The notes beneath the pieces are model-generated. The model made no database searches. It had not been told where the DNA came from and was given only the letters and a program-made list of their open reading frames with translations. Positions 1-64,000 of a stretch of DNA of 64,000 nt are shown here, piece by piece. The stretch lies in assembly GCA_001823065.1 (NCBI GenBank), contig MHTJ01000002.1:53532-117531 (forward strand). Reading direction: 5' to 3'. The translations under genes and the position numbers were made by a program. This DNA comes from Candidatus Vogelbacteria bacterium RIFOXYD1_FULL_44_32. Its GTDB lineage: Bacteria; Patescibacteriota; Minisyncoccia; Phycocordibacterales; XYD1-FULL-46-19. How positions within the stretch are numbered: the stretch's first letter is position 1; every line of letters begins with the position of its first letter.

Positions 1-310
1 TATCATAGTTTGAAGTAAGGTATCTACCCTCTACACAAGGCATTACGCTATACGGCCCGTCTTCGCATATCTGTTTGTATAAATCCACCGCAGACTGTTC
101 AGCCTCATCAACACAAGCTGACTTTTTTAGTGTTACTAAGGTTTTTTTAAATTCTACATCATCTTCAACCCTCTTCCTTTCGTTTAACTCCATTCGCTGC
201 TCAACAACTTGGCTTAAAAAGTAAAATCCTCCGAGCATAAAACTTGCAATCAATATAACAGCAGGTAGAGATAGCTTATTTATATTATCAATGATGTTTT
301 TCATATTCAT
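1..310 (-). CDS. hypothetical membrane-anchored protein; N-terminus in window, C-terminus beyond the window edge
   Basis: Minus-strand ATG at 310 (MNMKNIIDNINKLSLPAVILIASFMLGGFYFL...); an open frame runs to position 1; one N-terminal TM helix. Not in the ORF track because it is truncated. Confidence 0.45.
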   Translation of the reverse strand, partial: MNMKNIIDNINKLSLPAVILIASFMLGGFYFLSQVVEQRMELNERKRVEDDVEFKKTLVTLKKSACVDEAEQSAVDLYKQICEDGPYSVMPCVEGRYLTSNYD

Positions 311-314
311 TTAA

Positions 315-647
315 CTACAAATTTTCACACGCCAGCCCGTCCCTATCCCTATCCAAATCGTGCGGGTCTAGTGCTGGCCCACCTTGTTTAATATAGAAAG
401 CCTGAGCCTCGGCTTGGGTTGAAAAATCGGCACAGTTTTTATCACTAGGAGTGGAAGTCCTGGCAGAGGTTCGAGACACAGTTTTAGCCTCTGTCTTGGC
501 TGTAGTAATTTTAGGGGTATGACAGTGGTACTCCCCTGTCTTACGGTTAGTATGGCAACCGTTCGAATCTGTCCGCCCTGGATGGGCTAAAACCACCCCT
601 GGAGCGGAGATAAGGATCAAACCGAGGATTAAGCTTATCTTTTTCAT
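315..647 (-). CDS. secreted YHYH-motif / Excalibur calcium-binding domain protein
   Basis: Signal peptide [21 protein letters not shown]; GYHCH (YHYH-like) motif; C-terminal DxDxDGxxCE Excalibur motif ([10 protein letters not shown]). Start moved to the internal Met of the 144-aa ORF. Confidence 0.6.
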
Positions 648-649
648 TA

Positions 650-880
650 TTAGGCCATTACCGTTAGGCCTACCACGAGGGCTATACCTATGATGACAGA
701 GGCTAAAATTATAGCCATTCCTAGGTTCCCTTTCTTTATCTCCTCCCACTCGTCTATAGGGGTAATTAGACTGAATATCTTAAGGGCTACACTTAAGGCT
801 ACAGCCATAGAAACGGCCCCGGTTAGGGCCCAGCCAAAGGTAATGAGGTATTGAGTGAAAATCATAGTTTTACCATACAA
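650..880 (-). CDS. DUF350-like small membrane protein
   Basis: 76 aa with two TM segments; [15 protein letters not shown] motif typical of DUF350. Confidence 0.5.
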
Positions 881-902
881 CTTTTATGGATAAAGTAAAG
901 GG

Positions 903-2225
903 TTATTTTACCCCACTTTTATCGGTTTGTTTTGGAGCAATAGCTAATTTAAGAAATTCCTTAACATCAAAAACTCCTATTGTATTAAACATACATTCTT
1001 TCAGTCCTTCCATCGATACTCCATTCATCTTTGCGTTTACCAACTCAAAGATATCAACAGCTGTCACAAGACAGATATCACAACTTCTAGCTTTTTTTAT
1101 TAGATTATCCTCAAAAGCCTTTGGTCTCTCGTTTGGTTTAGCGTCCTTATAGTGATTAATAATAAATATACCTTGGGTTAAATACGGCTCGGATGTTGGG
1201 GTATCTGGGATTCTTGCGATTAATTGATTTAAATCAGTTCCATTTAGTCCTTCCTTATTTTTTCCTCTAATTTCGATGATGATTCTAGATTTGCCTTCCT
1301 GATAATATCTGTCCTCCTCATTATCAACATCTGGAGACAATAAATTAATACCCAGTAATTTAAAGCAGTCAGATAATGACACTTCCAATGGTTTACCTTT
1401 TAGATACAGTACTTTTTTATACTCACAAATTAATGATAACTCAGATATTAGGAGTCCTTTTTCGACTTCTTTCCTATCTATTTCTACTTGTATATCCAAT
1501 ATCCCTTGCTTTTTACTGGCCTCACCAGGAAGTACAATTTCTTCAATCCATACAGGAGCTGGTTCTTTCTCAACCGAAAGTTCTGTTATTAACAATTCTA
1601 TACTATCTTCTGTATTGCCTAGCACAGGCAAGAAAAAAATTGGGCTGCCTTTAATCTTAGTACTTCTAGTACTCGTATCGCCCACGCTCCAAAGAAATCT
1701 AAATGCAATGGCTTTATTTATTTTATTTACAGCAAGCGCTTTGAAGTTAGGCTCAAACACGAGCGAACTATTTGGTGGGAAATGGTAGCAGTTGTTTATG
1801 CAATCTTTGTATAATCTATCCCACTTTTTAATTCTAGTCAGGAATTTTAAGTAATTTTCAGTCTTTGAGTGGTCAACTATGTTGCCTGGTAATTCTTCAA
1901 ACATCGGAATAATTGGGCACCAGCTATAGTTGAACGTGGTCTTACCCTGTGGTGACGAGTAAATAACTGGGCTCGCACAAAAAGAAAAAACTTGAAGTTT
2001 CCTTTTCTCTTGAGCCTCAATAATCATCTTCCTAATATCATCAAAGTAATTTGGATTTTCTATGGATATCTTTTCCATCAAGTCCCGTGTAAGAGAAGCG
2101 GTATCACATATGACGACATCAAAATCAGGCACATAAACAAAATCCCCCCAAGATACAGCTTTGTCCGCCCTGGGGTGATTTTCTGACCCGATAACTAAAA
2201 TACTTGCCCTGGAGTCCTCATTCAT
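903..2225 (-). CDS. hypothetical protein, 440 aa, no recognisable family; possible C-terminal PD-(D/E)xK-like nuclease motif
   Basis: Long clean ORF. C-terminal D..EGKSRIIIEIRG...LNQL segment is weakly reminiscent of a restriction-endonuclease fold. Preceded by a phased repeat array. Confidence 0.6.
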   Translation of the reverse strand: MNEDSRASILVIGSENHPRADKAVSWGDFVYVPDFDVVICDTASLTRDLMEKISIENPNYFDDIRKMIIEAQEKRKLQVFSFCASPVIYSSPQGKTTFNYSWCPIIPMFEELPGNIVDHSKTENYLKFLTRIKKWDRLYKDCINNCYHFPPNSSLVFEPNFKALAVNKINKAIAFRFLWSVGDTSTRSTKIKGSPIFFLPVLGNTEDSIELLITELSVEKEPAPVWIEEIVLPGEASKKQGILDIQVEIDRKEVEKGLLISELSLICEYKKVLYLKGKPLEVSLSDCFKLLGINLLSPDVDNEEDRYYQEGKSRIIIEIRGKNKEGLNGTDLNQLIARIPDTPTSEPYLTQGIFIINHYKDAKPNERPKAFEDNLIKKARSCDICLVTAVDIFELVNAKMNGVSMEGLKECMFNTIGVFDVKEFLKLAIAPKQTDKSGVK

Positions 2226-2414
2226 TTGATACCATAGTAATACTTGAATCTACAAAAGTACAAGGTGCCGAGTTATTAGGACAGCTGATACTAATTTTTT
2301 CTAAAATCTACTATCTTTCAACAGTAAATAACAGAGATTAACAACATTCAACACTGTTAGACTGGCTATCTAATACAAAATAGGTATGCAAGTTATATAA
2401 GTTGTATCACCCCA

Positions 2415-2462
2415 AATTACCTGTAATTACCTGTTTTTACCTGCCCACGACACGATACCTGC
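2415..2462. repeat. TTACCTG heptamer repeated 4x at ~10-bp phase
   Basis: Copies at 2418-2424, 2428-2434, 2438-2444 and 2456-2462 (aTACCTG). Confidence 0.6.
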
Positions 2463-2510
2463 AGAAATAATTTTTTATATTATGAAAGTTAAGAAAGTTA
2501 CATTCCTTAT

Positions 2511-2620
2511 TTTTAACTAATTTTAACCAGGATTAACCATTTTTAACCGCAATTGACCGAAACTAACCGACTTTTACTAATACTTACCAATTTCTACTAA
2601 CATCTACTAACATCCACCAC
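2511..2620. repeat. Eleven tandem degenerate 10-bp repeats (ttTTAACcaa / cTACTAA core), iteron-like
   Basis: ttttaactaa ttttaaccag gattaaccat ttttaaccgc aattgaccga aactaaccga cttttactaa tacttaccaa tttctactaa catctactaa catccaccac, with strict 10-bp periodicity. Confidence 0.7.
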
Positions 2621-2634
2621 TACTTCTGTACTTT

Positions 2635-2835
2635 TTATGATTTTAGCTGTTTCTCCTCGGTCAGACTCCAAATAAGCGCGACCACCCAACCGATGAATGT
2701 CCAACCAAGAAAAAGATTGAGCGCAAAAATAGCCCAAGCGTTATCTTTTTTATCGTAAAATGCCCCGATTGAGGGAGCAAAATATAGCCCAATGACCGCT
2801 ATCGCTATTAGTAAGGCAATAAATGTAGATTCCAT
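2635..2835 (-). CDS. phage T4 Imm-like superinfection immunity protein (Imm_superinfect family), small membrane protein
   Basis: 66 aa; PSIGAF...NLFLGWTFIGWVVALIWSL matches the Imm_superinfect signature (NxFLGWTGxGWxxALIWA). Confidence 0.55.
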   Translation of the reverse strand: MESTFIALLIAIAVIGLYFAPSIGAFYDKKDNAWAIFALNLFLGWTFIGWVVALIWSLTEEKQLKS

Positions 2836-2870
2836 AATGTATTAGATTAACTTATTAATTAACTTAAAAC

Positions 2871-3731
2871 TTAGTTATAACTATCAATCCTTCCATCATT
2901 ATTTTGGTCATAGAAGCAGGACGGCCCATAATCCATCCAGCAATACTGATACTGAGTTCCATAACCATAATTAGAGGGGTTTACTGCATCAGGTCTTCCT
3001 AAGCGGTACACCAGTATGTCGTAAGGCATACCAATCCAAATCTTTCCAGCCGCCAGAAGCTCGCACTCCTCTTTAGTCCACTCAGGGTGCGCCTTACAAG
3101 CACGACCAGCTGGACTACGGTTATAGGCTTCCAAGTCAGCCTTGGCTTTCGCTGTTTTAGCCGCTATTTCAGCCTTACGCTTACGTTCTGCCGCCTCCTC
3201 TGCCTTTTCCTTGTCTACTCGTTCTTCTGGCGTTAAAGTGCGATTTATGACCAACTCAGCTTTCCCCGTCTTATCCTCCCTGGCTGTCTCCAGAAACACT
3301 ATTGTCCTTTCCTTTTTAACTGGTAGTTCAAATTCAAAGTTACCCTTTTTATCGACCTCCACAGCTTTTTTAAGGTGGCTCAGGCTGGAGTCTTTCGGTC
3401 TAACATAGCCTTTAATTGTCACCAATGTTGAAGTCCCAACAGAAAACTCGTTTTCGGGTTCAGTAATTCTTATGGAAGGAGCTCGATGAGAGTAGGCATA
3501 TGAAGACATCGAGAGCATAAATATTCCAAGAATCACGGCTACCGTCTTCTTTTGTTTGAGGTTTATCCTGTCCTCGTATTTATACAAATAGAAAAGCATA
3601 GCCAGGGGTATTCCTAAATACCAATAGGCAATAACAAACGCTATAAAGAAAATCACCAATAACCCTCCCAGGGAAAACTTAGCCAATTTCACCACCCTAC
3701 CAATTAGAGATTTTATTTTGCTTGATTCCAT
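2871..3731 (-). CDS. membrane protein with Ig-like beta domain, coiled coil and Cys-containing C-terminal domain
   Basis: Two N-terminal TM helices; Lys/Glu/Ala-rich coiled coil; C-terminal GMPYDILVYRLGRPD...YQYCW. Confidence 0.55.
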   Translation of the reverse strand: MESSKIKSLIGRVVKLAKFSLGGLLVIFFIAFVIAYWYLGIPLAMLFYLYKYEDRINLKQKKTVAVILGIFMLSMSSYAYSHRAPSIRITEPENEFSVGTSTLVTIKGYVRPKDSSLSHLKKAVEVDKKGNFEFELPVKKERTIVFLETAREDKTGKAELVINRTLTPEERVDKEKAEEAAERKRKAEIAAKTAKAKADLEAYNRSPAGRACKAHPEWTKEECELLAAGKIWIGMPYDILVYRLGRPDAVNPSNYGYGTQYQYCWMDYGPSCFYDQNNDGRIDSYN

Positions 3732-3914
3732 AGCTGGAAATTAAGAACCAAAAAGCCCACCACAAGTGAGGCCAAATGGCCCTACCTAAGTTTCCCTAGG
3801 TAACGTTCCAGACGCCCTTGTGATGGGGTTTTTGTCTGGAACGCTTTGCGACCATACCGTAGAAAAGTAAATTTCTACGGGTTAGGTCTTAATAAATTGT
3901 TATCCTGATATTAA

Positions 3915-3946
3915 CAAAAAACCCCACCAGTGGCTACCCTGGTGAG
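3915..3946 (-). terminator. Rho-independent terminator downstream of the ImmA operon
   Basis: Minus-strand caccagg-gtagcca-ctggtg hairpin followed by a T-run. Confidence 0.5.
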
Positions 3947-3968
3947 ACAGAGGCAAACCCAAGCTATG

Positions 3969-4475
3969 TTATTTTTCTTTTTGGGATTTTTGATTGTTCT
4001 CAGGGAATAAGTGTTTTACAGCAATCAATAACATTATAGTTATCTGCGATATTGTTGCCGTTACTAGCAAACGGAAACTCCAGTCCTCAAGATAAAAGAA
4101 CTTCCCAGGCCTGTTTGTATCTACTCCTTGTAAAAAAGCGAGGATAAAAATGACGGTCGTTTCTATTCCTAAAAAAATAAACAGCCGATTCAGTGTGACC
4201 TTTTTTAAAGAAATATCCTGCTCTAAAGCATCATTGGCTAAGGATTTTGCCCTTTGTTCCTCCTTGTCTTCAATTTTTTCCGCTATCCTCTTTCTGGTTA
4301 CAAATGGGGTATTATATGACTGATTAAATATCCCTGGACGGCTGCCCTTCTGATGATTTAGGAGCCTCTTTTTTATTTCCTCCACCTCATTTTGTGCATC
4401 AGAGTATATCCTACTTGTTATACCTGGCTCTGAGTCGGGAACCACCTTTTTATCAGGAGGTGTCATACTAGTCAT
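3969..4475 (-). CDS. hypothetical membrane protein (soluble N-terminus, 2 C-terminal TM helices), co-operonic with ImmA
   Basis: Overlaps the ImmA gene by 8 bp; TM helices FIFLGIETTVIFILAFL and LLVTATISQITIMLLIAV. Confidence 0.55.
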   Translation of the reverse strand: MTSMTPPDKKVVPDSEPGITSRIYSDAQNEVEEIKKRLLNHQKGSRPGIFNQSYNTPFVTRKRIAEKIEDKEEQRAKSLANDALEQDISLKKVTLNRLFIFLGIETTVIFILAFLQGVDTNRPGKFFYLEDWSFRLLVTATISQITIMLLIAVKHLFPENNQKSQKEK

Positions 4476-5007
4476 TAGCTAAGCCAAGTTTCTCTAATCT
4501 AATTGCCATAGCAACAACGGAAACATTAAATATTTCTGCACATTCTTTAACATCTCCAACTTTACCCCAAGCGTCCCTGACCAAATCTTCTGGCATTATT
4601 AACGACGCCGCAAAATTATTAGCCTCAATTTCTAGCTTTGTCCCTATGGCGTCATCTAAACGAAAAAGGGTTCTACCTCCATCCAAAGTGCCTTCTCCGT
4701 CTATCATTATTTCTTCACTCTTAATAAATTCGGAATGCAGAAAAAGGTGGCCCAACTCGTGAGCTACAGTAAAATACTGCCTGGTTTTAGGTTTACTGCG
4801 GTTTATATAGATAGAAAAGGAGTCATTGTCTTTGTTATAGCTTATTGCCCCAGATATTTTATCTTCCAAGAGATTAGTGTAAATAATCTCCAAATCCTTT
4901 CTCCCTCTTTCTATATTTTCAAATGGAAAGGGGGAGACATTATCAGGATTATATAATTCCCTTTTTTCGTTAGCTTTTTTTATCGCTAAATTTACGTCTG
5001 CTTCCAT
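4468..5007 (-). CDS. ImmA/IrrE family zinc metallopeptidase (DUF955)
   Basis: HEXXH motif in TVAHELGHLFLH; the length and surrounding residues fit the ImmA/IrrE family. Confidence 0.75.
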   Translation of the reverse strand: MEADVNLAIKKANEKRELYNPDNVSPFPFENIERGRKDLEIIYTNLLEDKISGAISYNKDNDSFSIYINRSKPKTRQYFTVAHELGHLFLHSEFIKSEEIMIDGEGTLDGGRTLFRLDDAIGTKLEIEANNFAASLIMPEDLVRDAWGKVGDVKECAEIFNVSVVAMAIRLEKLGLAND

Positions 5008-5313
5008 AGGTATATATTACCACTTTTTCTAAATAACCGTTCTATTTGGGGTCATCTAAAAAGCCCATTTCGGTAAAATTTGCCTAATTTACTGTCATTT
5101 GTCAAAGAAACCTTGAAACCAAGCTGCGGTATTGTGTAGCCTACGTTAAAATAGCATCCCCTTGGCCAATATCAAAAAAGCTTACTTTTAATTTAGACCC
5201 AGTGGTAGACCAAAAAACTAGAAGCCAAATCAGCAGTCCAATGCTGGCCAGTAAAAACAAAAAAGACCACCGCCAGCGCCAACTATCTTGCATCAAGTAA
5301 TTATACCAAAAAA

Positions 5314-5341
5314 CCCCGCCGGCGGAGCCGGCGGGGTTTTT
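5314..5341. terminator. bidirectional Rho-independent terminator
   Basis: ccccgccggc-gga-gccggcgggg hairpin flanked by A- and T-runs. Confidence 0.7.
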
Positions 5342-5347
5342 AAAAAA

Positions 5348-5587
5348 CTATTCAGCTTCACTATCATCAACAACTTTTTTGGTAGTGGCTTGCTCAGCGA
5401 CTGGCGTTGCTCCGGTGGCTTGCTGTAAGAAAGTCGCAATTTGAGCAATATCGGCTCGGTTTTGCAAAGCCAAAGCCCTAGTCTGATAAACCACATAGGC
5501 ATGCGCTACAAAAATCGCAAACAAAACACCAAGAATAAAAGCGATAATGACACTTTTATTTTTAAAAATTGAAACTGCTACAGCCAT
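5348..5587 (-). CDS. small membrane protein, hypothetical
   Basis: 79 aa; TM helix VIIAFILGVLFAIFVAHAYVV. Confidence 0.45.
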   Translation of the reverse strand: MAVAVSIFKNKSVIIAFILGVLFAIFVAHAYVVYQTRALALQNRADIAQIATFLQQATGATPVAEQATTKKVVDDSEAE

Positions 5588-5629
5588 GAGAATATATTTA
5601 ACTTCTAATGTAACTAATTATATAGACAT

Positions 5630-7141
5630 TTAAAATGGTTTCAATTCATTTCCCGTTTCAACTGTTGATAGCTTTTTTTGTTTAGCTGGCCGAGCAAAAA
5701 TAATTAAGGGCAGATATAAAATTATTATTAACCAGATTGACACTGGCGGTACTAAAACCGAAGCCAGCGGTAGATGACTAAATATTTTTACTACTCCTAG
5801 CACATAAGCCAATAAGAAATAAGTTCCACTGCCTGCTATAAACGCTAAACTAGGAGAAACAAAACCCAGTATCCCCGCGATAAAACCAACCAACATCGTC
5901 AGGGGAATAAATGGCACCACTAAAATATTGGCCGGCAAAGCGACCAAACTTATTTCGCCAATTTTATAAAACAACCAAGGCGTCACCGCCAATTGAGCAG
6001 ACAAGGTGGCCGAAACGATTGCTCGTAAACCATATTGGTCCGTGAGCCAAGTCAACTTAGCTTCGAGCGGGGCCGATAAATAGATCAAGCCCAAAGTGGC
6101 CAAAAATGATAATTGAAAGCCGGTATCATTGGCTAAAATAAGAGGATTGTAGAGCACCATTAAAACCCCAGCAATAAACAGCCCTACAGTAGCACTATAT
6201 ATTCGCCCGGTGGCTCGCGCCCAGACGGCAAGTAAGGCCATCAGAGAGGCCCGCACCACGGTCGGTCCCCCGCCAACCATTAGCGCAAATAATATTATAC
6301 TGACCGCTCCTGCCAGTAAGGTTAAATTAAAACTTAAAAAATAGGCCAGAAAAATCATTAGGGCCTCGGCCACAATCGTCATATTGTACCCCGACAAAAC
6401 CACAATATGGACCAACCCCGCCCGCCGAAAATCAGTCGTAATTTCCTCTCCTAACCCCCGCCTCTCTCCCACCAAAAGCCCCGCCAGTAAAGAAGAATGT
6501 GGTTCCGGTAAGGCTAGATTCACCTGCTCAATAAATTTATTTTTGAGGGCCAATAACCAAGTTAAAATATAATTACCCTGCCCTTGGTCAATAATTTCAA
6601 TCTTGGCCAAAGACATTTGATAATGAATATCTCTGACTTTTAAATAGGAAATATAATCAAACTCCCGCCCGCTATCTGTAATAAAGTTTGTTGGTAAAGC
6701 CACCAGACCAGTAATTTTCAAAACATCACCATAATTAATCTTTTTATATGGTGAGGTCGAAACCAAAATCTTTTCCTTTGAGTCTACCAGACGCACTACC
6801 AGACGAGTGGTTGTATCCCGTTCATCGGGACTTTCAACCACCACTCCCATCATTTCCTGTTTCTGCCCCACCTTATCAACTAAAACCGAATTAAAAACTA
6901 TAGATGATTGTAACCGCCATACCCCCAAACCAAAACCGAGGCCGAGGCAGGCCAAATAAATATAGGGCAAAAATTTACGCCCCCGTAAAAAATATAGGGC
7001 TAAAAAAATTGGGGTTAAAATTATTAGGGCCAATAAATCATTGACCTCAAATTCTAGCGCCCCCGCACCCAAAACACCGGCGAGAAAACCTATAGCTAAA
7101 TAAAATAAAACCTGACGAAAAAGTGATAAATTTACTCCCAT
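5630..7141 (-). CDS. comEC: ComEC/Rec2 competence channel protein (short form, no metallo-beta-lactamase domain)
   Basis: GLVHIVVLSGYNMTIVAEA competence-domain motif; polytopic membrane protein of 503 aa. Confidence 0.8.
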   Translation of the reverse strand: MGVNLSLFRQVLFYLAIGFLAGVLGAGALEFEVNDLLALIILTPIFLALYFLRGRKFLPYIYLACLGLGFGLGVWRLQSSIVFNSVLVDKVGQKQEMMGVVVESPDERDTTTRLVVRLVDSKEKILVSTSPYKKINYGDVLKITGLVALPTNFITDSGREFDYISYLKVRDIHYQMSLAKIEIIDQGQGNYILTWLLALKNKFIEQVNLALPEPHSSLLAGLLVGERRGLGEEITTDFRRAGLVHIVVLSGYNMTIVAEALMIFLAYFLSFNLTLLAGAVSIILFALMVGGGPTVVRASLMALLAVWARATGRIYSATVGLFIAGVLMVLYNPLILANDTGFQLSFLATLGLIYLSAPLEAKLTWLTDQYGLRAIVSATLSAQLAVTPWLFYKIGEISLVALPANILVVPFIPLTMLVGFIAGILGFVSPSLAFIAGSGTYFLLAYVLGVVKIFSHLPLASVLVPPVSIWLIIILYLPLIIFARPAKQKKLSTVETGNELKPF

Positions 7142-7277
7142 GTTTCAATCTTACCGCCTAAAGCAAATCTTGCCCACCATATTTTTAGAGACTAGCGAGC
7201 GCGACGGCGCGAGCTCGAGGAATTTTCTAGCAAGAAAATATCCGTACTCTAAAAATATGGTGGGCAAGATTTGCACT

Positions 7278-7700
7278 TCACTTCGCATCCATCGCTTCAT
7301 TGGCGAGCGCATCCGCCTCTTTGTTTTGTTCGCGCCTAATCTCGGTAATTTTAAAATTAGGAAAATCAGTTTTCAAAATTTCTTTAATTTGGGTGTGATA
7401 CACGCGCAATCTATCTTCTTTCACTTTATATTTGCCTGCTAGTTGTCTAGCAATCAGCTCGGAATCAACACGTAGTTCTACTTCTGCCGATTTTATTTGT
7501 TCGGCGCTAAAATTTTTCTTGATTAAATCTAAGCCCAAAAGCACCGCTTGATATTCGGCCTCATTATTGGTGGTTTCGCCTATATATTTTGAAGCTATCG
7601 CTACCACTTTTTTATTTTCATCATAAATTACCGCTCCAACCCCCGCCGGTCCTGGATTTCCCCGCGCGCCTCCATCGGTGTTTAAAATTATTTTTAGCAT
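7278..7700 (-). CDS. rnhA: ribonuclease HI
   Basis: ILNTDGGARGNPGPAGVGAVI...EAEYQAVLLGL...EADALAN, RNase H fold with a DEDD motif. Start set at MLKIILNTDGG. Confidence 0.8.
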   Translation of the reverse strand: MLKIILNTDGGARGNPGPAGVGAVIYDENKKVVAIASKYIGETTNNEAEYQAVLLGLDLIKKNFSAEQIKSAEVELRVDSELIARQLAGKYKVKEDRLRVYHTQIKEILKTDFPNFKITEIRREQNKEADALANEAMDAK

Positions 7701-7927
7701 TAAAAAATTATAACACAAAAAGGGCCCGCTAGACGCAGGCCCCGAAACTTGAATCAGTGCTTGTGCAAGGACCCAAGGCCACCCAACGAATGTTTTGCTT
7801 CCCTGTTATCTCCCAATAAAAAATTCAGAAGAAGGGAAGTAAAAATTAGAAGCCCGACGAGCACCATCGTTGCTAAATCTTGAAGTAATCTCACAGTCAG
7901 TCCTCCTTTCTCTTTTTACAGCATAAC

Positions 7928-9670
7928 TTATGCTTGCCTCAAGTCAACTACGCGCAAGCGCAACTCCGGCCGGTTTTTAAAGGTTGATTTTTCAATATTT
8001 GCGAGCATGTCCACCCGCCGGCCAGGGGCCAGATTTACCCCCGGCCAAATATGACCCGAATCATAAGATAAATCACAACCAGAATCACAAGCAAAAAAGG
8101 CAATGGCCGAGATTTTATTGTCTTCATTATCTTTAAAAACAATTTCCACGTGTCCGCCGGTTTTACCAAAAGCTTTAGCGGAAACAATGGCTAAATTTTC
8201 GAGCCAAAACACTGGCTTGGGAAAATCTAGCCCATACGGCCCAATTTTTTCAATCTCTTTTTGCATTGCCCAGCCAATATCAGCCAGGCTAATTTTCAGA
8301 TCCGCCTCCTCCTCTTCCACCACCACCGTTTTGGTCATTTTTTTGTAGGCCTCTAATAGTTTTTTCTCTAACTTCACCAAATTCTCGGCTGGCAAAGAAA
8401 AACCACCCGCAAAAGCGTGACCGCCAAAATCACGGAAAAATTTTGGTTTGCCCGCCAAAGTCATTAGTTCAACCACATTTACTTTGCCGTCTGACCGGCA
8501 TGAACCTTTTATTTCGCCATTACCATTTTTGGCCCAAACAAAAACTGTCCGCCCATACTTTTCACTAATCCGCGCCGCCGCTAGTCCCAGCACCCCCAAC
8601 CCCCAATCCTCGTTGCCGACAACCAGCACCGCCGGCAAATTCTTGGTTTGATAATGTTTTTCGACAGTATCTAAAATTTCCGTCACTTGGCTACGTCTTT
8701 CTTTATTGCGCCCCTCCAAATCACAAGCAATTTGACGCGCCTCCTCTTCTTTAGTGGTCATCAGTAAATTAAAAGCCTCCAAGGCATGCGACATCCGACC
8801 CGCCGAATTGATACGCGGGCCAATCATAAAACCAATATCCTCTTCATTTATATATTCTCGTTTCAATTTTAAAACCCGGAAAAGCTCGAGGAGCCCCAGT
8901 CGGTGAGTCATTCGCAACACCATCAGGCCAAACTTGGTCATCGTTTTATTTTCGCCCGTCATTGGTACCATATCCGCTACTGTCGCAATCGCCACTAGTT
9001 CTAAGAGCCACTTTTCCCAACCAATTGGTATTGTCTCCAAATTACCGCGTGCTATTAGCGCCTGCACCAACTTAAAAGCCACTCCCGTCCCCGCCAAATG
9101 TTTGTAGGGATAGGCACAATCCGTCCGCTTGGGGTCAATCACCGCCACTGCTTTGGGTAATTTGGCTGGGGGCAAGTGGTGGTCGGTTACTACCACGTCT
9201 ATCCCCAACTCATTGGCTCGCTTTACTTCAACCAAATTAGAAATTCCACAATCAACTGTAATAATTAGTTGTACGCCATCAGCTTTAAATTTTTCTACCG
9301 CTACTACCGATAAGCCGTATTGTTCATTATGGCGATGGGGAATGTAAACACTAAAATTTTCGTAATTAATTTTACGAAAAAACTCGGCCAGCACCGCCGA
9401 AGCCGGCACCCCATCGGCATCATAATCGCCAAAGATTAAAATCTTTTCCTCATTTTCAATTGCCTGCAATATTCTAGCCACCCCTTTTTCCATATCCTTC
9501 AGTAAAAATGGATCGTGTAAATGTCTCACATATTCCGGCAAAAAAATCTCTTCGATTTCTTCTCTGGTTTTCACCCCACGATTTTTTAAAATAGCCGTGG
9601 CCACATCTTTTAGTCCAGCAAAAACATCACCTTTAGTTTTGCTAACCTTTATTTTCCACGCTTTTTGCAT
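7928..9670 (-). CDS. recJ: single-stranded-DNA-specific exonuclease RecJ
   Basis: DHH and DHHA1 motifs (ILIFGDYDADGV, VVVTDHH); 580 aa. Confidence 0.9.
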   Translation of the reverse strand: MQKAWKIKVSKTKGDVFAGLKDVATAILKNRGVKTREEIEEIFLPEYVRHLHDPFLLKDMEKGVARILQAIENEEKILIFGDYDADGVPASAVLAEFFRKINYENFSVYIPHRHNEQYGLSVVAVEKFKADGVQLIITVDCGISNLVEVKRANELGIDVVVTDHHLPPAKLPKAVAVIDPKRTDCAYPYKHLAGTGVAFKLVQALIARGNLETIPIGWEKWLLELVAIATVADMVPMTGENKTMTKFGLMVLRMTHRLGLLELFRVLKLKREYINEEDIGFMIGPRINSAGRMSHALEAFNLLMTTKEEEARQIACDLEGRNKERRSQVTEILDTVEKHYQTKNLPAVLVVGNEDWGLGVLGLAAARISEKYGRTVFVWAKNGNGEIKGSCRSDGKVNVVELMTLAGKPKFFRDFGGHAFAGGFSLPAENLVKLEKKLLEAYKKMTKTVVVEEEEADLKISLADIGWAMQKEIEKIGPYGLDFPKPVFWLENLAIVSAKAFGKTGGHVEIVFKDNEDNKISAIAFFACDSGCDLSYDSGHIWPGVNLAPGRRVDMLANIEKSTFKNRPELRLRVVDLRQA

Positions 9671-9722
9671 CGGGGTATTATAGCACCCCTTTAATTTCTT
9701 TTTTTACCAACATCTTTCTCCT

Positions 9723-9767
9723 GCCCCCAAAAGTATTGGACACTCGGTGTCCAATACTTTTGGGGGC
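9723..9767. promoter_or_regulatory. 45-bp perfect palindrome (21-bp arms, 3-nt centre) in the divergent recJ/HIT intergenic region
   Basis: gcccccaaaagtattggacac tcg gtgtccaatacttttgggggc; it lies between two divergent start codons, so it is not a terminator. Confidence 0.5.
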
Positions 9768-9792
9768 ACCTCATTTTTGCTATAGTGAGTAA

Positions 9793-10152
9793 ATGGCCAA
9801 TTGCATATTTTGTAAAATTGTCGCTGGCGAAATACCCGCCCACAAGGTCTATGAGGACGACCATTTCTTGGCTTTTTTGGATATCAACCCCGTTTCTGCC
9901 GGCCATGTCCAGGTTATACCCAAAACTCACTACCGCTGGGTGTGGGATGTACCCAATGTCGGTGAGTATTTTGAAATAGTAAGGAAAATAGCCCTCGCTC
10001 AGAAAAAAGCTTTCGCCACCGACTTTGTCTTATCTAAAATTGTCGGCGAAGATGTCCCCCACGCTCATATTTGGGTTTACCTCGACCCCGCCCTCTCTGG
10101 TGACAAAAAAGATTTTGAAGGGAATAGAGATAAAATAATCAAAGAAATCTAA
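9793..10152 (+). CDS. HIT family (histidine triad) hydrolase
   Basis: CIFCKI N-terminus; HxHxHxx motif PHAHIWV. Confidence 0.85.
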   Translation: MANCIFCKIVAGEIPAHKVYEDDHFLAFLDINPVSAGHVQVIPKTHYRWVWDVPNVGEYFEIVRKIALAQKKAFATDFVLSKIVGEDVPHAHIWVYLDPALSGDKKDFEGNRDKIIKEI

Positions 10153-10194
10153 AAACCTGCCCGAGCTAATGCTCGGGCAGGTTTTTAGATTAAT

Positions 10195-11325
10195 CTATTT
10201 TTCCAATGCCTTAATCCCCGGCAGTGTTCCCTTAGCAATAAACTCGAGCATCGCTCCACCCGACATAGAAATATAATTTATTCCACTTGAAAGGTGGTGA
10301 CGCTCCAGCGCCGCCACCGTGTCTCCCCCGCCCACCATTGAATACCCTGTCGCCTCGACCAAGGCCACCGCTATCTCCTCGGTCCCCTTACTAAAACCTT
10401 TTTCAAAATTACCCACGGGACCATTCCACAACACAAACTTGGCTTTAATTATTTTTTCCTTAAGTAAATCAATAGTGGCTGGCCCTGCATCCTGAATATT
10501 ATCTTGTTTACGCACCCCCTCTGGCTTTTTCACGACTCGTCCGTCTTTAGTTTTAACCACCACATCGATCGGTAACTGAATTTTTTTATCTTTTAAAACT
10601 TCCACCAAACCCTTGACCCCATCACCTACCAGCGACTTACCTATTTCATAACCCAGTTTGTGCCAGAGTGGATGAGCGAGCGCCCCACCCACAAACACAA
10701 AATCGGCTCGGGGCAACAGCTTCTTAATCACCGGCAACTTGGTTTCAAATTTGGCGCCACCTAAAATTAGCACAAAGGGGTGCCCGGCTTTATTTACCTT
10801 ACTCAATTCAGTATATTCCTTAGCAAAAGCCAGCCCCGCAAAACTAGGCAAATATTTTGGCACACCGACAATAGAAGCGTGAGCGCGATGGGAAGCCGAA
10901 AAAGCATCATTTATATAAATATCAGCGAGGCCAGCCAAGCGCTTAGCAAAAACCTTGTCATTTTTCTCTTCTTCTTCGTGGCGACGAATATTTTCCAACA
11001 ACATTACCGAGCCATTGGGCATCGCCTTAAAACGCGCTTCGTCAAAAACCAGTTTAGAAAAACCAATTTTAAGATGAGGCTCGAGAGCCCGCGCCACTGG
11101 GGCCAAACTTTCTGTTCCTGCTCGTCCCAAATGAGCCACCACTAGCACTTTGGCCCCTCGCTCGGCCAAATATTTTAAAGTCGGTAAAGCCGATAGAAGT
11201 CGGCTGTCATTGAGAACTTTACCTTTGGCGATCGGAACATTAAAATCGGTGCGCACCAACACAAAATTACCCTTTAAATCTTTGGTTTTTAGATCTGTGA
11301 TGGTTTTAAAAGGCAACTTTGACAT
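10195..11325 (-). CDS. pgk: phosphoglycerate kinase
   Basis: RTDFNVP and GGGDT motifs; 376 aa. Confidence 0.95.
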   Translation of the reverse strand: MSKLPFKTITDLKTKDLKGNFVLVRTDFNVPIAKGKVLNDSRLLSALPTLKYLAERGAKVLVVAHLGRAGTESLAPVARALEPHLKIGFSKLVFDEARFKAMPNGSVMLLENIRRHEEEEKNDKVFAKRLAGLADIYINDAFSASHRAHASIVGVPKYLPSFAGLAFAKEYTELSKVNKAGHPFVLILGGAKFETKLPVIKKLLPRADFVFVGGALAHPLWHKLGYEIGKSLVGDGVKGLVEVLKDKKIQLPIDVVVKTKDGRVVKKPEGVRKQDNIQDAGPATIDLLKEKIIKAKFVLWNGPVGNFEKGFSKGTEEIAVALVEATGYSMVGGGDTVAALERHHLSSGINYISMSGGAMLEFIAKGTLPGIKALEK

Positions 11326-11332
11326 AATCTGA

Positions 11333-12097
11333 TTATTTTATTTTATCAGCGATTTGTAAAATCTGTTTAAATTGGTCTGGCACCAGCGACTCTCGCCCCA
11401 CCAACAAACCATCGGCTCGGCCATCTTTCAAAAATCCTTCAGCATTTTTTACATTGACCGACCCACCATACAAAACCGGTAGGGCGAGCGCCAGCTCATT
11501 GCCAGCCAAACCGGCAAATACCTTGCGGATAAACAAGGCGTTGTGTAAAAAATTATCGGGCGTATCAGCCCCATGCGCCTCGGTGCCAATCGCCCAGATT
11601 GGCTCGTAAGCGATCATAATTTCACTATAATAACTTTTTTTCAAATCACCAAGACAAGCGCCAATTTGACCACGTAAAAAACTCAAATAATCACCGTGTG
11701 CATCACGTTTTTCCTCGCCAATGCAAATGATTGGTTTCAGGCCGGCTTTGACCGCCAGTTGGACTTTTTCCCGTACCACTTTGTCGGTTTCTCCCGCCCG
11801 CCTACGCTCCGAGTGACCAACAATCAGATAATCGGCGCCAATATTTTTAATCATTTTGGCGGAAATGGCGCCAGTCTCGGCTTCGTTCACCCCAGCACAG
11901 GCGTCTTGCCCACCCCAAAATATTTTTTTGGTTGGCCGCGGTGGTATCAGCAACGACAAATACAAAGCCGGCGGACAAATAATAGTCCGCGTTTTGGTCA
12001 GCTTTGAAGCAGTTTTTTTTAGAGCTAGAGCTAGAAGTTTAGCTTCCCGCGGTGAAGCCGGATTCATCTTCCAATTGGCCACAATAAATTTTCCCAT
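11333..12097 (-). CDS. tpiA: triosephosphate isomerase
   Basis: ANWKMN, VGHSERR and YEPIWAIGT motifs. Confidence 0.95.
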   Translation of the reverse strand: MGKFIVANWKMNPASPREAKLLALALKKTASKLTKTRTIICPPALYLSLLIPPRPTKKIFWGGQDACAGVNEAETGAISAKMIKNIGADYLIVGHSERRRAGETDKVVREKVQLAVKAGLKPIICIGEEKRDAHGDYLSFLRGQIGACLGDLKKSYYSEIMIAYEPIWAIGTEAHGADTPDNFLHNALFIRKVFAGLAGNELALALPVLYGGSVNVKNAEGFLKDGRADGLLVGRESLVPDQFKQILQIADKIK

Positions 12098-12151
12098 AAG
12101 CTATAGTATAACATCCCCACTAAAATCGGCCTCGACTCTAACTGACTCGCC

Positions 12152-13792
12152 TTAGAGTCGAGAGTGGGCGTGGCGCCGGATAAGAGCAATCGCTTCGTTT
12201 AAATCTATTTTACCAAGAGTAGCCAGCACAAAAATATCTTCATTTAGCTTGAGTGCCCCTTGTTCTCGGCTAAAATTCACAATTTCCTCGGGTTTTTTAC
12301 CATCTTTAATCATTTTTTCGATCGGCAAGGTGACTACTAGCGCTTCCGTGGCATAGATTTTAGTTCGATCAGGTAAAGAAATATCACCGTTTTGTTTTTT
12401 TACTTTAAAATTAGCTGTGGCAATATCAAAAGACACATCAACTAGGCCAGCTAAAACTAAATTATCCTTCATTTTTTCAAAATTGAGATAGCCCTTGAGG
12501 TCTTTCCACTCATTGGGCTGAAGTTGGCCCGCCACAGCCCGACTACCTAGGGTGGAAACAGGTTCAAGGCGCATAAAAATTTTAGTGACTGCTGACAAAA
12601 TATAGCGGTCGGGTAAAAGCTGATCCGTTTGACTCACTAAATCAGCTAAATTTTTTGCAGATAAACCCACAAACACCGCTATACCCCGCCCCGCCGCTCC
12701 CGCCAGTAGGGCCAAAGTTTGCGGTGAGTCAATTTCTTCCACCAAAATAGCATCAAAATCGTGCGGTAAAAGCCGACGCAAAATATCGGCGACGGGTTTA
12801 CCGGCTGTTTCTACCTGCTCCACGTGGAAAAGATAACGCTCTAGTTTTTTTTCAATTGAGAGCACTGGGTGGCCAGTGCGGGCCAACCTTTCAGCCAAGG
12901 CATAAAACAATGGCTTATTGGTCTCAACCATATCTCCCGAAATTACCGCCAACCCTCCTCCAGCGGTGATATTTTCTAGGACCTCTAGGTTTTCCCCCCA
13001 TAAACCAAGCTTGGCCAACTCATTATCACTTTGCCTAGAAAATATGGCGCGTTTGGACAAATCAGTCGTAAATTGTCCGGTGGGTGTAAAGTCATATTTT
13101 TTAAATAAATCAGGAAAACCGGCGGATTCGACTAAGCGCTGGCCAATATGCGGATTGGTAGCCATAGCATCATAAGTTTTTTGCCCAATCCGATAGCGAA
13201 CCAAAGTTTCACTCGGACTGACTTCAATCAAGATCCGGCGCGCCTGAGCTGAGCTCGCATCACGAAAAACCAAGTTAGCAACTCGCCCCAAATCGCGCTC
13301 GCTTTTTTCGTGAGCTAAACTGGCCCCAAGTTCGCGTAAATCACGCCCATAGCGCCCACCGAGCTCGCGTTGGTAAGACAATAAAAGTCGGCGGACCAGC
13401 GCTTCTGGGGCCAACCGCGGTAAAATATGCAACTCATCAGCTAAAATATTTTTCGCTTCTAAAATATCCTCCAAACGCAACCCAATCACTTCCAAGCCAC
13501 TAGCCGTTTCGCGTAGAGCAATCACATTGTGGGCCCGCGCCACTGGTTCGGGGATTTTGGCTAACACTTCATAGGGAATCTGGTCATCAAAACTACTCAT
13601 AAATGGCACCCCCGAGGCCCGCGCCTCGAGGCGGCGCAAATCATCGCCAGAAATTATTCCCTGCACCAAAATTCGTTCGGATAAAGATAGCCCCTTGTCT
13701 TTGGCTTCTTGCTCGAAAACATCCAGCTCGGCGCGAGTCGCCACGCGCGCCGACACTAACAGTTCTTTTAAAATCGAGGAGTCAATAAACAT
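12152..13792 (-). CDS. type II secretion / type IV pilus ATPase (GspE/PilB) homolog with two T2SSE_N domains and degenerate nucleotide-binding motifs (probable pseudo-ATPase)
   Basis: N-terminal GSPII_E_N-like repeats. The ATPase-core alignment is conserved, but Walker A reads GDMVETNKP instead of GPTGSGKT, Walker B reads ILVEEIDS, and the His-box is lost (VFVGLSAKN). Confidence 0.7.
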   Translation of the reverse strand: MFIDSSILKELLVSARVATRAELDVFEQEAKDKGLSLSERILVQGIISGDDLRRLEARASGVPFMSSFDDQIPYEVLAKIPEPVARAHNVIALRETASGLEVIGLRLEDILEAKNILADELHILPRLAPEALVRRLLLSYQRELGGRYGRDLRELGASLAHEKSERDLGRVANLVFRDASSAQARRILIEVSPSETLVRYRIGQKTYDAMATNPHIGQRLVESAGFPDLFKKYDFTPTGQFTTDLSKRAIFSRQSDNELAKLGLWGENLEVLENITAGGGLAVISGDMVETNKPLFYALAERLARTGHPVLSIEKKLERYLFHVEQVETAGKPVADILRRLLPHDFDAILVEEIDSPQTLALLAGAAGRGIAVFVGLSAKNLADLVSQTDQLLPDRYILSAVTKIFMRLEPVSTLGSRAVAGQLQPNEWKDLKGYLNFEKMKDNLVLAGLVDVSFDIATANFKVKKQNGDISLPDRTKIYATEALVVTLPIEKMIKDGKKPEEIVNFSREQGALKLNEDIFVLATLGKIDLNEAIALIRRHAHSRL

Positions 13793-13820
13793 TAGACATA
13801 ATTATACCAAAATTAAAACC

Positions 13821-13850
13821 AAAAATCCCCGCTCATCGCGGGGATTTTTG
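13821..13850. terminator. Rho-independent terminator
   Basis: aaaaatccccgc-tcat-cgcggggattttt. Confidence 0.65.
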
Positions 13851-13868
13851 GTGATAAATTAATTTATT

Positions 13869-16800
13869 TTACCAACCACAATTGTAAGTCGGACGACTAA
13901 CATTATTCACTTCTAGGCTTCCATTCCCCGCAGTGTTACCAATTGCCCCTCCAATAAGAGCACTTACCACATCTCCCCCAACCCTTCCTCCAATTACTAA
14001 ACCAGCACCGCCGCCGAGGGCACTCTTACTCCACACTACTCCAACATTCGAATAGGAGAATCTTTTACCATCACCTTGTGCCTCTTTAAAGATACAGCCC
14101 ACTTGATAACTCTCAATCGCCCCGGTTTGAGCCGCCACGTATTGCTGACAATCTCTAATGGTCCAAGACGAGGGAACTGGTATATTGCTTTCCACTACTC
14201 GAGGCAAAGAATTAAAAGCCTCATCAAGACTAGCTCTCATGTTGGCCCCTATATCGGGTAATATGTACCTATCCATCAGAGAACCAGCTGGTAATATGCC
14301 TCCAGCTTGAAATACTGTTACACAAGCATTGCCAAGACAGATTCTTTTATCGTTTGGTGGCACATTGTTTGCTGGAATATAAACGCGAGAATTATTTCGC
14401 GCTTCTGCATACCTGTCTAACATCGAAAGAAGGAAGGAACTAATTTTAAGCTTGAAATTATAGAAGGCTCCGCCCACCCCAATAGCCGTACACATTTTTT
14501 GCCCCTCGCCAGATGTCGCTGTATCCTTGTACCCAATTTTGCCGTCATTGTCGGCAACTAAAACCCGCGTACTAACATTATCAGCCGCCAAGCTTCTTAG
14601 CCTTACTTTTCCGTCTACATCTAGCTTTGTATTAGAATCAATATCTGCGGTACCAAGAGAAATAGAGCCACCACGGTCAATTCTTACATTATTAGCCGTG
14701 ATTCCTCCTTCAACATCAAGCTTATTACTTGGATCATTAGTCCCAATGCCGACCTTGCCCTCACGCGAGATTCTCATGGCATCCACAAGATGAGCACCAT
14801 CGGTAACAGTAAATTGAAGACCGCCATAATTAACAGCGCCAGTTGATGCTCGCTCGATTACACCACTAATTTGGGCCAGAGTTGCATTATTCGCTGCATT
14901 TCCATTTTTTGCGGCAAAACGTAAGCCAACGCCACTATTAGCGGAATTGGTGTTGTTTGCAATGATGGCAACAGGAAAATTACTCGTTCCCGTAAGGTCG
15001 GAGACTGTTCTGGCAGTTAAGCCCACAGTATAATTGGTGGTGCCATTATCAATATCTAACTTTGTTCCTGGTACATTGGTGCCAATACCCACTTTTCCAG
15101 TGTTAGTATTGTATATGTTATTACCACTCGTTGCCCATTGACCACCAACCGAAGAAGTATCAAAGCAGATTCCAGTTGTGCTACAAATTCGGTTCACTGT
15201 AAGCTTTCCAGCAATATTTACATCGTCAAACAATCTTATCAATCTTGGTTGCATTGGCACACCCTCAGCTACCACCACTCCACCATATACATCTAGAGAT
15301 TGAGGGCTAGTATTTTTGTATCTAATATAACCCACATCCTTGCCTTCTAGATTGAATGCACCAAATTTTAGTCGCCCTAATTCGGCAGCTGAAAAACTAG
15401 TGCCATCAACACCGATTGTTCCCGTTACATGAAGATTAGTACTAGGGCTATTGGTCCCAATACCCACCTTGCCAGTGTTAAAATCCACCACCAAAGGAGT
15501 TGCAAGGGTATTATTGCCGTTTGGATAAGTCACACTCGGGGAACCGACTTTACGAAACGTTAGAAGTGACCCATCCATCTGAATTCTAGCGTTTTTATCT
15601 GTCTCACCAGTTTGATTTAACAAAATACTTGGAGCGGCATTTTCACCAATAATCTGACCACTCGAAAATAGAGTCCCAAACGCAGCCAGGGCTCCATCAA
15701 TACGAGTGGCACCATTTACCTGAAGCTTACTCGTAGGAGCCGGATTACCAATACCTACGTTTCCATTGGAAGCAATCATTAACATTTCTCCGTCTGCTCC
15801 AAACTTATACCGATTAGACAAAAAGGTGAGTGGCGCACTAGAACCACCATCTTTAGTAGCAGCAATTATAGCGTCGGTGCCGTCGGCACCACCATTGCTA
15901 AAGAGAATATTAACAATACCTGTTTTAACGTGGAATTTTGTCTGGGGGTTGGCCGTACCAACACCAACATTGCCAGTCAGATTTTTATTGTAAATATTAT
16001 TGACATTGGCGGTCGATGAAGCCCATTTATCACCGCCGTTATTATTGGTAACCTCGGTACACAAATCCTCATCAGGACCAGAACATTTGTAAATATTAGA
16101 AGCATAAAGATTGGCCCAACGGCGAGTCGGACTACCGAGGTCATACCTATTATCGAGATGGGGTCCAACACTACCGTAAACCTGTAATTTAAACAGTGTT
16201 GGATCAACCACGGTTCCAACACCCACATTGCCAGAATTTAGATTGATTGATAATGGAGTAGCGGCAATATTATTGCTAGAACTTACTCGATTAAAACTAA
16301 GAAGGTTATTTTGAACTTGAATCCGAGCGTTAACACTAGAATTATCAGTGTCAAATAAAACCAAACTTGGTGAATGATTTCGACTCATAAGTAGACCTGT
16401 GGCCGAGATAATACCGTCTACTGTTAATTTATAGTCTGGGGTAGTTGTGCCAATACCTACTCGCCGAGTCAAAACTGATGGAGAGATCGCCGTTCCAGTG
16501 GAATTCAATGTCCACAAGCCATCCCCGCCACCGGTAAATGGACTACAGACGACAGCCCCCTCGGCACTGGTGGTACAAATATTATATTTAAAAGCGTTGA
16601 TAGTGCCACCAACAAACAAGTTGTCAAGCAAGTGCACCATCCTGTTGCCTACCGCGTTCCCACCACCGAAAATTCGCACCGAGATTCCTGGTTTACTGTC
16701 GGTGGAAACTACACCGTTATTGAAATAGAAAATTCGGCCCGCTTTTTCTTCTTTTATAGTAGTCGGAAACTCTTTACCCAATTCCAAAATCGAAGCTTGG

Positions 16801-16988
16801 CGCAAATTAAACCCGCCAGCTTTGGTCTGAGTGGTCGAGCCCACATTTATTGGGGTCGGAGTATTACAACCAGTCGGACCACAAGCTGGGTTTGCCCACT
16901 CCGCATACGCTACCCCCGCCACCAAAAAGACAAACGCAACTGAAACTAAGATAAGTGAGGCCTGCTTAAATGATGACGGGTAGTTCAT
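13869..16988 (-). CDS. large secreted surface protein (1039 aa) with seven tail-fibre-like G(N/K)VGIGTxxPxxKLxVxG repeats
   Basis: Signal peptide or TM helix (LILVSVAFVFLVAGVAYA); repeated motifs NVGVGTANPQTKFHV, GKVGIGTNSPSTNLHVTG, GKVGIGTNVPGTKLDIDNG, GKVGIGTNDPSNKLDVEGG and others; Gly-rich C-terminus. Confidence 0.8.
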   Translation of the reverse strand: MNYPSSFKQASLILVSVAFVFLVAGVAYAEWANPACGPTGCNTPTPINVGSTTQTKAGGFNLRQASILELGKEFPTTIKEEKAGRIFYFNNGVVSTDSKPGISVRIFGGGNAVGNRMVHLLDNLFVGGTINAFKYNICTTSAEGAVVCSPFTGGGDGLWTLNSTGTAISPSVLTRRVGIGTTTPDYKLTVDGIISATGLLMSRNHSPSLVLFDTDNSSVNARIQVQNNLLSFNRVSSSNNIAATPLSINLNSGNVGVGTVVDPTLFKLQVYGSVGPHLDNRYDLGSPTRRWANLYASNIYKCSGPDEDLCTEVTNNNGGDKWASSTANVNNIYNKNLTGNVGVGTANPQTKFHVKTGIVNILFSNGGADGTDAIIAATKDGGSSAPLTFLSNRYKFGADGEMLMIASNGNVGIGNPAPTSKLQVNGATRIDGALAAFGTLFSSGQIIGENAAPSILLNQTGETDKNARIQMDGSLLTFRKVGSPSVTYPNGNNTLATPLVVDFNTGKVGIGTNSPSTNLHVTGTIGVDGTSFSAAELGRLKFGAFNLEGKDVGYIRYKNTSPQSLDVYGGVVVAEGVPMQPRLIRLFDDVNIAGKLTVNRICSTTGICFDTSSVGGQWATSGNNIYNTNTGKVGIGTNVPGTKLDIDNGTTNYTVGLTARTVSDLTGTSNFPVAIIANNTNSANSGVGLRFAAKNGNAANNATLAQISGVIERASTGAVNYGGLQFTVTDGAHLVDAMRISREGKVGIGTNDPSNKLDVEGGITANNVRIDRGGSISLGTADIDSNTKLDVDGKVRLRSLAADNVSTRVLVADNDGKIGYKDTATSGEGQKMCTAIGVGGAFYNFKLKISSFLLSMLDRYAEARNNSRVYIPANNVPPNDKRICLGNACVTVFQAGGILPAGSLMDRYILPDIGANMRASLDEAFNSLPRVVESNIPVPSSWTIRDCQQYVAAQTGAIESYQVGCIFKEAQGDGKRFSYSNVGVVWSKSALGGGAGLVIGGRVGGDVVSALIGGAIGNTAGNGSLEVNNVSRPTYNCGW

Positions 16989-17030
16989 AAATATGATATT
17001 AAATTAATTTTAATTTTTAAATATAATTTG

Positions 17031-17369
17031 CTAATTATTTTGCAACTGTTTAATAATCTGCACTTTCTCCGCTTCCGTCGGCCCACTATCATCGGCTTGA
17101 ATTGACTGCAAAATCTGGACTTTTTCGGCTTCGCTCAATTTGGGCGCCTGGTCGGCTTCGGCCTGCAACTGGCGCATGATTTCGGCCCGGTCACTGGCTG
17201 GCAAATCCTTCGGCTGGCCTAATTTGGAAAAAATCAGGACGGCCAAAAAAATCACAGCCAAAAACACTAAAATTATTACCAAGGTCACCGCCCAAATTTT
17301 ACGCTCGGGAGTAGGAGTGGAACCAGGACTTAAAGGTGAGCCCGGAGTCGGCGTTAAATTATTTTCCAT
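17031..17369 (-). CDS. membrane-anchored hypothetical protein with an internal SEAEKVQI(L/I)QxIQ duplication
   Basis: Pro/Thr-rich N-terminus, one TM helix, duplicated AEKVQI motif. Confidence 0.5.
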   Translation of the reverse strand: MENNLTPTPGSPLSPGSTPTPERKIWAVTLVIILVFLAVIFLAVLIFSKLGQPKDLPASDRAEIMRQLQAEADQAPKLSEAEKVQILQSIQADDSGPTEAEKVQIIKQLQNN

Positions 17370-17501
17370 TGATATTAATTAAATGAGCCCAAAATATTTG
17401 GCCTAAACCTTTGGTCAAATTATAGCAATTACCACAAGCTAGGAGTAGCCAAGATAATATTTTAATGTTGATAACTTAAAATCTGCAGTCGGTCCACCCC
17501 C

Positions 17502-17529
17502 TTGACTAGATTTCTGTATTTGCTACTAT
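17502..17529 (+). promoter_or_regulatory. sigma70-like promoter upstream of nusA
   Basis: TTGACT, 16-nt spacer, TACTAT. Confidence 0.4.
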
Positions 17530-17610
17530 TAGGTGACGATTGTATGACCGCTATTCCGATTTGGGAGGGCGGATTTTTTAAACAAAAAATTATTAAAATA
17601 AAAAAATAAT

Positions 17611-18840
17611 ATGATTGACCTTAAAGCTTTAAATGCCGCCCTCGGCGAGCTCGAAGAAGAACGCAATATCCCCCGGGCTAAAATTATGGAGGCTATTTCC
17701 GATGCACTCGTGGCGGCTTACAAAAAAGACTACGGTAAAAAAGGCCAAATTATCAAGGCCAATTTTGACCTCAATACCGGCACGGCTGAATTTTATCAAG
17801 TAAAAATAGCCGTCGATGAAACCACTGTGCGCCCGGCGGTCGATGATGAAGAAGAAGTGGTAGTGGTGACACCCCCAGCTGTCGCAGGCGAGGATACGCC
17901 CGAGGAGCGCCCCCGTTTTAATGAAGAACACCATATTTGGCTCGCCGACGCTAAAAAGATTAAGCGTGATGTTGTCCTCGGTGAAGAATTGGTTTTTCCC
18001 CTCGAAGCCAAAGACGACTATGGTCGTATTGCCGCCCAAACCGCTAAACAAGTTATTATTCAGCGTATTCGCGAAGCCGAAAAGGTGTCTATTTTAGATG
18101 AATACGAAGGTAAGGAAGGGGAAATTATTAATGGCAAAGTGCAAAAGATTGAACGGGGTAATGTGTTTGTTGACCTCGGTCGCACCACGGCTATTTTACC
18201 CTTTGAAGAACAAATCCAAGGTGAGTTTTACCGCCAGGGCGAGCGGATCCGCGCCTACCTCTATTTAGTGGAAGACACTCCTCGTGGTATTGCCCTAAAA
18301 CTATCTCGCTCCCATCCTAAATTTGTCGAGGGTCTATTTTCTCTCGAAGCGCCCGAGGTCGCCTCGGGCGCCGTGGAAATCAAGGCCGTCGCCCGCGAAG
18401 CTGGCTCACGGACTAAAATCGCTGTCACTTCACACGACCACTCCATCGACCCGGTCGGCTCCATGGTTGGTCAGCGGGGTTCACGAGTGAATACCGTCAT
18501 CGCCGAGCTCGGTGGTGAAAAGCTCGATATTATTGAATGGTCAGACAACCCAGCCACTTTTATTGCCAATGCCCTCTCACCAGCCAAGGTCAACAATGTC
18601 ACCCCTAATGATGAGACCCACCAAGCGCTAGTCGATGTTCCCGCCGACCAATTTTCTCTCGCAGTGGGTAAGGGTGGCCAAAATGTCCGTCTCGCCGCTA
18701 AACTGACTAGCTGGAAAATAGATATCACGACACCAGAAAACTTGGCCCTACCGGAAGAAGATAAAACCGAAATTTCACCAGTTATAACAGATGAAGCGAA
18801 GGAGGAAAAAATTGACACCCCCGCCACTCCTGAAGCTTAA
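17611..18840 (+). CDS. nusA: transcription termination/antitermination factor NusA
   Basis: S1 domain plus two KH domains (GSRTKIAVTSHDHSIDPVGSMVGQRGSRV...). Confidence 0.95.
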   Translation: MIDLKALNAALGELEEERNIPRAKIMEAISDALVAAYKKDYGKKGQIIKANFDLNTGTAEFYQVKIAVDETTVRPAVDDEEEVVVVTPPAVAGEDTPEERPRFNEEHHIWLADAKKIKRDVVLGEELVFPLEAKDDYGRIAAQTAKQVIIQRIREAEKVSILDEYEGKEGEIINGKVQKIERGNVFVDLGRTTAILPFEEQIQGEFYRQGERIRAYLYLVEDTPRGIALKLSRSHPKFVEGLFSLEAPEVASGAVEIKAVAREAGSRTKIAVTSHDHSIDPVGSMVGQRGSRVNTVIAELGGEKLDIIEWSDNPATFIANALSPAKVNNVTPNDETHQALVDVPADQFSLAVGKGGQNVRLAAKLTSWKIDITTPENLALPEEDKTEISPVITDEAKEEKIDTPATPEA

Positions 18841-18875
18841 AATTAAAATTTATTAACTTTTAATTAATACAAAAT

Positions 18876-19403
18876 ATGAATCTTTGGCACGATATTCCCG
18901 CTGGTGACGCTTCGGCCCTCAATGTCATTATTGAAATCCCCAAGCTGTCCCGCATTAAATACGAATTAGATAAAGAAACTGGTCTCATCGGTGTGGACCG
19001 GGTACTTTACTCCCCAATGCACTATCCCGCCAACTACGGCTTTGTCCCCCAGACTTTATGGGACGATGGTGACCCTCTCGATGTTCTCGTGATGAGCCAT
19101 GAGCCATTTGTCCCGGGCTGTTTGGTCAAAGTCCGACCGGTGGGAGTAATGGAAATGACCGACGATGGCGACTCCGACGCCAAAGTGCTCTCGGTACCAG
19201 CTAAGGACCCCCGTTACAACAGTATTCAAAATCTGACCGATATTGACCCTCATACCCTCGAGGAAATCAAGCATTTCTTTAAGGTTTACAAGGATTTACA
19301 GAAAAAAGAGGTGGTGGTCGCCGACTGGCGAGACAAAAGCGAGGCCACCAAAGATATCCAGCACTCGTTTGATTTGTACCAAAAGAAATATCCCAAAAAC
19401 TAG
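18876..19403 (+). CDS. ppa: inorganic pyrophosphatase
   Basis: YPANYGFVPQTLWDDGDPLDVLV motif. Confidence 0.95.
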   Translation: MNLWHDIPAGDASALNVIIEIPKLSRIKYELDKETGLIGVDRVLYSPMHYPANYGFVPQTLWDDGDPLDVLVMSHEPFVPGCLVKVRPVGVMEMTDDGDSDAKVLSVPAKDPRYNSIQNLTDIDPHTLEEIKHFFKVYKDLQKKEVVVADWRDKSEATKDIQHSFDLYQKKYPKN

Positions 19404-19494
19404 CTATCCGCCCTTTGTTGTGGCGAAATTTGCCTAAAAATGCTATACTAGTCAAGTGGCTGGTATAGCATTTTAGCTGACTAGCCCCCAACAT

Positions 19495-20073
19495 ATGAAA
19501 TCAAATATATTTAAAATCGCTATATTTTTAGCCGTATTTGCCTTTGGAACTCCCGCTCTGGCTCAATCTGGGCACTTGGCCACGATTCAGGACCAAGCCC
19601 GTGCCAACCGTGAGTCGTTTTTAAGGTTACAAAAAGAACCCCAAACCCCAGTCCCCGGCAATGCCACCAGCACCGAGGCCCGTCTAAATTCTTTAGATGG
19701 TAGAGTAAGTGAGATTCGGGAACAGACCATTCTGATCAATTATAACCGCATTATTGCCAAACTTGGGGTTTATACCAGTTATCTAGACAATGTAAATGAA
19801 CGTTTAGAAGACAAAGTACTGGAAAATGAAACCGCCGGCTTCGATGTAACAACCGCTGCCGCCTATGTCGCTTCCGCTAATTTGAGTTTAGAGACCGCCA
19901 GCTCAACTATTGCTACCGCCAGAGCTAGCTCGACCGAAGTTTTTCTAAGTGCCAACCCAAGTGGTGAGCTGATCATAATGAAAGAACGTTTGGTCAACAC
20001 TTCCCTCCTGATTCAAAAAGCCCGCGAAGCCATTGTCGCCGGTATTAATAGCTTAAAAACAGAAACCAAATAA
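19495..20073 (+). CDS. secreted hypothetical protein
   Basis: Signal peptide MKSNIFKIAIFLAVFAFGTPALAQ. Confidence 0.6.
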   Translation: MKSNIFKIAIFLAVFAFGTPALAQSGHLATIQDQARANRESFLRLQKEPQTPVPGNATSTEARLNSLDGRVSEIREQTILINYNRIIAKLGVYTSYLDNVNERLEDKVLENETAGFDVTTAAAYVASANLSLETASSTIATARASSTEVFLSANPSGELIIMKERLVNTSLLIQKAREAIVAGINSLKTETK

Positions 20074-20074
20074 T

Positions 20075-20380
20075 TTGACTATGGCTAAAACCCCGATGGA
20101 AGAATTGCGTTCGGTCGATGGTACTAAAGGCCCATTGTTTGCCACCATCGTCATTATTATTGTTTTACTGATCGGTGGGGTCACTGTTTTTTACGGCCAG
20201 TTTAAAAAGAGTCGCGAGTGGCAAAAGGCCTACAACAACGCCACCCTGACCGAGGCCCAAGCCGACAAGATTCCGGCCACCAGCACCTCGACCAACCTAG
20301 ATACTTTAGAGACTGATTTGGAAGTGACCGACTTGTCGACCCTAGACGCTGATATTGATTCCTTGCCTACCACTTATTGA
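20075..20380 (+). CDS. small membrane protein, hypothetical
   Basis: TM helix LFATIVIIIVLLIGGVTVFYG; acidic Thr/Asp-rich tail. Confidence 0.5.
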   Translation: MTMAKTPMEELRSVDGTKGPLFATIVIIIVLLIGGVTVFYGQFKKSREWQKAYNNATLTEAQADKIPATSTSTNLDTLETDLEVTDLSTLDADIDSLPTTY

Positions 20381-20393
20381 GTAAAATTAAGAA

Positions 20394-20425
20394 CCCCCGC
20401 CGCGCTTCGCGCGGCGGGGGTTCTT
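20394..20425 (+). terminator. Rho-independent terminator
   Basis: cccccgccgcgc-ttc-gcgcggcggggg, a 12-bp GC stem followed by a T-run. Confidence 0.75.
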
Positions 20426-20458
20426 TAATTTGGCATTTTAATAATTTTCAGGTAGATT

Positions 20459-21496
20459 ATGGGGGCTATGATCAATGTCACCATCACTAAACTACCCGCG
20501 TCGGAAATAGAAATCACTGGTGAAATACCGGTCGATATTTTTATGGCCGGTTGGAGTGACGCCCTAAAACGGCTGGGGGCCAAGGCCGAAATCCCCGGTT
20601 TTCGGCCCGGCCACGTGCCCGAAAAAATCCTCAATGAGAAAATCGGGGACGACCGGATTTTGTTGGAAATGGCCGAAGAAGCCCTGCAAAAAACTTATCC
20701 CGAAATAATTGTCACCCACAAAATCGAGGCCATCGGCGAACCAGAGATTACTATCACCAAAATTGCCAAAGACAATCCGTTGGGTTTTAAAATAAAAACC
20801 GCCGTCTTGCCAGAATTTACTTTGCCCGACTATCAAAAAATTATTAAAGAAATCGGGGCTAAACACCCTGACGAAAGTGAAGTAGCCGACGAGGAAGTCG
20901 AGAAAGCAGTGGAGGAAATCCGCCAGATTCGCGCCCGCGAAAGCAATGACCCCACCGCTAAGGATTTGCCGGAAGTTAATGAAGACTTTGTCAAAAAACT
21001 TGGTGATTTTTCATCAGTGGCCGATTTTAAAACCAAACTCAAAGCCAATATTAGTGCCGACAAGAAAAACAAAAGTCAGGAAAAAAGGCATCTGGCCATT
21101 ATCGAAGCGATCGGCCTTAAATCTAATCTTGCCATACCAAAACTTCTCATCGACAATGAACTAAACAAAATGTTGGCCGAGATGAGAAGCCAAATCGAAA
21201 GAATGGGTCTAAAATTTGACGACTACCTTATTCATCTCAAAAAAACCACGGACGAATTAAAACAGGGCTGGCAGGAAGACGCTGTAAAAAGAGTCCGCTT
21301 TGGTTTAGTGGTAAGAAAGTTGGCCGAGGCGGAAAAAATAAAACCCGATCACGACACTGTCCACGCTGAAATCAAACACATTTTGGAACACAACCCCGAG
21401 CTAAAAGGTGAAGTGGCCGAGGACCGTATCCACGCCTATGTGGAAAATGTGATGACCTCCGACTTGGTGATGAAGTTTTTGGATGGAGTGAAATAA
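20459..21496 (+). CDS. tig: trigger factor, short form lacking the FKBP PPIase domain
   Basis: N-terminal ribosome-binding domain with GFRPGHVP signature and the C-terminal chaperone domain; only 345 aa. The segment equivalent to the E. coli PPIase domain is absent. Confidence 0.85.
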   Translation: MGAMINVTITKLPASEIEITGEIPVDIFMAGWSDALKRLGAKAEIPGFRPGHVPEKILNEKIGDDRILLEMAEEALQKTYPEIIVTHKIEAIGEPEITITKIAKDNPLGFKIKTAVLPEFTLPDYQKIIKEIGAKHPDESEVADEEVEKAVEEIRQIRARESNDPTAKDLPEVNEDFVKKLGDFSSVADFKTKLKANISADKKNKSQEKRHLAIIEAIGLKSNLAIPKLLIDNELNKMLAEMRSQIERMGLKFDDYLIHLKKTTDELKQGWQEDAVKRVRFGLVVRKLAEAEKIKPDHDTVHAEIKHILEHNPELKGEVAEDRIHAYVENVMTSDLVMKFLDGVK

Positions 21497-21555
21497 TTGC
21501 CTAGGCTATAAAAATCTTTTATACTCCAATTACTAATTAATCTAAAATAATCCTT

Positions 21556-22146
21556 ATGTTAATCCCCACTGTTATCGAAAAGTCCCAATTTGGTGAGCGG
21601 GTCTACGACATTTACTCACGTCTTTTACGCGAGCGCATTATTTTCCTCGGGGGCCATATCGACGACCACGTCGCCAATATCATTATTGCCCAGTTGCTTT
21701 TTCTCGAGTCCGAAGACCCCAAGAAAGATATTAAACTTTATATAAACTCCCCTGGCGGCTCGGTCACCGCGACACTCGCCATGATCGACACTATGGACCA
21801 TGTCGCACCCGATGTCTCGACTATTTGCGTCGGTATGGCCGCTTCTGGTGGTGCACTTATCTTAGGGGCAGGAGCCAAGGGCAAGCGCCTTGCTCTACCA
21901 AACTCGGAAATGATGATCCACCAGCCACTTGGTGGTATTGAGGGCCAAGCTTCTGATATTGAAATTACCGCTCGGAATATTATAAAAACCAAAGACAATC
22001 TAAACAAAATGTTATCGCGCTTTACCGGCAAATCTCTGGCCCAAATAGAAAAAGACGCCGATCGCGACTTCTATATGTCGGCCGACGAAGCCAAGAAGTA
22101 TGGCTTGATTGATGAGGTCATAAAACCAAAAGGGCCTAAAAAATAG
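21556..22146 (+). CDS. clpP: ATP-dependent Clp protease proteolytic subunit
   Basis: ERIIFLGG...[11 protein letters not shown]...MIHQP; Ser-His-Asp triad context. Confidence 0.95.
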
Positions 22147-22170
22147 GTCGCTCGGAAAAATAAACATTAG

Positions 22171-22196
22171 AAAACCACTCCAGTGAGTGGTTTTCT
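22171..22196 (+). terminator. Rho-independent terminator after clpP
   Basis: aaccactc-cagt-gagtggtt hairpin followed by a T-run. Confidence 0.65.
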
Positions 22197-22241
22197 TCTG
22201 CTCAAGCAAGAGCTATTAGACATTTATATAGAATTTATTTC

Positions 22242-23021
22242 TTACTCAATGAACAGCGGTCCTACATTTTCGTTTAATTCAAATGTCCTCATCTTACTTT
22301 CTCCATCAATGCGATACATCATCTTTAAGAATTTTACTGAATAATTACCAGAGGAATATGGTATAAGCCATATAGTTGCTCCTATTTTACTAGTTTTTCC
22401 TGCTTTAATTCTGCAAAAATTTTCTCTCATTAGCCCACAGTTTACATCTGAATCTTGTGTGCCATTAAATTCCTTACCATCAACTGTATAGAAAAAACCT
22501 ATGGTCATATTTTTTGAATTTGATGTCGCCTGTGGCACATATACATCTTTATTGCCGGCAGTAATAGATATATCAATACTATAGGATCCATAAGTCCCGC
22601 CATCTCTCGAATACACATTTGATCCAACCCAGTCAACTTTGATTTCTGGGTCATCTGATAGCGCAGGTTCAACTGATTCAGGTGCAATAATGGAAGCAGA
22701 ATCTGTAATAGCAGGATAATTGACGATCGGGTTTGTTGGTTTAGGTTCATTCGTAATCGCCTTTAATGCTCCAATTTCCTTTTTAAGCCCATTAATTTCT
22801 GATTGTTGGTTTACAGATTTTATATTGGTCTCTGTTTTAATATCTGCAATAGTTTTTTTAACGTCCTTATTTTGATCTGTTGATGTAGCATATTCAGTTA
22901 CCTTTTCTTTATTCCAAGCAAAACTAAACCAAGAAAAAGGGTTCCACCATGCCGCGAAAACAACATTAGGAGCAGTCAACACAATAAACAAAATCACAAT
23001 AAAAATATATTTAATTTTCAT
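22242..23021 (-). CDS. secreted hypothetical protein
   Basis: Signal peptide MKIKYIFIVILFIVLTAPNVVFA. Confidence 0.6.
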   Translation of the reverse strand: MKIKYIFIVILFIVLTAPNVVFAAWWNPFSWFSFAWNKEKVTEYATSTDQNKDVKKTIADIKTETNIKSVNQQSEINGLKKEIGALKAITNEPKPTNPIVNYPAITDSASIIAPESVEPALSDDPEIKVDWVGSNVYSRDGGTYGSYSIDISITAGNKDVYVPQATSNSKNMTIGFFYTVDGKEFNGTQDSDVNCGLMRENFCRIKAGKTSKIGATIWLIPYSSGNYSVKFLKMMYRIDGESKMRTFELNENVGPLFIE

Positions 23022-23321
23022 AACAAATTTATCAGAAAAAGCTATAATATCGTAACTATAATATTTAAAAGATACTTTGTCTACAAGACATCCGAACTAA
23101 TTTTCTCCCACCTCGACAGATTTCAATATCTTTGATATTATAAAAATATCCAATTATTAATTGTTAAATGCTGACACCTGATTGCAGTTTGCCCGAAGAA
23201 GAAATTTGACCAAAAAAAAAGACCCGATGAAACCTTTCCTTTACCGAACTAAGTCTCACCTAGCCTTAATTTAGGCCAGTTTTTTCAACTAAACTGCGGT
23301 CGGGCTAAGCCCTATCGTATT

Positions 23322-24851
23322 ATGAATCTATTAACCGTCATCATCCTCGCCGGCACCGCCGGGATAGGAGGAATTGTCATTGGTTATTTTCTACGCTGGC
23401 TGGTTACCCTTGGTCAAAAGGGCTCCATGGAGCTCACTATTAAGCAAACCCTGCTCGATGCCAAGGACAAAGCCCAGCAGATTATTGCCGATGCGGAAAA
23501 AGACAGTGCTGAAACCCTCGCCGAGGCCCGCAAAAAAGAGAGCGAGAAAGAAGCTAGTTTAAAGAAATTAGAAGACCGTCTGCTGACTAAGGATGAAACC
23601 TTGGACAAACGGCAAAGTGATATTGATACCGAAGCGGAAAATCTTAGGAAAAAAGCCGAAGAAATTCGCCAAATTAAAGAAAAAGTGGAAGCCTTAAAAA
23701 TTACCGAAGAAACAGAATTAGCGCGCATTGCCAATCTGTCGAAGGAAAACGCTCGGGAGGAAATAATAAAGCGGACTGAGAAAGATTACGAAGAAGACCT
23801 GCTGGTGCGCATGCGCAAATTAGAACATAACGCCGAAGAAAGGCTAGAAAATCGGGCCAAGGATATTTTATCTACGACAATCCAACGGTTGGCCAACTCG
23901 ACCGTGCCCGAGGTAATGTCCACCAATGTTGATATTCCATCGGACGATATTAAAGGCAAGATCATCGGCAAAGAAGGCCGAAATATCCGCACTTTTGAGA
24001 AGGAAACAGGGGTAGAAGTTATTATTGATGATACCCCCGGCTCGATTGTCCTCTCGTCTTTTGACCCCATCCGCCGGCAAATTGCCAAGGTGGCACTCGA
24101 AAACCTAATTACTGATGGGCGGATTCAGCCCGCCAAAATTGAGGAACTGGTCGCCAAAGCGAAAGAAGATGTGTCCAAAATTATTAAGGAAAAAGGCGAG
24201 CAAGCCGCTTATGAGGTGGGGGTTTTAAACTTAGACCCGCGCATTTTGCTTATCCTTGGTCGCCTCCACTTCCGGACCAGCTATGGTCAAAATGTTTTGC
24301 AACACTCGATCGAGATGGCCCACTTTGCGGGCATGCTCGCCGAGGAATTGGGCGCCGATATTCAGGTGGCCAAAGCGGGAGCACTCTTGCACGACATTGG
24401 TAAGGCGGTGGACCACGAAGTTTCTGGTACTCATGTGGAAATCGGTCGCCGGATTCTCGAAAAATTTGAGGCTGGCGAAGCAATTATTAAAGCCATGCAA
24501 GCCCACCACGAGGAATACCCCTACGAAACGATTGAATCGATTATTGTTCAAACTGCCGATGCTATTTCTGGTGGCCGCCCAGGGGCCAGACGTGATAGTC
24601 TAGAAAATTATTTGAAACGATTGAAGGATTTGGAGGATATCGCCAATTCATTTACTGGGATCGAAAAAACTTATGCTATCCAAGCGGGGCGAGAAATCCG
24701 GGTTTTTGTTCGTCCCGACCAGCTGGGCGATATTGAAGCCAAAAAACTGGCCCGTGATATTGTGTTAAAAATTGAAAAAGAATTAAAGTACCCAGGCGAA
24801 ATCAAAGTGACAGTCATTCGAGATTCCCGAGTAGTAGAGTACGCGAGATAA
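23322..24851 (+). CDS. rny: ribonuclease Y
   Basis: N-terminal TM helix, KH domain, HD domain (LLHDIGKA). Confidence 0.95.
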   Translation: MNLLTVIILAGTAGIGGIVIGYFLRWLVTLGQKGSMELTIKQTLLDAKDKAQQIIADAEKDSAETLAEARKKESEKEASLKKLEDRLLTKDETLDKRQSDIDTEAENLRKKAEEIRQIKEKVEALKITEETELARIANLSKENAREEIIKRTEKDYEEDLLVRMRKLEHNAEERLENRAKDILSTTIQRLANSTVPEVMSTNVDIPSDDIKGKIIGKEGRNIRTFEKETGVEVIIDDTPGSIVLSSFDPIRRQIAKVALENLITDGRIQPAKIEELVAKAKEDVSKIIKEKGEQAAYEVGVLNLDPRILLILGRLHFRTSYGQNVLQHSIEMAHFAGMLAEELGADIQVAKAGALLHDIGKAVDHEVSGTHVEIGRRILEKFEAGEAIIKAMQAHHEEYPYETIESIIVQTADAISGGRPGARRDSLENYLKRLKDLEDIANSFTGIEKTYAIQAGREIRVFVRPDQLGDIEAKKLARDIVLKIEKELKYPGEIKVTVIRDSRVVEYAR

Positions 24852-24982
24852 AAATAAAGTAGCACCCAAAAATCTCCTCCTCTGGGGGATTTTTAGGGGC
24901 TATTGCACCTCCTGGCCCTAAAATATATACTGTACCCAAGTTTTGAAAGGTCGTGCCATTAGCAAAATAAGTCACACCTGGT

Positions 24983-25255
24983 ATGAACAAGCAAGCAATC
25001 GTCGAAGAAGTATACTCCGCCCTCGGCGGGACCAAAGCGGCCGCCGAAAAAGCAGTTGATATCGTCGTTGATTCGATTGTCACCACCCTCAAAAAGGGCG
25101 ACGAAGTATCTATTGCCGGTCTCGGTATCTTCTCCACCAAACAGCGGGCAGCCCGCACAGCGCGTAACCCACGTACTGGTGAAGCGGTCAAGGTCCAAGC
25201 GATGCGCGTGCCCAAATTTCGCGCCGCCAAGGCCCTCAAAGATGCGGTGAAGTAA
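24983..25255 (+). CDS. hup: DNA-binding protein HU
   Basis: MNKQAIVEEV...GFGIFSTKQRAARTARNPRTGE signature. Confidence 0.9.
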   Translation: MNKQAIVEEVYSALGGTKAAAEKAVDIVVDSIVTTLKKGDEVSIAGLGIFSTKQRAARTARNPRTGEAVKVQAMRVPKFRAAKALKDAVK

Positions 25256-25294
25256 AAACAGAAAACTTTCTCGAGAAAGGTTTCTCACTACACG

Positions 25295-25322
25295 AAAAAA
25301 CCCGTCTGCAAACGGGTTTTTT
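25295..25322. terminator. bidirectional terminator between hup and the aminotransferase gene
   Basis: aaaaacccgt-ctgcaa-acgggttttt. Confidence 0.7.
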
Positions 25323-25327
25323 CGTGC

Positions 25328-26170
25328 CTATTTTTTGTTTTTATAACAGATTTTATCTATTTCCTTTTTAAATTCGGCTAGTAGCCACTTGGTATTTGGT
25401 CCAACTTTACCGTTTCCGATTTTCAAATTATCAATTTTTACAATCGGTACCACATATTTATTGGTGGCTGTGAGAAACGCCTCGTCGGCGTCGGCCAATT
25501 CACTGACCAAAAGTTCTCGCTCTTCAACTTTAAATTTTTTTCGCGCCAATTTTAAAACTATTTTTCTGGTTACTCCCGCCAAAATATCATTTTTTGGAGT
25601 GATTAAAGTATTGCCTTTAAAAATACCAAAATTACTCATGGCACACTCCAAAATTTTACCATTATCGACATACAATATTTCTATCGCTCCCGCTTTTTGT
25701 CTTTTTTCTTGCCATTTCACCGCCACGGCGTAATTGGTATGTTTGGCTTCAGCCAAGGGTCGCGCATGTTGTACAGTAATAAGCTTAGCCCCTTTTGTGA
25801 AAACATCCGGTGAATAGTCGGTCAATTTATCCATTAAAATAAAAAATTGTGACTTACCTAAACTTATACCATCGTCACTTGCCCCACCCGTAAGCACCAA
25901 GCGAACACTGGCATCTTTTAACTTATTTTTTACCAACAAATTAGCCGTCGCTTTTAAAACAGTATTAAGCTCGACGGGCACCTTTAGCCCCAGCAACTTG
26001 GCCGACTGACAAAAACGCACAAAATGGTCCTCTAAATGAAATGGCGTTTTGTTGTATATCCGCGCAAAATCAAACACCCCGTAGCCCCGCAAAACCGCTA
26101 GGTCATTGGCCAGTACTTTGGTTTCAGTTAGTTTTACAATCTTATTATTAGCGTAACAGTAGGGAGACAT
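25328..26170 (-). CDS. class IV (branched-chain / D-amino-acid) aminotransferase
   Basis: PLP fold-type IV; EAFLTATNKYVVPI motif; 280 aa. Confidence 0.85.
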   Translation of the reverse strand: MSPYCYANNKIVKLTETKVLANDLAVLRGYGVFDFARIYNKTPFHLEDHFVRFCQSAKLLGLKVPVELNTVLKATANLLVKNKLKDASVRLVLTGGASDDGISLGKSQFFILMDKLTDYSPDVFTKGAKLITVQHARPLAEAKHTNYAVAVKWQEKRQKAGAIEILYVDNGKILECAMSNFGIFKGNTLITPKNDILAGVTRKIVLKLARKKFKVEERELLVSELADADEAFLTATNKYVVPIVKIDNLKIGNGKVGPNTKWLLAEFKKEIDKICYKNKK

Positions 26171-26266
26171 AATTAAAAAATTAAAAAAGTAATGGAGTAA
26201 TTTTAGCAGGTTTTGCTTTTCGCAACAGACTTGTCCTTAGCTAAATTAGTGTTAGAGTATGAAAAG

Positions 26267-26839
26267 ATGTCTAAACCTCAACTCAAAGGAGAAAGGCCAA
26301 TGGCGACGCAAGCGACTGTTGTCTTTCTCTGTCGAGAGAAAGAGGTGTATATGGGGATGAAAACCGACAAAATCGGTGTCGGTTGTTACACTGGGCCCGG
26401 GGGCAAAATCCACACCAATAAAGAAGGAGTAGCTCTAGAATCCATCCCAGACTGTGCTAGTCGCGAAGTTTTCGAGGAAATTGGGGTCATTGTGATGCCG
26501 AAAAGCCTCGACCAAGTGGCTATTATTTCGTTTGTAAACCAAGGAGAAACTCCAGCTAACACTAGTGTGTTTGAAGTTTATTTTTTTCTCACGCACAAGT
26601 GGCTGGGCGAGCCGATTGACTCGGCCGAGATGAAAGCTGGTCGCTGGTTTCCGATTAGTGACCTAATCGAAAGACCCACAACCACCGCCAAGCTCATGGC
26701 CGCCGACCCACTGTTTCTGCCCTTGATTTTCTCTGGTCAGAAAATCATTGGCGAGTGTATCTACGCCCCCGGTGGCCAGAAAGTGGTGGAAGACTGGCAC
26801 TACGAAGTTGTTGAAGATTTTTCTGAATTTACTGTCTAG
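26267..26839 (+). CDS. NUDIX hydrolase (start uncertain: 26213, 26267 or 26300)
   Basis: Nudix box GGKIHTNKEGVALESIPDCASREVFEEIGV. Confidence 0.75.
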   Translation: MSKPQLKGERPMATQATVVFLCREKEVYMGMKTDKIGVGCYTGPGGKIHTNKEGVALESIPDCASREVFEEIGVIVMPKSLDQVAIISFVNQGETPANTSVFEVYFFLTHKWLGEPIDSAEMKAGRWFPISDLIERPTTTAKLMAADPLFLPLIFSGQKIIGECIYAPGGQKVVEDWHYEVVEDFSEFTV

Positions 26840-26843
26840 CATG

Positions 26844-26873
26844 CTCGCCCCGAAACTAGGGGCGAGTTTTTTT
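26844..26873 (+). terminator. Rho-independent terminator
   Basis: ctcgcccc-gaaacta-ggggcgag followed by ttttttt. Confidence 0.7.
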
Positions 26874-26907
26874 GTGCGGGTAGGGAGAATCGGTCAGGAA
26901 TAATTTC
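26874..26907. repeat. 34-bp repeat A copy 1: the 3'-terminal ~20 nt of tRNA-Gly(UCC) plus 14 nt. Direct repeat of 27073-27092 and of 34970-35003
   Basis: gtgcgggtagggagaatcggtcaggaataatttc versus the tRNA 3' end gtgcgggtagggggaatcg, and versus 34970-35003 with one mismatch. Confidence 0.7.
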
Positions 26908-27072
26908 TCGCCGCCGCTCAAAATTTTCACGACCCTGGCTCATCTGTTTCTCTTGCTAGATAAACATGATTCCGCCTTTCGATTCCCCACGCAAGGTAAG
27001 CAGTTACCTTGCTCATCCCCGCCACTAGAGCCACAAAAATACCAGGCATAAACCTGGTATTTTTGTGGCCAG

Positions 27073-27143
27073 TGCGGGTAGGGGGAATCGAACTCCCGTC
27101 TGCACATTGGAAGTGTGCCATTCTACCACTAAACTATACCCGC
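27073..27143 (-). tRNA. tRNA-Gly(UCC)
   Basis: GCGGGTATAGTTTAGTGGTAGAATGGCACACTTCCAATGTGCAGACGGGAGTTCGATTCCCCCTACCCGCA. Cloverleaf with anticodon loop CTTCCAA; one A:C mismatch in the T-stem. Confidence 0.8.
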
Positions 27144-27147
27144 ATAT

Positions 27148-27813
27148 TTATCTAAGTACATTTTCTATCCAAGCATTAATCCTTCGGGCAAGATACACTC
27201 CAAATCTCTTGTCCCCATTACTCACTATACTAAGATGAGCTGTTCCAAAAGGCAACTTTCCTTTATTGAACTTTTTTTTATCCTTTCTTTGGTCAATTTG
27301 TATTTTTTGAAAATAATCTTTTTTAATTCCAAGCTCTTTTGACCAAAAATTAATCGCATCTACCACTTTATTGTCTGGATAGAGATGTAATCTAACCCTA
27401 AAATTAGAAATTGACAAGCCACATATTTCTTTAAACCATCTTACTGCTAATTTTATAATTTTTGGATCGGAATTAATAATCCTAACAGAATCATTTGTTT
27501 TTGCCCCCTCACCTAGATAAAGTCCAATACCCAACATAAATAAATCCCTTTTATTTAATACCCCAACATCTCTAATCGCCTCCTTTTTAGCAGCACTAAT
27601 AGATTCCAACTTTATTCTACGTTTAGCAAAATTTGAAGCCAGTCTCGCTTTTCCAATTTTATCTATGGTGTATTTATTAGGAGTATATGGAACATCCGAA
27701 AGCCAATAACTCAAAGTTCCCTTGGAAATATTCATTTTTTCATAAATATATCCATATGAGTATCCTTTCTTTCTCAATAAGACAGCTTCACTTTTGATTG
27801 ATTTCGAAATCAC
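27148..27813 (-). CDS. HTH-domain protein with a possible degenerate LAGLIDADG-like motif (LGIGLYLGEG), putative free-standing homing-endonuclease-like protein
   Basis: N-terminal HTH (KKGYSYGYIYEKMNISKGTLSYWL); central LGIGLYLGEGAKTND; starts 5 bp from the tRNA-Gly 5' end. Confidence 0.45.
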   Translation of the reverse strand: MISKSIKSEAVLLRKKGYSYGYIYEKMNISKGTLSYWLSDVPYTPNKYTIDKIGKARLASNFAKRRIKLESISAAKKEAIRDVGVLNKRDLFMLGIGLYLGEGAKTNDSVRIINSDPKIIKLAVRWFKEICGLSISNFRVRLHLYPDNKVVDAINFWSKELGIKKDYFQKIQIDQRKDKKKFNKGKLPFGTAHLSIVSNGDKRFGVYLARRINAWIENVLR

Positions 27814-27927
27814 ATATTAATCATAGCATATATGATATCACAGTTCAATTAAATTATCTTGACCACTTCAACCAAAGAAAAAGTGCCGGTTTATGGCCGG
27901 CACTTGGGAAACCACTATTTGAATTTT

Positions 27928-28341
27928 CTATCTCAATTGATGCGCCCCGAATATATTATGAGGCCCATATATATCATATTGATATACACATTTCAATTTC
28001 ACATTACCAGTCACCATATCACAATTAAATGTTCGAAATACCAACCCAGTATTAGCCGCCGCGACGAGCCACTCTCTTGGAGCCACAACATACACCACCT
28101 TAGACTCTTGAATAAAAACCTCAAGTTTCTTCAGAAAGTCATCAACGGTATCTGCCCAAAAGTTTTTATGGTGCTCAATATCTACTTCACCATCCAACCT
28201 GGCAATTACCAGCTTTTGCTCGGCGCTGAGATCGTGGCGTGAAAGCCATTTGACCTTCGGACCACATAATATTGTGGACCCTTGGTATCTGATTTTGGTT
28301 ATCTTAATTTCATCGGCAACCACAAAAACATCGCTACTCAT
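27928..28341 (-). CDS. hypothetical protein
   Basis: 137-aa ORF with no recognisable motif. Confidence 0.5.
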   Translation of the reverse strand: MSSDVFVVADEIKITKIRYQGSTILCGPKVKWLSRHDLSAEQKLVIARLDGEVDIEHHKNFWADTVDDFLKKLEVFIQESKVVYVVAPREWLVAAANTGLVFRTFNCDMVTGNVKLKCVYQYDIYGPHNIFGAHQLR

Positions 28342-28450
28342 TTATCATTACTCCTTGGGTGTTGGGTTTAGCGCGTTTACTAAACCATAAAAAGAACTTG
28401 GCTAGAAAAGAGTCTAGCAAATAATTCGTAAAAGTCAAAATCTACTTTGT

Positions 28451-28864
28451 TTAAACCGAGATTAGTCCGATAGTGGCAATAAGTATTATCACCGCCGACA
28501 AGGTAGGAATAATACACCAAGTGCAATTGTGTTTGAGAACGTGCAGTTGAATGTAAATAAGATACAGGGCATAAACACCCGCCAAAAGAGCAATAAGTAA
28601 AATTAAAATATTGAGGTAAAAACCACCACCGATAATTATATCAAGCAGGGTCAATAACGTCAGACTAGAAAAGTAAGCCAAGCCAATTTGGTCATTGGGT
28701 ATTCCCCACCACGAGCTGTGGCTACTGGAAATTATCCAGTCACAGTCAGAAGAAATGACGCACTCGATAGCTTGGCCATGTTTACGATGACGATAAACAT
28801 AATATGACGCCACCCAGCCAATAACCGTAACGACTAAAATTACTAACAAAAAAAGAATGGGCAT
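28451..28864 (-). CDS. vitamin K epoxide reductase (VKOR) family membrane protein
   Basis: Four TM helices, loop cysteine pair ECVISSDCDW, CxxC in TM4 (NCTWC). Confidence 0.65.
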   Translation of the reverse strand: MPILFLLVILVVTVIGWVASYYVYRHRKHGQAIECVISSDCDWIISSSHSSWWGIPNDQIGLAYFSSLTLLTLLDIIIGGGFYLNILILLIALLAGVYALYLIYIQLHVLKHNCTWCIIPTLSAVIILIATIGLISV

Positions 28865-28995
28865 CAGTCAATCATACCACGTTGTAAAATATGGTCTATA
28901 TTGCCAGTTGACTCTCCCCACTAAACCACTACAATGAAATTAGCGTAATCTTGGTCTCCCCCATCCCCCAACCTACCCGAAAGGAGGTGAGGTAA

Positions 28996-29286
28996 ATGAA
29001 CATTTCGACGCCAATTGATTTTGCGATTGTGCAAGAAGCAAAAAAGTTGGCCGGAGATTGGCCCCTGGAAGTCTCGCGCCAAGAAGAACTGGGAAATTTG
29101 ATACTCATCTTCACTTTTCCCCCAAACTTCACCAACTTCCAAGGCCAGTCATTGACCGTGGTGATTGAAGGAAACAAACCCCCTTCCTTTCATCCCACCA
29201 AATATTTTGAGCGGATCGCACACAACTTGACCCACAAATTTCACGGGCAGGACAAAACCAAAAAGCACGGCAACGGAAGGAGATAG
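28996..29286 (+). CDS. hypothetical protein
   Basis: Strong SD aaaggaggtgaggtaaATG; upstream TTGACT, 16-nt spacer, TACAAT promoter. Confidence 0.55.
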   Translation: MNISTPIDFAIVQEAKKLAGDWPLEVSRQEELGNLILIFTFPPNFTNFQGQSLTVVIEGNKPPSFHPTKYFERIAHNLTHKFHGQDKTKKHGNGRR

Positions 29287-29368
29287 TCCAATGACCAGGG
29301 GGATCCCAACCAAAAACTCGGTCGGTGTCGCATACGCCACTGCCACACCGCCGAGTTTTTACTTTTGT

Positions 29369-29408
29369 CCCAAACAAAAACCGCTCTTACGAGCGGTTTT
29401 TGTTTGGG
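29369..29408. terminator. bidirectional terminator
   Basis: cccaaacaaaaaccgctc-ttac-gagcggtttttgtttggg, an 18-bp stem. Confidence 0.75.
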
Positions 29409-29425
29409 AAAATCTTTAAAAAAGA

Positions 29426-29692
29426 TTAACGGCGAGGACGCTCTTCCATTGGACGAGCTTCGTTGACAGTCAAGTTGCGACCGCCAAAGTCTTTGCCATT
29501 CCACATTTCGATCGCTTTTTCAGCGTCGGAATCACTTTCGAATTCAACGAAACCAAAACCCTTTGAGCGGCCGGTCATCCGATCCATAATTATGGTTGCA
29601 GATGACACAACGCCAGCTTGTGAAAAAGTCTCTTTGAGTTCGTTGTCGGTAGTCGAGTAAGGTAGACCACCAACATACAATTTCTTAGCCAT
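29426..29692 (-). CDS. RNA-binding protein (RRM domain)
   Basis: RNP-2 LYVGGL and RNP-1 KGFGFVEF motifs. Confidence 0.85.
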   Translation of the reverse strand: MAKKLYVGGLPYSTTDNELKETFSQAGVVSSATIIMDRMTGRSKGFGFVEFESDSDAEKAIEMWNGKDFGGRNLTVNEARPMEERPRR

Positions 29693-29874
29693 GTGTGAAT
29701 ACTAGATTCTAATAACCGGCGAAGTAACGACCTCTCATACTGGTCTCTCTTTTGCTGTTTGTATCGCACACATGGAGAGAATACATTTTGAGGAAACTAC
29801 GCACACTGCCAGTATAGCAAAAATATAAAGAAAAGTCAATTAAAATGAGCGAGGTTTTCCTCGCTCATAGCAAA

Positions 29875-30393
29875 CTACGGCCGAGGTGGCGCCAAGGCAA
29901 GCGAAAGAGACTTGTTTTTAAACCTCTTATCACTTGTTACGTCGACCGCCAGCTTTGCCCAATCTGGCAGGGTAAAGTTATGAGCTTCCTCCTCTGTTTT
30001 GAACTCGCACTCAAGCACCACTAGTCCCGCCAAATAGCCAGTGTACTCGTCGAGCTCTAGCACAAGCTGACCAAATTTGAAAAAATACCGGTTCTTGTTG
30101 ACGGTCCTCCCCACAGCCAGCGGCCGAAGACTGTCGTAAATAACCCTCGGTAGTTCTACTTCAGTCTCTTGCCGAACCAGGCCCTCGCCTTTTTTGACAG
30201 TCAAAAAGTACTTCCGACCAGACCGACGAACCCGCGTCTCCCCCTCTTCTGCAGGTAGGTATGCCTGCTCGATAAAAAGGCACGGAACTTGGTTGTGGTC
30301 GACATAAACCACAAGTGGCGGCATTGTTGGCAACCAAAACTTCCGTTCAATTTCATAGCCGATAGGGTTACTCATCTCTCCCTCCCTTGTCAA
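29875..30393 (-). CDS. CYTH-domain protein (CyaB / thiamine-triphosphatase-like)
   Basis: EIERKF signature near the N-terminus; 172 aa. Confidence 0.8.
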   Translation of the reverse strand: MTREGEMSNPIGYEIERKFWLPTMPPLVVYVDHNQVPCLFIEQAYLPAEEGETRVRRSGRKYFLTVKKGEGLVRQETEVELPRVIYDSLRPLAVGRTVNKNRYFFKFGQLVLELDEYTGYLAGLVVLECEFKTEEEAHNFTLPDWAKLAVDVTSDKRFKNKSLSLALAPPRP

Positions 30394-30400
30394 AGACCCT

Positions 30401-30452
30401 CCGATTTCGCCGTTTTCGGCTCGTCAGCCCAAGCACCCACTTGGGGATCGGG
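30401..30452 (-). ncRNA. hammerhead ribozyme, type III topology (candidate)
   Basis: Minus-strand RNA cccgaUC^CCCAAG-UGGGUG-CUUGGG-CUGACGA-GCCG-AAAA-CGGC-GAAA-UCGG. All core nucleotides C3 U4 G5 A6 N7 G8 A9, G12 A13 A14, A15.1:U16.1, C17 and G10.1:C11.1 are present, with a 6-bp capped stem I, a 4-bp capped stem II and an open stem III. Confidence 0.6.
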
Positions 30453-30485
30453 AGCAGTTTAGTGACTTGCTCAGGTCATCTGCGC

Positions 30486-30596
30486 CTAGGCAGGGGTTCC
30501 TCCTTTCTCGCGAGCCATCGCCTCTTTAATATCCTTCTCGAGGCGCTCGAGGTAGCGGTCCACGTCTTCAGAGGTGCAGTCTTGCTTGCTGTTCAT
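30486..30596 (-). CDS. small ORF (36 aa, MNSKQDCTSEDVDRYLERLEKDIKEAMAREKGGTPA) upstream of the ribozyme
   Basis: ATG is preceded by AGAGGA at -8; ends 33 nt before the hammerhead core. Too short for the ORF track. Confidence 0.3.
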   Translation of the reverse strand: MNSKQDCTSEDVDRYLERLEKDIKEAMAREKGGTPA

Positions 30597-30765
30597 TTTA
30601 TTTCCTCTAGTTAAGGTCCAAGTTACTATCAAGATTCTGCCACTGTTTAAGTAAAGTGTCCTATATTATGACAATTTATATTTTTATATTTAAAAAAACC
30701 TTATTTATAGCCATTTTATACATATATTTGTTGACTTTTTTATCGACAATAGTATTATTTACGAA

Positions 30766-31515
30766 ATGATTATTGAAGATTACCTCCAAAAAATTGGCCT
30801 GACCGAAAAAGAAGCCAAACTCTATATTGCCGGTCTGCAAAATGGCCCCTCCACCATCCAAGAATTAGCCAATGAGTCGGGTTTAAAGAGAACAACAATT
30901 TACGAAATTGTAGACAGCCTAAAAGAGAAAAAACTAATCAATACCAGTCTACGCGAAAAGAAAAAGATTTTTATTATGGAAGAACCAGAAAACGTTGGTC
31001 TTTTTCTCAGACAACGCGAAAACATTTTTAACAAGATTTTGCCCGAGCTTGAAGCTTTGAAAAATATGGATACCAAAAAGCCAATGGCTCGCATTTATGA
31101 AGGTCGGGATGGTCTGGAAAAAATATATGAGGATATGATAAAAAAACCCGGCACAATCTTGGTCCTCGCAGCGCCCAAAGACCTCATCCTCCCTGGTCTT
31201 CTTGATTATCTAAAAAACGACTGGGAATTTCGGCGAATTAAAAACGGTATTGATATGCGCCGAGTAAATATAAATCTGACCGGCAACAAGCATATGGATT
31301 ATAAGATAAAACCAAATCCCGAAGAGTGTGAGAATATTAAATATCTACCGATAGACAACTACCCCTTTACCGTCGGTATTTATATTTATCGTAAAAAAGT
31401 TGCCTTCGTCTCATATCAGCACGAAGAAATGTTTGGCACTATTCTACGCAGTCCTGCCATCTGCCTCACTATGAAAGCTCTATTTGAAAACTTTTGGCAA
31501 ATGGATCGATCATAG
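30766..31515 (+). CDS. TrmB-family transcriptional regulator
   Basis: N-terminal winged HTH (LGLTEKEAKLYIAGLQNGPSTIQELANESGLKRTTIYEIVDSLKEKKLI). Confidence 0.75.
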   Translation: MIIEDYLQKIGLTEKEAKLYIAGLQNGPSTIQELANESGLKRTTIYEIVDSLKEKKLINTSLREKKKIFIMEEPENVGLFLRQRENIFNKILPELEALKNMDTKKPMARIYEGRDGLEKIYEDMIKKPGTILVLAAPKDLILPGLLDYLKNDWEFRRIKNGIDMRRVNINLTGNKHMDYKIKPNPEECENIKYLPIDNYPFTVGIYIYRKKVAFVSYQHEEMFGTILRSPAICLTMKALFENFWQMDRS

Positions 31516-31566
31516 CCTTTCATATAAAAACCGCCACTTCGAAAAATATCGAAGTGGCGGGTATTT

Positions 31567-32538
31567 CTATTTCCCCACGACCGACTGGTAGTAGCGAAAA
31601 TAGTCCATGGCCCGCGCGGTGTTGTGCTCTCTGGACGAACAATACTTCTCCGCATCCCAAGCGAAGTAAGATTGGTGGTAGGCGTCGGTCACATATCGAG
31701 CACATAGCTCAAGGGTAATAAGGGCGACCGCCTCGCGAATTTCGTCCCGCGTATAGGGCGGACGATATTCCGACCGGTAAGCCTCTACCACTTCCTCAAA
31801 CAATCGCGTGTCAAAGACAAAACCATCGCGTCGACACCAGCTCCGCAAGGAATCCCCTAGGTCAAGCAAGACACTGCCTCGCATTAAAGTGTCAAAATCA
31901 ACCAACGCCACCGCCCGTTGTCCGACAAACAAAAAGTTGTCAAACTTGGGATCGCCATGGATTAGCTGGCGGTCATTGGTTCTAGCGACAAGATGAAGCG
32001 AGGCACCGGCTTTGATCTTTTCGGCCAACTCGGCCAAATCGCCAGCAATACGATGAGTGGTGACCAACTCATACATCCGGCCAACAATCCCGGCCGTATC
32101 ATGAAAGCCGGTCAGGGTAAAGCAAGGTTCATAGCGACAATCAGCCATCAAGCGATGAAACCGCCCCATCATCATCGCCGCCGAAGACAAGGTGGCATAA
32201 TTCTTCTCCACCGCCTCATCGTGTTTAATATAACGAGTCGCTCGCCAATGATAGCCACCTAGAGTGAGAGACAAAGCGCCACTAGGAGCTATCATAGGCT
32301 CAGGCACCACGAAACCGCGGGCCGACAACCAACCAAAAAGAAACAGGCTATCAACCGTCACTCGCTCATCAAAAATATTGGCGAGCTTCTGGATAATGAC
32401 CGTCCCTTTTTCGGTCTCCACTTCGTAAGTCTTGTTGACGAACCCTCGGCCATTTATCACTTGCGACCGCACCTCGCCCAGCTTAAAAAAAGCCAGCACT
32501 TCGGCCAAGGTATTTTCCAAGGTCAAATTGTCATTCAT
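31567..32538 (-). CDS. phosphotransferase enzyme family (APH/ChoK-like kinase fold) protein
   Basis: LIHGDPKFDNFLF...LVDFD catalytic loop and DFD motif. Confidence 0.75.
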   Translation of the reverse strand: MNDNLTLENTLAEVLAFFKLGEVRSQVINGRGFVNKTYEVETEKGTVIIQKLANIFDERVTVDSLFLFGWLSARGFVVPEPMIAPSGALSLTLGGYHWRATRYIKHDEAVEKNYATLSSAAMMMGRFHRLMADCRYEPCFTLTGFHDTAGIVGRMYELVTTHRIAGDLAELAEKIKAGASLHLVARTNDRQLIHGDPKFDNFLFVGQRAVALVDFDTLMRGSVLLDLGDSLRSWCRRDGFVFDTRLFEEVVEAYRSEYRPPYTRDEIREAVALITLELCARYVTDAYHQSYFAWDAEKYCSSREHNTARAMDYFRYYQSVVGK

Positions 32539-32683
32539 CTGGTGTCCTCCAATGTTAAGACCAGTTCTACCTAATACAACTGAGTTTTTACTATATTTGT
32601 CCCTTTCTCTGGCTCGTGCTAGAAAGATAGGGCCAGATGCAACAAATGGACGACCTCGGTAGTTATATAAGAAAAGACTAAAT

Positions 32684-33253
32684 ATGTTTGACTTTACCCC
32701 CTACCAAAATCTAAGCGACGAGGAACTGCTAAAGCTATCCCTAAAGCATCCTAGTCTTTTTAATGTTTTGCTTAACCGCTACCAAGACAAGCTGTACCGG
32801 CGCGCTTTTTCGCTTTTACAAGAAGACGAGGAAGCCAAAGACGCCGTTCAAGAAACTTTTGTCAGTATTTACCTTCACGCTGGGCAGTTTCAAGCCAAAT
32901 CAACCGCTTCTTTTTCATCTTGGGCCTATGCCATAACAACCAACAAATGTTTTACTATCTACAAAAAAAAGCGTAATCAAAAGAACCGCACCGTTCCCCT
33001 ATCAACCGAGCTAGAAGCTTTACTCGCCAGCAAAGATGAAATGAGGGAACACAACCTCAAAGACTTGGCTTGCCACCTACTATCAATTATTCCCAAACCA
33101 ATGAGAAGAGTATTAACTCTCGTTAACGACGGCTATTCCTACGAAGAAATTGCCCTGCAAGAGAAAGTTTCTCCCTCAAGCATCCGCAGCCGCGTGCACC
33201 GAGCCCGCAAGATTTTAAACGATGTGGCTAAAGATTTAAAAGTATATATGTAA
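32684..33253 (+). CDS. RNA polymerase sigma-70 family factor (ECF-like)
   Basis: Region 2 (LYRRAFSLL...) and region 4 HTH (YSYEEIALQEKVSPSSIRSRVHRARKIL). Confidence 0.8.
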   Translation: MFDFTPYQNLSDEELLKLSLKHPSLFNVLLNRYQDKLYRRAFSLLQEDEEAKDAVQETFVSIYLHAGQFQAKSTASFSSWAYAITTNKCFTIYKKKRNQKNRTVPLSTELEALLASKDEMREHNLKDLACHLLSIIPKPMRRVLTLVNDGYSYEEIALQEKVSPSSIRSRVHRARKILNDVAKDLKVYM

Positions 33254-33260
33254 AATTATT

Positions 33261-33596
33261 ATGACTACCAACATTAAACTATCAAAAAAAATAATGCGCC
33301 GGATTTATGTTTTACATACCGCTCGTCTTTTATTGTCACCTATAGCAATAAAAATTTATGCCGTATTAATTTTCAGTAGTCTAATTAGCACCAAGGTTTC
33401 TATTTACGACGTGGTCGCTAATATGACCAATATTCATAGTGCTTATGATTTTTTAAATTTTTGGTTGTCCGCTTTAACCAATACCGAGACGATAATTCAA
33501 CTTGGGACAATAATTATAGCAACCACCTTCGTGTTTATATGTCGTGATATTTATCACAATTTACAACAACCAAATTTAGCTTTCCAAAAAAATTAG
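33261..33596 (+). CDS. membrane protein, putative anti-sigma factor
   Basis: Immediately downstream of the sigma factor; three predicted TM helices. Confidence 0.45.
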   Translation: MTTNIKLSKKIMRRIYVLHTARLLLSPIAIKIYAVLIFSSLISTKVSIYDVVANMTNIHSAYDFLNFWLSALTNTETIIQLGTIIIATTFVFICRDIYHNLQQPNLAFQKN

Positions 33597-33804
33597 ACCT
33601 CGACGCTTGGCACCGAGAATCGGTCACGAGTTACTAACTAAATTCATCACTACGTTCTTCATTTATATTTATTAAGTACTCTTGACCCCGCCTCGGCTGT
33701 CTCGCTACACTCGACATGCCTGCGGCCTTCGATTCCGGCCACAAGCCAAGTCCTAAAGCCGTCCGGCTCGAAGTAGGCCAGTTGACTTGCTCACACCTCC
33801 ATTC

Positions 33805-33820
33805 TGTCGGGGCGCCGAGA
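33805..33820. repeat. 16-bp direct repeat of the tRNA-Pro 3' end (tgtcggggcgccgaga); the second copy at 33950-33965 lies inside the tRNA
   Basis: Exact 16-nt match, 145 bp apart. Confidence 0.7.
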
Positions 33821-33829
33821 CGCTTCGCT

Positions 33830-33883
33830 ATCTCACACCTCGGAAACCCACGGTTTTCCGACGGGCTTCGCCCTGCCTTCCTC
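33830..33883. repeat. 54-bp repeat B copy 1 (atctcacacctcggaaacccacggttttccgacgggcttcgccctgccttcctc); copy 2 at 35019-35072
   Basis: 51/54 identical. Contains two small hairpins (ggaaaac-ccacg-gttttcc and gggc-ttc-gccc). Confidence 0.7.
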
Positions 33884-33951
33884 TGCGGAGAACTCCCGTT
33901 CCCCGACCCCCTCCCGTCCGATTCTTGGCTTCCTCAATTTACTTCGTAATG

Positions 33952-34022
33952 TCGGGGCGCCGAGAATCGAACTCGGACCGCTCGGTCCCAAACCGAGTAC
34001 ACTACCACTATGCTACGCCCCG
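33952..34022 (-). tRNA. tRNA-Pro(UGG)
   Basis: CGGGGCGTAGCATAGTGGTAGTGTACTCGGTTTGGGACCGAGCGGTCCGAGTTCGATTCTCGGCGCCCCGA; C1:G72 pair; anticodon loop TTTGGGA; the D-stem has G:U pairs. Confidence 0.8.
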
Positions 34023-34122
34023 CTGCCGTGGCCATAGCCACTCCAGCGTGGCAAAGGCCCGTTTCCAACTCCCCTATCCTAACAAAAAAACTAATCACTG
34101 TCATCATTTAGAAACTAGCTAG

Positions 34123-34506
34123 TCAAGAAATATCCTCGATGTATTCAATTTTAAGTAATTTTTGATTTTTATCCAGATATACTGCCACCGCATCTAATTG
34201 CCAATCCAGCTCTTCATATTGTTCATTGTTTAGTAAAAATGTCTCGATTGTCCGGTACAACCGCTTTAGCTTCCACGGGTGAATATTATCCTCTGGTTCA
34301 TAAGTGTCCCCTGTTTCATGTAAAACACCTGCCCTAGTAACTGTTTTTACCTCAACAAAGTGTACCACCTCCCCTTTTTGGGTAATAATATCAATTTCAC
34401 CCCATGGTTTACGATAATTGCGAGCAATAATAGCAAAACCCTTGGTTTTTAGGTGCTTTACCGCTAGATCCTCCCCTATTTGACCAACCTTATGTTTGAG
34501 TAACAT
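34123..34506 (-). CDS. YraN/UPF0102 family PD-(D/E)xK endonuclease
   Basis: GEIDIITQKGEVVHFVEVKT signature; 127 aa. Confidence 0.8.
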   Translation of the reverse strand: MLLKHKVGQIGEDLAVKHLKTKGFAIIARNYRKPWGEIDIITQKGEVVHFVEVKTVTRAGVLHETGDTYEPEDNIHPWKLKRLYRTIETFLLNNEQYEELDWQLDAVAVYLDKNQKLLKIEYIEDIS

Positions 34507-34577
34507 TTTATTAAATTACAATAGTTCGAAGGCCAAATATAACAAAATTCTAGCAAATTTGACTCAAACACCCAAAA

Positions 34578-34706
34578 TTGTTTCCCGTGAAATGCTTTTT
34601 ATGTTTTTTAAGTCTAAAACCCTATAATTACCTCTCCTTTCATAACTACCCATTTCACGGGAAACACCCCCTACCTAACGTTACTTAAGTAACGTTAGGT
34701 AGGGGG
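34578..34706. promoter_or_regulatory. structured non-coding element: 15-bp inverted repeat gtttcccgtgaaat (34580-34594 and 34651-34665 inverted; third direct copy at 34933-34946) immediately followed by a 40-bp perfect palindrome (34667-34706)
   Basis: ccccctacctaacgttac ttaa gtaacgttaggtaggggg, 18-bp arms with no T-tract after; gccatttatt direct repeats at 34778-34830. Confidence 0.5.
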
Positions 34707-34969
34707 AAGAGATAGTTTTTAAGGATTAAAGCCATTTTTAGCCAAAAACCCTTTATTTAGGCCATTTATTCGGACATACTTATATTTATAGCCATTTATT
34801 TGGGACTGAAAAGGTCGTCTTTTATCCCCACCGTCCCCAACTTTATCCCCGTTTTTGACCAAAAATGGCCTAAAATATAACAATTTATGAGACCAGGTAT
34901 TGACTGGCCTTGTCTGTCGTTTTACTAAATCTGTTTCCCGTGAAATAGGGGATTGATCGAACTTAATTT

Positions 34970-35003
34970 GTGCGGATAGGGAGAATCGGTCAGGAATAAT
35001 TTC
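34970..35003. repeat. 34-bp repeat A copy 2
   Basis: gtgcggatagggagaatcggtcaggaataatttc, 33/34 identical to 26874-26907. Confidence 0.7.
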
Positions 35004-35018
35004 AAAGAGCAAGGAGAG

Positions 35019-35072
35019 ATCTCACTCCTCGAAAACCCACGGTTTTCCGACGGGCTTCGCCCTGCCTTCCTC
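35019..35072. repeat. 54-bp repeat B copy 2
   Basis: See copy 1 at 33830-33883. Confidence 0.7.
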
Positions 35073-35175
35073 CACGGAAACCTACCGGTTTCCGACCCTT
35101 CCCCGTTCTATTCTCCTTGCCCGCACGCCAAACAAAAACGCACCCCAAGGTGCGTTTTTGTTTGGCCAAATTCTG

Positions 35176-35246
35176 TGCGGGCAAGGAGAATCGAACTCCT
35201 GTCTCGTCCTTGGCAAGGACGTGTTCTACCACTAAACCATGCCCGC
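35176..35246 (-). tRNA. tRNA-Gly(GCC)
   Basis: GCGGGCATGGTTTAGTGGTAGAACACGTCCTTGCCAAGGACGAGACAGGAGTTCGATTCTCCTTGCCCGCA, a good cloverleaf. Followed by a gccaaacaaaaacgcacc-ccaa-ggtgcgtttttgtttggc terminator hairpin and an inverted copy of its own 3' end (35108-35123). Confidence 0.85.
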
Positions 35247-35331
35247 AAACAGTTTCAAGTATATATTGATTTCAAATTATAGTAAATATTCCCTTGGTTT
35301 TTAGCTTATAACATTGTATTGTTAAGCTATT

Positions 35332-35403
35332 GCTCTCGTGGTGAAATGGATATCACGACGGTCTTCGGAACCGTTGTTCCAGGTTCGAGTCCTGGCGGGA
35401 GCA
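35332..35403 (+). tRNA. tRNA-Arg(UCG)
   Basis: GCTCTCGTGGTGAAATGGATATCACGACGGTCTTCGGAACCGTTGTTCCAGGTTCGAGTCCTGGCGGGAGCA; anticodon loop CTTCGGA. Confidence 0.8.
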
Positions 35404-35410
35404 CAAAAAC

Positions 35411-36880
35411 ATGAAAATCGAACTAGTGGTGCCCAAGGAAGTTTCCCTAATAACCGACACTTTAGAGAAAGCCGGTTTTTCGGCGTATGTGGTGGGGGGG
35501 TCGGTCCGGGACTTGATTATGAATCGGGAACCGAAGGATTGGGACATCACGACCAGCGCCACTCCAGAAGAGATAATGGCCCTTTTTCCTAAAACTGTCT
35601 ATGAAAACCGCTTTGGTACGGTCATGGTGATAGACGAAGAGGGAATTGACCCAATTTTAAAAAATATTGAAGTCACTCCATACCGCCTCGAGTCTGACTA
35701 TAGTGATAACCGCCACCCCAATGAAGTGATTTTTGCCAAAAACATTGAGGACGATTTGGCCCGACGTGATTTTACTATCAATGCTTTAGCTTATAACCCA
35801 ACCAGTAACGAACTGATTGACCTATACGGCGGTATAAGCGACATAAAAGACAAAGTAGTACGCACAGTCGGAGAAGCTGACAAACGCTTTACAGAAGACG
35901 CTTTACGGCTTATGCGGGCCATTCGTTTGGCAACCGAGCTTGGTTTCACGTGCAACCAAGAAACCCTAGCCTCAATCACCAAAAACGCCGAGTTATTAAA
36001 AAATATTTCAGCCGAACGGGTGCGGGAAGAGTTTAATAAAATAATTATGTCCCCAAACCCAATGCGGGGAATTGAAACGATTAAGGATAGTGGTCTTTTA
36101 CCCTATGTTTTACCAGAATTAATACCAGCGATCGGTAATGAACAAGGGCGTTCCCATATTTATGATGTTTGGGAGCATTTACTACGCGCCCTGCAACACG
36201 CGGCCGATAAAAATTACCCGTTACACCTACGGTTATCCGCCTTGTTTCATGATATCGGCAAACCAGCTACCCGGCGCTTCGACAGCCAAGCCAAAATCTG
36301 GACTTTTTATGGTCACGAGGTAGTGGGAGCCAGAATAGTGGCCAAAGTTATGGCTAATTTGAAGTATCCCAAGAAAATTAGCGATGACGTGGAACGTTTG
36401 GTGCGTTATCATATGTTTTTTATGGATACCGAGCAACTCACCCTCTCGGCGGTGCGCCGGGTCGTGGCCAAAGTCGGGCCAGAAAACATTTGGGACCTAA
36501 TGAAACTACGAATGTCGGACCGGATTGGTATGGGTCGGCCCAAGGAAGACCCCTATCGACTAAGAAAATACGAGTCAATGATTGATGAGGCCCTCCGTAG
36601 TCCAACCTCGGTCACGATGCTTAAAATCGACGGCGCAGATTTGATAAAAGAGCTGGGTTTGAAACCCGGGCCCAAATTTAGCCATATTTTACATGCTCTT
36701 TTAGAGGAAGCCTTAGATAAACCGGAAATAAATACTAAAGAATACCTCCTAAAACGGGCCGAGGAGTTGAACAAATTGGATGAAAAAACCTTAAAAAAGC
36801 TTGGAGATAAGGGAAAGGAAAAGAAGGGGGAAGTAGAAGAAAAAGAATTAAGAGAAATTAGAAAAAAACATAAGGTTTAA
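35411..36880 (+). CDS. cca: CCA-adding enzyme / tRNA nucleotidyltransferase with HD domain
   Basis: YVVGGSVRDLIM head-domain motif, RDFTINALA, HD motif (FHDIGK). Confidence 0.9.
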   Translation: MKIELVVPKEVSLITDTLEKAGFSAYVVGGSVRDLIMNREPKDWDITTSATPEEIMALFPKTVYENRFGTVMVIDEEGIDPILKNIEVTPYRLESDYSDNRHPNEVIFAKNIEDDLARRDFTINALAYNPTSNELIDLYGGISDIKDKVVRTVGEADKRFTEDALRLMRAIRLATELGFTCNQETLASITKNAELLKNISAERVREEFNKIIMSPNPMRGIETIKDSGLLPYVLPELIPAIGNEQGRSHIYDVWEHLLRALQHAADKNYPLHLRLSALFHDIGKPATRRFDSQAKIWTFYGHEVVGARIVAKVMANLKYPKKISDDVERLVRYHMFFMDTEQLTLSAVRRVVAKVGPENIWDLMKLRMSDRIGMGRPKEDPYRLRKYESMIDEALRSPTSVTMLKIDGADLIKELGLKPGPKFSHILHALLEEALDKPEINTKEYLLKRAEELNKLDEKTLKKLGDKGKEKKGEVEEKELREIRKKHKV

Positions 36881-36885
36881 GATTT

Positions 36886-36920
36886 AATCCCTCCGCCGGC
36901 TTCGCCGGCGGAGGGATTTT
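36886..36920 (+). terminator. Rho-independent terminator after cca
   Basis: aatccctccgccggc-ttcg-ccggcggagggatttt. Confidence 0.75.
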
Positions 36921-37236
36921 AGAAACAAACAACCCGCTCACTATAGGTTGGAGCGGGGGAGCGGTGTCGAATTTACGAGAAGCCGAGGGCTTCACTGGGC
37001 TCTGTCAAGAGAATAAATAGACAGGGCAATAATTTAAAAAATGAGGAGAACTAAACATAGAAGCTCTCCAAGCATTCGTAAAGGACACAAGCTAGAAAGG
37101 ACCTGATCATCGTCTGACACTATTGTACTATCGGACAAAATAAAGGACAAACATATTCCTGTGGATAAGTCCGCTCTCCCTCACTTTTTTAAGCGGGCCC
37201 CGCTACGTCGGTTAGAAATCATAGTCACCTCACAAC

Positions 37237-37277
37237 GAAAAACTCATAACTCGCTTCGCTCAGACAGATGAGTTTTT
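37237..37277. terminator. second terminator-like hairpin inside the ORF-free cca-xerC spacer
   Basis: aaaaactcat-(19 nt)-atgagttttt. Confidence 0.4.
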
Positions 37278-37400
37278 CTGCTTGGTTCCTTGATTTCCAA
37301 ACCAACTTTCGCAAAAGCTTAAAAAAGCGAGGGTTCGCTCAATATAGGGAAGCAAGGCTCGGCGAAAAACATTTTCTCGCTCTTATTAAATAATACTTCC

Positions 37401-38309
37401 TCAAGTATTTTTCTTCCCATGGAATTTTTTATGGATGTCGCGAAGCTGGCGGTCAGTAATATGGGTATAGATTTGGGTCGTGGCAATATTGGAGTGGCCG
37501 AGCATTACTTGGACCGAGCGAATATCGGCCCCATTTTGTAAAAGGTCGGTAGCAAAGCTGTGGCGAATCACATGCGGGGTGACTTTGCCCGTAATACCGG
37601 CCTTCACCGCATACTGTTTTACAATTCTTTCAATACTACGAGTGGTGAGCCGAGTTGGGGCGTCGCCTTTTTTAGCCAGACTAACAAACAGCGCTTCCTC
37701 GACATCACCACGTTTGTGTAAATAAGCCTTTAGCGCATCTTTGGCATCATCCGACAAAAAAACTAGTCGCACTTTTTCTCCTTTACCACGAACAGTAAAC
37801 TCATCGCGGGCCAAATCAAATGAATCACGGTTTAGACCGGCGAGCTCCGACACCCGCAGACCAGTAGAAAAGAATAACTCGAGAAAAGCCCGATCCCGTA
37901 AAGACATTTCGCTACCACCCTCGGGGGCCTGCAACAGGCGAGTGAGCTCGGCGCTGGAAATAAGCTCGAGCTCGCGACCACCAGTTTTGGCCAGTTCTAT
38001 CCGCTCGGGGGCCAAGGATTTGACTCCCCGTCGGGCTAAATATTTGAGGAAAGTCCGCAAGGCAATAAGATAGTAGTTTTGCGTATTTTTCTTGAGGGTA
38101 CCAGCAGGGGAGGGTTGGCGGTTTAGCCAGAGGCGAAATTCACGCAAAACCTCGTCGGTAATACCCGAAGCGGTCGTGACCTTGGTTTGTTTTAAAAAAC
38201 GGGTTAAATAGCGGTCGTAGTTTTCAACCGTTTTTAGACTGCGACCTTTTTCAATCTCGATATATTCGAGAAATTGGCGTTTTAAAGTGTCGATTTCGGT
38301 GGTGGACAT
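37401..38309 (-). CDS. xerC: tyrosine recombinase XerC/XerD family
   Basis: N-terminal core-binding domain; C-terminal R...HxxR...Y catalytic motifs (HVIRHSFATDLLQNGADIRSVQVMLGHSNIATTQIYTHI). Confidence 0.85.
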   Translation of the reverse strand: MSTTEIDTLKRQFLEYIEIEKGRSLKTVENYDRYLTRFLKQTKVTTASGITDEVLREFRLWLNRQPSPAGTLKKNTQNYYLIALRTFLKYLARRGVKSLAPERIELAKTGGRELELISSAELTRLLQAPEGGSEMSLRDRAFLELFFSTGLRVSELAGLNRDSFDLARDEFTVRGKGEKVRLVFLSDDAKDALKAYLHKRGDVEEALFVSLAKKGDAPTRLTTRSIERIVKQYAVKAGITGKVTPHVIRHSFATDLLQNGADIRSVQVMLGHSNIATTQIYTHITDRQLRDIHKKFHGKKNT

Positions 38310-38548
38310 AAAAGTTTAGAGTCGCACAATAATTATATGTTTATTTGACACAAATAACAAAAAGCTTAGACTAAATAGTATCGGGGAGCACATTTCTCCC
38401 TGTTTCCTCATAGGGGCACCACTGCCCCCACCTCCTCCACTGGACCGGCCTCGCTTACCCCACAAAGGTAATCCGGCCCAGTGGTTTTTATTTGTTTAAA
38501 ACTAGGGGAGAGCTTGCAAAATTAGGCCACATATGCTACTATTCGGCC

Positions 38549-38800
38549 ATGCTTACAACCAAGAAAAAAGCGGTGGTTATCAAAAAAACTGGCAAACACG
38601 AGAAGGATACCGGCTCGTCTGAAGTGCAAATTGCCCTGTTGTCGGAAAGAATCGAAGAGCTTTCCTCTCATTTGAAGATACACAAAAAAGATAATCACTC
38701 TCGGCGTGGTCTGTTGAAACTCGTCGCCAAGCGTCGCTCCCATCAAAAGTATTTGGAAACTACGGCTAAAAAAGCCGAAGCCAAGAAAGAGGCCGTCTAG
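38549..38800 (+). CDS. rpsO: 30S ribosomal protein S15
   Basis: [44 protein letters not shown]. The start was moved from the long ORF to the internal Met. Confidence 0.9.
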
Positions 38801-38878
38801 GTCTCTTTTGGTTTAGGGTGTATAATTTCTTAAGTTGTTGAGATAAATAAGTATTTTTAATAATCTGTTTTAATTTTC

Positions 38879-39448
38879 ATGCAAGTAATAAAACATAAAA
38901 GCCAGCGGGTCGGCGTTTTTATAGACACGCAAAATCTTTATCATTCAGCTAAAAACCTCTATGGGGCTCGCGTCAACTTTGGTGCCATCCTGAAAGATGC
39001 AGTGGACGACCGCCAACTTATCCGCGCCCGCGCCTACGTGGTCACCACCGAAGCTGGCGACGAAAAAAACTTTTTTGAAGCGCTTCATAAAATTGGGATT
39101 GAGGTAAAAACCAAAGACCTGCAAATATTTATGGGGGGCGCCAAAAAAGCCGATTGGGATGTGGGGCTCGCGGTAGATGCGATTTCCATGGCCCCCAAGC
39201 TCGACGCGGTCATTATTGTTTCTGGTGATGGTGACTTTGTGCCACTCGTCGAATATTTGCGGACCAATATGGGTTGCCAAGTGGAAGCGGTATCTTTTGG
39301 TCGCAGTACTAGTTTGCGCCTCAAGGAAGCCGTCGATGAGTTTTTAGACCTTGACCAAGATTCCCGAAAATATCTAATTGGCTCAGTTAAACCAACCAAT
39401 ATCCGCCGGCGCCGACCACCAGTAAAAGGGGAGGAAGGAAAAGAATAG
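38879..39448 (+). CDS. NYN-domain (LabA-like) protein
   Basis: VFIDTQNLY...DWDVGLAVDA...IVSGDGDF motifs. Confidence 0.8.
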   Translation: MQVIKHKSQRVGVFIDTQNLYHSAKNLYGARVNFGAILKDAVDDRQLIRARAYVVTTEAGDEKNFFEALHKIGIEVKTKDLQIFMGGAKKADWDVGLAVDAISMAPKLDAVIIVSGDGDFVPLVEYLRTNMGCQVEAVSFGRSTSLRLKEAVDEFLDLDQDSRKYLIGSVKPTNIRRRRPPVKGEEGKE

Positions 39449-39465
39449 AAAAAAATAAAGGAAAA

Positions 39466-39492
39466 CAAAAAACCAGCTAGGCTGGTTTTTTT
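39466..39492 (+). terminator. Rho-independent terminator
   Basis: aaaaaaccagc-tag-gctggttttttt. Confidence 0.7.
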
Positions 39493-39614
39493 GTTTTCTT
39501 TAGATTTGTGATAACTTTAAGACAATTATCACTAATCTGGTTTCTAGATAGACAGATTTGAACCGATAAATTACCAGTTCAAACCTGAAATCTGGGAACC
39601 AGCCGATATATCTT

Positions 39615-41765
39615 ATGATCGAAAAAAAGTTTGAAACGGAAATTGGCGGAGCTAAACTCTCGGCCACTTTTTCGGACCTTGTGGACCAAGCCAGTGGCGC
39701 CGTGATGATGCAACTAGGGGAAACCGTCGTCCTGGTCACGGCGGTAATGTCTAAAGACCGTCGCGAGGGCATAGATTTCTTTCCGTTGGTTGTGGACTAT
39801 GAGGAAAAATTTTATGCCGCCGGACGCATCTTGGGTAGTCGCTTTATGAAGCGAGAAGGCAAGCCCAGTGATGAAGCGGTGCTGACCGGACGAATGATCG
39901 ACCGCACTATTCGCCCAATGTTTGACCAAAGAATGCGTAATGAGGTGCAAGTGGTAGCCACTGTCTTATCATTAGATGACAAAAATGACCCCTCGGTGCC
40001 AGCGATAATCGGGGCGTCACTCGCCCTCTCGATTTCTGATATCCCGTGGGCTGGGCCAGCCAGCGCGATTAGAATTGCTCTCGCTAAAGACCAAACGGAA
40101 TATTTAGTAAATCCCGCCAATGGCGAGACGGCCAATCTCCGTCTTGATACTTTAGTTTGTGGTCAAGATGGCAAAATTAATATGATTGAAGCCAAAGCGC
40201 AAGAGGTGAATGAAGAAGAACTAGGGTTAGCTCTGGCAAAAGCGGTAGCCGAAATAGCTAAACTAGAAGTGTGGCAAAAAGGAATTATTAGTGAAATTGG
40301 CAAAGAAAAAACTAGAGTTGACCTACCGGAAACCCCAGCCAAAGTAAAAGAACTTTTTGACCAACACTTAAACCCAGTATTAGCCGAGTATGTTTTTGCT
40401 GGTTTGCCTGGTAAAGGCAAAATGAGCGAACTCACCACTAAATGGGTAGAAATTCTAAAAGCTGAGACCGACGACCTAGTGGAACCAGGACTACGATTTT
40501 TAGATGAAAAAATAGACGAGGCACTCCACACCGAGGCGATTAATAACAACCGGCGCGCTGATGGTCGCCAAATGACTGAATTACGCCCGATCTATGCCAA
40601 AGCTGGTGGCTTGACCGAGATTGTTCACGGTACCGGTATTTTCTACCGTGGCGGGACCCATATTTTGTCGGTTTTGACTCTCGCTGGGCCAAAAGACTCA
40701 CAAATTATCGAGGGGATGGAAGTGCAAGGGAAAAAACATTTTATGCATCATTACAATTTCCCCCCTTTTTCCACTGGCGAGACTGGTCGGCTTGGTGGGA
40801 TGAACCGGCGCGCCATTGGTCACGGCGCGCTCGCCGAAAAATCGCTCGAGGCAGTCTTGCCACCGCGGGCAGTTTTTCCTTATACTATCCGCCTCGTGTC
40901 TGAAGCCATGGCCTCCAATGGCTCGACCTCGATGGGTTCTGTTTGTGCTTCCACTCTCGCTCTAATGGATGGCGGAGTGCCTATAACCAGGCCGGTCGCC
41001 GGCATTGCCATGGGTCTAATGTATGAGTCGGCGGAAAAATATAAAATTCTCACTGATATTCAAGGTCCCGAAGACCACCACGGTGATATGGACTTTAAAG
41101 TAGCCGGCACCACCGCCGGTATTACCGGCATTCAATTGGACATAAAAATGGCGGGAATTCCACCAAAAATTCTCACCGAAGCTTTAGTGGGTGCCAAAGT
41201 TGCCCGCCTTCAGATTATTGAAAAAATTATTTTGGCCATACCGACGCCCAGAGCCACATTGAAACCAACTGCCCCTCAGATTGAGATGCTGACAATTCCA
41301 GTCGGCAAAATCGGCGCCGTGATTGGTCCGGGAGGAAAAATGATCCAAAAAATAAGTGCCGACACTGGAGCTGAGATTGAAATTGAAGACGATGGTTCGG
41401 TTTTTGTGACTGGCCGAGGCGATGGTGCCAAACGGGCGCGCCAAATTATTGAAGAAATTACCCATGAATACAAAGTCGGGGAAAGATTTACAGGTATAGT
41501 CACTCGTCTAATGGACTTTGGGGCGTTTGTAAAAATTGGTCGTGATACCGAAGGTCTAGTCCATATTTCTGAATTAGCAGATTTCCGCGTCAATAAAGTA
41601 AGTGACATAGTGCAAGTCGGGGCTGAAGTCCCAGTGGTCATTAAAGAAATTGATGATCAACATCGGGTCAACCTCTCGATCAAACGAGCCGACCCAAATT
41701 TTGGCCACGAACACAAACCAGTAATTGAAACCAACCCAAGCCCTGAAACTAAAAGCGAAAATTAA
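39615..41765 (+). CDS. pnp: polyribonucleotide nucleotidyltransferase (PNPase)
   Basis: Two RNase PH domains plus KH and S1 domains; 716 aa. Confidence 0.95.
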
Positions 41766-41837
41766 AATTTCTCGCAATTCACAAAATAGCGCGAAAAATA
41801 CTGGTAAGTATGGCCCGCGCTATCTATAATATAAGTA

Positions 41838-43166
41838 ATGGCTGAAGAACCGATCGTAAATAATCTGGCGACAAGCAATGACGCCCCGGCAACAGTGGCG
41901 CCAACCGAAATTAAAGTGCCCCCCGTCGCTGTTACCAACAATGTGCCGACTCAAGCGGTGAGTCCAACCGCCCCACTGGCCCCCAAAGAAAATTCGGCCC
42001 AGTCTTTTCGAGACCGTCTGGAAACAGCCAAGCTAGCGATGGAGGGCCCCACCAGAACTTTGAAAAGAGAGGAAGATGAAACTGAAGCCAAAGTTAAAAC
42101 TGAAACAGCAGACATTGAAAAGCAAATTGCCCTGATAAATCATAAAAAAGAAAAACTAGAAATAAATTGGGTGGTCTTAGATACCAAAGCCAATGAATTA
42201 AAAACTTTGCTGGCCCCCGTCAAACAGGAGGAAGAGGATATTGAATTGGCTGAGGACCAACTAGAAGGGGAGGAACACACCACCACCGATGTTGTGGCCC
42301 GCCAAGATATTGAAAAGAAGCGTTGGGCCACCCAAGATAAACGGAAAGACCTAGAAAAACGAAAATGGGAACTGGAGACAAAAGTTTTAGATATTGAAAA
42401 TGAACTCAAAAAAAATACGACTGAATATCAATCCCTCTTGGATGAAGAAGAAGTATTGAAAAAGAAGCTGGAAACTTTAGAATACGAAATCCAGGCCGCT
42501 AAAGAACGAGTCCGCCAAGAGGAAGACAAGCGACGGCAAGAAGAGGAAATAAAAATTATTGCCGTCGAAGAAAAACGACGAGCGGAAGCCACTAAAAAAT
42601 TAGCAGAGGAAGAAATAAGAAAAAAAGAACAACTATTGGCCCAAAAGAAAGCGGAAGAAGAAGCGCACGTCCAGGCGGAAATGGTCAAGAAAAAATTGGC
42701 TGAGGAAAAACGTCAGCAAGATGATGCGGACCGTCTCAAGAAAATTGAAGCTGAACAAAAACAACGAGCGGAATTAGAAACTCATCGCCAGGAAGTGGCT
42801 CGCCAAGCCAAAGCAGTCGCCACTACACAGAGCCCCGACCCCGAAATAGTGCCGACCGATTTAAAAACCGACGACCAAAAACGAGCCGAGCTTCTAGAAA
42901 AAGCCCGTCAGGCAGCTTCGGGTACAGTAGCTCAGCCCATTCCACCCGCTTCACTAGTAGAAACGGCTGACCTCACCGATCCCCAGGTTGAAGGTAATAT
43001 TACCCCAGCCGAAAATAATCTAACCGATGATGAGGGTGTCCCGTCTTTCACGCCCGGTGAAACTTCAGCCTTACCCCAAATGAGAACCTTTCGCTCCGAT
43101 GCGGAAGAGATGTTGACCCCCGAACAAATCAAGGAGGCCAAGAAAAAATTCCCGTGGTTAAAATAA
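41838..43166 (+). CDS. hypothetical Glu/Lys-rich coiled-coil protein
   Basis: Low-complexity E/K/A repeats; no TM helix. Confidence 0.55.
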   Translation: MAEEPIVNNLATSNDAPATVAPTEIKVPPVAVTNNVPTQAVSPTAPLAPKENSAQSFRDRLETAKLAMEGPTRTLKREEDETEAKVKTETADIEKQIALINHKKEKLEINWVVLDTKANELKTLLAPVKQEEEDIELAEDQLEGEEHTTTDVVARQDIEKKRWATQDKRKDLEKRKWELETKVLDIENELKKNTTEYQSLLDEEEVLKKKLETLEYEIQAAKERVRQEEDKRRQEEEIKIIAVEEKRRAEATKKLAEEEIRKKEQLLAQKKAEEEAHVQAEMVKKKLAEEKRQQDDADRLKKIEAEQKQRAELETHRQEVARQAKAVATTQSPDPEIVPTDLKTDDQKRAELLEKARQAASGTVAQPIPPASLVETADLTDPQVEGNITPAENNLTDDEGVPSFTPGETSALPQMRTFRSDAEEMLTPEQIKEAKKKFPWLK

Positions 43167-43198
43167 AAACAGGTTTGAATTAATTTAATACTCCACCA

Positions 43199-44497
43199 AT
43201 GGAGGAAAATGATATAGCTAAAAAACGTGAAGCCGCTAAATTGGCGATGTCTGCTGGACGTCAGCCTCTGAATGGTTTTTCTGGTGGTCCAACTATCACC
43301 CCCGCGAGCTCACTCGAAACCGAGAACAAAATAATCGACGCCGAAAATGAAATCAACCAAAAAAGAGAAGAGGCGCGCAAAGCGATGGAAGGAATAGAAC
43401 GACGTAAAAAAAGAGAAGACGAAGAAAAAATTAATTTACAAAGTGCCGCTCGGGCCCAAGAAATTGAACTAATAAAAAAGAAACGAATATTAATTGAACA
43501 AAAACTAGAACAAGAAAAAATAGCCGCCCAAAAAACCGCGCAAACCAATGAGGCTAAAGAAGAGGAAACTTATCGCGAAAAGGTGGCAGAGTCTAAAGTA
43601 GAAATCGACCGGCTTAAAAACGACCTCGAACATATCACCCCTTTTCACAGTCTAAATACCGATATTACCGATTCCCATGATGAAAAAATAATTAGCCAAA
43701 CTGCACTGGCAATTGCCGAGAGAGAACAAAAATTAAATAAAGAACAACATATTCAAAAAAAAGCCACAAAAAATGTTATCCTCCAGGGTTTGGCTTGGGT
43801 GGTAGCTTTTGTGTTTGTGGGTAGTAGCCTCGGGGTATTGTATTACGTCTCCAATCTAAACAAAAAACAACAAGCTGGGGTAGATTTAAATATTCACAAA
43901 TCAATTATTTTTGTGGAACAGGAAAAAGAAATCCGGATTGATGGTAAAACTCCCAGTCAGATCAAGGCAACCATGGTGGCCACCGGCCAAACTGTAGCCG
44001 AGCACGATAGTTTGACTGATATTTATTTCAGTCGCACTAAAAAAGTAGAAGAAAAAGTAGTCAGTGAAAATTTGGGTGCCGGCGATTTTTTGGCGGTCAC
44101 CAATGCCGCCTTCTCACCTGATTTTACTCATTTTTTAAACCAAGAATTTGTGGCTGGTGTTTATACCAAAACCCTAAGCGAACAATCTTATATCTATCTG
44201 TTCAAAACTCGTAGTTTTGAACATGCTCTCGATACTCTGTTGCAAGATGATAAAAATATGACCATTGCCCTATACGACGGGCTAATCAATGAGCCCACTA
44301 AGAAAGCTATCGCAATGAGCACCTTTAAGGACGAAATGATTAATAACATTGATAGTCATGTTTTGCGCGACGCCGAAGGTAAAATTATTATGTTATATGC
44401 CTTTTTTGACCGCACCACCCTTATTTTTGCCCAAAATGAAGCCGCGATGCAAAAAGTACTCACCGCATTAGCCCGACCAACCACTTCGACCAAGTAG
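43199..44497 (+). CDS. hypothetical protein with coiled-coil N-terminus, central TM helix and C-terminal domain
   Basis: TM helix VILQGLAWVVAFVFVGSSLGVLYYV. Confidence 0.55.
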   Translation: MEENDIAKKREAAKLAMSAGRQPLNGFSGGPTITPASSLETENKIIDAENEINQKREEARKAMEGIERRKKREDEEKINLQSAARAQEIELIKKKRILIEQKLEQEKIAAQKTAQTNEAKEEETYREKVAESKVEIDRLKNDLEHITPFHSLNTDITDSHDEKIISQTALAIAEREQKLNKEQHIQKKATKNVILQGLAWVVAFVFVGSSLGVLYYVSNLNKKQQAGVDLNIHKSIIFVEQEKEIRIDGKTPSQIKATMVATGQTVAEHDSLTDIYFSRTKKVEEKVVSENLGAGDFLAVTNAAFSPDFTHFLNQEFVAGVYTKTLSEQSYIYLFKTRSFEHALDTLLQDDKNMTIALYDGLINEPTKKAIAMSTFKDEMINNIDSHVLRDAEGKIIMLYAFFDRTTLIFAQNEAAMQKVLTALARPTTSTK

Positions 44498-44532
44498 CCA
44501 ACTCTTGCCCTCCCAAACTACTGTGATAATAT

Positions 44533-44904
44533 GTGTTTATGATTGATACCAATAAATACCAAACTAAGCTCCTAGAGCTAAAAGCCCAAATTGAGACTGA
44601 TTTGGCCCAAGTGGCTACCACCAAACTAAACTCCGATGGTGAAAGGTGGAGTGCCGTGCCGACCGACCGAGACCAAGAAATGGAAATGCGTGACGAAGTG
44701 GCCGATCGTTTTGAAGACCTGACCGAGCGCGAAAGCGCCGAGCGGACTTTTGAAGCGCGCTTGAAGCAGGTCACCGAGGCCTTGCAAATGATTGCCGATG
44801 GTACCTATGGTATCTGTAAAATCGGGGGTGAAGAAATAGAAAGTGAAAGACTAGAGGCCAACCCCGCTGCCTCGACCTGCAAAGCTCATATCGATGCGGA
44901 ATAG
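44533..44904 (+). CDS. DksA/TraR/YteA-family protein with degenerate zinc finger (2 of 4 Cys)
   Basis: YGICKIGGEEIESERLEANPAASTCKAH aligns to the YteA finger YGICEVCG...ERLEA...MCVEH, with the second Cys of each pair lost. Confidence 0.55.
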   Translation: MFMIDTNKYQTKLLELKAQIETDLAQVATTKLNSDGERWSAVPTDRDQEMEMRDEVADRFEDLTERESAERTFEARLKQVTEALQMIADGTYGICKIGGEEIESERLEANPAASTCKAHIDAE

Positions 44905-44918
44905 CTAGTCAACTTTGT

Positions 44919-46460
44919 ATGTTTGCTACAACCAAATCTGCCCAACTCATCGGCCTTACGGCCGATGTTATTGGTATAGAAGTGGATATCGGCAAGGGCT
45001 TACATTCTTTTTCGATTGTCGGTCTCGCCGACAAAGCTATTGATGAAGCCAAAGACCGAATCAATGCCGCGATTAAAAATTCCGGTTTCAAAGCCCCCGC
45101 CAAAGGCAACAAGAAAATTGTGGTGTCACTGGCGCCAGCGGATATTAAAAAGACTGGCACCCACTTTGATGTTGGTATTGCCTTAGGCTTTCTCCTTGCT
45201 AATGGTGATATTAAATTTGATCCGACCAATAAACTTTTTTTAGGTGAGCTTGCCCTCGATGGGCGCATCCGCCCCATTCGCGGGACGTTATTCCTTGCCC
45301 AAAAAGCGCGCGACGCCGGTTTCACTGAAATTTATGTTCCCAAAGAAAACACCAAAGAAGCTGCTCTGATTGATGGCCTCGTCGTCTACGGTGCCGAGAC
45401 ATTGCGTGAGCTAGTCGACCATCTCTTTCCCTCAATCGACCCTGATGCCAAAAGGGTTTCATCTAACCTTGTCCCCGCCAAACGGACCGTAGTGAAAGCA
45501 AAAACCAGCGAACCAGAAATAGATATGGCCGATGTTAAAGGTCAAGCTGGTGCGAAGCGGGGACTTCTTATTGCCGCCGCTGGTGGACACAACGTGGCCA
45601 TGTTTGGTCCACCCGGTACCGGCAAGACCATGCTTGCTCGCGCTTTTGCCGGCATCTTGCCCCCACTTAATTTTGCGGAAATATTGGAAGCCACTGGCAT
45701 TCACTCGGCCGCGGGTGTTACTCGCACCCTAGTGGTACACCCACCCTATCGAGCCCCGCATCACACCGGCAGTTATGTGGCACTAGTGGGCGGGGGAACA
45801 AACCCTAGACCGGGCGAAATAACTCTCGCCCACACCGGTGTTTTGTTTCTCGATGAATTTCCTGAGTTTGATAAAAAAGTTTTAGAAGCCTTGCGCCAAC
45901 CACTGGAAGACCGGCGGGTGACCGTGGCTCGTGCCAAACACACCATCGACTTTCCCGCTCGATTTATTTTGGTCGCCGCTATGAACCCTTGCCCTTGTGG
46001 CTTCCGCGGGGCGAAAGCCAGAAACTGTGTTTGTGCCCCGCGCGACATTGCCCGCTACGAGAGAAAGTTGTCGGGCCCAATTGTGGACCGGATTGATGTG
46101 TGGCTTCAGGTGGCCGAAGTTAAACACGCCGACCTGTCGGCCGAGACCAAGGAAAAAACTTCCGCCGAGCTAAGTGAGAAGGTAAAAAAAGCGAGAGAAA
46201 TACAAGAAAAAAGATTTGCTGATACTAATATAAATTTAAACGCCGAAATGTCGGCCAAGCAATTGACTCAGTTTGTAAAACTATCCAAAGAATTAACTAA
46301 CCTTTTAAATACTTCCGCCGAGCGCCTCGGCCTGTCCGCCCGCGCCTACCACCGGGTTATCAAACTAGCGCGCACCATCGCCGACCTTGAAGCTTCGGCT
46401 GATATTAAAGAAAATCATCTTTTAGAAGCTTTGCAATATCGACCGAAAATTCAGAATTAG
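44919..46460 (+). CDS. comM: YifB/ComM family Mg-chelatase-like AAA+ ATPase
   Basis: Lon-like N-terminal domain, AAA core (GPPGTGKT), C-terminal ChlI-like domain. Confidence 0.9.
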   Translation: MFATTKSAQLIGLTADVIGIEVDIGKGLHSFSIVGLADKAIDEAKDRINAAIKNSGFKAPAKGNKKIVVSLAPADIKKTGTHFDVGIALGFLLANGDIKFDPTNKLFLGELALDGRIRPIRGTLFLAQKARDAGFTEIYVPKENTKEAALIDGLVVYGAETLRELVDHLFPSIDPDAKRVSSNLVPAKRTVVKAKTSEPEIDMADVKGQAGAKRGLLIAAAGGHNVAMFGPPGTGKTMLARAFAGILPPLNFAEILEATGIHSAAGVTRTLVVHPPYRAPHHTGSYVALVGGGTNPRPGEITLAHTGVLFLDEFPEFDKKVLEALRQPLEDRRVTVARAKHTIDFPARFILVAAMNPCPCGFRGAKARNCVCAPRDIARYERKLSGPIVDRIDVWLQVAEVKHADLSAETKEKTSAELSEKVKKAREIQEKRFADTNINLNAEMSAKQLTQFVKLSKELTNLLNTSAERLGLSARAYHRVIKLARTIADLEASADIKENHLLEALQYRPKIQN

Positions 46461-46609
46461 ATTTGATTGACTTTTTTATAATTTATTGTAGTTTATCTGA
46501 GGATAAGCTGTTTCCGGCGGTGCCAGAAATGAAGTGTTTAAATTTGGTCTAAAACCAAGTTCAAACGGGGACTAACCCCCCATTTCAATACCGGAAAGGA
46601 GATAGGACA

Positions 46610-47257
46610 ATGACAAAACTCGAACGGACCCTGTTGAGAAAAGGGGTTCTGGTGTTGATGCAATGCTGGGAAGATAAAATAATGGCACCAGGATTTGTTT
46701 CCTGGGACATCAAGCAGGCAAGAAAACTCTTTGCTTGCACAATCTTCCAAGCGTCATGTTCCTGCTTGGGAATATTAGCGAGGGCACTTGAAAGCCCAAG
46801 GATGGCCGGATCCTGTGTCGTACTTATCATAATGTGCGCACTTTGGGTATATTTGACCACCAAAACATTTCACCAAGAATTTCCTGAGGCCGACTCTATA
46901 CGTAACATAAGAAAGGCCCATGGCTATTCCCAATTTTCTTCGGCTCTGACTTGGTTTCTGAAAGACAAGCAGTCCTTAGAGTTACAATTGGGTTTTAACA
47001 CTGGCACCCTCTCTGACAATTCACTCAACCTACTAAAAAGCGGCGCGACCGAGCGTATGGTGATTTTGGCTTATGCGGTCCTTGTCGCCCAAGACAAGAG
47101 TGGCGTCGGCAGCCCAGAAGCCCTAGGAAGAATGGATTTTCTCAGGGAATCACAAAAAATACTCCTGAGATTTAATCTCATCGGAGAAGACTGGACCCCG
47201 TACTTTGACACCGCCAAAGAAAGGTATGGGCGGGAAAAAAAGTCTGCCACAACATAA
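46610..47257 (+). CDS. hypothetical Cys-rich protein
   Basis: Good SD (ggaaaggaga, 7 nt upstream); 215 aa. Confidence 0.55.
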   Translation: MTKLERTLLRKGVLVLMQCWEDKIMAPGFVSWDIKQARKLFACTIFQASCSCLGILARALESPRMAGSCVVLIIMCALWVYLTTKTFHQEFPEADSIRNIRKAHGYSQFSSALTWFLKDKQSLELQLGFNTGTLSDNSLNLLKSGATERMVILAYAVLVAQDKSGVGSPEALGRMDFLRESQKILLRFNLIGEDWTPYFDTAKERYGREKKSATT

Positions 47258-47288
47258 GACCGAGTCTTAAATTCTTCTCAAGTTTTTT

Positions 47289-47328
47289 GCCCGCCCGCGG
47301 ACCACACGGTTCCGCGGGCGGTTTTTAT
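47289..47328 (+). terminator. Rho-independent terminator
   Basis: gcccgcccgcgga-ccacacggt-tccgcgggcgg followed by ttttt. Confidence 0.7.
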
Positions 47329-47636
47329 TTCCCAACCCAGCGAACCCTCCTTTTTTTTGATTGTTGTGAAAGAAGTGACCTGTTTCCGCAACCGAGCGAG
47401 CCTAGTTCTGTTCCAAAACCTTGCGGAGGTGTCGGCCCGCCCGCCATCGCAAGCTCAGGCGTTGCGGGCGGGCCGGCAGGGTTTTGGCCTTGGGTATTTA
47501 CTCCAGCAGGAGCTAGGAAATGTTTTTCGCCGAGCCTTGCGCAAGGGCGACGGCCCGAGCAGAGCAAATTTTCAGCAGAAAATTATGTGTGCTCGCCGAA
47601 AAACATTTCCGAGCGACCTTATCCACAGGTAGATTG

Positions 47637-47666
47637 TTGACTAGTGAACGCTTGTTCACCTATACT
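47637..47666 (+). promoter_or_regulatory. SOS promoter: TTGACT, 18-nt spacer containing a LexA box GAAC-GCTT-GTTC (47646-47657; full palindrome gtgaacgcttgttcac), TATACT
   Basis: Cheo-type GAAC-N4-GTTC operator embedded in the spacer of a sigma70-like promoter directly upstream of the lexA operon. Confidence 0.7.
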
Positions 47667-47709
47667 ATAAACAAGCCAAACGGCCCTTATAAAAATAATT
47701 TAAATAAAT

Positions 47710-47904
47710 ATGACCTACCAACAATACACCAAATCTATTCAACGCGAACTGTCAGACATTAACCAAATCATTGACCGTAAAATAATCCACGGGCTGTCTT
47801 ACCGCCGGGAATCGCTCCGGCACAAGCGCCTAATTAGCGAGCTACGCCGGCGCCGCTCGACCAGTGGCTGGCGGTCCCTAATGTCTTTCGTTTCACTCTT
47901 CTAA
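47710..47904 (+). CDS. small Arg-rich protein (64 aa), first gene of the putative SOS operon
   Basis: MTYQQYTKSIQRELSDINQIIDRKIIHGLSYRRESLRHKRLISELRRRRSTSGWRSLMSFVSLF; lies between the LexA box and lexA. Confidence 0.4.
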   Translation: MTYQQYTKSIQRELSDINQIIDRKIIHGLSYRRESLRHKRLISELRRRRSTSGWRSLMSFVSLF

Positions 47905-47936
47905 TAAATAGCCGAGAAAATGTTAAAATCTATCTA

Positions 47937-48503
47937 ATGGTAAACAACCACAAACAAAAATTAGTTTCGTTTTATGAAAGACATAAACGCATGCCAACCT
48001 ATACCGAGATGATGAAACTGTTTGGCTATCGTTCCAAAAATGCAGTTTTCAAATTGGTAGCCAAACTAGAAGAAGCGGGGATAGTAGCCAAGGACCACTT
48101 GGGTAGGTTGCTACCCACCAACAGTTTTAATGAAGTGCCACTACTGGGCCTAGTCAAAGCTGGCTTTCCTTCGATGGTCGAAGAAGAACAAAATGACACC
48201 ATGAGTCTAGATGACTTTCTAATCCAGAAAAAAGAATCGACTTATATTTTAGAAGTTGATGGCGACTCGATGATCGACGCTCATATTAAACCCGGAGACC
48301 TAGTAATAGCCGAGCGCACCGAACAAGCCAAAGACGGCCAGATAGTGATAGCCGAAGTGGACGGCGAATTTACCATGAAATATTTCCGCCAAACCGGAAA
48401 CAAAACTTGGTTGGAACCCGCCAACAAAAAATACAAACCAATCTACCCAGAAAATGATTTGAAGATAACCGCTATAGTCAAAGGCGTCATTAGAAAATAT
48501 TAA
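47937..48503 (+). CDS. lexA: LexA repressor
   Basis: N-terminal wHTH; S24 peptidase domain with GDSM and VAEVDGEFTMKYF motifs. Confidence 0.9.
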   Translation: MVNNHKQKLVSFYERHKRMPTYTEMMKLFGYRSKNAVFKLVAKLEEAGIVAKDHLGRLLPTNSFNEVPLLGLVKAGFPSMVEEEQNDTMSLDDFLIQKKESTYILEVDGDSMIDAHIKPGDLVIAERTEQAKDGQIVIAEVDGEFTMKYFRQTGNKTWLEPANKKYKPIYPENDLKITAIVKGVIRKY

Positions 48504-48515
48504 TCACTAAATCCC

Positions 48516-49793
48516 ATGCCAAACTCTTGGCCCCGCGCTATTGTCCATATCGACGGCGACTGCTTTTTTGTTGCCTGCGAGGTGGCAAAAAATCCCAAAC
48601 TAAAGGGCCGCCCAGTGGTGGTGGGCGCCGACCGGGGTATTGCTTGTGCGATGAGCTACGAGGCAAAAGCCCTCGGTGTTACACGAGGTATGCCGGTGGG
48701 TTGGATTAGGAAAATTTGTCCTAGCACAATTATCCTCCCCGAGGACCCTGCCAGCTACACCTTGTACTCTCGTCGAATGTACGAGATTGTGCGTCGTTAC
48801 ACACCAGAAGTAGAGGAATATAGTATCGACGAATGCTTTGCCGACATTACTGGTATGCACCGTGTTCTACATAAACCTTATATCGAAATTGCCAAAGAGA
48901 TTCAACAAACCCTAAAAAGCGAACTCGGTTTAGACTTTTCGGTCGGCCTGTCGGTAAACAAAGTCCTTGCCAAGATTGCCTCCAAGAAACGAAAGCCGAA
49001 TGGTTTTACGGTTATTGACTGGCCTAGTATTGGCGACTATTTAAAAACAACATCTATCCAAAACCTGTGGGGTGTGGGTGGCCAAACAGCCAGACAGTTG
49101 TACAAACTAGGAATAAAAACTGCTTCTGATTTTGCTACCACCGCGGGCACTGAGATAGCCAAAAACTTTTCCAAACCGTACCAGGAAATATGGCATGAAT
49201 TGCAGGGCAAATTTATTTTTCTATTAAATACCAAAAGTCAGCCCAACAAAACATCAATCTCAAAAACCAAAACCTTTGGCACCACCTCTAGCGACCAACA
49301 CTTTGTCTATTCGGCCTTGTCGGCCAATATTGAAGGGGCATGTTCCAAACTGAGAAAGTCTAAATTGTTGACCGATAAAGTATCTATTTTTTTGAAGACC
49401 CAGCAGTTTGAGTATTACCACTTAGATTTTGTCTTACCATGGCCGACGGCCAACCCTAAAGATATTTTGGATATCTGCCACCAAAGATTTGCAGAAGTTT
49501 TTTCTAAAGACAAAAAATACCGCGCTACCGGTGTGACTTTGTCTGGCTTAAAACCAGCAAACACCGAAACCCTAAACCTGTTTGGCGAAGCCATAAGAAA
49601 AGAAAACAATAAAATTATTTATCACCATATTGACCTGTTAGACCATCGCTTTGGGGCCAATACTATTTTTCTTGCTTCATCTTTGTCGGCACTAAAATAT
49701 CAAAAAATAAAAGATGAGGGTTCATCTTCAAAAATATTTTCACTAAACAAAAAGAGGCACTTAGGCCTCTTGTCGTTGGGTAAGGTTACCTAA
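48516..49793 (+). CDS. dinB: Y-family DNA polymerase IV
   Basis: IVHIDGDCFFVACE catalytic motif; 425 aa. Confidence 0.9.
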   Translation: MPNSWPRAIVHIDGDCFFVACEVAKNPKLKGRPVVVGADRGIACAMSYEAKALGVTRGMPVGWIRKICPSTIILPEDPASYTLYSRRMYEIVRRYTPEVEEYSIDECFADITGMHRVLHKPYIEIAKEIQQTLKSELGLDFSVGLSVNKVLAKIASKKRKPNGFTVIDWPSIGDYLKTTSIQNLWGVGGQTARQLYKLGIKTASDFATTAGTEIAKNFSKPYQEIWHELQGKFIFLLNTKSQPNKTSISKTKTFGTTSSDQHFVYSALSANIEGACSKLRKSKLLTDKVSIFLKTQQFEYYHLDFVLPWPTANPKDILDICHQRFAEVFSKDKKYRATGVTLSGLKPANTETLNLFGEAIRKENNKIIYHHIDLLDHRFGANTIFLASSLSALKYQKIKDEGSSSKIFSLNKKRHLGLLSLGKVT

Positions 49794-49800
49794 AATTTAA

Positions 49801-50541
49801 TCACGCCCGAACTGGCACTTCTTTAATCAAATCCACCACCATCTGTTCATCATCAAACAGGTGATAGAGATCGGTATCCTCGGCATCAATCGTGTGGAAG
49901 CGACTGCGTAGCTCGGTATCAATCCAAGTGGTAAGTGGTTTCCAAAAATCGATACCAACTAAAATAATCGGTACCCACGGAATTTTTTTCGTCTGAACCA
50001 AAGTTAATATTTCAAACAATTCATCGAGCGTCCCAAACCCACCCGGAAAATAAACAAAAGCCTCCGACGAATAAGTCATGCAAACTTTACGGGTAAAGAA
50101 ATAATAAAAATCCTCGTGAGCGGTAACATAGGGGTTGGTCGATTGCTCCATTGGTAACTCAATCGTGAGACCAAGTGAATCGCCTCCGGCTTCCTTAGCG
50201 CCCCGATTGCCGGCCTCCATAATCCCCGGACCACCACCAGTAATAATCGCGTAACCTTCCTTAGCGAGCAGATTACCAAGGCGCCGAGCTTGCTCATAAT
50301 GCGGGTCAGTTTCCGGCAAGCGGGCCGAACCAAAAAAAGTTACTGATTTGGGATAAGATTTTACAAAATTAAAACCATCACTAAATTCTTTTTGAATAAC
50401 ACTAATCCTATGTTTAATATCCTGGTCAACATCATCGACAGTCAGGGTGTCAATCGGTAAATCTTTAGCTGGCAAGTTAATAATCTTTTTCTGGACCAAT
50501 TTGTCATCTATTTTTGCCGACTGACCGAAAAAATTAAACAT
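49801..50541 (-). CDS. LOG family protein (TIGR00730, cytokinin riboside 5'-monophosphate phosphoribohydrolase-like)
   Basis: VTFFGSAR...GGGPGIMEAGNRGA...PGGFGTLDELFE motifs. Start chosen at MFNFFGQ because a TATAAT box lies inside the longer ORF extension. Confidence 0.75.
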   Translation of the reverse strand: MFNFFGQSAKIDDKLVQKKIINLPAKDLPIDTLTVDDVDQDIKHRISVIQKEFSDGFNFVKSYPKSVTFFGSARLPETDPHYEQARRLGNLLAKEGYAIITGGGPGIMEAGNRGAKEAGGDSLGLTIELPMEQSTNPYVTAHEDFYYFFTRKVCMTYSSEAFVYFPGGFGTLDELFEILTLVQTKKIPWVPIILVGIDFWKPLTTWIDTELRSRFHTIDAEDTDLYHLFDDEQMVVDLIKEVPVRA

Positions 50542-50624
50542 AAAATTTTTGATTATAATTAAGTGTTTATATTTTAGCATAAAAGAAGCTGGGGCATTAT
50601 CCAGCCTTAAACACAAACAAACCA

Positions 50625-50797
50625 GAGCACTTGGCTCGGGTAAGTCGGGGCCAAGTGCTCTGTCGACAATAAAGGCCCGCTGGCGCGGGCTTTTATTGTC
50701 GACCTTGGGTTATTATCTAGATCCGCACACCAAGTTGTGCATTGTCGAGCCCCTACTCGACGTAACCTTGTTGCAATGTGCAACTTGGTGTGCGGAT
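50625..50797. terminator. three consecutive long hairpins: 50625-50660 (11-bp stem), 50662-50703 (19-bp stem) and 50721-50797 (77-nt imperfect palindrome)
   Basis: gagcacttggc...gccaagtgctc; gtcgacaataaaggcccgc-tggc-gcgggcttttattgtcgac; atccgcacaccaagttgtgcattg...caatgtgcaacttggtgtgcggat. Confidence 0.6.
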
Positions 50798-50859
50798 AGA
50801 TCACAAATGTAAATTGCCACTCGGCGCTAAAAGGGATTTCAGGCCCCGCCCTACAAATC

Positions 50860-51852
50860 TTAAAATGGATTTCGGGCACCGCGGATTTCGAAGTGGATAT
50901 GCGGACCAGTCGAGTTGCCAGACGAACCAAGCCGACCAATAGTCTGACCTTGAACTACCACCTGCCCAGGGGCCACCGCCACATCCAACATATGGCCGTA
51001 CAAAGTCTGGGTACCATTGTCATGACTAATCACCACATAGTTGCCATAACCACCATTCCAACCACCGGTCCGCGCCACAATCACAGTCCCAGCGGCGGCA
51101 GCGTAAAGCTCGGCCCCAGTTGTATTGGCTAGGTCTACCCCATTGTTGCCATGAATCCCTTGGGTTTTTAGACCACCAACCATCGGACGAATAAAATAAC
51201 CAGCGTAGGTCGGTAAAGTGGCGTATTTATTGGCCGTGGAAGGCGACGACCCATCTTTCTTGCCAGGGGTAGTGGGATTTTTCTTTAGTAATGGCAATTC
51301 ACCATGGGGCACAATAATTTCTTCACCAATCTTGAGCGAAGCATTTTGTTCTAACCCGTTGTAACTACCGATTTCTTCCGCATCGGCACCATAGAGTTTG
51401 GCAATTTTGGCAATAGTGTCACCACTTTTTACCATATGACGAACACCCGAGATTGGGAGAATAACCAACACATCACCCTCGGCAATCGCACTGGTTTTTT
51501 TGATATTGTTGGCCCACATTATGGTGTTCACCGACACCCCATACATATCAGCGATTTCGGACAAAGTATCACCGCTTTTAACTGTATAAGTACTAATTTG
51601 GTCGTTTTTAGGGATGAAAATAGTAGCACCGGCGGTACCAGCTGGACCGACATTGGGCACTAAAGCTGAGCCATCTTCTACCAACAGTGGCCCACCCCGA
51701 CCAAAGAAGGGACTAGGGGAATGGACTGGTTCCAAAAGAGCCATTTTTTGCGAATTTAAAACTGTCGCCGACTGTAAAGCGACCAAGCTAGGGTTTTGAC
51801 TGGAGCCAAAACCAAAAAAACCAGCATAAGCTGTCCTGTAGACTAAAACCAT
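50860..51852 (-). CDS. M23 family metallopeptidase with two LysM domains
   Basis: LysM repeats (YTVKSGDTLSEIA..., VKSGDTIAKIA...); M23 HxxxD...HxH motifs (GIHGNNGVDL...GPHIHFEI). Confidence 0.85.
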   Translation of the reverse strand: MVLVYRTAYAGFFGFGSSQNPSLVALQSATVLNSQKMALLEPVHSPSPFFGRGGPLLVEDGSALVPNVGPAGTAGATIFIPKNDQISTYTVKSGDTLSEIADMYGVSVNTIMWANNIKKTSAIAEGDVLVILPISGVRHMVKSGDTIAKIAKLYGADAEEIGSYNGLEQNASLKIGEEIIVPHGELPLLKKNPTTPGKKDGSSPSTANKYATLPTYAGYFIRPMVGGLKTQGIHGNNGVDLANTTGAELYAAAAGTVIVARTGGWNGGYGNYVVISHDNGTQTLYGHMLDVAVAPGQVVVQGQTIGRLGSSGNSTGPHIHFEIRGARNPF

Positions 51853-52127
51853 TAGGATTAAAACTACCCAAACAAAAACAAGCTTTTCCCGAAAAGCCTT
51901 GAAAATAAACGATATTTTACCGAAACGGCCACTTTTTGGCCTCGGTTTTGTAAATTTTCCTAAAATAAGCCTTGTTTTATATGGTAATTTCCGGGTATTC
52001 GGCCAGAATATGTTGGAAAATAACGATTTTCCCGGATATTAACCCTAGTGTCTCCCAACCTCTAAATGGTACCAAACCTATAAGAAATGACAACTAAAAA
52101 CGTAAGCCATGTGGAAAACTACTTTCA

Positions 52128-52156
52128 TTGACTTTTTTATATATAAATGCTATTAT
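52128..52156 (+). promoter_or_regulatory. near-consensus sigma70 promoter for the GC-rich islet
   Basis: TTGACT, 17-nt spacer, TATTAT; GGAGGAGAAA SD before the ATG at 52239. Confidence 0.55.
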
Positions 52157-52238
52157 ATTAAGTAGGCACAATATGGCATAGTGGGAATAATATCCCCGCT
52201 ACTACTTATTCAACCGCACCCTGACAACGGAGGAGAAA

Positions 52239-52685
52239 ATGAATACGTACGACCTGAAGAAAAAGCATCGTGTATCGGTGTGGATGAGTGATGATCAGTT
52301 CGACTTTTTCCTTGAACTCTGGTTTGCCAAAAAGCAGACCATTGCGGAAATTGTCGGGATGATTGAGCGAGTCGCGGACCTGTCGGCCCACGGTCTCGCT
52401 CCAACCTTCACCAATGTTCAGAAATTCTGCCGGTTTATGGACCTGCAATTTCCTGAACTTAGTGACAGGGAGGCGGTCCATTCACGACGACTCCAGCGTT
52501 ACATTGAGGACGACCGGTGTGTTTCTGCGAGTGAGTATTCAGGCTTTGAAGGGCGGCGGAATTTCCTGTCGGCCATTCTGACTGAAATCAAGGAGGTGCT
52601 AGAGAAGGATGAGGACAATGGCCCGCGTTTCGCGGACAGCTACTGGTTCAACCAGTACCGCCGGGCACTGAAAGAGAAACTTTAA
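52239..52685 (+). CDS. hypothetical protein, paralog 1 of a tandem pair (GC-rich, atypical codon usage)
   Basis: C-terminal DSYWFNQYRRALKEKL matches GAYWYKQYQGALELRRE of the next gene; local GC is clearly above the flanks. Confidence 0.65.
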   Translation: MNTYDLKKKHRVSVWMSDDQFDFFLELWFAKKQTIAEIVGMIERVADLSAHGLAPTFTNVQKFCRFMDLQFPELSDREAVHSRRLQRYIEDDRCVSASEYSGFEGRRNFLSAILTEIKEVLEKDEDNGPRFADSYWFNQYRRALKEKL

Positions 52686-52703
52686 AGAAGGGAAGGAAAC
52701 CGT

Positions 52704-53030
52704 ATGTTGAAGTCAGAAGTGAGCAGCTGTCTGAGTGAACTCCAGACGCTTGTCCGAGGGTTTGCCTTCGCTGTGTACTCGGGCGTGTTTGAACATCCGG
52801 AATCAGTAGAAGAGTTCGCCCTCAGCCTCCAGACCTTTTCCGAGTTCTTCTACGGATTGAAGCACTCGGACGACCCGACCTATGTGTCCGGGGAGTACGG
52901 GGACTATATCGGCTTACTTGTCGATCTCAAGTACCAACTTGAGCTCCTCGAGGATGACGAACGGCTCAGTGGTGCCTACTGGTATAAGCAATACCAGGGA
53001 GCACTTGAACTTCGTCGAGAAGCTGACTGA
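52704..53030 (+). CDS. hypothetical protein, paralog 2 of the tandem pair
   Basis: Shared C-terminal YW(F/Y)xQYxxAL motif; SD gaagggaagg. Confidence 0.65.
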   Translation: MLKSEVSSCLSELQTLVRGFAFAVYSGVFEHPESVEEFALSLQTFSEFFYGLKHSDDPTYVSGEYGDYIGLLVDLKYQLELLEDDERLSGAYWYKQYQGALELRREAD

Positions 53031-53240
53031 ACGTATTTTTGTCCAACATTGTTTGTTCGCAACCATCACCCGAACTTAGGGAGGTGGTTTTATTTTACCT
53101 AAAAATTATTTTAGTAATTAAATTTCTTTCTCCAACACAACATCCATTATTTTATAACCTTCTTTTTTGTATACATTTAAGGCTCTCTCATTTAAAGATG
53201 AGCCCACCAGTCTCAATCTTTTTACACCTTGGAGCAGAAG

Positions 53241-53265
53241 AAAAAGCCCGCTGGGGCTTTTTCTG
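53241..53265. terminator. Rho-independent terminator
   Basis: aaaaagccc-gctg-gggcttttt. Confidence 0.6.
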
Positions 53266-53401
53266 TGTTTGGAAAGGGAAGCTAGACGAGCCGAGCACCA
53301 CTTCAGAATATTATATAAAGTTACCTTTAAAGTTTTGGGGTTCAAATACCGTGATTCTACCTCTTACCTTTTTGTCTGAAGTGGGGCTTCGGCGAGCGTC
53401 C

Positions 53402-55762
53402 TTATTGTCTCAAGCGGAAAAGAATTTCTTGTTCCACCTGACCTAAATCTCGCCCGTAGGTAAGGCGCGACAGCTCTTTGAGTTGTTCCGCCAGCTCGCG
53501 GGAGCCACCATCGACCCGAGGCACTTTAATATTGAAAGGTTTGGCTGGCTCACCATTTATTAAAATTTTTAAATAAGCATTTTGATTTTCAATGGAAATT
53601 AAATCATTTTCCGTAAAGGTCTGGCCGAAATGTTTGACTAAATGTTCAGCATCAGTGGTACCCACCCGAAAAGCGGCTAGCGAACCAACGTTGCCAAAAA
53701 CTGCCTCACGAATTTCATCGGTGAGTTGAGCAATAAATTGGTGCGCTAAAATTAAATTTAACCGATACTTCCGCGCTTCGGACAAAATAACCGAAATAGA
53801 GTCGGTGGTGAAATTTTGAAATTCATCAATGTATAAATAAAAATCTTTACGGTCATTTTCCGGAATATCAGTCCGCGACAAAGCCGCCAGTAGTAACCGC
53901 CCCGTACAAATCATCCCCAACAACCCGGCATTAATATCACCAATTTTACCTTTAGCAAGGTTCACCAACAAAATCTTCCGTCCATCCATTACTTCGCGGA
54001 AATTAAAGGCCGACTTAGGCTGGCCAATAATCGGTCGCATATAATCGTTGGCAATAAAATTACCAAACTTGGAGGTAATATAGGGCGTCATATTGGCCAG
54101 GCCCTGCTCACCGGTCGTTTTAGACGCTTCTTTTTCCCAAAAATCAATCACAGTTGGATTACTAATCCGCCCCAACTTTTTATTACGAAAAGCCGGGTCG
54201 GTAAATATCCGGGGTACCTCCATTAGGGTCGCCGGTTCATATTTGGCGTCTTCCATCAACAAAAGGAGGGAATTCCTCATATATTGCTCAAACATTGGCC
54301 CCATCGTCTCTTTATCAAACAACCGGTTGAAGATAGATTGAATTTCGTTGACAATAAAAGTTTTTTCCTCGGGGCGGTCAAAGTTATATTCCAGCATATT
54401 TAGCCCCAAAGGCCGACCCACATCGCCCGGGTTGAAAACAATCACATCTTCGAGACGCGAAGCGGGGACTCGTTCCAAAACTTTGTCCACCAACTCACCG
54501 TGGGGGTCGATAACACACAGACCCTTGCCCGCCTCCATATCTTGAGCAATGGTATTTAACATAAAATACGATTTACCGGTACCAGTCTGACCAATACAAT
54601 AAAAATGGCGCCGGCGGTCATTGTCGGCCATCCGCACCGGCTTCATATCCCCCCGAAACAAACTTTCACCCACCACCACTCCAGCTGGAGGTAAATTTTG
54701 GGGTGGGGGGGCTTCCCGACTCTTTAGCCACTTGATCCGTGGAATATCCGTGGTCACAGTCGGAAAGTGAAAGATGCTAGCAATTTCCTCGGTATTTAAA
54801 ACTATAAACTCTTTTGGCTCTGACTCACGGAAAATATATTGATGCACCAATTTTTTTATTTTTTTACCCTTGGGCAAAACCAGCTTAAAGCCATTGCGCC
54901 GGGGTGAAGAAAATTGGCTAAAAGCCCCCCCGATGGCGAGCATAATATCACCAGCTTCATTGTCGGTATCACCAGCAGCTACCACCCGGACATTGACATT
55001 GAACAATGGTTTGCGAATCTTGGCTTCAATTGATTCAATCACTTCATTGTCAATCGGCGCTGAGTCTAATTTTTTATCATCATCTTTTTTAGATGAAGAA
55101 AACAATTCGCCGGCAATTTCTGACACGGGAGCAAAAGTTTTATAACTTTTTAATATTTTTTTTAGTTTTTCACCTTTCCTTAATTTGGCCACAATATCTA
55201 AAGCGGTTTTTTTAAATGACGTCCCAGCTGGTGAAATCACTAGTTGAAGGGCCGCCCCATCACCCTCTTCCCGTAGGCGTGATAAGGTCGAGACAATCGG
55301 GGCAAAAGAATCTACTTCCGCCTCTCGATAAGTACGAATCGGAACAAAAGGAGCTTCTTCCAGTGCCAAATAACCAGCTCGCACTCCATGCTCGTTGGCA
55401 AAAATAGTATAATCGGCCACTTCATCTACCTGGGAATCGGGGAAAAAACCTTGGATTTGGCGAGCAACAAACTCGAGCTGGTTCCGAGGCGCACCAACAT
55501 AAAAATAGATATCGCCCCCAGAGCTATGGACCGCTGTCTCTAAAACAAATGGTTCTTTAATAGCAGTTAAAGCTGACAAAAATTGCTCAAGTAAATTAAT
55601 ATCAAATAAAAAATCCTTCTGGTCCTTGGCTTCGCGCCGAGCAATTTTGACCAATAATATTTTAAGATTTAGTGAATCAAACCGTTGGCGGTGCCATAAA
55701 ATATAAACACCACCAGCCATTAGGCCTAAAATAATAATTAGTAAAATAAAATATACGGTCAT
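53402..55762 (-). CDS. membrane-anchored FtsK/HerA/VirD4-superfamily P-loop ATPase (T4SS coupling-protein-like or DUF87-like)
   Basis: N-terminal TM helix; Walker A GQTGTGKS; Walker B LYIDEFQNF; C-terminal ARKYRLNLILAHQFIAQL (the RKxGxxxxxAxQxxxQL motif of TrwB/VirD4 and HerA). Confidence 0.75.
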   Translation of the reverse strand: MTVYFILLIIILGLMAGGVYILWHRQRFDSLNLKILLVKIARREAKDQKDFLFDINLLEQFLSALTAIKEPFVLETAVHSSGGDIYFYVGAPRNQLEFVARQIQGFFPDSQVDEVADYTIFANEHGVRAGYLALEEAPFVPIRTYREAEVDSFAPIVSTLSRLREEGDGAALQLVISPAGTSFKKTALDIVAKLRKGEKLKKILKSYKTFAPVSEIAGELFSSSKKDDDKKLDSAPIDNEVIESIEAKIRKPLFNVNVRVVAAGDTDNEAGDIMLAIGGAFSQFSSPRRNGFKLVLPKGKKIKKLVHQYIFRESEPKEFIVLNTEEIASIFHFPTVTTDIPRIKWLKSREAPPPQNLPPAGVVVGESLFRGDMKPVRMADNDRRRHFYCIGQTGTGKSYFMLNTIAQDMEAGKGLCVIDPHGELVDKVLERVPASRLEDVIVFNPGDVGRPLGLNMLEYNFDRPEEKTFIVNEIQSIFNRLFDKETMGPMFEQYMRNSLLLLMEDAKYEPATLMEVPRIFTDPAFRNKKLGRISNPTVIDFWEKEASKTTGEQGLANMTPYITSKFGNFIANDYMRPIIGQPKSAFNFREVMDGRKILLVNLAKGKIGDINAGLLGMICTGRLLLAALSRTDIPENDRKDFYLYIDEFQNFTTDSISVILSEARKYRLNLILAHQFIAQLTDEIREAVFGNVGSLAAFRVGTTDAEHLVKHFGQTFTENDLISIENQNAYLKILINGEPAKPFNIKVPRVDGGSRELAEQLKELSRLTYGRDLGQVEQEILFRLRQ

Positions 55763-55765
55763 AGA

Positions 55766-56146
55766 CTAATTGACTAAACCTCGTTTTTTTAGTTCAGCGT
55801 GAACCTTGTCGGTTAGGGTATCGTGAAAAGCATCTTCGTCTAAAAAGGAAAGTTTTTTGGCTTCAGCGATGGTTTTAGCTAAACCCTTGGTAAACACGCG
55901 GTCCACCAAATAAGCTACAGTTTGTTCAACTTCCTCCGGCAAAGTTTCTAAATAAGAACTTTCACTGCCTTCGGCGACAGGTGGGACGACCCGGGGGGTA
56001 GCGCTAAAATCAGTTATAGCTTCACTAACCAAGTCTTTATCAGATATGATTTTGTTTTCTGTTTCCAAATTTCGTCGTTTTTCCGCAATCCGCTCCTCTA
56101 GTTCAGCAATTTCTGCTTCGATATGTTGTGCTATTTTTTGCTCCAT
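55766..56146 (-). CDS. hypothetical coiled-coil protein, co-operonic with the ATPase
   Basis: 4-bp intergenic gap; 126 aa. Confidence 0.5.
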   Translation of the reverse strand: MEQKIAQHIEAEIAELEERIAEKRRNLETENKIISDKDLVSEAITDFSATPRVVPPVAEGSESSYLETLPEEVEQTVAYLVDRVFTKGLAKTIAEAKKLSFLDEDAFHDTLTDKVHAELKKRGLVN

Positions 56147-56214
56147 AATTATGAGCTAATTATACCTCAATAAAATCCAAACCGAAAAGAAAACTAGTGT
56201 GATATAGTAGGGCA

Positions 56215-58131
56215 GTGGAATATTTAAGTGACTTAAACAACAAGCAAAAAGAAGCAGCGCTAGCTATTAGCGGGCCGGTTTTAATTGTGGCCGGTGCGGG
56301 CGCTGGTAAAACCAAGACGATTATTAGCCGAATTACTCACTTGATTAAAAATGGGGTGGCGCCGGAACATATTTTAGCGGTTACTTTTACCAATAAGGCC
56401 GCTAAGGAAATGACCAACCGCTTAGTGGTCGCTCTCGGGGGTGATAAAAGTTTACAAGGGGAAAAACTACCTTTTGCCAGCACTTTTCACTCACTCGGGG
56501 TCCATATTTTACGCGGTCATGCTCAAATTATTGGCCTCAATCGCTTTTTTACTATTTTAGACCGCGACGAATCTTTGGCTCTCGTCAAAACTGCCATGGA
56601 CCAAGCGGGGGTGGACAAAAAACAGTACGAAGCCCGCAAAATCCTCGGCGCCATCTCGCGCGAAAAAGGTAAGGGGGTGCGCGTGGCCGAATACCGACTA
56701 AAAGTTGAGGGCTGGTGGCAAGAAATCGTGGCTAGTGTGTGGGAAAAATATGATAAGTTGGCCCACGAAGCCAACGCTCTCGACTTTGATGACCTACTAC
56801 TTTCAACCGTTCTATTACTCGCTGGCCATGAAAATATTCGACAGCTTTACCAAGACCGCTTTCGCTATATTCATATTGACGAATATCAAGATACCAACAA
56901 TGTGCAATATTCACTAGCCAAACTTTTGGTTGGGCCCGCTAAAAATATTTGTGTGGTCGGGGATGTGGACCAGTCTATTTATAGCTGGCGCGGGGCCGAC
57001 TTTACCAACATGCTACGGTTTGAGGAAGATTATCCAGAAGCCAAGGTAATACTTCTCGAGCAAAACTATCGTTCGACTAAAACAATTCTCTCGGCCGCCA
57101 ATGAAGTAATAAAGAAAAACCGCGAGCGGGTGGAAAAAAATTTGTTTACGGAAAATAGCGACGGTGAAAAAATAAATCTCACTGCCAATTTATCCGAAGG
57201 AGAGGAAGCGAGAAATATTGTTGATAAAGCCAAGGTTTTAATTGCTGCCAAAACCCCAGCCGAAGAAATTGCTATTTTGTATCGAGCCAACTTTCAGTCG
57301 CGCGTTTTGGAAGAAGCCTTTCTCAAAGCCAATGTGCCATATCAGGTATTGGGCGTCCGCTTTTTTGAACGCAAAGAAGTGAAAGATATTTTAACTTACT
57401 TCCGCGCCGCCCTTAATCCGAGTGATTTTGAAGCACTGAACCGGATTATTAATGTGCCAAAGCGGGGAATAGGCAAAGCGACACTGGCTAAAGTGAGTGC
57501 GGGCCAAGAAGAATTTTTACCGCCGAAAATGATTGAGAAATTAGCCAGCTTCCGTGCCCTTCTTACCAGCTTGCGCCACAAGATTGAGCGGGAAAAAATA
57601 AGTGACAATATTAAATATGTTTTAACCGCTTCGGGTTTAGACAAAGAACTACTGCAAGAAGGGGAAGAGGGGTTGGAGCGCCTGGAAAACATTCGTGAGC
57701 TGGTAACTTTAGCCCAAAAATATGACGACCTACCAGGTGAAGAAGCAATTTTAGCCCTGCTCACCGAGGCGGCGCTGGTGTCTGATCAAGACACCTTACA
57801 AGAAGAAAAAAATGGGGTCCGACTAATGACGGTGCACGCTTCCAAGGGCCTAGAGTTTGATGTGGTATTTGTCGCCGGCTTGGAGCAAGGGCTTTTTCCT
57901 CATAAAGGTTTTGGCGAAAGTGACCGCGATGAAGAAGAGGAACGCCGACTATTTTATGTAGCGATTACCCGCGCTCGGAAAAAACTTTTCCTGTCTTATG
58001 CCCAGCTCCGCACTATTTTTGGTTCGCAACAAGTAAACACCCCATCCGAGTTTATTTTAGACATTCCCGACGAGCTAATCGAGGGTGCCGACCCCGCTGC
58101 CCCGCAGTATGAGTTTTTGTTGGATTTTTAA
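56215..58131 (+). CDS. pcrA: ATP-dependent DNA helicase PcrA/UvrD
   Basis: Walker A AGAGAGKT, UvrD helicase motifs, C-terminal domain; 638 aa. Confidence 0.9.
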   Translation: MEYLSDLNNKQKEAALAISGPVLIVAGAGAGKTKTIISRITHLIKNGVAPEHILAVTFTNKAAKEMTNRLVVALGGDKSLQGEKLPFASTFHSLGVHILRGHAQIIGLNRFFTILDRDESLALVKTAMDQAGVDKKQYEARKILGAISREKGKGVRVAEYRLKVEGWWQEIVASVWEKYDKLAHEANALDFDDLLLSTVLLLAGHENIRQLYQDRFRYIHIDEYQDTNNVQYSLAKLLVGPAKNICVVGDVDQSIYSWRGADFTNMLRFEEDYPEAKVILLEQNYRSTKTILSAANEVIKKNRERVEKNLFTENSDGEKINLTANLSEGEEARNIVDKAKVLIAAKTPAEEIAILYRANFQSRVLEEAFLKANVPYQVLGVRFFERKEVKDILTYFRAALNPSDFEALNRIINVPKRGIGKATLAKVSAGQEEFLPPKMIEKLASFRALLTSLRHKIEREKISDNIKYVLTASGLDKELLQEGEEGLERLENIRELVTLAQKYDDLPGEEAILALLTEAALVSDQDTLQEEKNGVRLMTVHASKGLEFDVVFVAGLEQGLFPHKGFGESDRDEEEERRLFYVAITRARKKLFLSYAQLRTIFGSQQVNTPSEFILDIPDELIEGADPAAPQYEFLLDF

Positions 58132-58169
58132 TACTCGCTTAAAGGATTGCAATGTAATAGGATAAACTT

Positions 58170-58952
58170 ATGGAATTTATTCACGCGAAAAAATCATTAG
58201 GACAAAACTGGCTGGTGTCACAGTCGGCCTTAGCTAAAATAGTAGACGCGGCGGGAATACAAAGAGGTGAGCGGGTACTGGAGATTGGCCCAGGCAAAGG
58301 AGTGCTGACCGAAAAACTACTAGCCGTGGGTGCGGAAGTGACAGCCATTGAAAAAGATCGACGACTAACTTTGCCCCTGCAGGAAAAATTTGCGCCAGAA
58401 ATAAAAAACGAACAACTGGTTTTACTCGAAGCCGACGCTTTAAAACTGCCTGAAAGTTTGCTGGCTGACCTCACCCCCTACAAATTAGTGGCCAATATCC
58501 CATATTATATTACCGGTGAAATCATCCGTAATTTTTTAGAGTCAGATTTTCAACCACTTAAAGCGGTGATAATGGTGCAAAAAGAAGTGGCCCAAAGAAT
58601 AGTAGCGAGTGACAACAAGCAAAGCATTCTCTCAATCAGTGTTAAGGCCTATGGCGAGCCCAGTATCGCTGGTATTGTACCTCGGGGTGCTTTTCGACCA
58701 GTACCCAATGTTGATTCGGCAATTTTGGTAATTTCCAATATTAATAAAAACTTTTTCGGTCAAATCGATGAAAAAAAATTCTTCAGTATTATTAAAAAGG
58801 GTTTTGCCCAGAAACGAAAACTACTAAAATCAAATTTGAAAATAACAACTGATGCACTAAAAAGTTGTGGGTTAGACGAAAAAGTACGCGCCGAAGACCT
58901 AACCCTTGCCGAGTGGCGATGTCTAGCGGAAAAAATAGAATACCGAACCTGA
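58170..58952 (+). CDS. rsmA: 16S rRNA (adenine1518/1519-N6)-dimethyltransferase
   Basis: LGQNWL motif, SAM-binding VLEIGPGKG. Confidence 0.9.
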   Translation: MEFIHAKKSLGQNWLVSQSALAKIVDAAGIQRGERVLEIGPGKGVLTEKLLAVGAEVTAIEKDRRLTLPLQEKFAPEIKNEQLVLLEADALKLPESLLADLTPYKLVANIPYYITGEIIRNFLESDFQPLKAVIMVQKEVAQRIVASDNKQSILSISVKAYGEPSIAGIVPRGAFRPVPNVDSAILVISNINKNFFGQIDEKKFFSIIKKGFAQKRKLLKSNLKITTDALKSCGLDEKVRAEDLTLAEWRCLAEKIEYRT

Positions 58953-58956
58953 CTAA

Positions 58957-58999
58957 AACCCAAACCCCCGCGCCGTAGGCGCGGGGGTTTGGGTTTTGG
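58957..58999. terminator. bidirectional terminator
   Basis: aaacccaaacccccgcgcc-gtag-ggcgcgggggtttgggtttt. Confidence 0.75.
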
Positions 59000-59003
59000 T
59001 TAA

Positions 59004-60650
59004 TTAAGCTCCACAATCGTATTCTTTAGCTTCCCTTACATTATTGACATGATTTTGGGCCACATCGGTTGTACCCTCTCTCATCATTTGTTCATTGCGA
59101 ACCGCCCGACCGCCAGTGTCATCGGCATAACCACCGGGTGCTGTGTCAGTCACCTCGTAGGCCGCCCGTTCCCAATTCTCATCTTTAATCGCCCCCCACA
59201 TTTCATGAAAACCACCCAAACCACTACTGCCTTGCGCCCCCATATTATAAGCCATATCAATTAGCACAATCTGCCGGCCTTCGGTCAGTGATTCAAAGTG
59301 TACCCCATTAGCCGCGGCCGCATTTCTAGCTTGGTGTTCATAACCTGGGTAATCCCGTTCAAATAAATCACCGACTTCATCATTGGTTAAAGTTGCATTC
59401 GGATCAACTCCATCGCCAGGCACAATAAAGTGTCCAACACCCACCGAACGCCCCCCAGCATCGGGATAAGAAGTGGTGTGCCACCCCTCGTTGGCAATAA
59501 TATACTGCTTAGCCAGACATTTATTTAGGTTTTGGGGCTCACGAGCGCCGTCAAAAATAACATGCCAGTGGCGAGTCACCCCATCCCGCTGTTCGTCCAC
59601 AAAGCGGGTCCGCCCCACATCTAAAGCTAAAACATACTGTGTACCATAACCGACATTTTCCGGTGCACTAATCGTGTTTTCCTTAATATAGTCGTCTAAA
59701 CAGGCGGTTCCTAAACGCAAATCTACCACCGCCTTACACTGAGCATGGCTCGAGTGGCCCGGCTCGGTCCCTCCCGTAATCACCACTGGGCAACTGGCCC
59801 CCACCTTACCTTTTAGCTCAATTAGGCCATCAATGGCAATTTGAGGTAGACAGCGAAGGTCAGTACAGGAATAGAGAGGCTTACCATTACTATCAGTACC
59901 AGTCTTGGTCGACTGGCACTGATCATTAGGGTTTTCGCGCGGACAAGGACCTTTATTGATCTGAATTCCCCCCGCCGTCAGCTCGGAGCGAGTTTCTTCT
60001 TCGCTTTTGCCATCGCGACAGCTACAAGAACATGGCTCAATCGTTTCTGAGTTGTCTTCACGGTCAGTACAGCCATCGTCATCGGGATAATCAACCTTGC
60101 CATCACCGTCGTTGTCACGACCGTCGGAACATTGGGCATCAGCCTCACTGTTGTCTCTGGCCGAAGTACAACCGGTGTCATTGGGGTAGTCGGTCCGACC
60201 ATCACCGTCGTTGTCACGACCGTCGGAACATTGGCTTTGGGTCTCCTCGGGAGGGGGGTTGGTATTTAGCTGACCTCCTGAAGTACCAACCATAAAAATT
60301 CGCGGGAAAGCTATCCGATTATTTACCACTTTTGGCCGACAACCATGAGACGTAATCACCAAACACTGGGCCGCTCCTTCCCATGTTCCTAAAATTTGTT
60401 CTCCAATTTTCATTTTATAAAACTGGTACAAAATACTGCCGAAATCGAAAGAAAGGACCCGGGGTAAGTCATCTTTAGGTGGCCTGACTGTAATAATCCA
60501 ATTGACTGAACAATTGCAAAAAAACTTATCAACAATCAAACCACCAAATGGATTATTTTCAGCTAAAGCGGCCAAGGCCGGCACTGGCAGCAAAAAATTG
60601 ACCACAAAAATAGCGAGTAAAAGCGATTTTAACCAGTGGCGACTAAACAT
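59004..60650 (-). CDS. secreted protein: MopE-like Cys/Asp-rich metal-binding repeats plus a C-terminal T4-type (GH24) lysozyme domain
   Basis: Signal peptide; two QCSDGRDNDGDG(R/K)xDYPxDxGC repeats; lysozyme signature NEGWHTTSYPDAGGRSVGVGH (EG...YxDxxGxxTxGxGH) and IDMAYNMG. Confidence 0.8.
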   Translation of the reverse strand: MFSRHWLKSLLLAIFVVNFLLPVPALAALAENNPFGGLIVDKFFCNCSVNWIITVRPPKDDLPRVLSFDFGSILYQFYKMKIGEQILGTWEGAAQCLVITSHGCRPKVVNNRIAFPRIFMVGTSGGQLNTNPPPEETQSQCSDGRDNDGDGRTDYPNDTGCTSARDNSEADAQCSDGRDNDGDGKVDYPDDDGCTDREDNSETIEPCSCSCRDGKSEEETRSELTAGGIQINKGPCPRENPNDQCQSTKTGTDSNGKPLYSCTDLRCLPQIAIDGLIELKGKVGASCPVVITGGTEPGHSSHAQCKAVVDLRLGTACLDDYIKENTISAPENVGYGTQYVLALDVGRTRFVDEQRDGVTRHWHVIFDGAREPQNLNKCLAKQYIIANEGWHTTSYPDAGGRSVGVGHFIVPGDGVDPNATLTNDEVGDLFERDYPGYEHQARNAAAANGVHFESLTEGRQIVLIDMAYNMGAQGSSGLGGFHEMWGAIKDENWERAAYEVTDTAPGGYADDTGGRAVRNEQMMREGTTDVAQNHVNNVREAKEYDCGA

Positions 60651-60758
60651 ATTGGTATTAGTTTAGCAAATCTTGGCTCTTTACTCTACTGATATCCCCG
60701 TTTAGCGCTTAAAACAAATGCAAAACTATACTTCTCATACTATAATATAAACAATAAC

Positions 60759-61499
60759 GTGAAGAAAAAATTGGGGCATAAAAAAATAATTGTTGGAGCG
60801 GTGATTGGGCTTACACTGGTTGGTCTTTTTCTGTGGTGGCTGGGTAACAAGGTAGAGGAGATTGCGCGCGCCACCGACCTAAACGCCACTTCCACTGAAA
60901 CTATCACCAAACCAGCCAGCTTTTGGTCTAATCTGTTTGGAGATAAAGACAATGAAGAAACCACCACCCGACCAGCTTCCACCAAAAAAGATGGGGTCCG
61001 CCCGCTGGGTGCCCCCACCGTCACTTTGGCTGATTTGAAAATCACCAAAAACGAAACCACTAGCTCAATTGAAATCTACGGTCGCCAGTTGGCCACCACC
61101 CTAAAGCCCCTTGGCACCCCCCGGCCCAATGAGGCGGAACTTTTGCTTAGCCTACTAGAAACCAAAGACGAGACGACTGCCAACAAAATATATCAAGCGG
61201 GCAAAGTTCACTTAAAAATTTTCAACAACCTCAAGACAATGACTGTGCCAGAAACAGCTTCGGCTCTACACCTAAAGGTAGTCCAGAACATCGCTAAAAC
61301 TATGGTGGCTCTGGCCAATATGAGCGAGGCCCTAGAAGACCCCACTATGGCTATTTCTGACGGCCTCAAATACCAAGTTGAAGCCCTAGAACTTTTTGAT
61401 TCGATTGCTGCCTTAAATGATTATTTTGTCACCAAGGGCATAGTATTTACCCCCGACGACAAGATAGTGATTTATGTTAATGTCGACGACCAAATATGA
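60759..61499 (+). CDS. membrane-anchored or secreted hypothetical protein
   Basis: N-terminal TM helix or signal anchor IIVGAVIGLTLVGLFLWWL. Confidence 0.55.
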   Translation: MKKKLGHKKIIVGAVIGLTLVGLFLWWLGNKVEEIARATDLNATSTETITKPASFWSNLFGDKDNEETTTRPASTKKDGVRPLGAPTVTLADLKITKNETTSSIEIYGRQLATTLKPLGTPRPNEAELLLSLLETKDETTANKIYQAGKVHLKIFNNLKTMTVPETASALHLKVVQNIAKTMVALANMSEALEDPTMAISDGLKYQVEALELFDSIAALNDYFVTKGIVFTPDDKIVIYVNVDDQI

Positions 61500-63706
61500 A
61501 ATCCTTTCCGTCCCGAGACATTTTTATATTTAGCCTAGTGGCCCTGGTTTTAGTGGTAATTTTAGCCAACCACCATGTGCTAGCCCAAACTGAAGAAACT
61601 GATTTGGGGCCCCTACAACAAGTACCCCCGGACACCGGTGGCACCGAAGAAACCGACCCCAGCCCTTTTGATATTGAACCATTACCCGGCGAGACCCCGA
61701 GCCCCAACCCCAGTGACGACGGTTTTGAATCCGACCTTACCGATATTTTTAACGGCGAAATAGGCGACAATGGCAATACCTCTAATCCTAGTGACGATGC
61801 CTCAGCCGCCGCCGATGAAGCCAATAAAACCGCTCGTGAAGCAATTGTGGCAGAGCGCAAAGAAGATGAAAACCTTAACGGAAATGGCGAGAGCGAGGTA
61901 GATGACTGCGAACAAGAATATGAAGTCCGCGAGCGTGACCGCGCTGGGCGCTTTGTGCCGGTAAAAGAAGTCGAGGGCATGCTAATGCAGTTTGCTCGCG
62001 ACACCAACCAGCAGGTCGGCAAAATAAACCTAGTCAACCAGCAAATGTGTTTACATTTAAAAGCCCTAAAGCGAGTCGCTTATAAATTTGAAATTGCTGA
62101 ATTTTTAGAGAAGCCTCAGTTGCGCACGGTGGCTGGCCAAGCGATCAATGAATATAAAAAGCAGTTGTTTAATTTTGTGAACACTGGTTATCAAAGCGAC
62201 TTCCGCGAAAACTCACCCCAGTTTGTGGATGATCAAGAGGAAAATTTTGCCGAAGGAGCCGCCGAAGCTACCGTGAGAGTAATAGACGCTGTGGAAAAAA
62301 CCAGCTCACCCTATAAAGATGTAGCTAGAGAAACTATTCAAAAACAAACAGCTAATAATCTTGAGACTGAACTGTCTTGTCCATTGAGCGCCGAGGATAT
62401 TCAAAAAGCTAACAACCCAAAATCAGATATGAAAGCCTCACAAAGGTTGGACACCCTTCTAATAGTAAAATCACAACCTGGTTGTAGTACGCGAGGGACA
62501 TATCTCAAAACTATGAATTTATTATCAGCAGAGATTGCGGACGAAAACGCCAACCGTAGATTGTCATACATAGCCTCTGGAGGATACAAACCAATTAGGG
62601 AATGTATGGAACAAAATGCCAATGGTGAATGTCTAAAATATCGCACCACTGTGCCCGTCTCGGCTATTAAAGACACCGTCGGCAGTGCCCTAACCGCCAA
62701 CTTAGAAAGATATTTGGTCGCCCAACCAGGCGATATAGACAAAGAAAATGCCAACGGACCTCAACTACCAGAACTTCTTACTCTTACCCCTTCTTATAGT
62801 GGAAATATTGCTATGCCCACCGGAGATGAAACCAACCTAAACAGTGGCCTAACCCCTCCCACCGGCGGAGACCCGGACCCAGGTAGTGGTGGGGGGACAG
62901 GCGGTGGGGGTAGTGGCGGAGGCACGGGCGATATTGGCGACAATTTCGACCTAGTCGACTTTTTGCAGGACTATCTAGATTTTAGTCTACCGACAGAACC
63001 AGCTATCCCCGACGAAGCCACCTTGCGCAATCCCGAGCTACCACCCCTTATTTTTACCTATTACCGCACCCCCAGCGAAGCCGATCTAAACAATGACCCC
63101 AATCTGGTCAACTATATTCGCCTCGGCTGGATGTCGCTAAACGCCCAAAAATGTAAAGTGGGCAACAATTGGATCGGAGGCACCTTTATGGAAGACTCGG
63201 TCGAGGCTATATATGATGCCGAAGACAATATCGAGATAGCCAACACTAAAGTGATTGATATGCCCCTTACTTTTTATGCCTATCTAACCCGCGAAAGAGA
63301 AGTGGTGACCGATAATAATATTTTACGCCCCGACGAAACCAGTATCGATATCGACAACTTTGCGCTACCAACCTCGGTTTATAAAAAGCTCCTCCAAGTT
63401 ACGGCAATAAATTTTCACGCCTTCGATGTTAAAGAGGGTGACATTTTTACTCTGCACATAAAAACTGCGCGTGGGGGATTTGAAGATATTTATCTCGAGA
63501 TTTCAAACCAGACTAGTATTCCCCAAGTTATCAGCCAATTTCAAACCGCTATCACAAGCGCCGGCAGTAGCGAACTGGCTAACTTTAAGATTGTCTATAA
63601 CACTACCGATGGCATAATTTCTATTGTGACCGAACCAAAATATGTAATTGTATGTGAAAACAATAAGGGGGTATCGTCAAAGACAATAACGGTAGAAAGA
63701 CGTTAA
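61496..63706 (+). CDS. large secreted hypothetical protein with acidic N-terminus and Gly-rich linker
   Basis: Signal peptide IFIFSLVALVLVVILANHHVLAQ; GGDPDPGSGGGTGGGGSGGGTGD linker; start overlaps the previous stop by 4 bp. Confidence 0.65.
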   Translation: MKSFPSRDIFIFSLVALVLVVILANHHVLAQTEETDLGPLQQVPPDTGGTEETDPSPFDIEPLPGETPSPNPSDDGFESDLTDIFNGEIGDNGNTSNPSDDASAAADEANKTAREAIVAERKEDENLNGNGESEVDDCEQEYEVRERDRAGRFVPVKEVEGMLMQFARDTNQQVGKINLVNQQMCLHLKALKRVAYKFEIAEFLEKPQLRTVAGQAINEYKKQLFNFVNTGYQSDFRENSPQFVDDQEENFAEGAAEATVRVIDAVEKTSSPYKDVARETIQKQTANNLETELSCPLSAEDIQKANNPKSDMKASQRLDTLLIVKSQPGCSTRGTYLKTMNLLSAEIADENANRRLSYIASGGYKPIRECMEQNANGECLKYRTTVPVSAIKDTVGSALTANLERYLVAQPGDIDKENANGPQLPELLTLTPSYSGNIAMPTGDETNLNSGLTPPTGGDPDPGSGGGTGGGGSGGGTGDIGDNFDLVDFLQDYLDFSLPTEPAIPDEATLRNPELPPLIFTYYRTPSEADLNNDPNLVNYIRLGWMSLNAQKCKVGNNWIGGTFMEDSVEAIYDAEDNIEIANTKVIDMPLTFYAYLTREREVVTDNNILRPDETSIDIDNFALPTSVYKKLLQVTAINFHAFDVKEGDIFTLHIKTARGGFEDIYLEISNQTSIPQVISQFQTAITSAGSSELANFKIVYNTTDGIISIVTEPKYVIVCENNKGVSSKTITVERR

Positions 63707-63711
63707 AGATA

Positions 63712-64000
63712 TGACAATTTTAAAACCCAACAAGGATAAAAATATTTGGAGAGAAATTTCGTTACTTTTAGTGACAATAACCTTAGCAACGACTTTTATT
63801 ATCCCCACTACCGCCTTAGCTTTAGGACCAAACCCTGGCAGTAGTCCAACCACTCCTACAACACCAACCACCCCCACTACTCCTACCCCCGCCCCCGCTG
63901 TGGGTGGTCATGCGGGCCGAACTATGACCCCTGAAGCCCAAGCTGAATATGCCAAGAGAGTTCAAAAACAAGTTGAGGCTGCCAATGAGCCCAGTTTCTT
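63712..64000 (+). CDS. secreted Pro/Thr-rich protein; N-terminus in window, C-terminus beyond the window edge
   Basis: MTILKPNKDKNIWREISLLLVTITLATTFIIPTTALA then (PTT)n; runs off the window end. Confidence 0.45.

Follow-up and report, generated by a model that had tools for sequence, protein, structure and literature searches.

In monoderm type IV secretion systems (T4SSs), the associated hydrolases pair an enzyme that cuts the glycan strand with a peptidase, and open the wall locally (PMC12102498). According to a 2025 survey, Patescibacteria mostly lack canonical VirB1 hydrolases near virB4 (PMC12102498). Within this phylum, S. epibionticum ML1 encodes SEML1_0006, with two lysozyme-like domains and a Cys peptidase, and SEML1_0007, with a C-terminal Hedgehog/DD-peptidase domain (PMC10633639); epibiotic growth requires both (PMC10633639; PMC12102498). 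Brucella SagA and Salmonella TtsA illustrate that muramidases of the T4 lysozyme (T4L) type can serve a secretion machine (PMC8334348). The protein described below bears on how ultra-small epibionts bring an essential T4SS, with its unusual pilus, across a wall of the Gram-positive type, and on how they reach into the host.

Here we analyse a 548-aa protein encoded in a 64,000-nucleotide stretch of the genome of Candidatus Vogelbacteria bacterium RIFOXYD1_FULL_44_32 (contig MHTJ01000002.1), referred to below as the window. Features of the gene and its surroundings are summarized in Table 1.

Table 1. Features of the 548-aa gene and its neighbourhood. Positions are those of the window; a slash within the signal peptide marks a predicted boundary.
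Feature	Position	Strand	Basis
Whole gene, exported multidomain cell-wall hydrolase (export predicted), 548 aa	59004..60650	-	ORF list and homologues
Stop codon	59004-59006	-	
Signal peptide, aa 1-27/30, MFSRHWLKSLLLAIFVVNFLLPVPALA/ALA/E	60561..60650	-	Hydrophobicity and direct reading
N-terminal module, aa 31-127, PFGG...CxCS...LGTW...C...C...VGTSGG, four Cys	60270..60560	-	
Acidic Cys-bracketed repeat 1, aa 140-161, QCSDGRDNDGDGRTDYPNDTGC, DNDGDGRTD a DxDxDG-type motif	60168..60233	-	Direct reading
Acidic Cys-bracketed repeat 2, aa 173-194, QCSDGRDNDGDGKVDYPDDDGC	60069..60134	-	Direct reading
Middle domain, aa 207-366, LAS-like putative zinc peptidase	59553..60032	-	
GH24 (T4-type) lysozyme domain, aa 378-548	59007..59519	-	PF00959, T4 lysozyme profile match
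Putative catalytic E388	59487-59489	-	Aligned to T4L E11
Putative catalytic D397	59460-59462	-	Aligned to T4L D20
Divergent intergenic region, 108 bp, between the 548-aa gene and the first gene of the T4SS-linked operon	60651..60758	.	ORF coordinates
First operon gene, 246 aa, N-terminal TM segment, conserved partner	60759..61499	+	Homology to L010
Second operon gene, 736-aa exported protein	61496..63706	+	Homology to L010 protein
VirD4-like coupling ATPase	53402..55762	-	Pfam TrwB_AAD_bind, T4SS-DNA_transf, TraG-D_C
LysM-LysM-Peptidase_M23 protein, second wall hydrolase flanking the T4SS region	50860..51852	-	Pfam M23 E 3e-29, LysM E 7e-25

The gene and its export signal

A single open reading frame fills the interval of the gene exactly. 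It is a real gene, because full-length homologues occur in other metagenomes: P0001, P0002 and P0003 are 85%, 60% and 58% identical to its product and cover it from end to end. The protein is also encoded on a 104-kb metagenome contig. Its sole hydrophobic segment spans residues 6-30, preceded by R4/K8 and followed by AxA sites (ALA/A at 27 and ALA/E at 30), and the N-terminal start is alike in all homologues. This fits a Sec signal peptide, bearing out the one proposed in the original prediction, and the secretion that was proposed with it is supported in that the protein would be exported via Sec.

The domains named in that prediction are present, but they cover about half of the protein. 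Some 260 residues were overlooked, in the N-terminal module and in the middle domain. The N-terminal module is all-beta and OB-like.

The lysozyme domain

At the C-terminus, the GH24 muramidase domain that had been predicted is confirmed. PF00959 (Phage_lysozyme), the family named for checking it, scores 30.4 bits against a cut-off of 22.3 bits when the domain is scanned alone (E 5e-7), and the motifs NEGWHTTSYPDAGGRSVGVGH and IDMAYNMG are both present. A precomputed match to the lysozyme domain is flagged 'weak', and the whole protein, when scanned against Pfam, returns no family at all, PF00959 appearing only with the isolated domain. We suspect that the acidic repeats are behind the missed match.

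A profile of five homologues matches T4 lysozyme with an E-value of 2e-16 across T4L residues 10-161, and a BLASTP alignment places E11, D20 and T26 of T4L on E388, D397 and S402. The Glu and Asp, likewise singled out for checking, are intact here and invariant in the five homologues, and the profile alignment to T4L agrees; the loss of the Glu, named beforehand as grounds for refuting the prediction, is thus not observed. The position of T26 is occupied by S, T, T and D in the homologues; Ser for Thr would be a conservative change, as in most of them, though the position is not invariant. In profile comparison the lysozyme domain of T4 gp5 matches equally well, which does not refute the lysozyme reading, because the gp5 domain belongs to the GH24 family too and is catalytically active. 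Cys378 and Cys546 bracket the domain, which appears stapled by them. It is predicted to act as a muramidase.

The middle domain

The domain preceding the lysozyme has a Hedgehog/DD-peptidase (LAS) fold and is a putative zinc peptidase. Its conserved residues are E296, H299, H302, D310, E353, H361 and H363; the elements H302-x7-D310 and H361-W-H363 show little or no variation across 103 sequences, the spacing of the former exceeding that of the classical H-x(3-6)-D by one residue. In hhalign comparisons H302 and D310 fall on the Shh and VanX motif, weakly (E 0.045 and 0.12), at residues that we take to be zinc ligands. The domain may bind zinc and act as a peptidase.

No Pfam family matches the isolated domain at E<=10, Peptidase_M15, M15_2, M15_3, M15_4, VanY and M23 included, and none of 85 relatives matches a described M15, VanY or M23 Pfam family. 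A Foldseek comparison of the domain with the PDB gave nothing significant, and its profile (alignment A5), run against PDB sequences, retrieved membrane proteins only, via the pilin columns of the alignment. The domain represents a previously undescribed family without a Pfam entry. As far as its named members show, the family is confined to Patescibacteria. In most cases the domain occurs in fusion with VirB2-like T4SS pilins or stands N-terminally in a large T4SS-operon protein. Pilin-length relatives sit inside T4SS clusters of distant Paceibacterota. A 5-sequence alignment used as the query returned three close loci only.

The T4SS neighbourhood

The gene directly adjoins rsmA and uvrD; it is convergent with rsmA and not co-transcribed with it. 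The T4SS-linked operon is transcribed divergently from it, an arrangement that recurs in loci L001-L005 and L010-L013. The intergenic region holds no strong sigma-70 consensus, and a promoter/terminator scan was uninformative.

The first operon protein has no Pfam match and is homologous to the product of the 214-aa first gene of locus L010 (E 8e-24). Residues 150-560 of the second align with residues 583-1048 of a 1102-aa L010 protein (E 3e-12). The L010 protein contains TGGTEGGHSAH...HWH, and seven more relatives of 1069-1375 aa have its layout; in other lineages, the homologue of the 736-aa protein bears the LAS-like domain N-terminally. The middle domain has been shuffled between the 548-aa gene, the neighbouring operon gene and the T4SS pilins. 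Further downstream, beyond the window, come 685-aa and 213-aa genes and the GIY-YIG, PrgI, TraC-like and VirB4 genes. The position of the VirD4-like ATPase is kept in L001, L003 and L012, and the synteny of the LysM-LysM-Peptidase_M23 gene in L012/L013.

In every lineage examined, a hydrolase with the N-terminal module takes the slot that diverges from the T4SS operon, a distribution that rests on seven to nine proteins (as a word-index query, the N-terminal 135 residues missed even the 85% homologue). Depending on the lineage, the slot hydrolase carries GH24 alone, the peptidase-like domain alone, or both. The genomic context typical of the VirB1 class is found here, the slot protein being encoded beside a T4SS cluster across lineages.

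Proposed role

From this constant place beside type IV secretion genes, we consider the protein to be probably a wall-opening enzyme for the T4SS: a Sec-exported, bifunctional peptidoglycan hydrolase that cuts the wall for the Patescibacterial (monoderm-type) T4SS. The original prediction had guessed at T4SS passage, and the conserved gene position fits this guess. The protein would be a disulfide-rich chain of four modules, in which the signal peptide is followed by the OB-like N-terminal module, the two repeats, the LAS-type peptidase and the GH24 domain. The N-terminal module would probably provide targeting or docking, and the two acidic disulfide repeats a linker that probably binds calcium. 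The LAS-type putative zinc peptidase would cut peptide stems or cross-links, while the T4-type GH24 muramidase would cut the glycan strand. Presumably coupled to the T4SS, the enzyme would make a local opening in the peptidoglycan through which the T4SS or its VirB2-like pilus could cross what we infer to be the cell's own wall. Where the two cells touch, the host wall may be cut as well. In other systems this task falls to VirB1, PrgK, TraG or CwlT.

A bolder extension, which we regard as speculative and rather unlikely, is that the middle domain marks Patescibacteria-wide LAS-like wall peptidases that are the 'missing VirB1'. They would mostly ride on a VirB2-like pilin as an armed pilus, cutting peptide cross-links while extending into or through the wall; in the present protein, joined to GH24 and a targeting module, the domain would form a free two-bond cutter that opens the host wall at the attachment site. 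If true, this would give a direct molecular handle on host breaching by epibionts.

Alternative explanations

Possible, though unlikely, is that the protein is a host-directed lytic effector, cutting the wall of the host or of a competitor for access or for the harvest of wall fragments and nutrients, its vicinity to the T4SS reflecting a shared role in host interaction rather than in building the machine. With a Sec signal of its own and without a membrane anchor, it could act at a distance, and two bond-cutting domains with a possible binding module are the layout of a lytic enzyme. Peptidase-like domains on pilins would face outwards to a partner cell. The hosts of Saccharibacteria are Actinobacteria, on which these epibionts cannot grow without their T4SS (PMC10633639). 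However, the genes adjoining the 548-aa gene include no evident immunity or inhibitor gene, and the same evidence fits remodelling of the cell's own wall, with nothing to indicate specificity for foreign peptidoglycan. An effector role also overlaps with that of a wall-cutting partner of the T4SS and does not exclude it.

It is improbable that the protein is a housekeeping autolysin, acting in growth or daughter-cell separation, that lies near the T4SS through inherited gene order and replaces the RpfB/YabE-type hydrolase common beside rsmA (ksgA). The immediate neighbours are indeed rsmA and uvrD. S. epibionticum has an RpfB-like hydrolase (G5 plus transglycosylase-like) between rsmA and uvrD, far from its T4SS and non-essential (PMC10633639), and the syntenic loci examined may all come from related lineages. 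Against this, the convergent orientation to rsmA leaves no room for co-transcription, and inherited gene order does not explain why the middle domain moves among the 548-aa gene, a second T4SS-operon gene and T4SS pilins, or why it recurs inside the T4SS clusters of distant Paceibacterota.

A phage-derived endolysin, the SAR type included, or a prophage remnant is very hard to credit, and we reject it. GH24 is the classic phage lysozyme family, the domain matches the PHROG_7 endolysin (E 2e-8), and tblastn finds phage endolysins and gp5 tail lysozymes; yet these phage matches are confined to the GH24 part at 26-30% identity, and in the tblastn search the architecture occurs in no phage. The neighbouring genes are rsmA, uvrD and T4SS genes, none of them phage, and the chromosomal position is kept across lineages. 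About 350 residues separate the signal peptide, with its ordinary AxA cleavage sites, from the lysozyme domain; a SAR (signal-anchor-release) endolysin is not built in this way.

The acidic repeats

The two predicted Cys/Asp repeats are present. They are 22 residues long and identical at 18 of the 22 positions; in the DNA, the two copies agree at 68 of 99 nucleotides. A search for a tandem repeat at the DNA level found none, and the motif matches only twice in the six-frame translation of the window. P0001-P0004 likewise carry two repeats. They are wholly absent from P0071, P0270 and P0122, which keep the rest of the protein, and are therefore dispensable. Their only family match is NCBIfam NF033662, 'acidic double-disulfide repeat' (E 8.4e-8, two stretches), at 31.8 bits, under its 41-bit cut-off, with two copies only and two Cys apiece. 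They resemble a short acidic linker and probably bind calcium. DxDxDG is a calcium-type motif, not a copper-type one.

The repeats had been described as MopE-like and Cu/Ca-binding, and the headline of the original prediction, metal-binding repeats fused to a lysozyme, misses the main feature of the protein, the peptidase-like domain together with the N-terminal module. A MopE-like module for the acquisition of copper or another metal, with metal binding central to function, is rejected as highly improbable: the repeats are Asp-rich and Cys-bracketed, and P0011 and P0021, retrieved through them, carry PF11617, but PF11617 itself finds no match in the whole protein at E<=1 or in the isolated repeat region at E<=10 (where no Pfam family of any kind appears), nothing points to copper, and the repeats are just two, short, dispensable and placed between globular domains.

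Comparison with known systems

The locus offers several candidates for the passage of the T4SS through the wall: a GH24 muramidase, a mobile family of peptidase-like domains (in the slot protein, the operon protein and the pilins) and a shared N-terminal module. Active domains might find use in probing or lysing the walls of Actinobacteria or Saccharibacteria; should they prove inactive, the protein would be an ordinary, though oddly assembled, autolysin.

Module by module, the nearest relatives are as follows. The repeats share with NF033662 and PF11617 the pattern of short acidic repeats between Cys, but they have two Cys per copy where NF033662 has four and score below its cut-off, and PF11617 (Cu-binding_MopE) does not match them at all. 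T4 lysozyme has the same catalytic pair, Glu and Asp, and matches the domain overall at about 26% identity, whereas the present domain has Ser for Thr26 and the Cys378/Cys546 bracket, and stands last in an exported protein of 548 aa, T4 lysozyme being a stand-alone enzyme of about 170 aa. In contrast to the LAS peptidases (MEROPS M15: VanX, VanY, LdcB and phage L-Ala-D-Glu peptidases; MepA; Shh-N), the middle domain is fitted by no M15/M23 sequence model, has the longer His-Asp spacing, and adds an invariant TGGTE.GH element and a Cys-rich N-terminal subdomain.

As a whole, the protein resembles the hydrolases of monoderm T4SSs (PrgK of pCF10, TraG of pIP501, CwlT of ICEBs1 and TcpG of pCW3) and VirB1 of diderms, which are also exported, multidomain and T4SS-encoded, and its gene likewise lies beside a PrgI/TraC-like/VirB4 operon. 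The monoderm enzymes combine an SLT or glucosaminidase domain with CHAP/NlpC-P60 or LytM, whereas here GH24 is joined to a LAS-like domain; the SLT, CHAP and NlpC/P60 Pfam models match neither the whole protein nor its isolated domains. Their genes lie in the operon, whereas the 548-aa gene is divergently transcribed; the T4SS may depend on it. The protein would be an analogue, not a homologue, of the VirB1/TrsG/CD419-type hydrolases. Compared by description only, SEML1_0006 and SEML1_0007 are two separate and much larger proteins with lysozymes of other families (PF01832, PF18013), but they come from the same phylum and likewise pair lysozyme-like with Hedgehog/DD-peptidase-like domains beside virB4.

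Domain architecture

A search of 5.8 billion clustered proteins returned full-length homologues of the 548-aa hydrolase (P0001, P0002 and P0003, with 85%, 60% and 58% identity), and a 104-kb metagenome contig carries a protein identical to it, so the gene is real. Close relatives come from metagenome-assembled genomes (MAGs) titled 'uncultured Candidatus Saccharibacteria bacterium' or 'Patescibacteria group bacterium', which makes the epibiont assumption of the original prediction reasonable. R4 and K8 lie before the sole hydrophobic segment, residues 6-30, and two AxA sites lie after it. With 81 D+E versus 47 K+R the mature protein is acidic, and it has 20 cysteines. These features fit a disulfide-bonded protein that is exported through Sec, as predicted from the residues. 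The original prediction was right about the gene and its lysozyme, and the repeats (aa 140-161 and 173-194) and lysozyme motifs it quoted are present, but its 'MopE-like' label did not hold and half of the protein was overlooked. The complete module set is rare (four proteins, including this one), and the architecture is a new combination inside a known functional class, the multidomain secretion-associated wall hydrolases.

A Pfam scan of the whole protein gave no match. The isolated GH24 domain scored 30.4 bits against PF00959 (cut-off 22.3), so the lysozyme domain of this protein family could escape automated annotation. A profile of five homologues matched T4 lysozyme (T4L) over residues 10-161 (E 2e-16) and the gp5 lysozyme domain equally well. 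A phage-endolysin reading of the protein is very improbable. By BLASTP, E11, D20 and T26 of T4L align with E388, D397 and S402, and N-E-G-W and the Asp are invariant across five aligned GH24 sequences. The catalytic glutamate (E388), whose absence would have counted against the original prediction, is retained, and the T4-type assignment stands. Conserved Cys378 and Cys546 flank the domain and may form a disulfide staple around it.

The two repeats are identical at 18 of 22 positions, and their motif occurs nowhere else when the window is translated in six frames. Each repeat contains two Cys as well as the stretch DNDGDGxxD, which we take to be a DxDxDG calcium-type loop. The MopE family, PF11617, did not match the isolated repeat region even at E<=10, which argues against a copper-binding module, a reading we regard as scarcely credible; the NCBIfam model NF033662 ('acidic double-disulfide repeat') reached E 8e-8, below its cut-off. 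Since three homologues (P0071, P0270 and P0122) keep other modules without the repeats, we read these as a dispensable linker, probably stiffened by predicted calcium binding. In seven proteins the N-module (aa 31-127) is conserved, four Cys included; it always comes after the signal peptide and ahead of whichever hydrolase domain is present. Its AlphaFold2 model, built from 7 sequences, is only moderately confident (pLDDT 71.8), and we tentatively infer a targeting or docking role.

A putative zinc peptidase domain

Sequence searches of Pfam, NCBIfam and the PDB gave no match to the middle domain; exhaustive HMMER searching of 1.8 billion representatives yielded 300 relatives at E<=1e-3. In a 103-sequence alignment, E296, H302, D310 and H361 are invariant and C245, C262, T-G-G-T, G298, H299, E353, W362 and H363 nearly so (numbering of the full-length protein). 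The AlphaFold2 model from this alignment has pLDDT 87.7 and pTM 0.83. With the family profile, hhalign gave only weak local matches to the LAS proteins Shh-N (E 0.045) and VanX (E 0.12), placing 'TGGTEPGHSSHAQCKAVVDL' opposite a stretch of 24 residues in Shh-N and 'SSHSRGSAIDL' in VanX. On these weak matches, H302 and D310 presumably fall on the zinc ligands of Shh (H141/D148) and VanX (H116/D123). Further along, E353...H361-W-H363 resembles the E177...H181-x-H183 motif in Shh; shorter family members have the spacing E-x2-H-x-H. We class the domain as LAS-like, probably a zinc peptidase with peptide stems as its target, and place it outside every described M15 family.

Most relatives are about 300 aa long, with an N-terminal VirB2-like T4SS pilin and the LAS-like domain behind it (P0128, P0131, P0140 and others). 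PF18895 (T4SS_pilin) matched the N-terminus of 51 of 85 relatives at E<=0.01 (best 8e-14), several below the gathering score; the match of P0140 is weak, and P0137 has no Pfam match. Two pilin-length relatives, at loci L014 and L015, lie inside PrgI-TraC-like-VirB4 clusters adjoining dnaA in MAGs of Paceibacterota. It is unusual for a pilin to carry a putative peptidase. In a literature search of incomplete coverage, no paper describing the domain family, its pilin fusions or the query architecture was found; this undescribed family of LAS-like domains, linked to the T4SS loci and pilins of Patescibacteria, is the more notable by-product of the analysis.

Coordinates of the hydrolase, its domains and associated genes (window positions unless a locus is named)
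Feature	Position	Strand	Remarks
Hydrolase gene	59004..60650	minus	single ORF, 548 aa
Middle domain	aa 207-366	minus	putative LAS-like peptidase, overlooked in the original prediction
GH24 lysozyme domain	aa 378-548	minus	PF00959 match on isolated domain
736-aa exported protein	61496-63706	plus	homologous to C-terminal part of LAS-carrying large proteins
Large homologues of 736-aa gene	L010:461-3769; L011:5832-9050	minus	1070-1375 aa, LAS-like domain N-terminal
126-aa gene (approximate length)	55766-56146	minus	conserved; precedes VirD4-like ATPase
VirD4-like coupling ATPase	53402-55762	minus	DUF8128 on record; weak TrwB/T4SS-DNA_transf/TraG-D_C matches
LysM-LysM-Peptidase_M23	50860-51852	minus	position past VirD4-like gene kept in several lineages
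Small GIY-YIG gene	L001:1858-2115; L003:2021-2284		85-87 aa; outside window; between ~200-aa gene and prgI
Pilin-length genes	L014:10001-10915; L015:10001-10870
Y1 (IS200/IS605-type) transposase	L003:10476-11156; L011:12136-12798		between rsmA and uvrD
Peptidase_S24, then ImpB/DinB-family polymerase	47937-49793	plus	LexA/UmuD-like; translesion
Two coiled-coil-like genes	41838-44497	plus	442 and 432 aa, adjacent, Glu/Lys-rich; second with one TM

Genomic neighbourhood

On the 104-kb contig the gene is divergent, over 108 bp, from an operon encoding, in order, proteins of 246, 736, 685 and 213 aa, a small GIY-YIG protein, PrgI, a TraC-like protein and VirB4. The opposite flank carries rsmA (convergent), uvrD, the 126-aa gene, the VirD4-like ATPase and the LysM-M23 peptidase, so that uvrD, rsmA and the hydrolase gene lie between the VirD4-like/126-aa pair and the VirB4 operon. 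The P0001 and P0003 loci have the same layout. Operon genes showed no other recognisable wall hydrolase when scanned; the LysM-M23 protein is a second candidate for the same system. The GIY-YIG gene, not present in the L002 operon, looks like a mobile homing-endonuclease-type insertion. Some relatives, at L003 and L011, have a Y1 transposase gene inserted between rsmA and uvrD.

In more distant relatives the slot is retained but its contents differ: P0270 and P0071 consist of N-module and GH24 only, P0122 of N-module and LAS-like domain only. When the LAS-like domain is missing from the slot protein, the product of the second operon gene has it. In the 1102-aa protein encoded at locus L010, TGGTEGGHSAH...HWH stands at residues ~110-240, and the region 583-1048 shows homology to residues 150-560 of the 736-aa protein in the window (E 3e-12). 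Homology extends to the first genes of the two operons (E 8e-24). Seven more relatives of 1069-1375 aa have this layout, and the body shared with the 736-aa protein has no Pfam match. Across lineages the LAS-like domain has therefore shifted between adjacent genes, the slot gene and the operon gene being related by fusion or fission.

Elsewhere in the window, the S24 and ImpB/DinB genes look like a compact SOS-type pair of a reduced genome. The AT skew peaks strongly at 42001-44000 (0.38), which is explained by the two coiled-coil-like genes.

Proposed function and comparison with known systems

On balance it is probable that the protein as a whole is a T4SS-linked wall-opening enzyme. Once exported by Sec and disulfide-bonded, it would be held at the wall or T4SS by the N-module; GH24 would cut MurNAc-GlcNAc bonds via E388 and D397, the LAS-like domain would use a His/Asp/His metal site to cut peptide stems or cross-links, and the two would jointly open the wall at one spot for the T4SS and its pilus. 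The wall cut may be the producer's, the host's or both; a primarily host-directed role, the main rival, is considerably less probable. That the protein is a housekeeping autolysin merely adjoining the T4SS is unlikely, and would leave the domain shuffling with T4SS proteins unexplained.

The role proposed here is analogous to that of PrgK, TraG, CwlT or VirB1, but the present enzyme is built from different domains. The cultivated relative S. epibionticum has an RpfB-like hydrolase beside rsmA, whereas the lineage of the window has a different hydrolase there. The layout of SEML1_0666-0668 recalls the rpfB-ksgA pairing known from Actinobacteria. In strain ML1 the RpfB-like hydrolase (DUF348/G5/transglycosylase-like) is SEML1_0667, between rsmA and uvrD, and was scored non-essential (PMC10633639). 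Two T4SS-cluster proteins are listed as essential: SEML1_0006, which combines two lysozyme-like domains with a Cys proteinase domain, and SEML1_0007, with a C-terminal Hedgehog/DD-peptidase domain (Wang et al. 2023, supplementary tables, PMC10633639). A 2025 survey classed Patescibacterial T4SS as monoderm MPF-FATA-like, with VirB2-like pilins in ~1,950 assemblies and VirB1 homologues seldom near virB4, and suggested that other hydrolases perhaps fill the VirB1 role, citing peptidase and lysozyme homologues beside virB4 in S. epibionticum (PMC12102498). T4L-type muramidases also serve secretion systems in Brucella (SagA) and Salmonella (TtsA) (PMC8334348).
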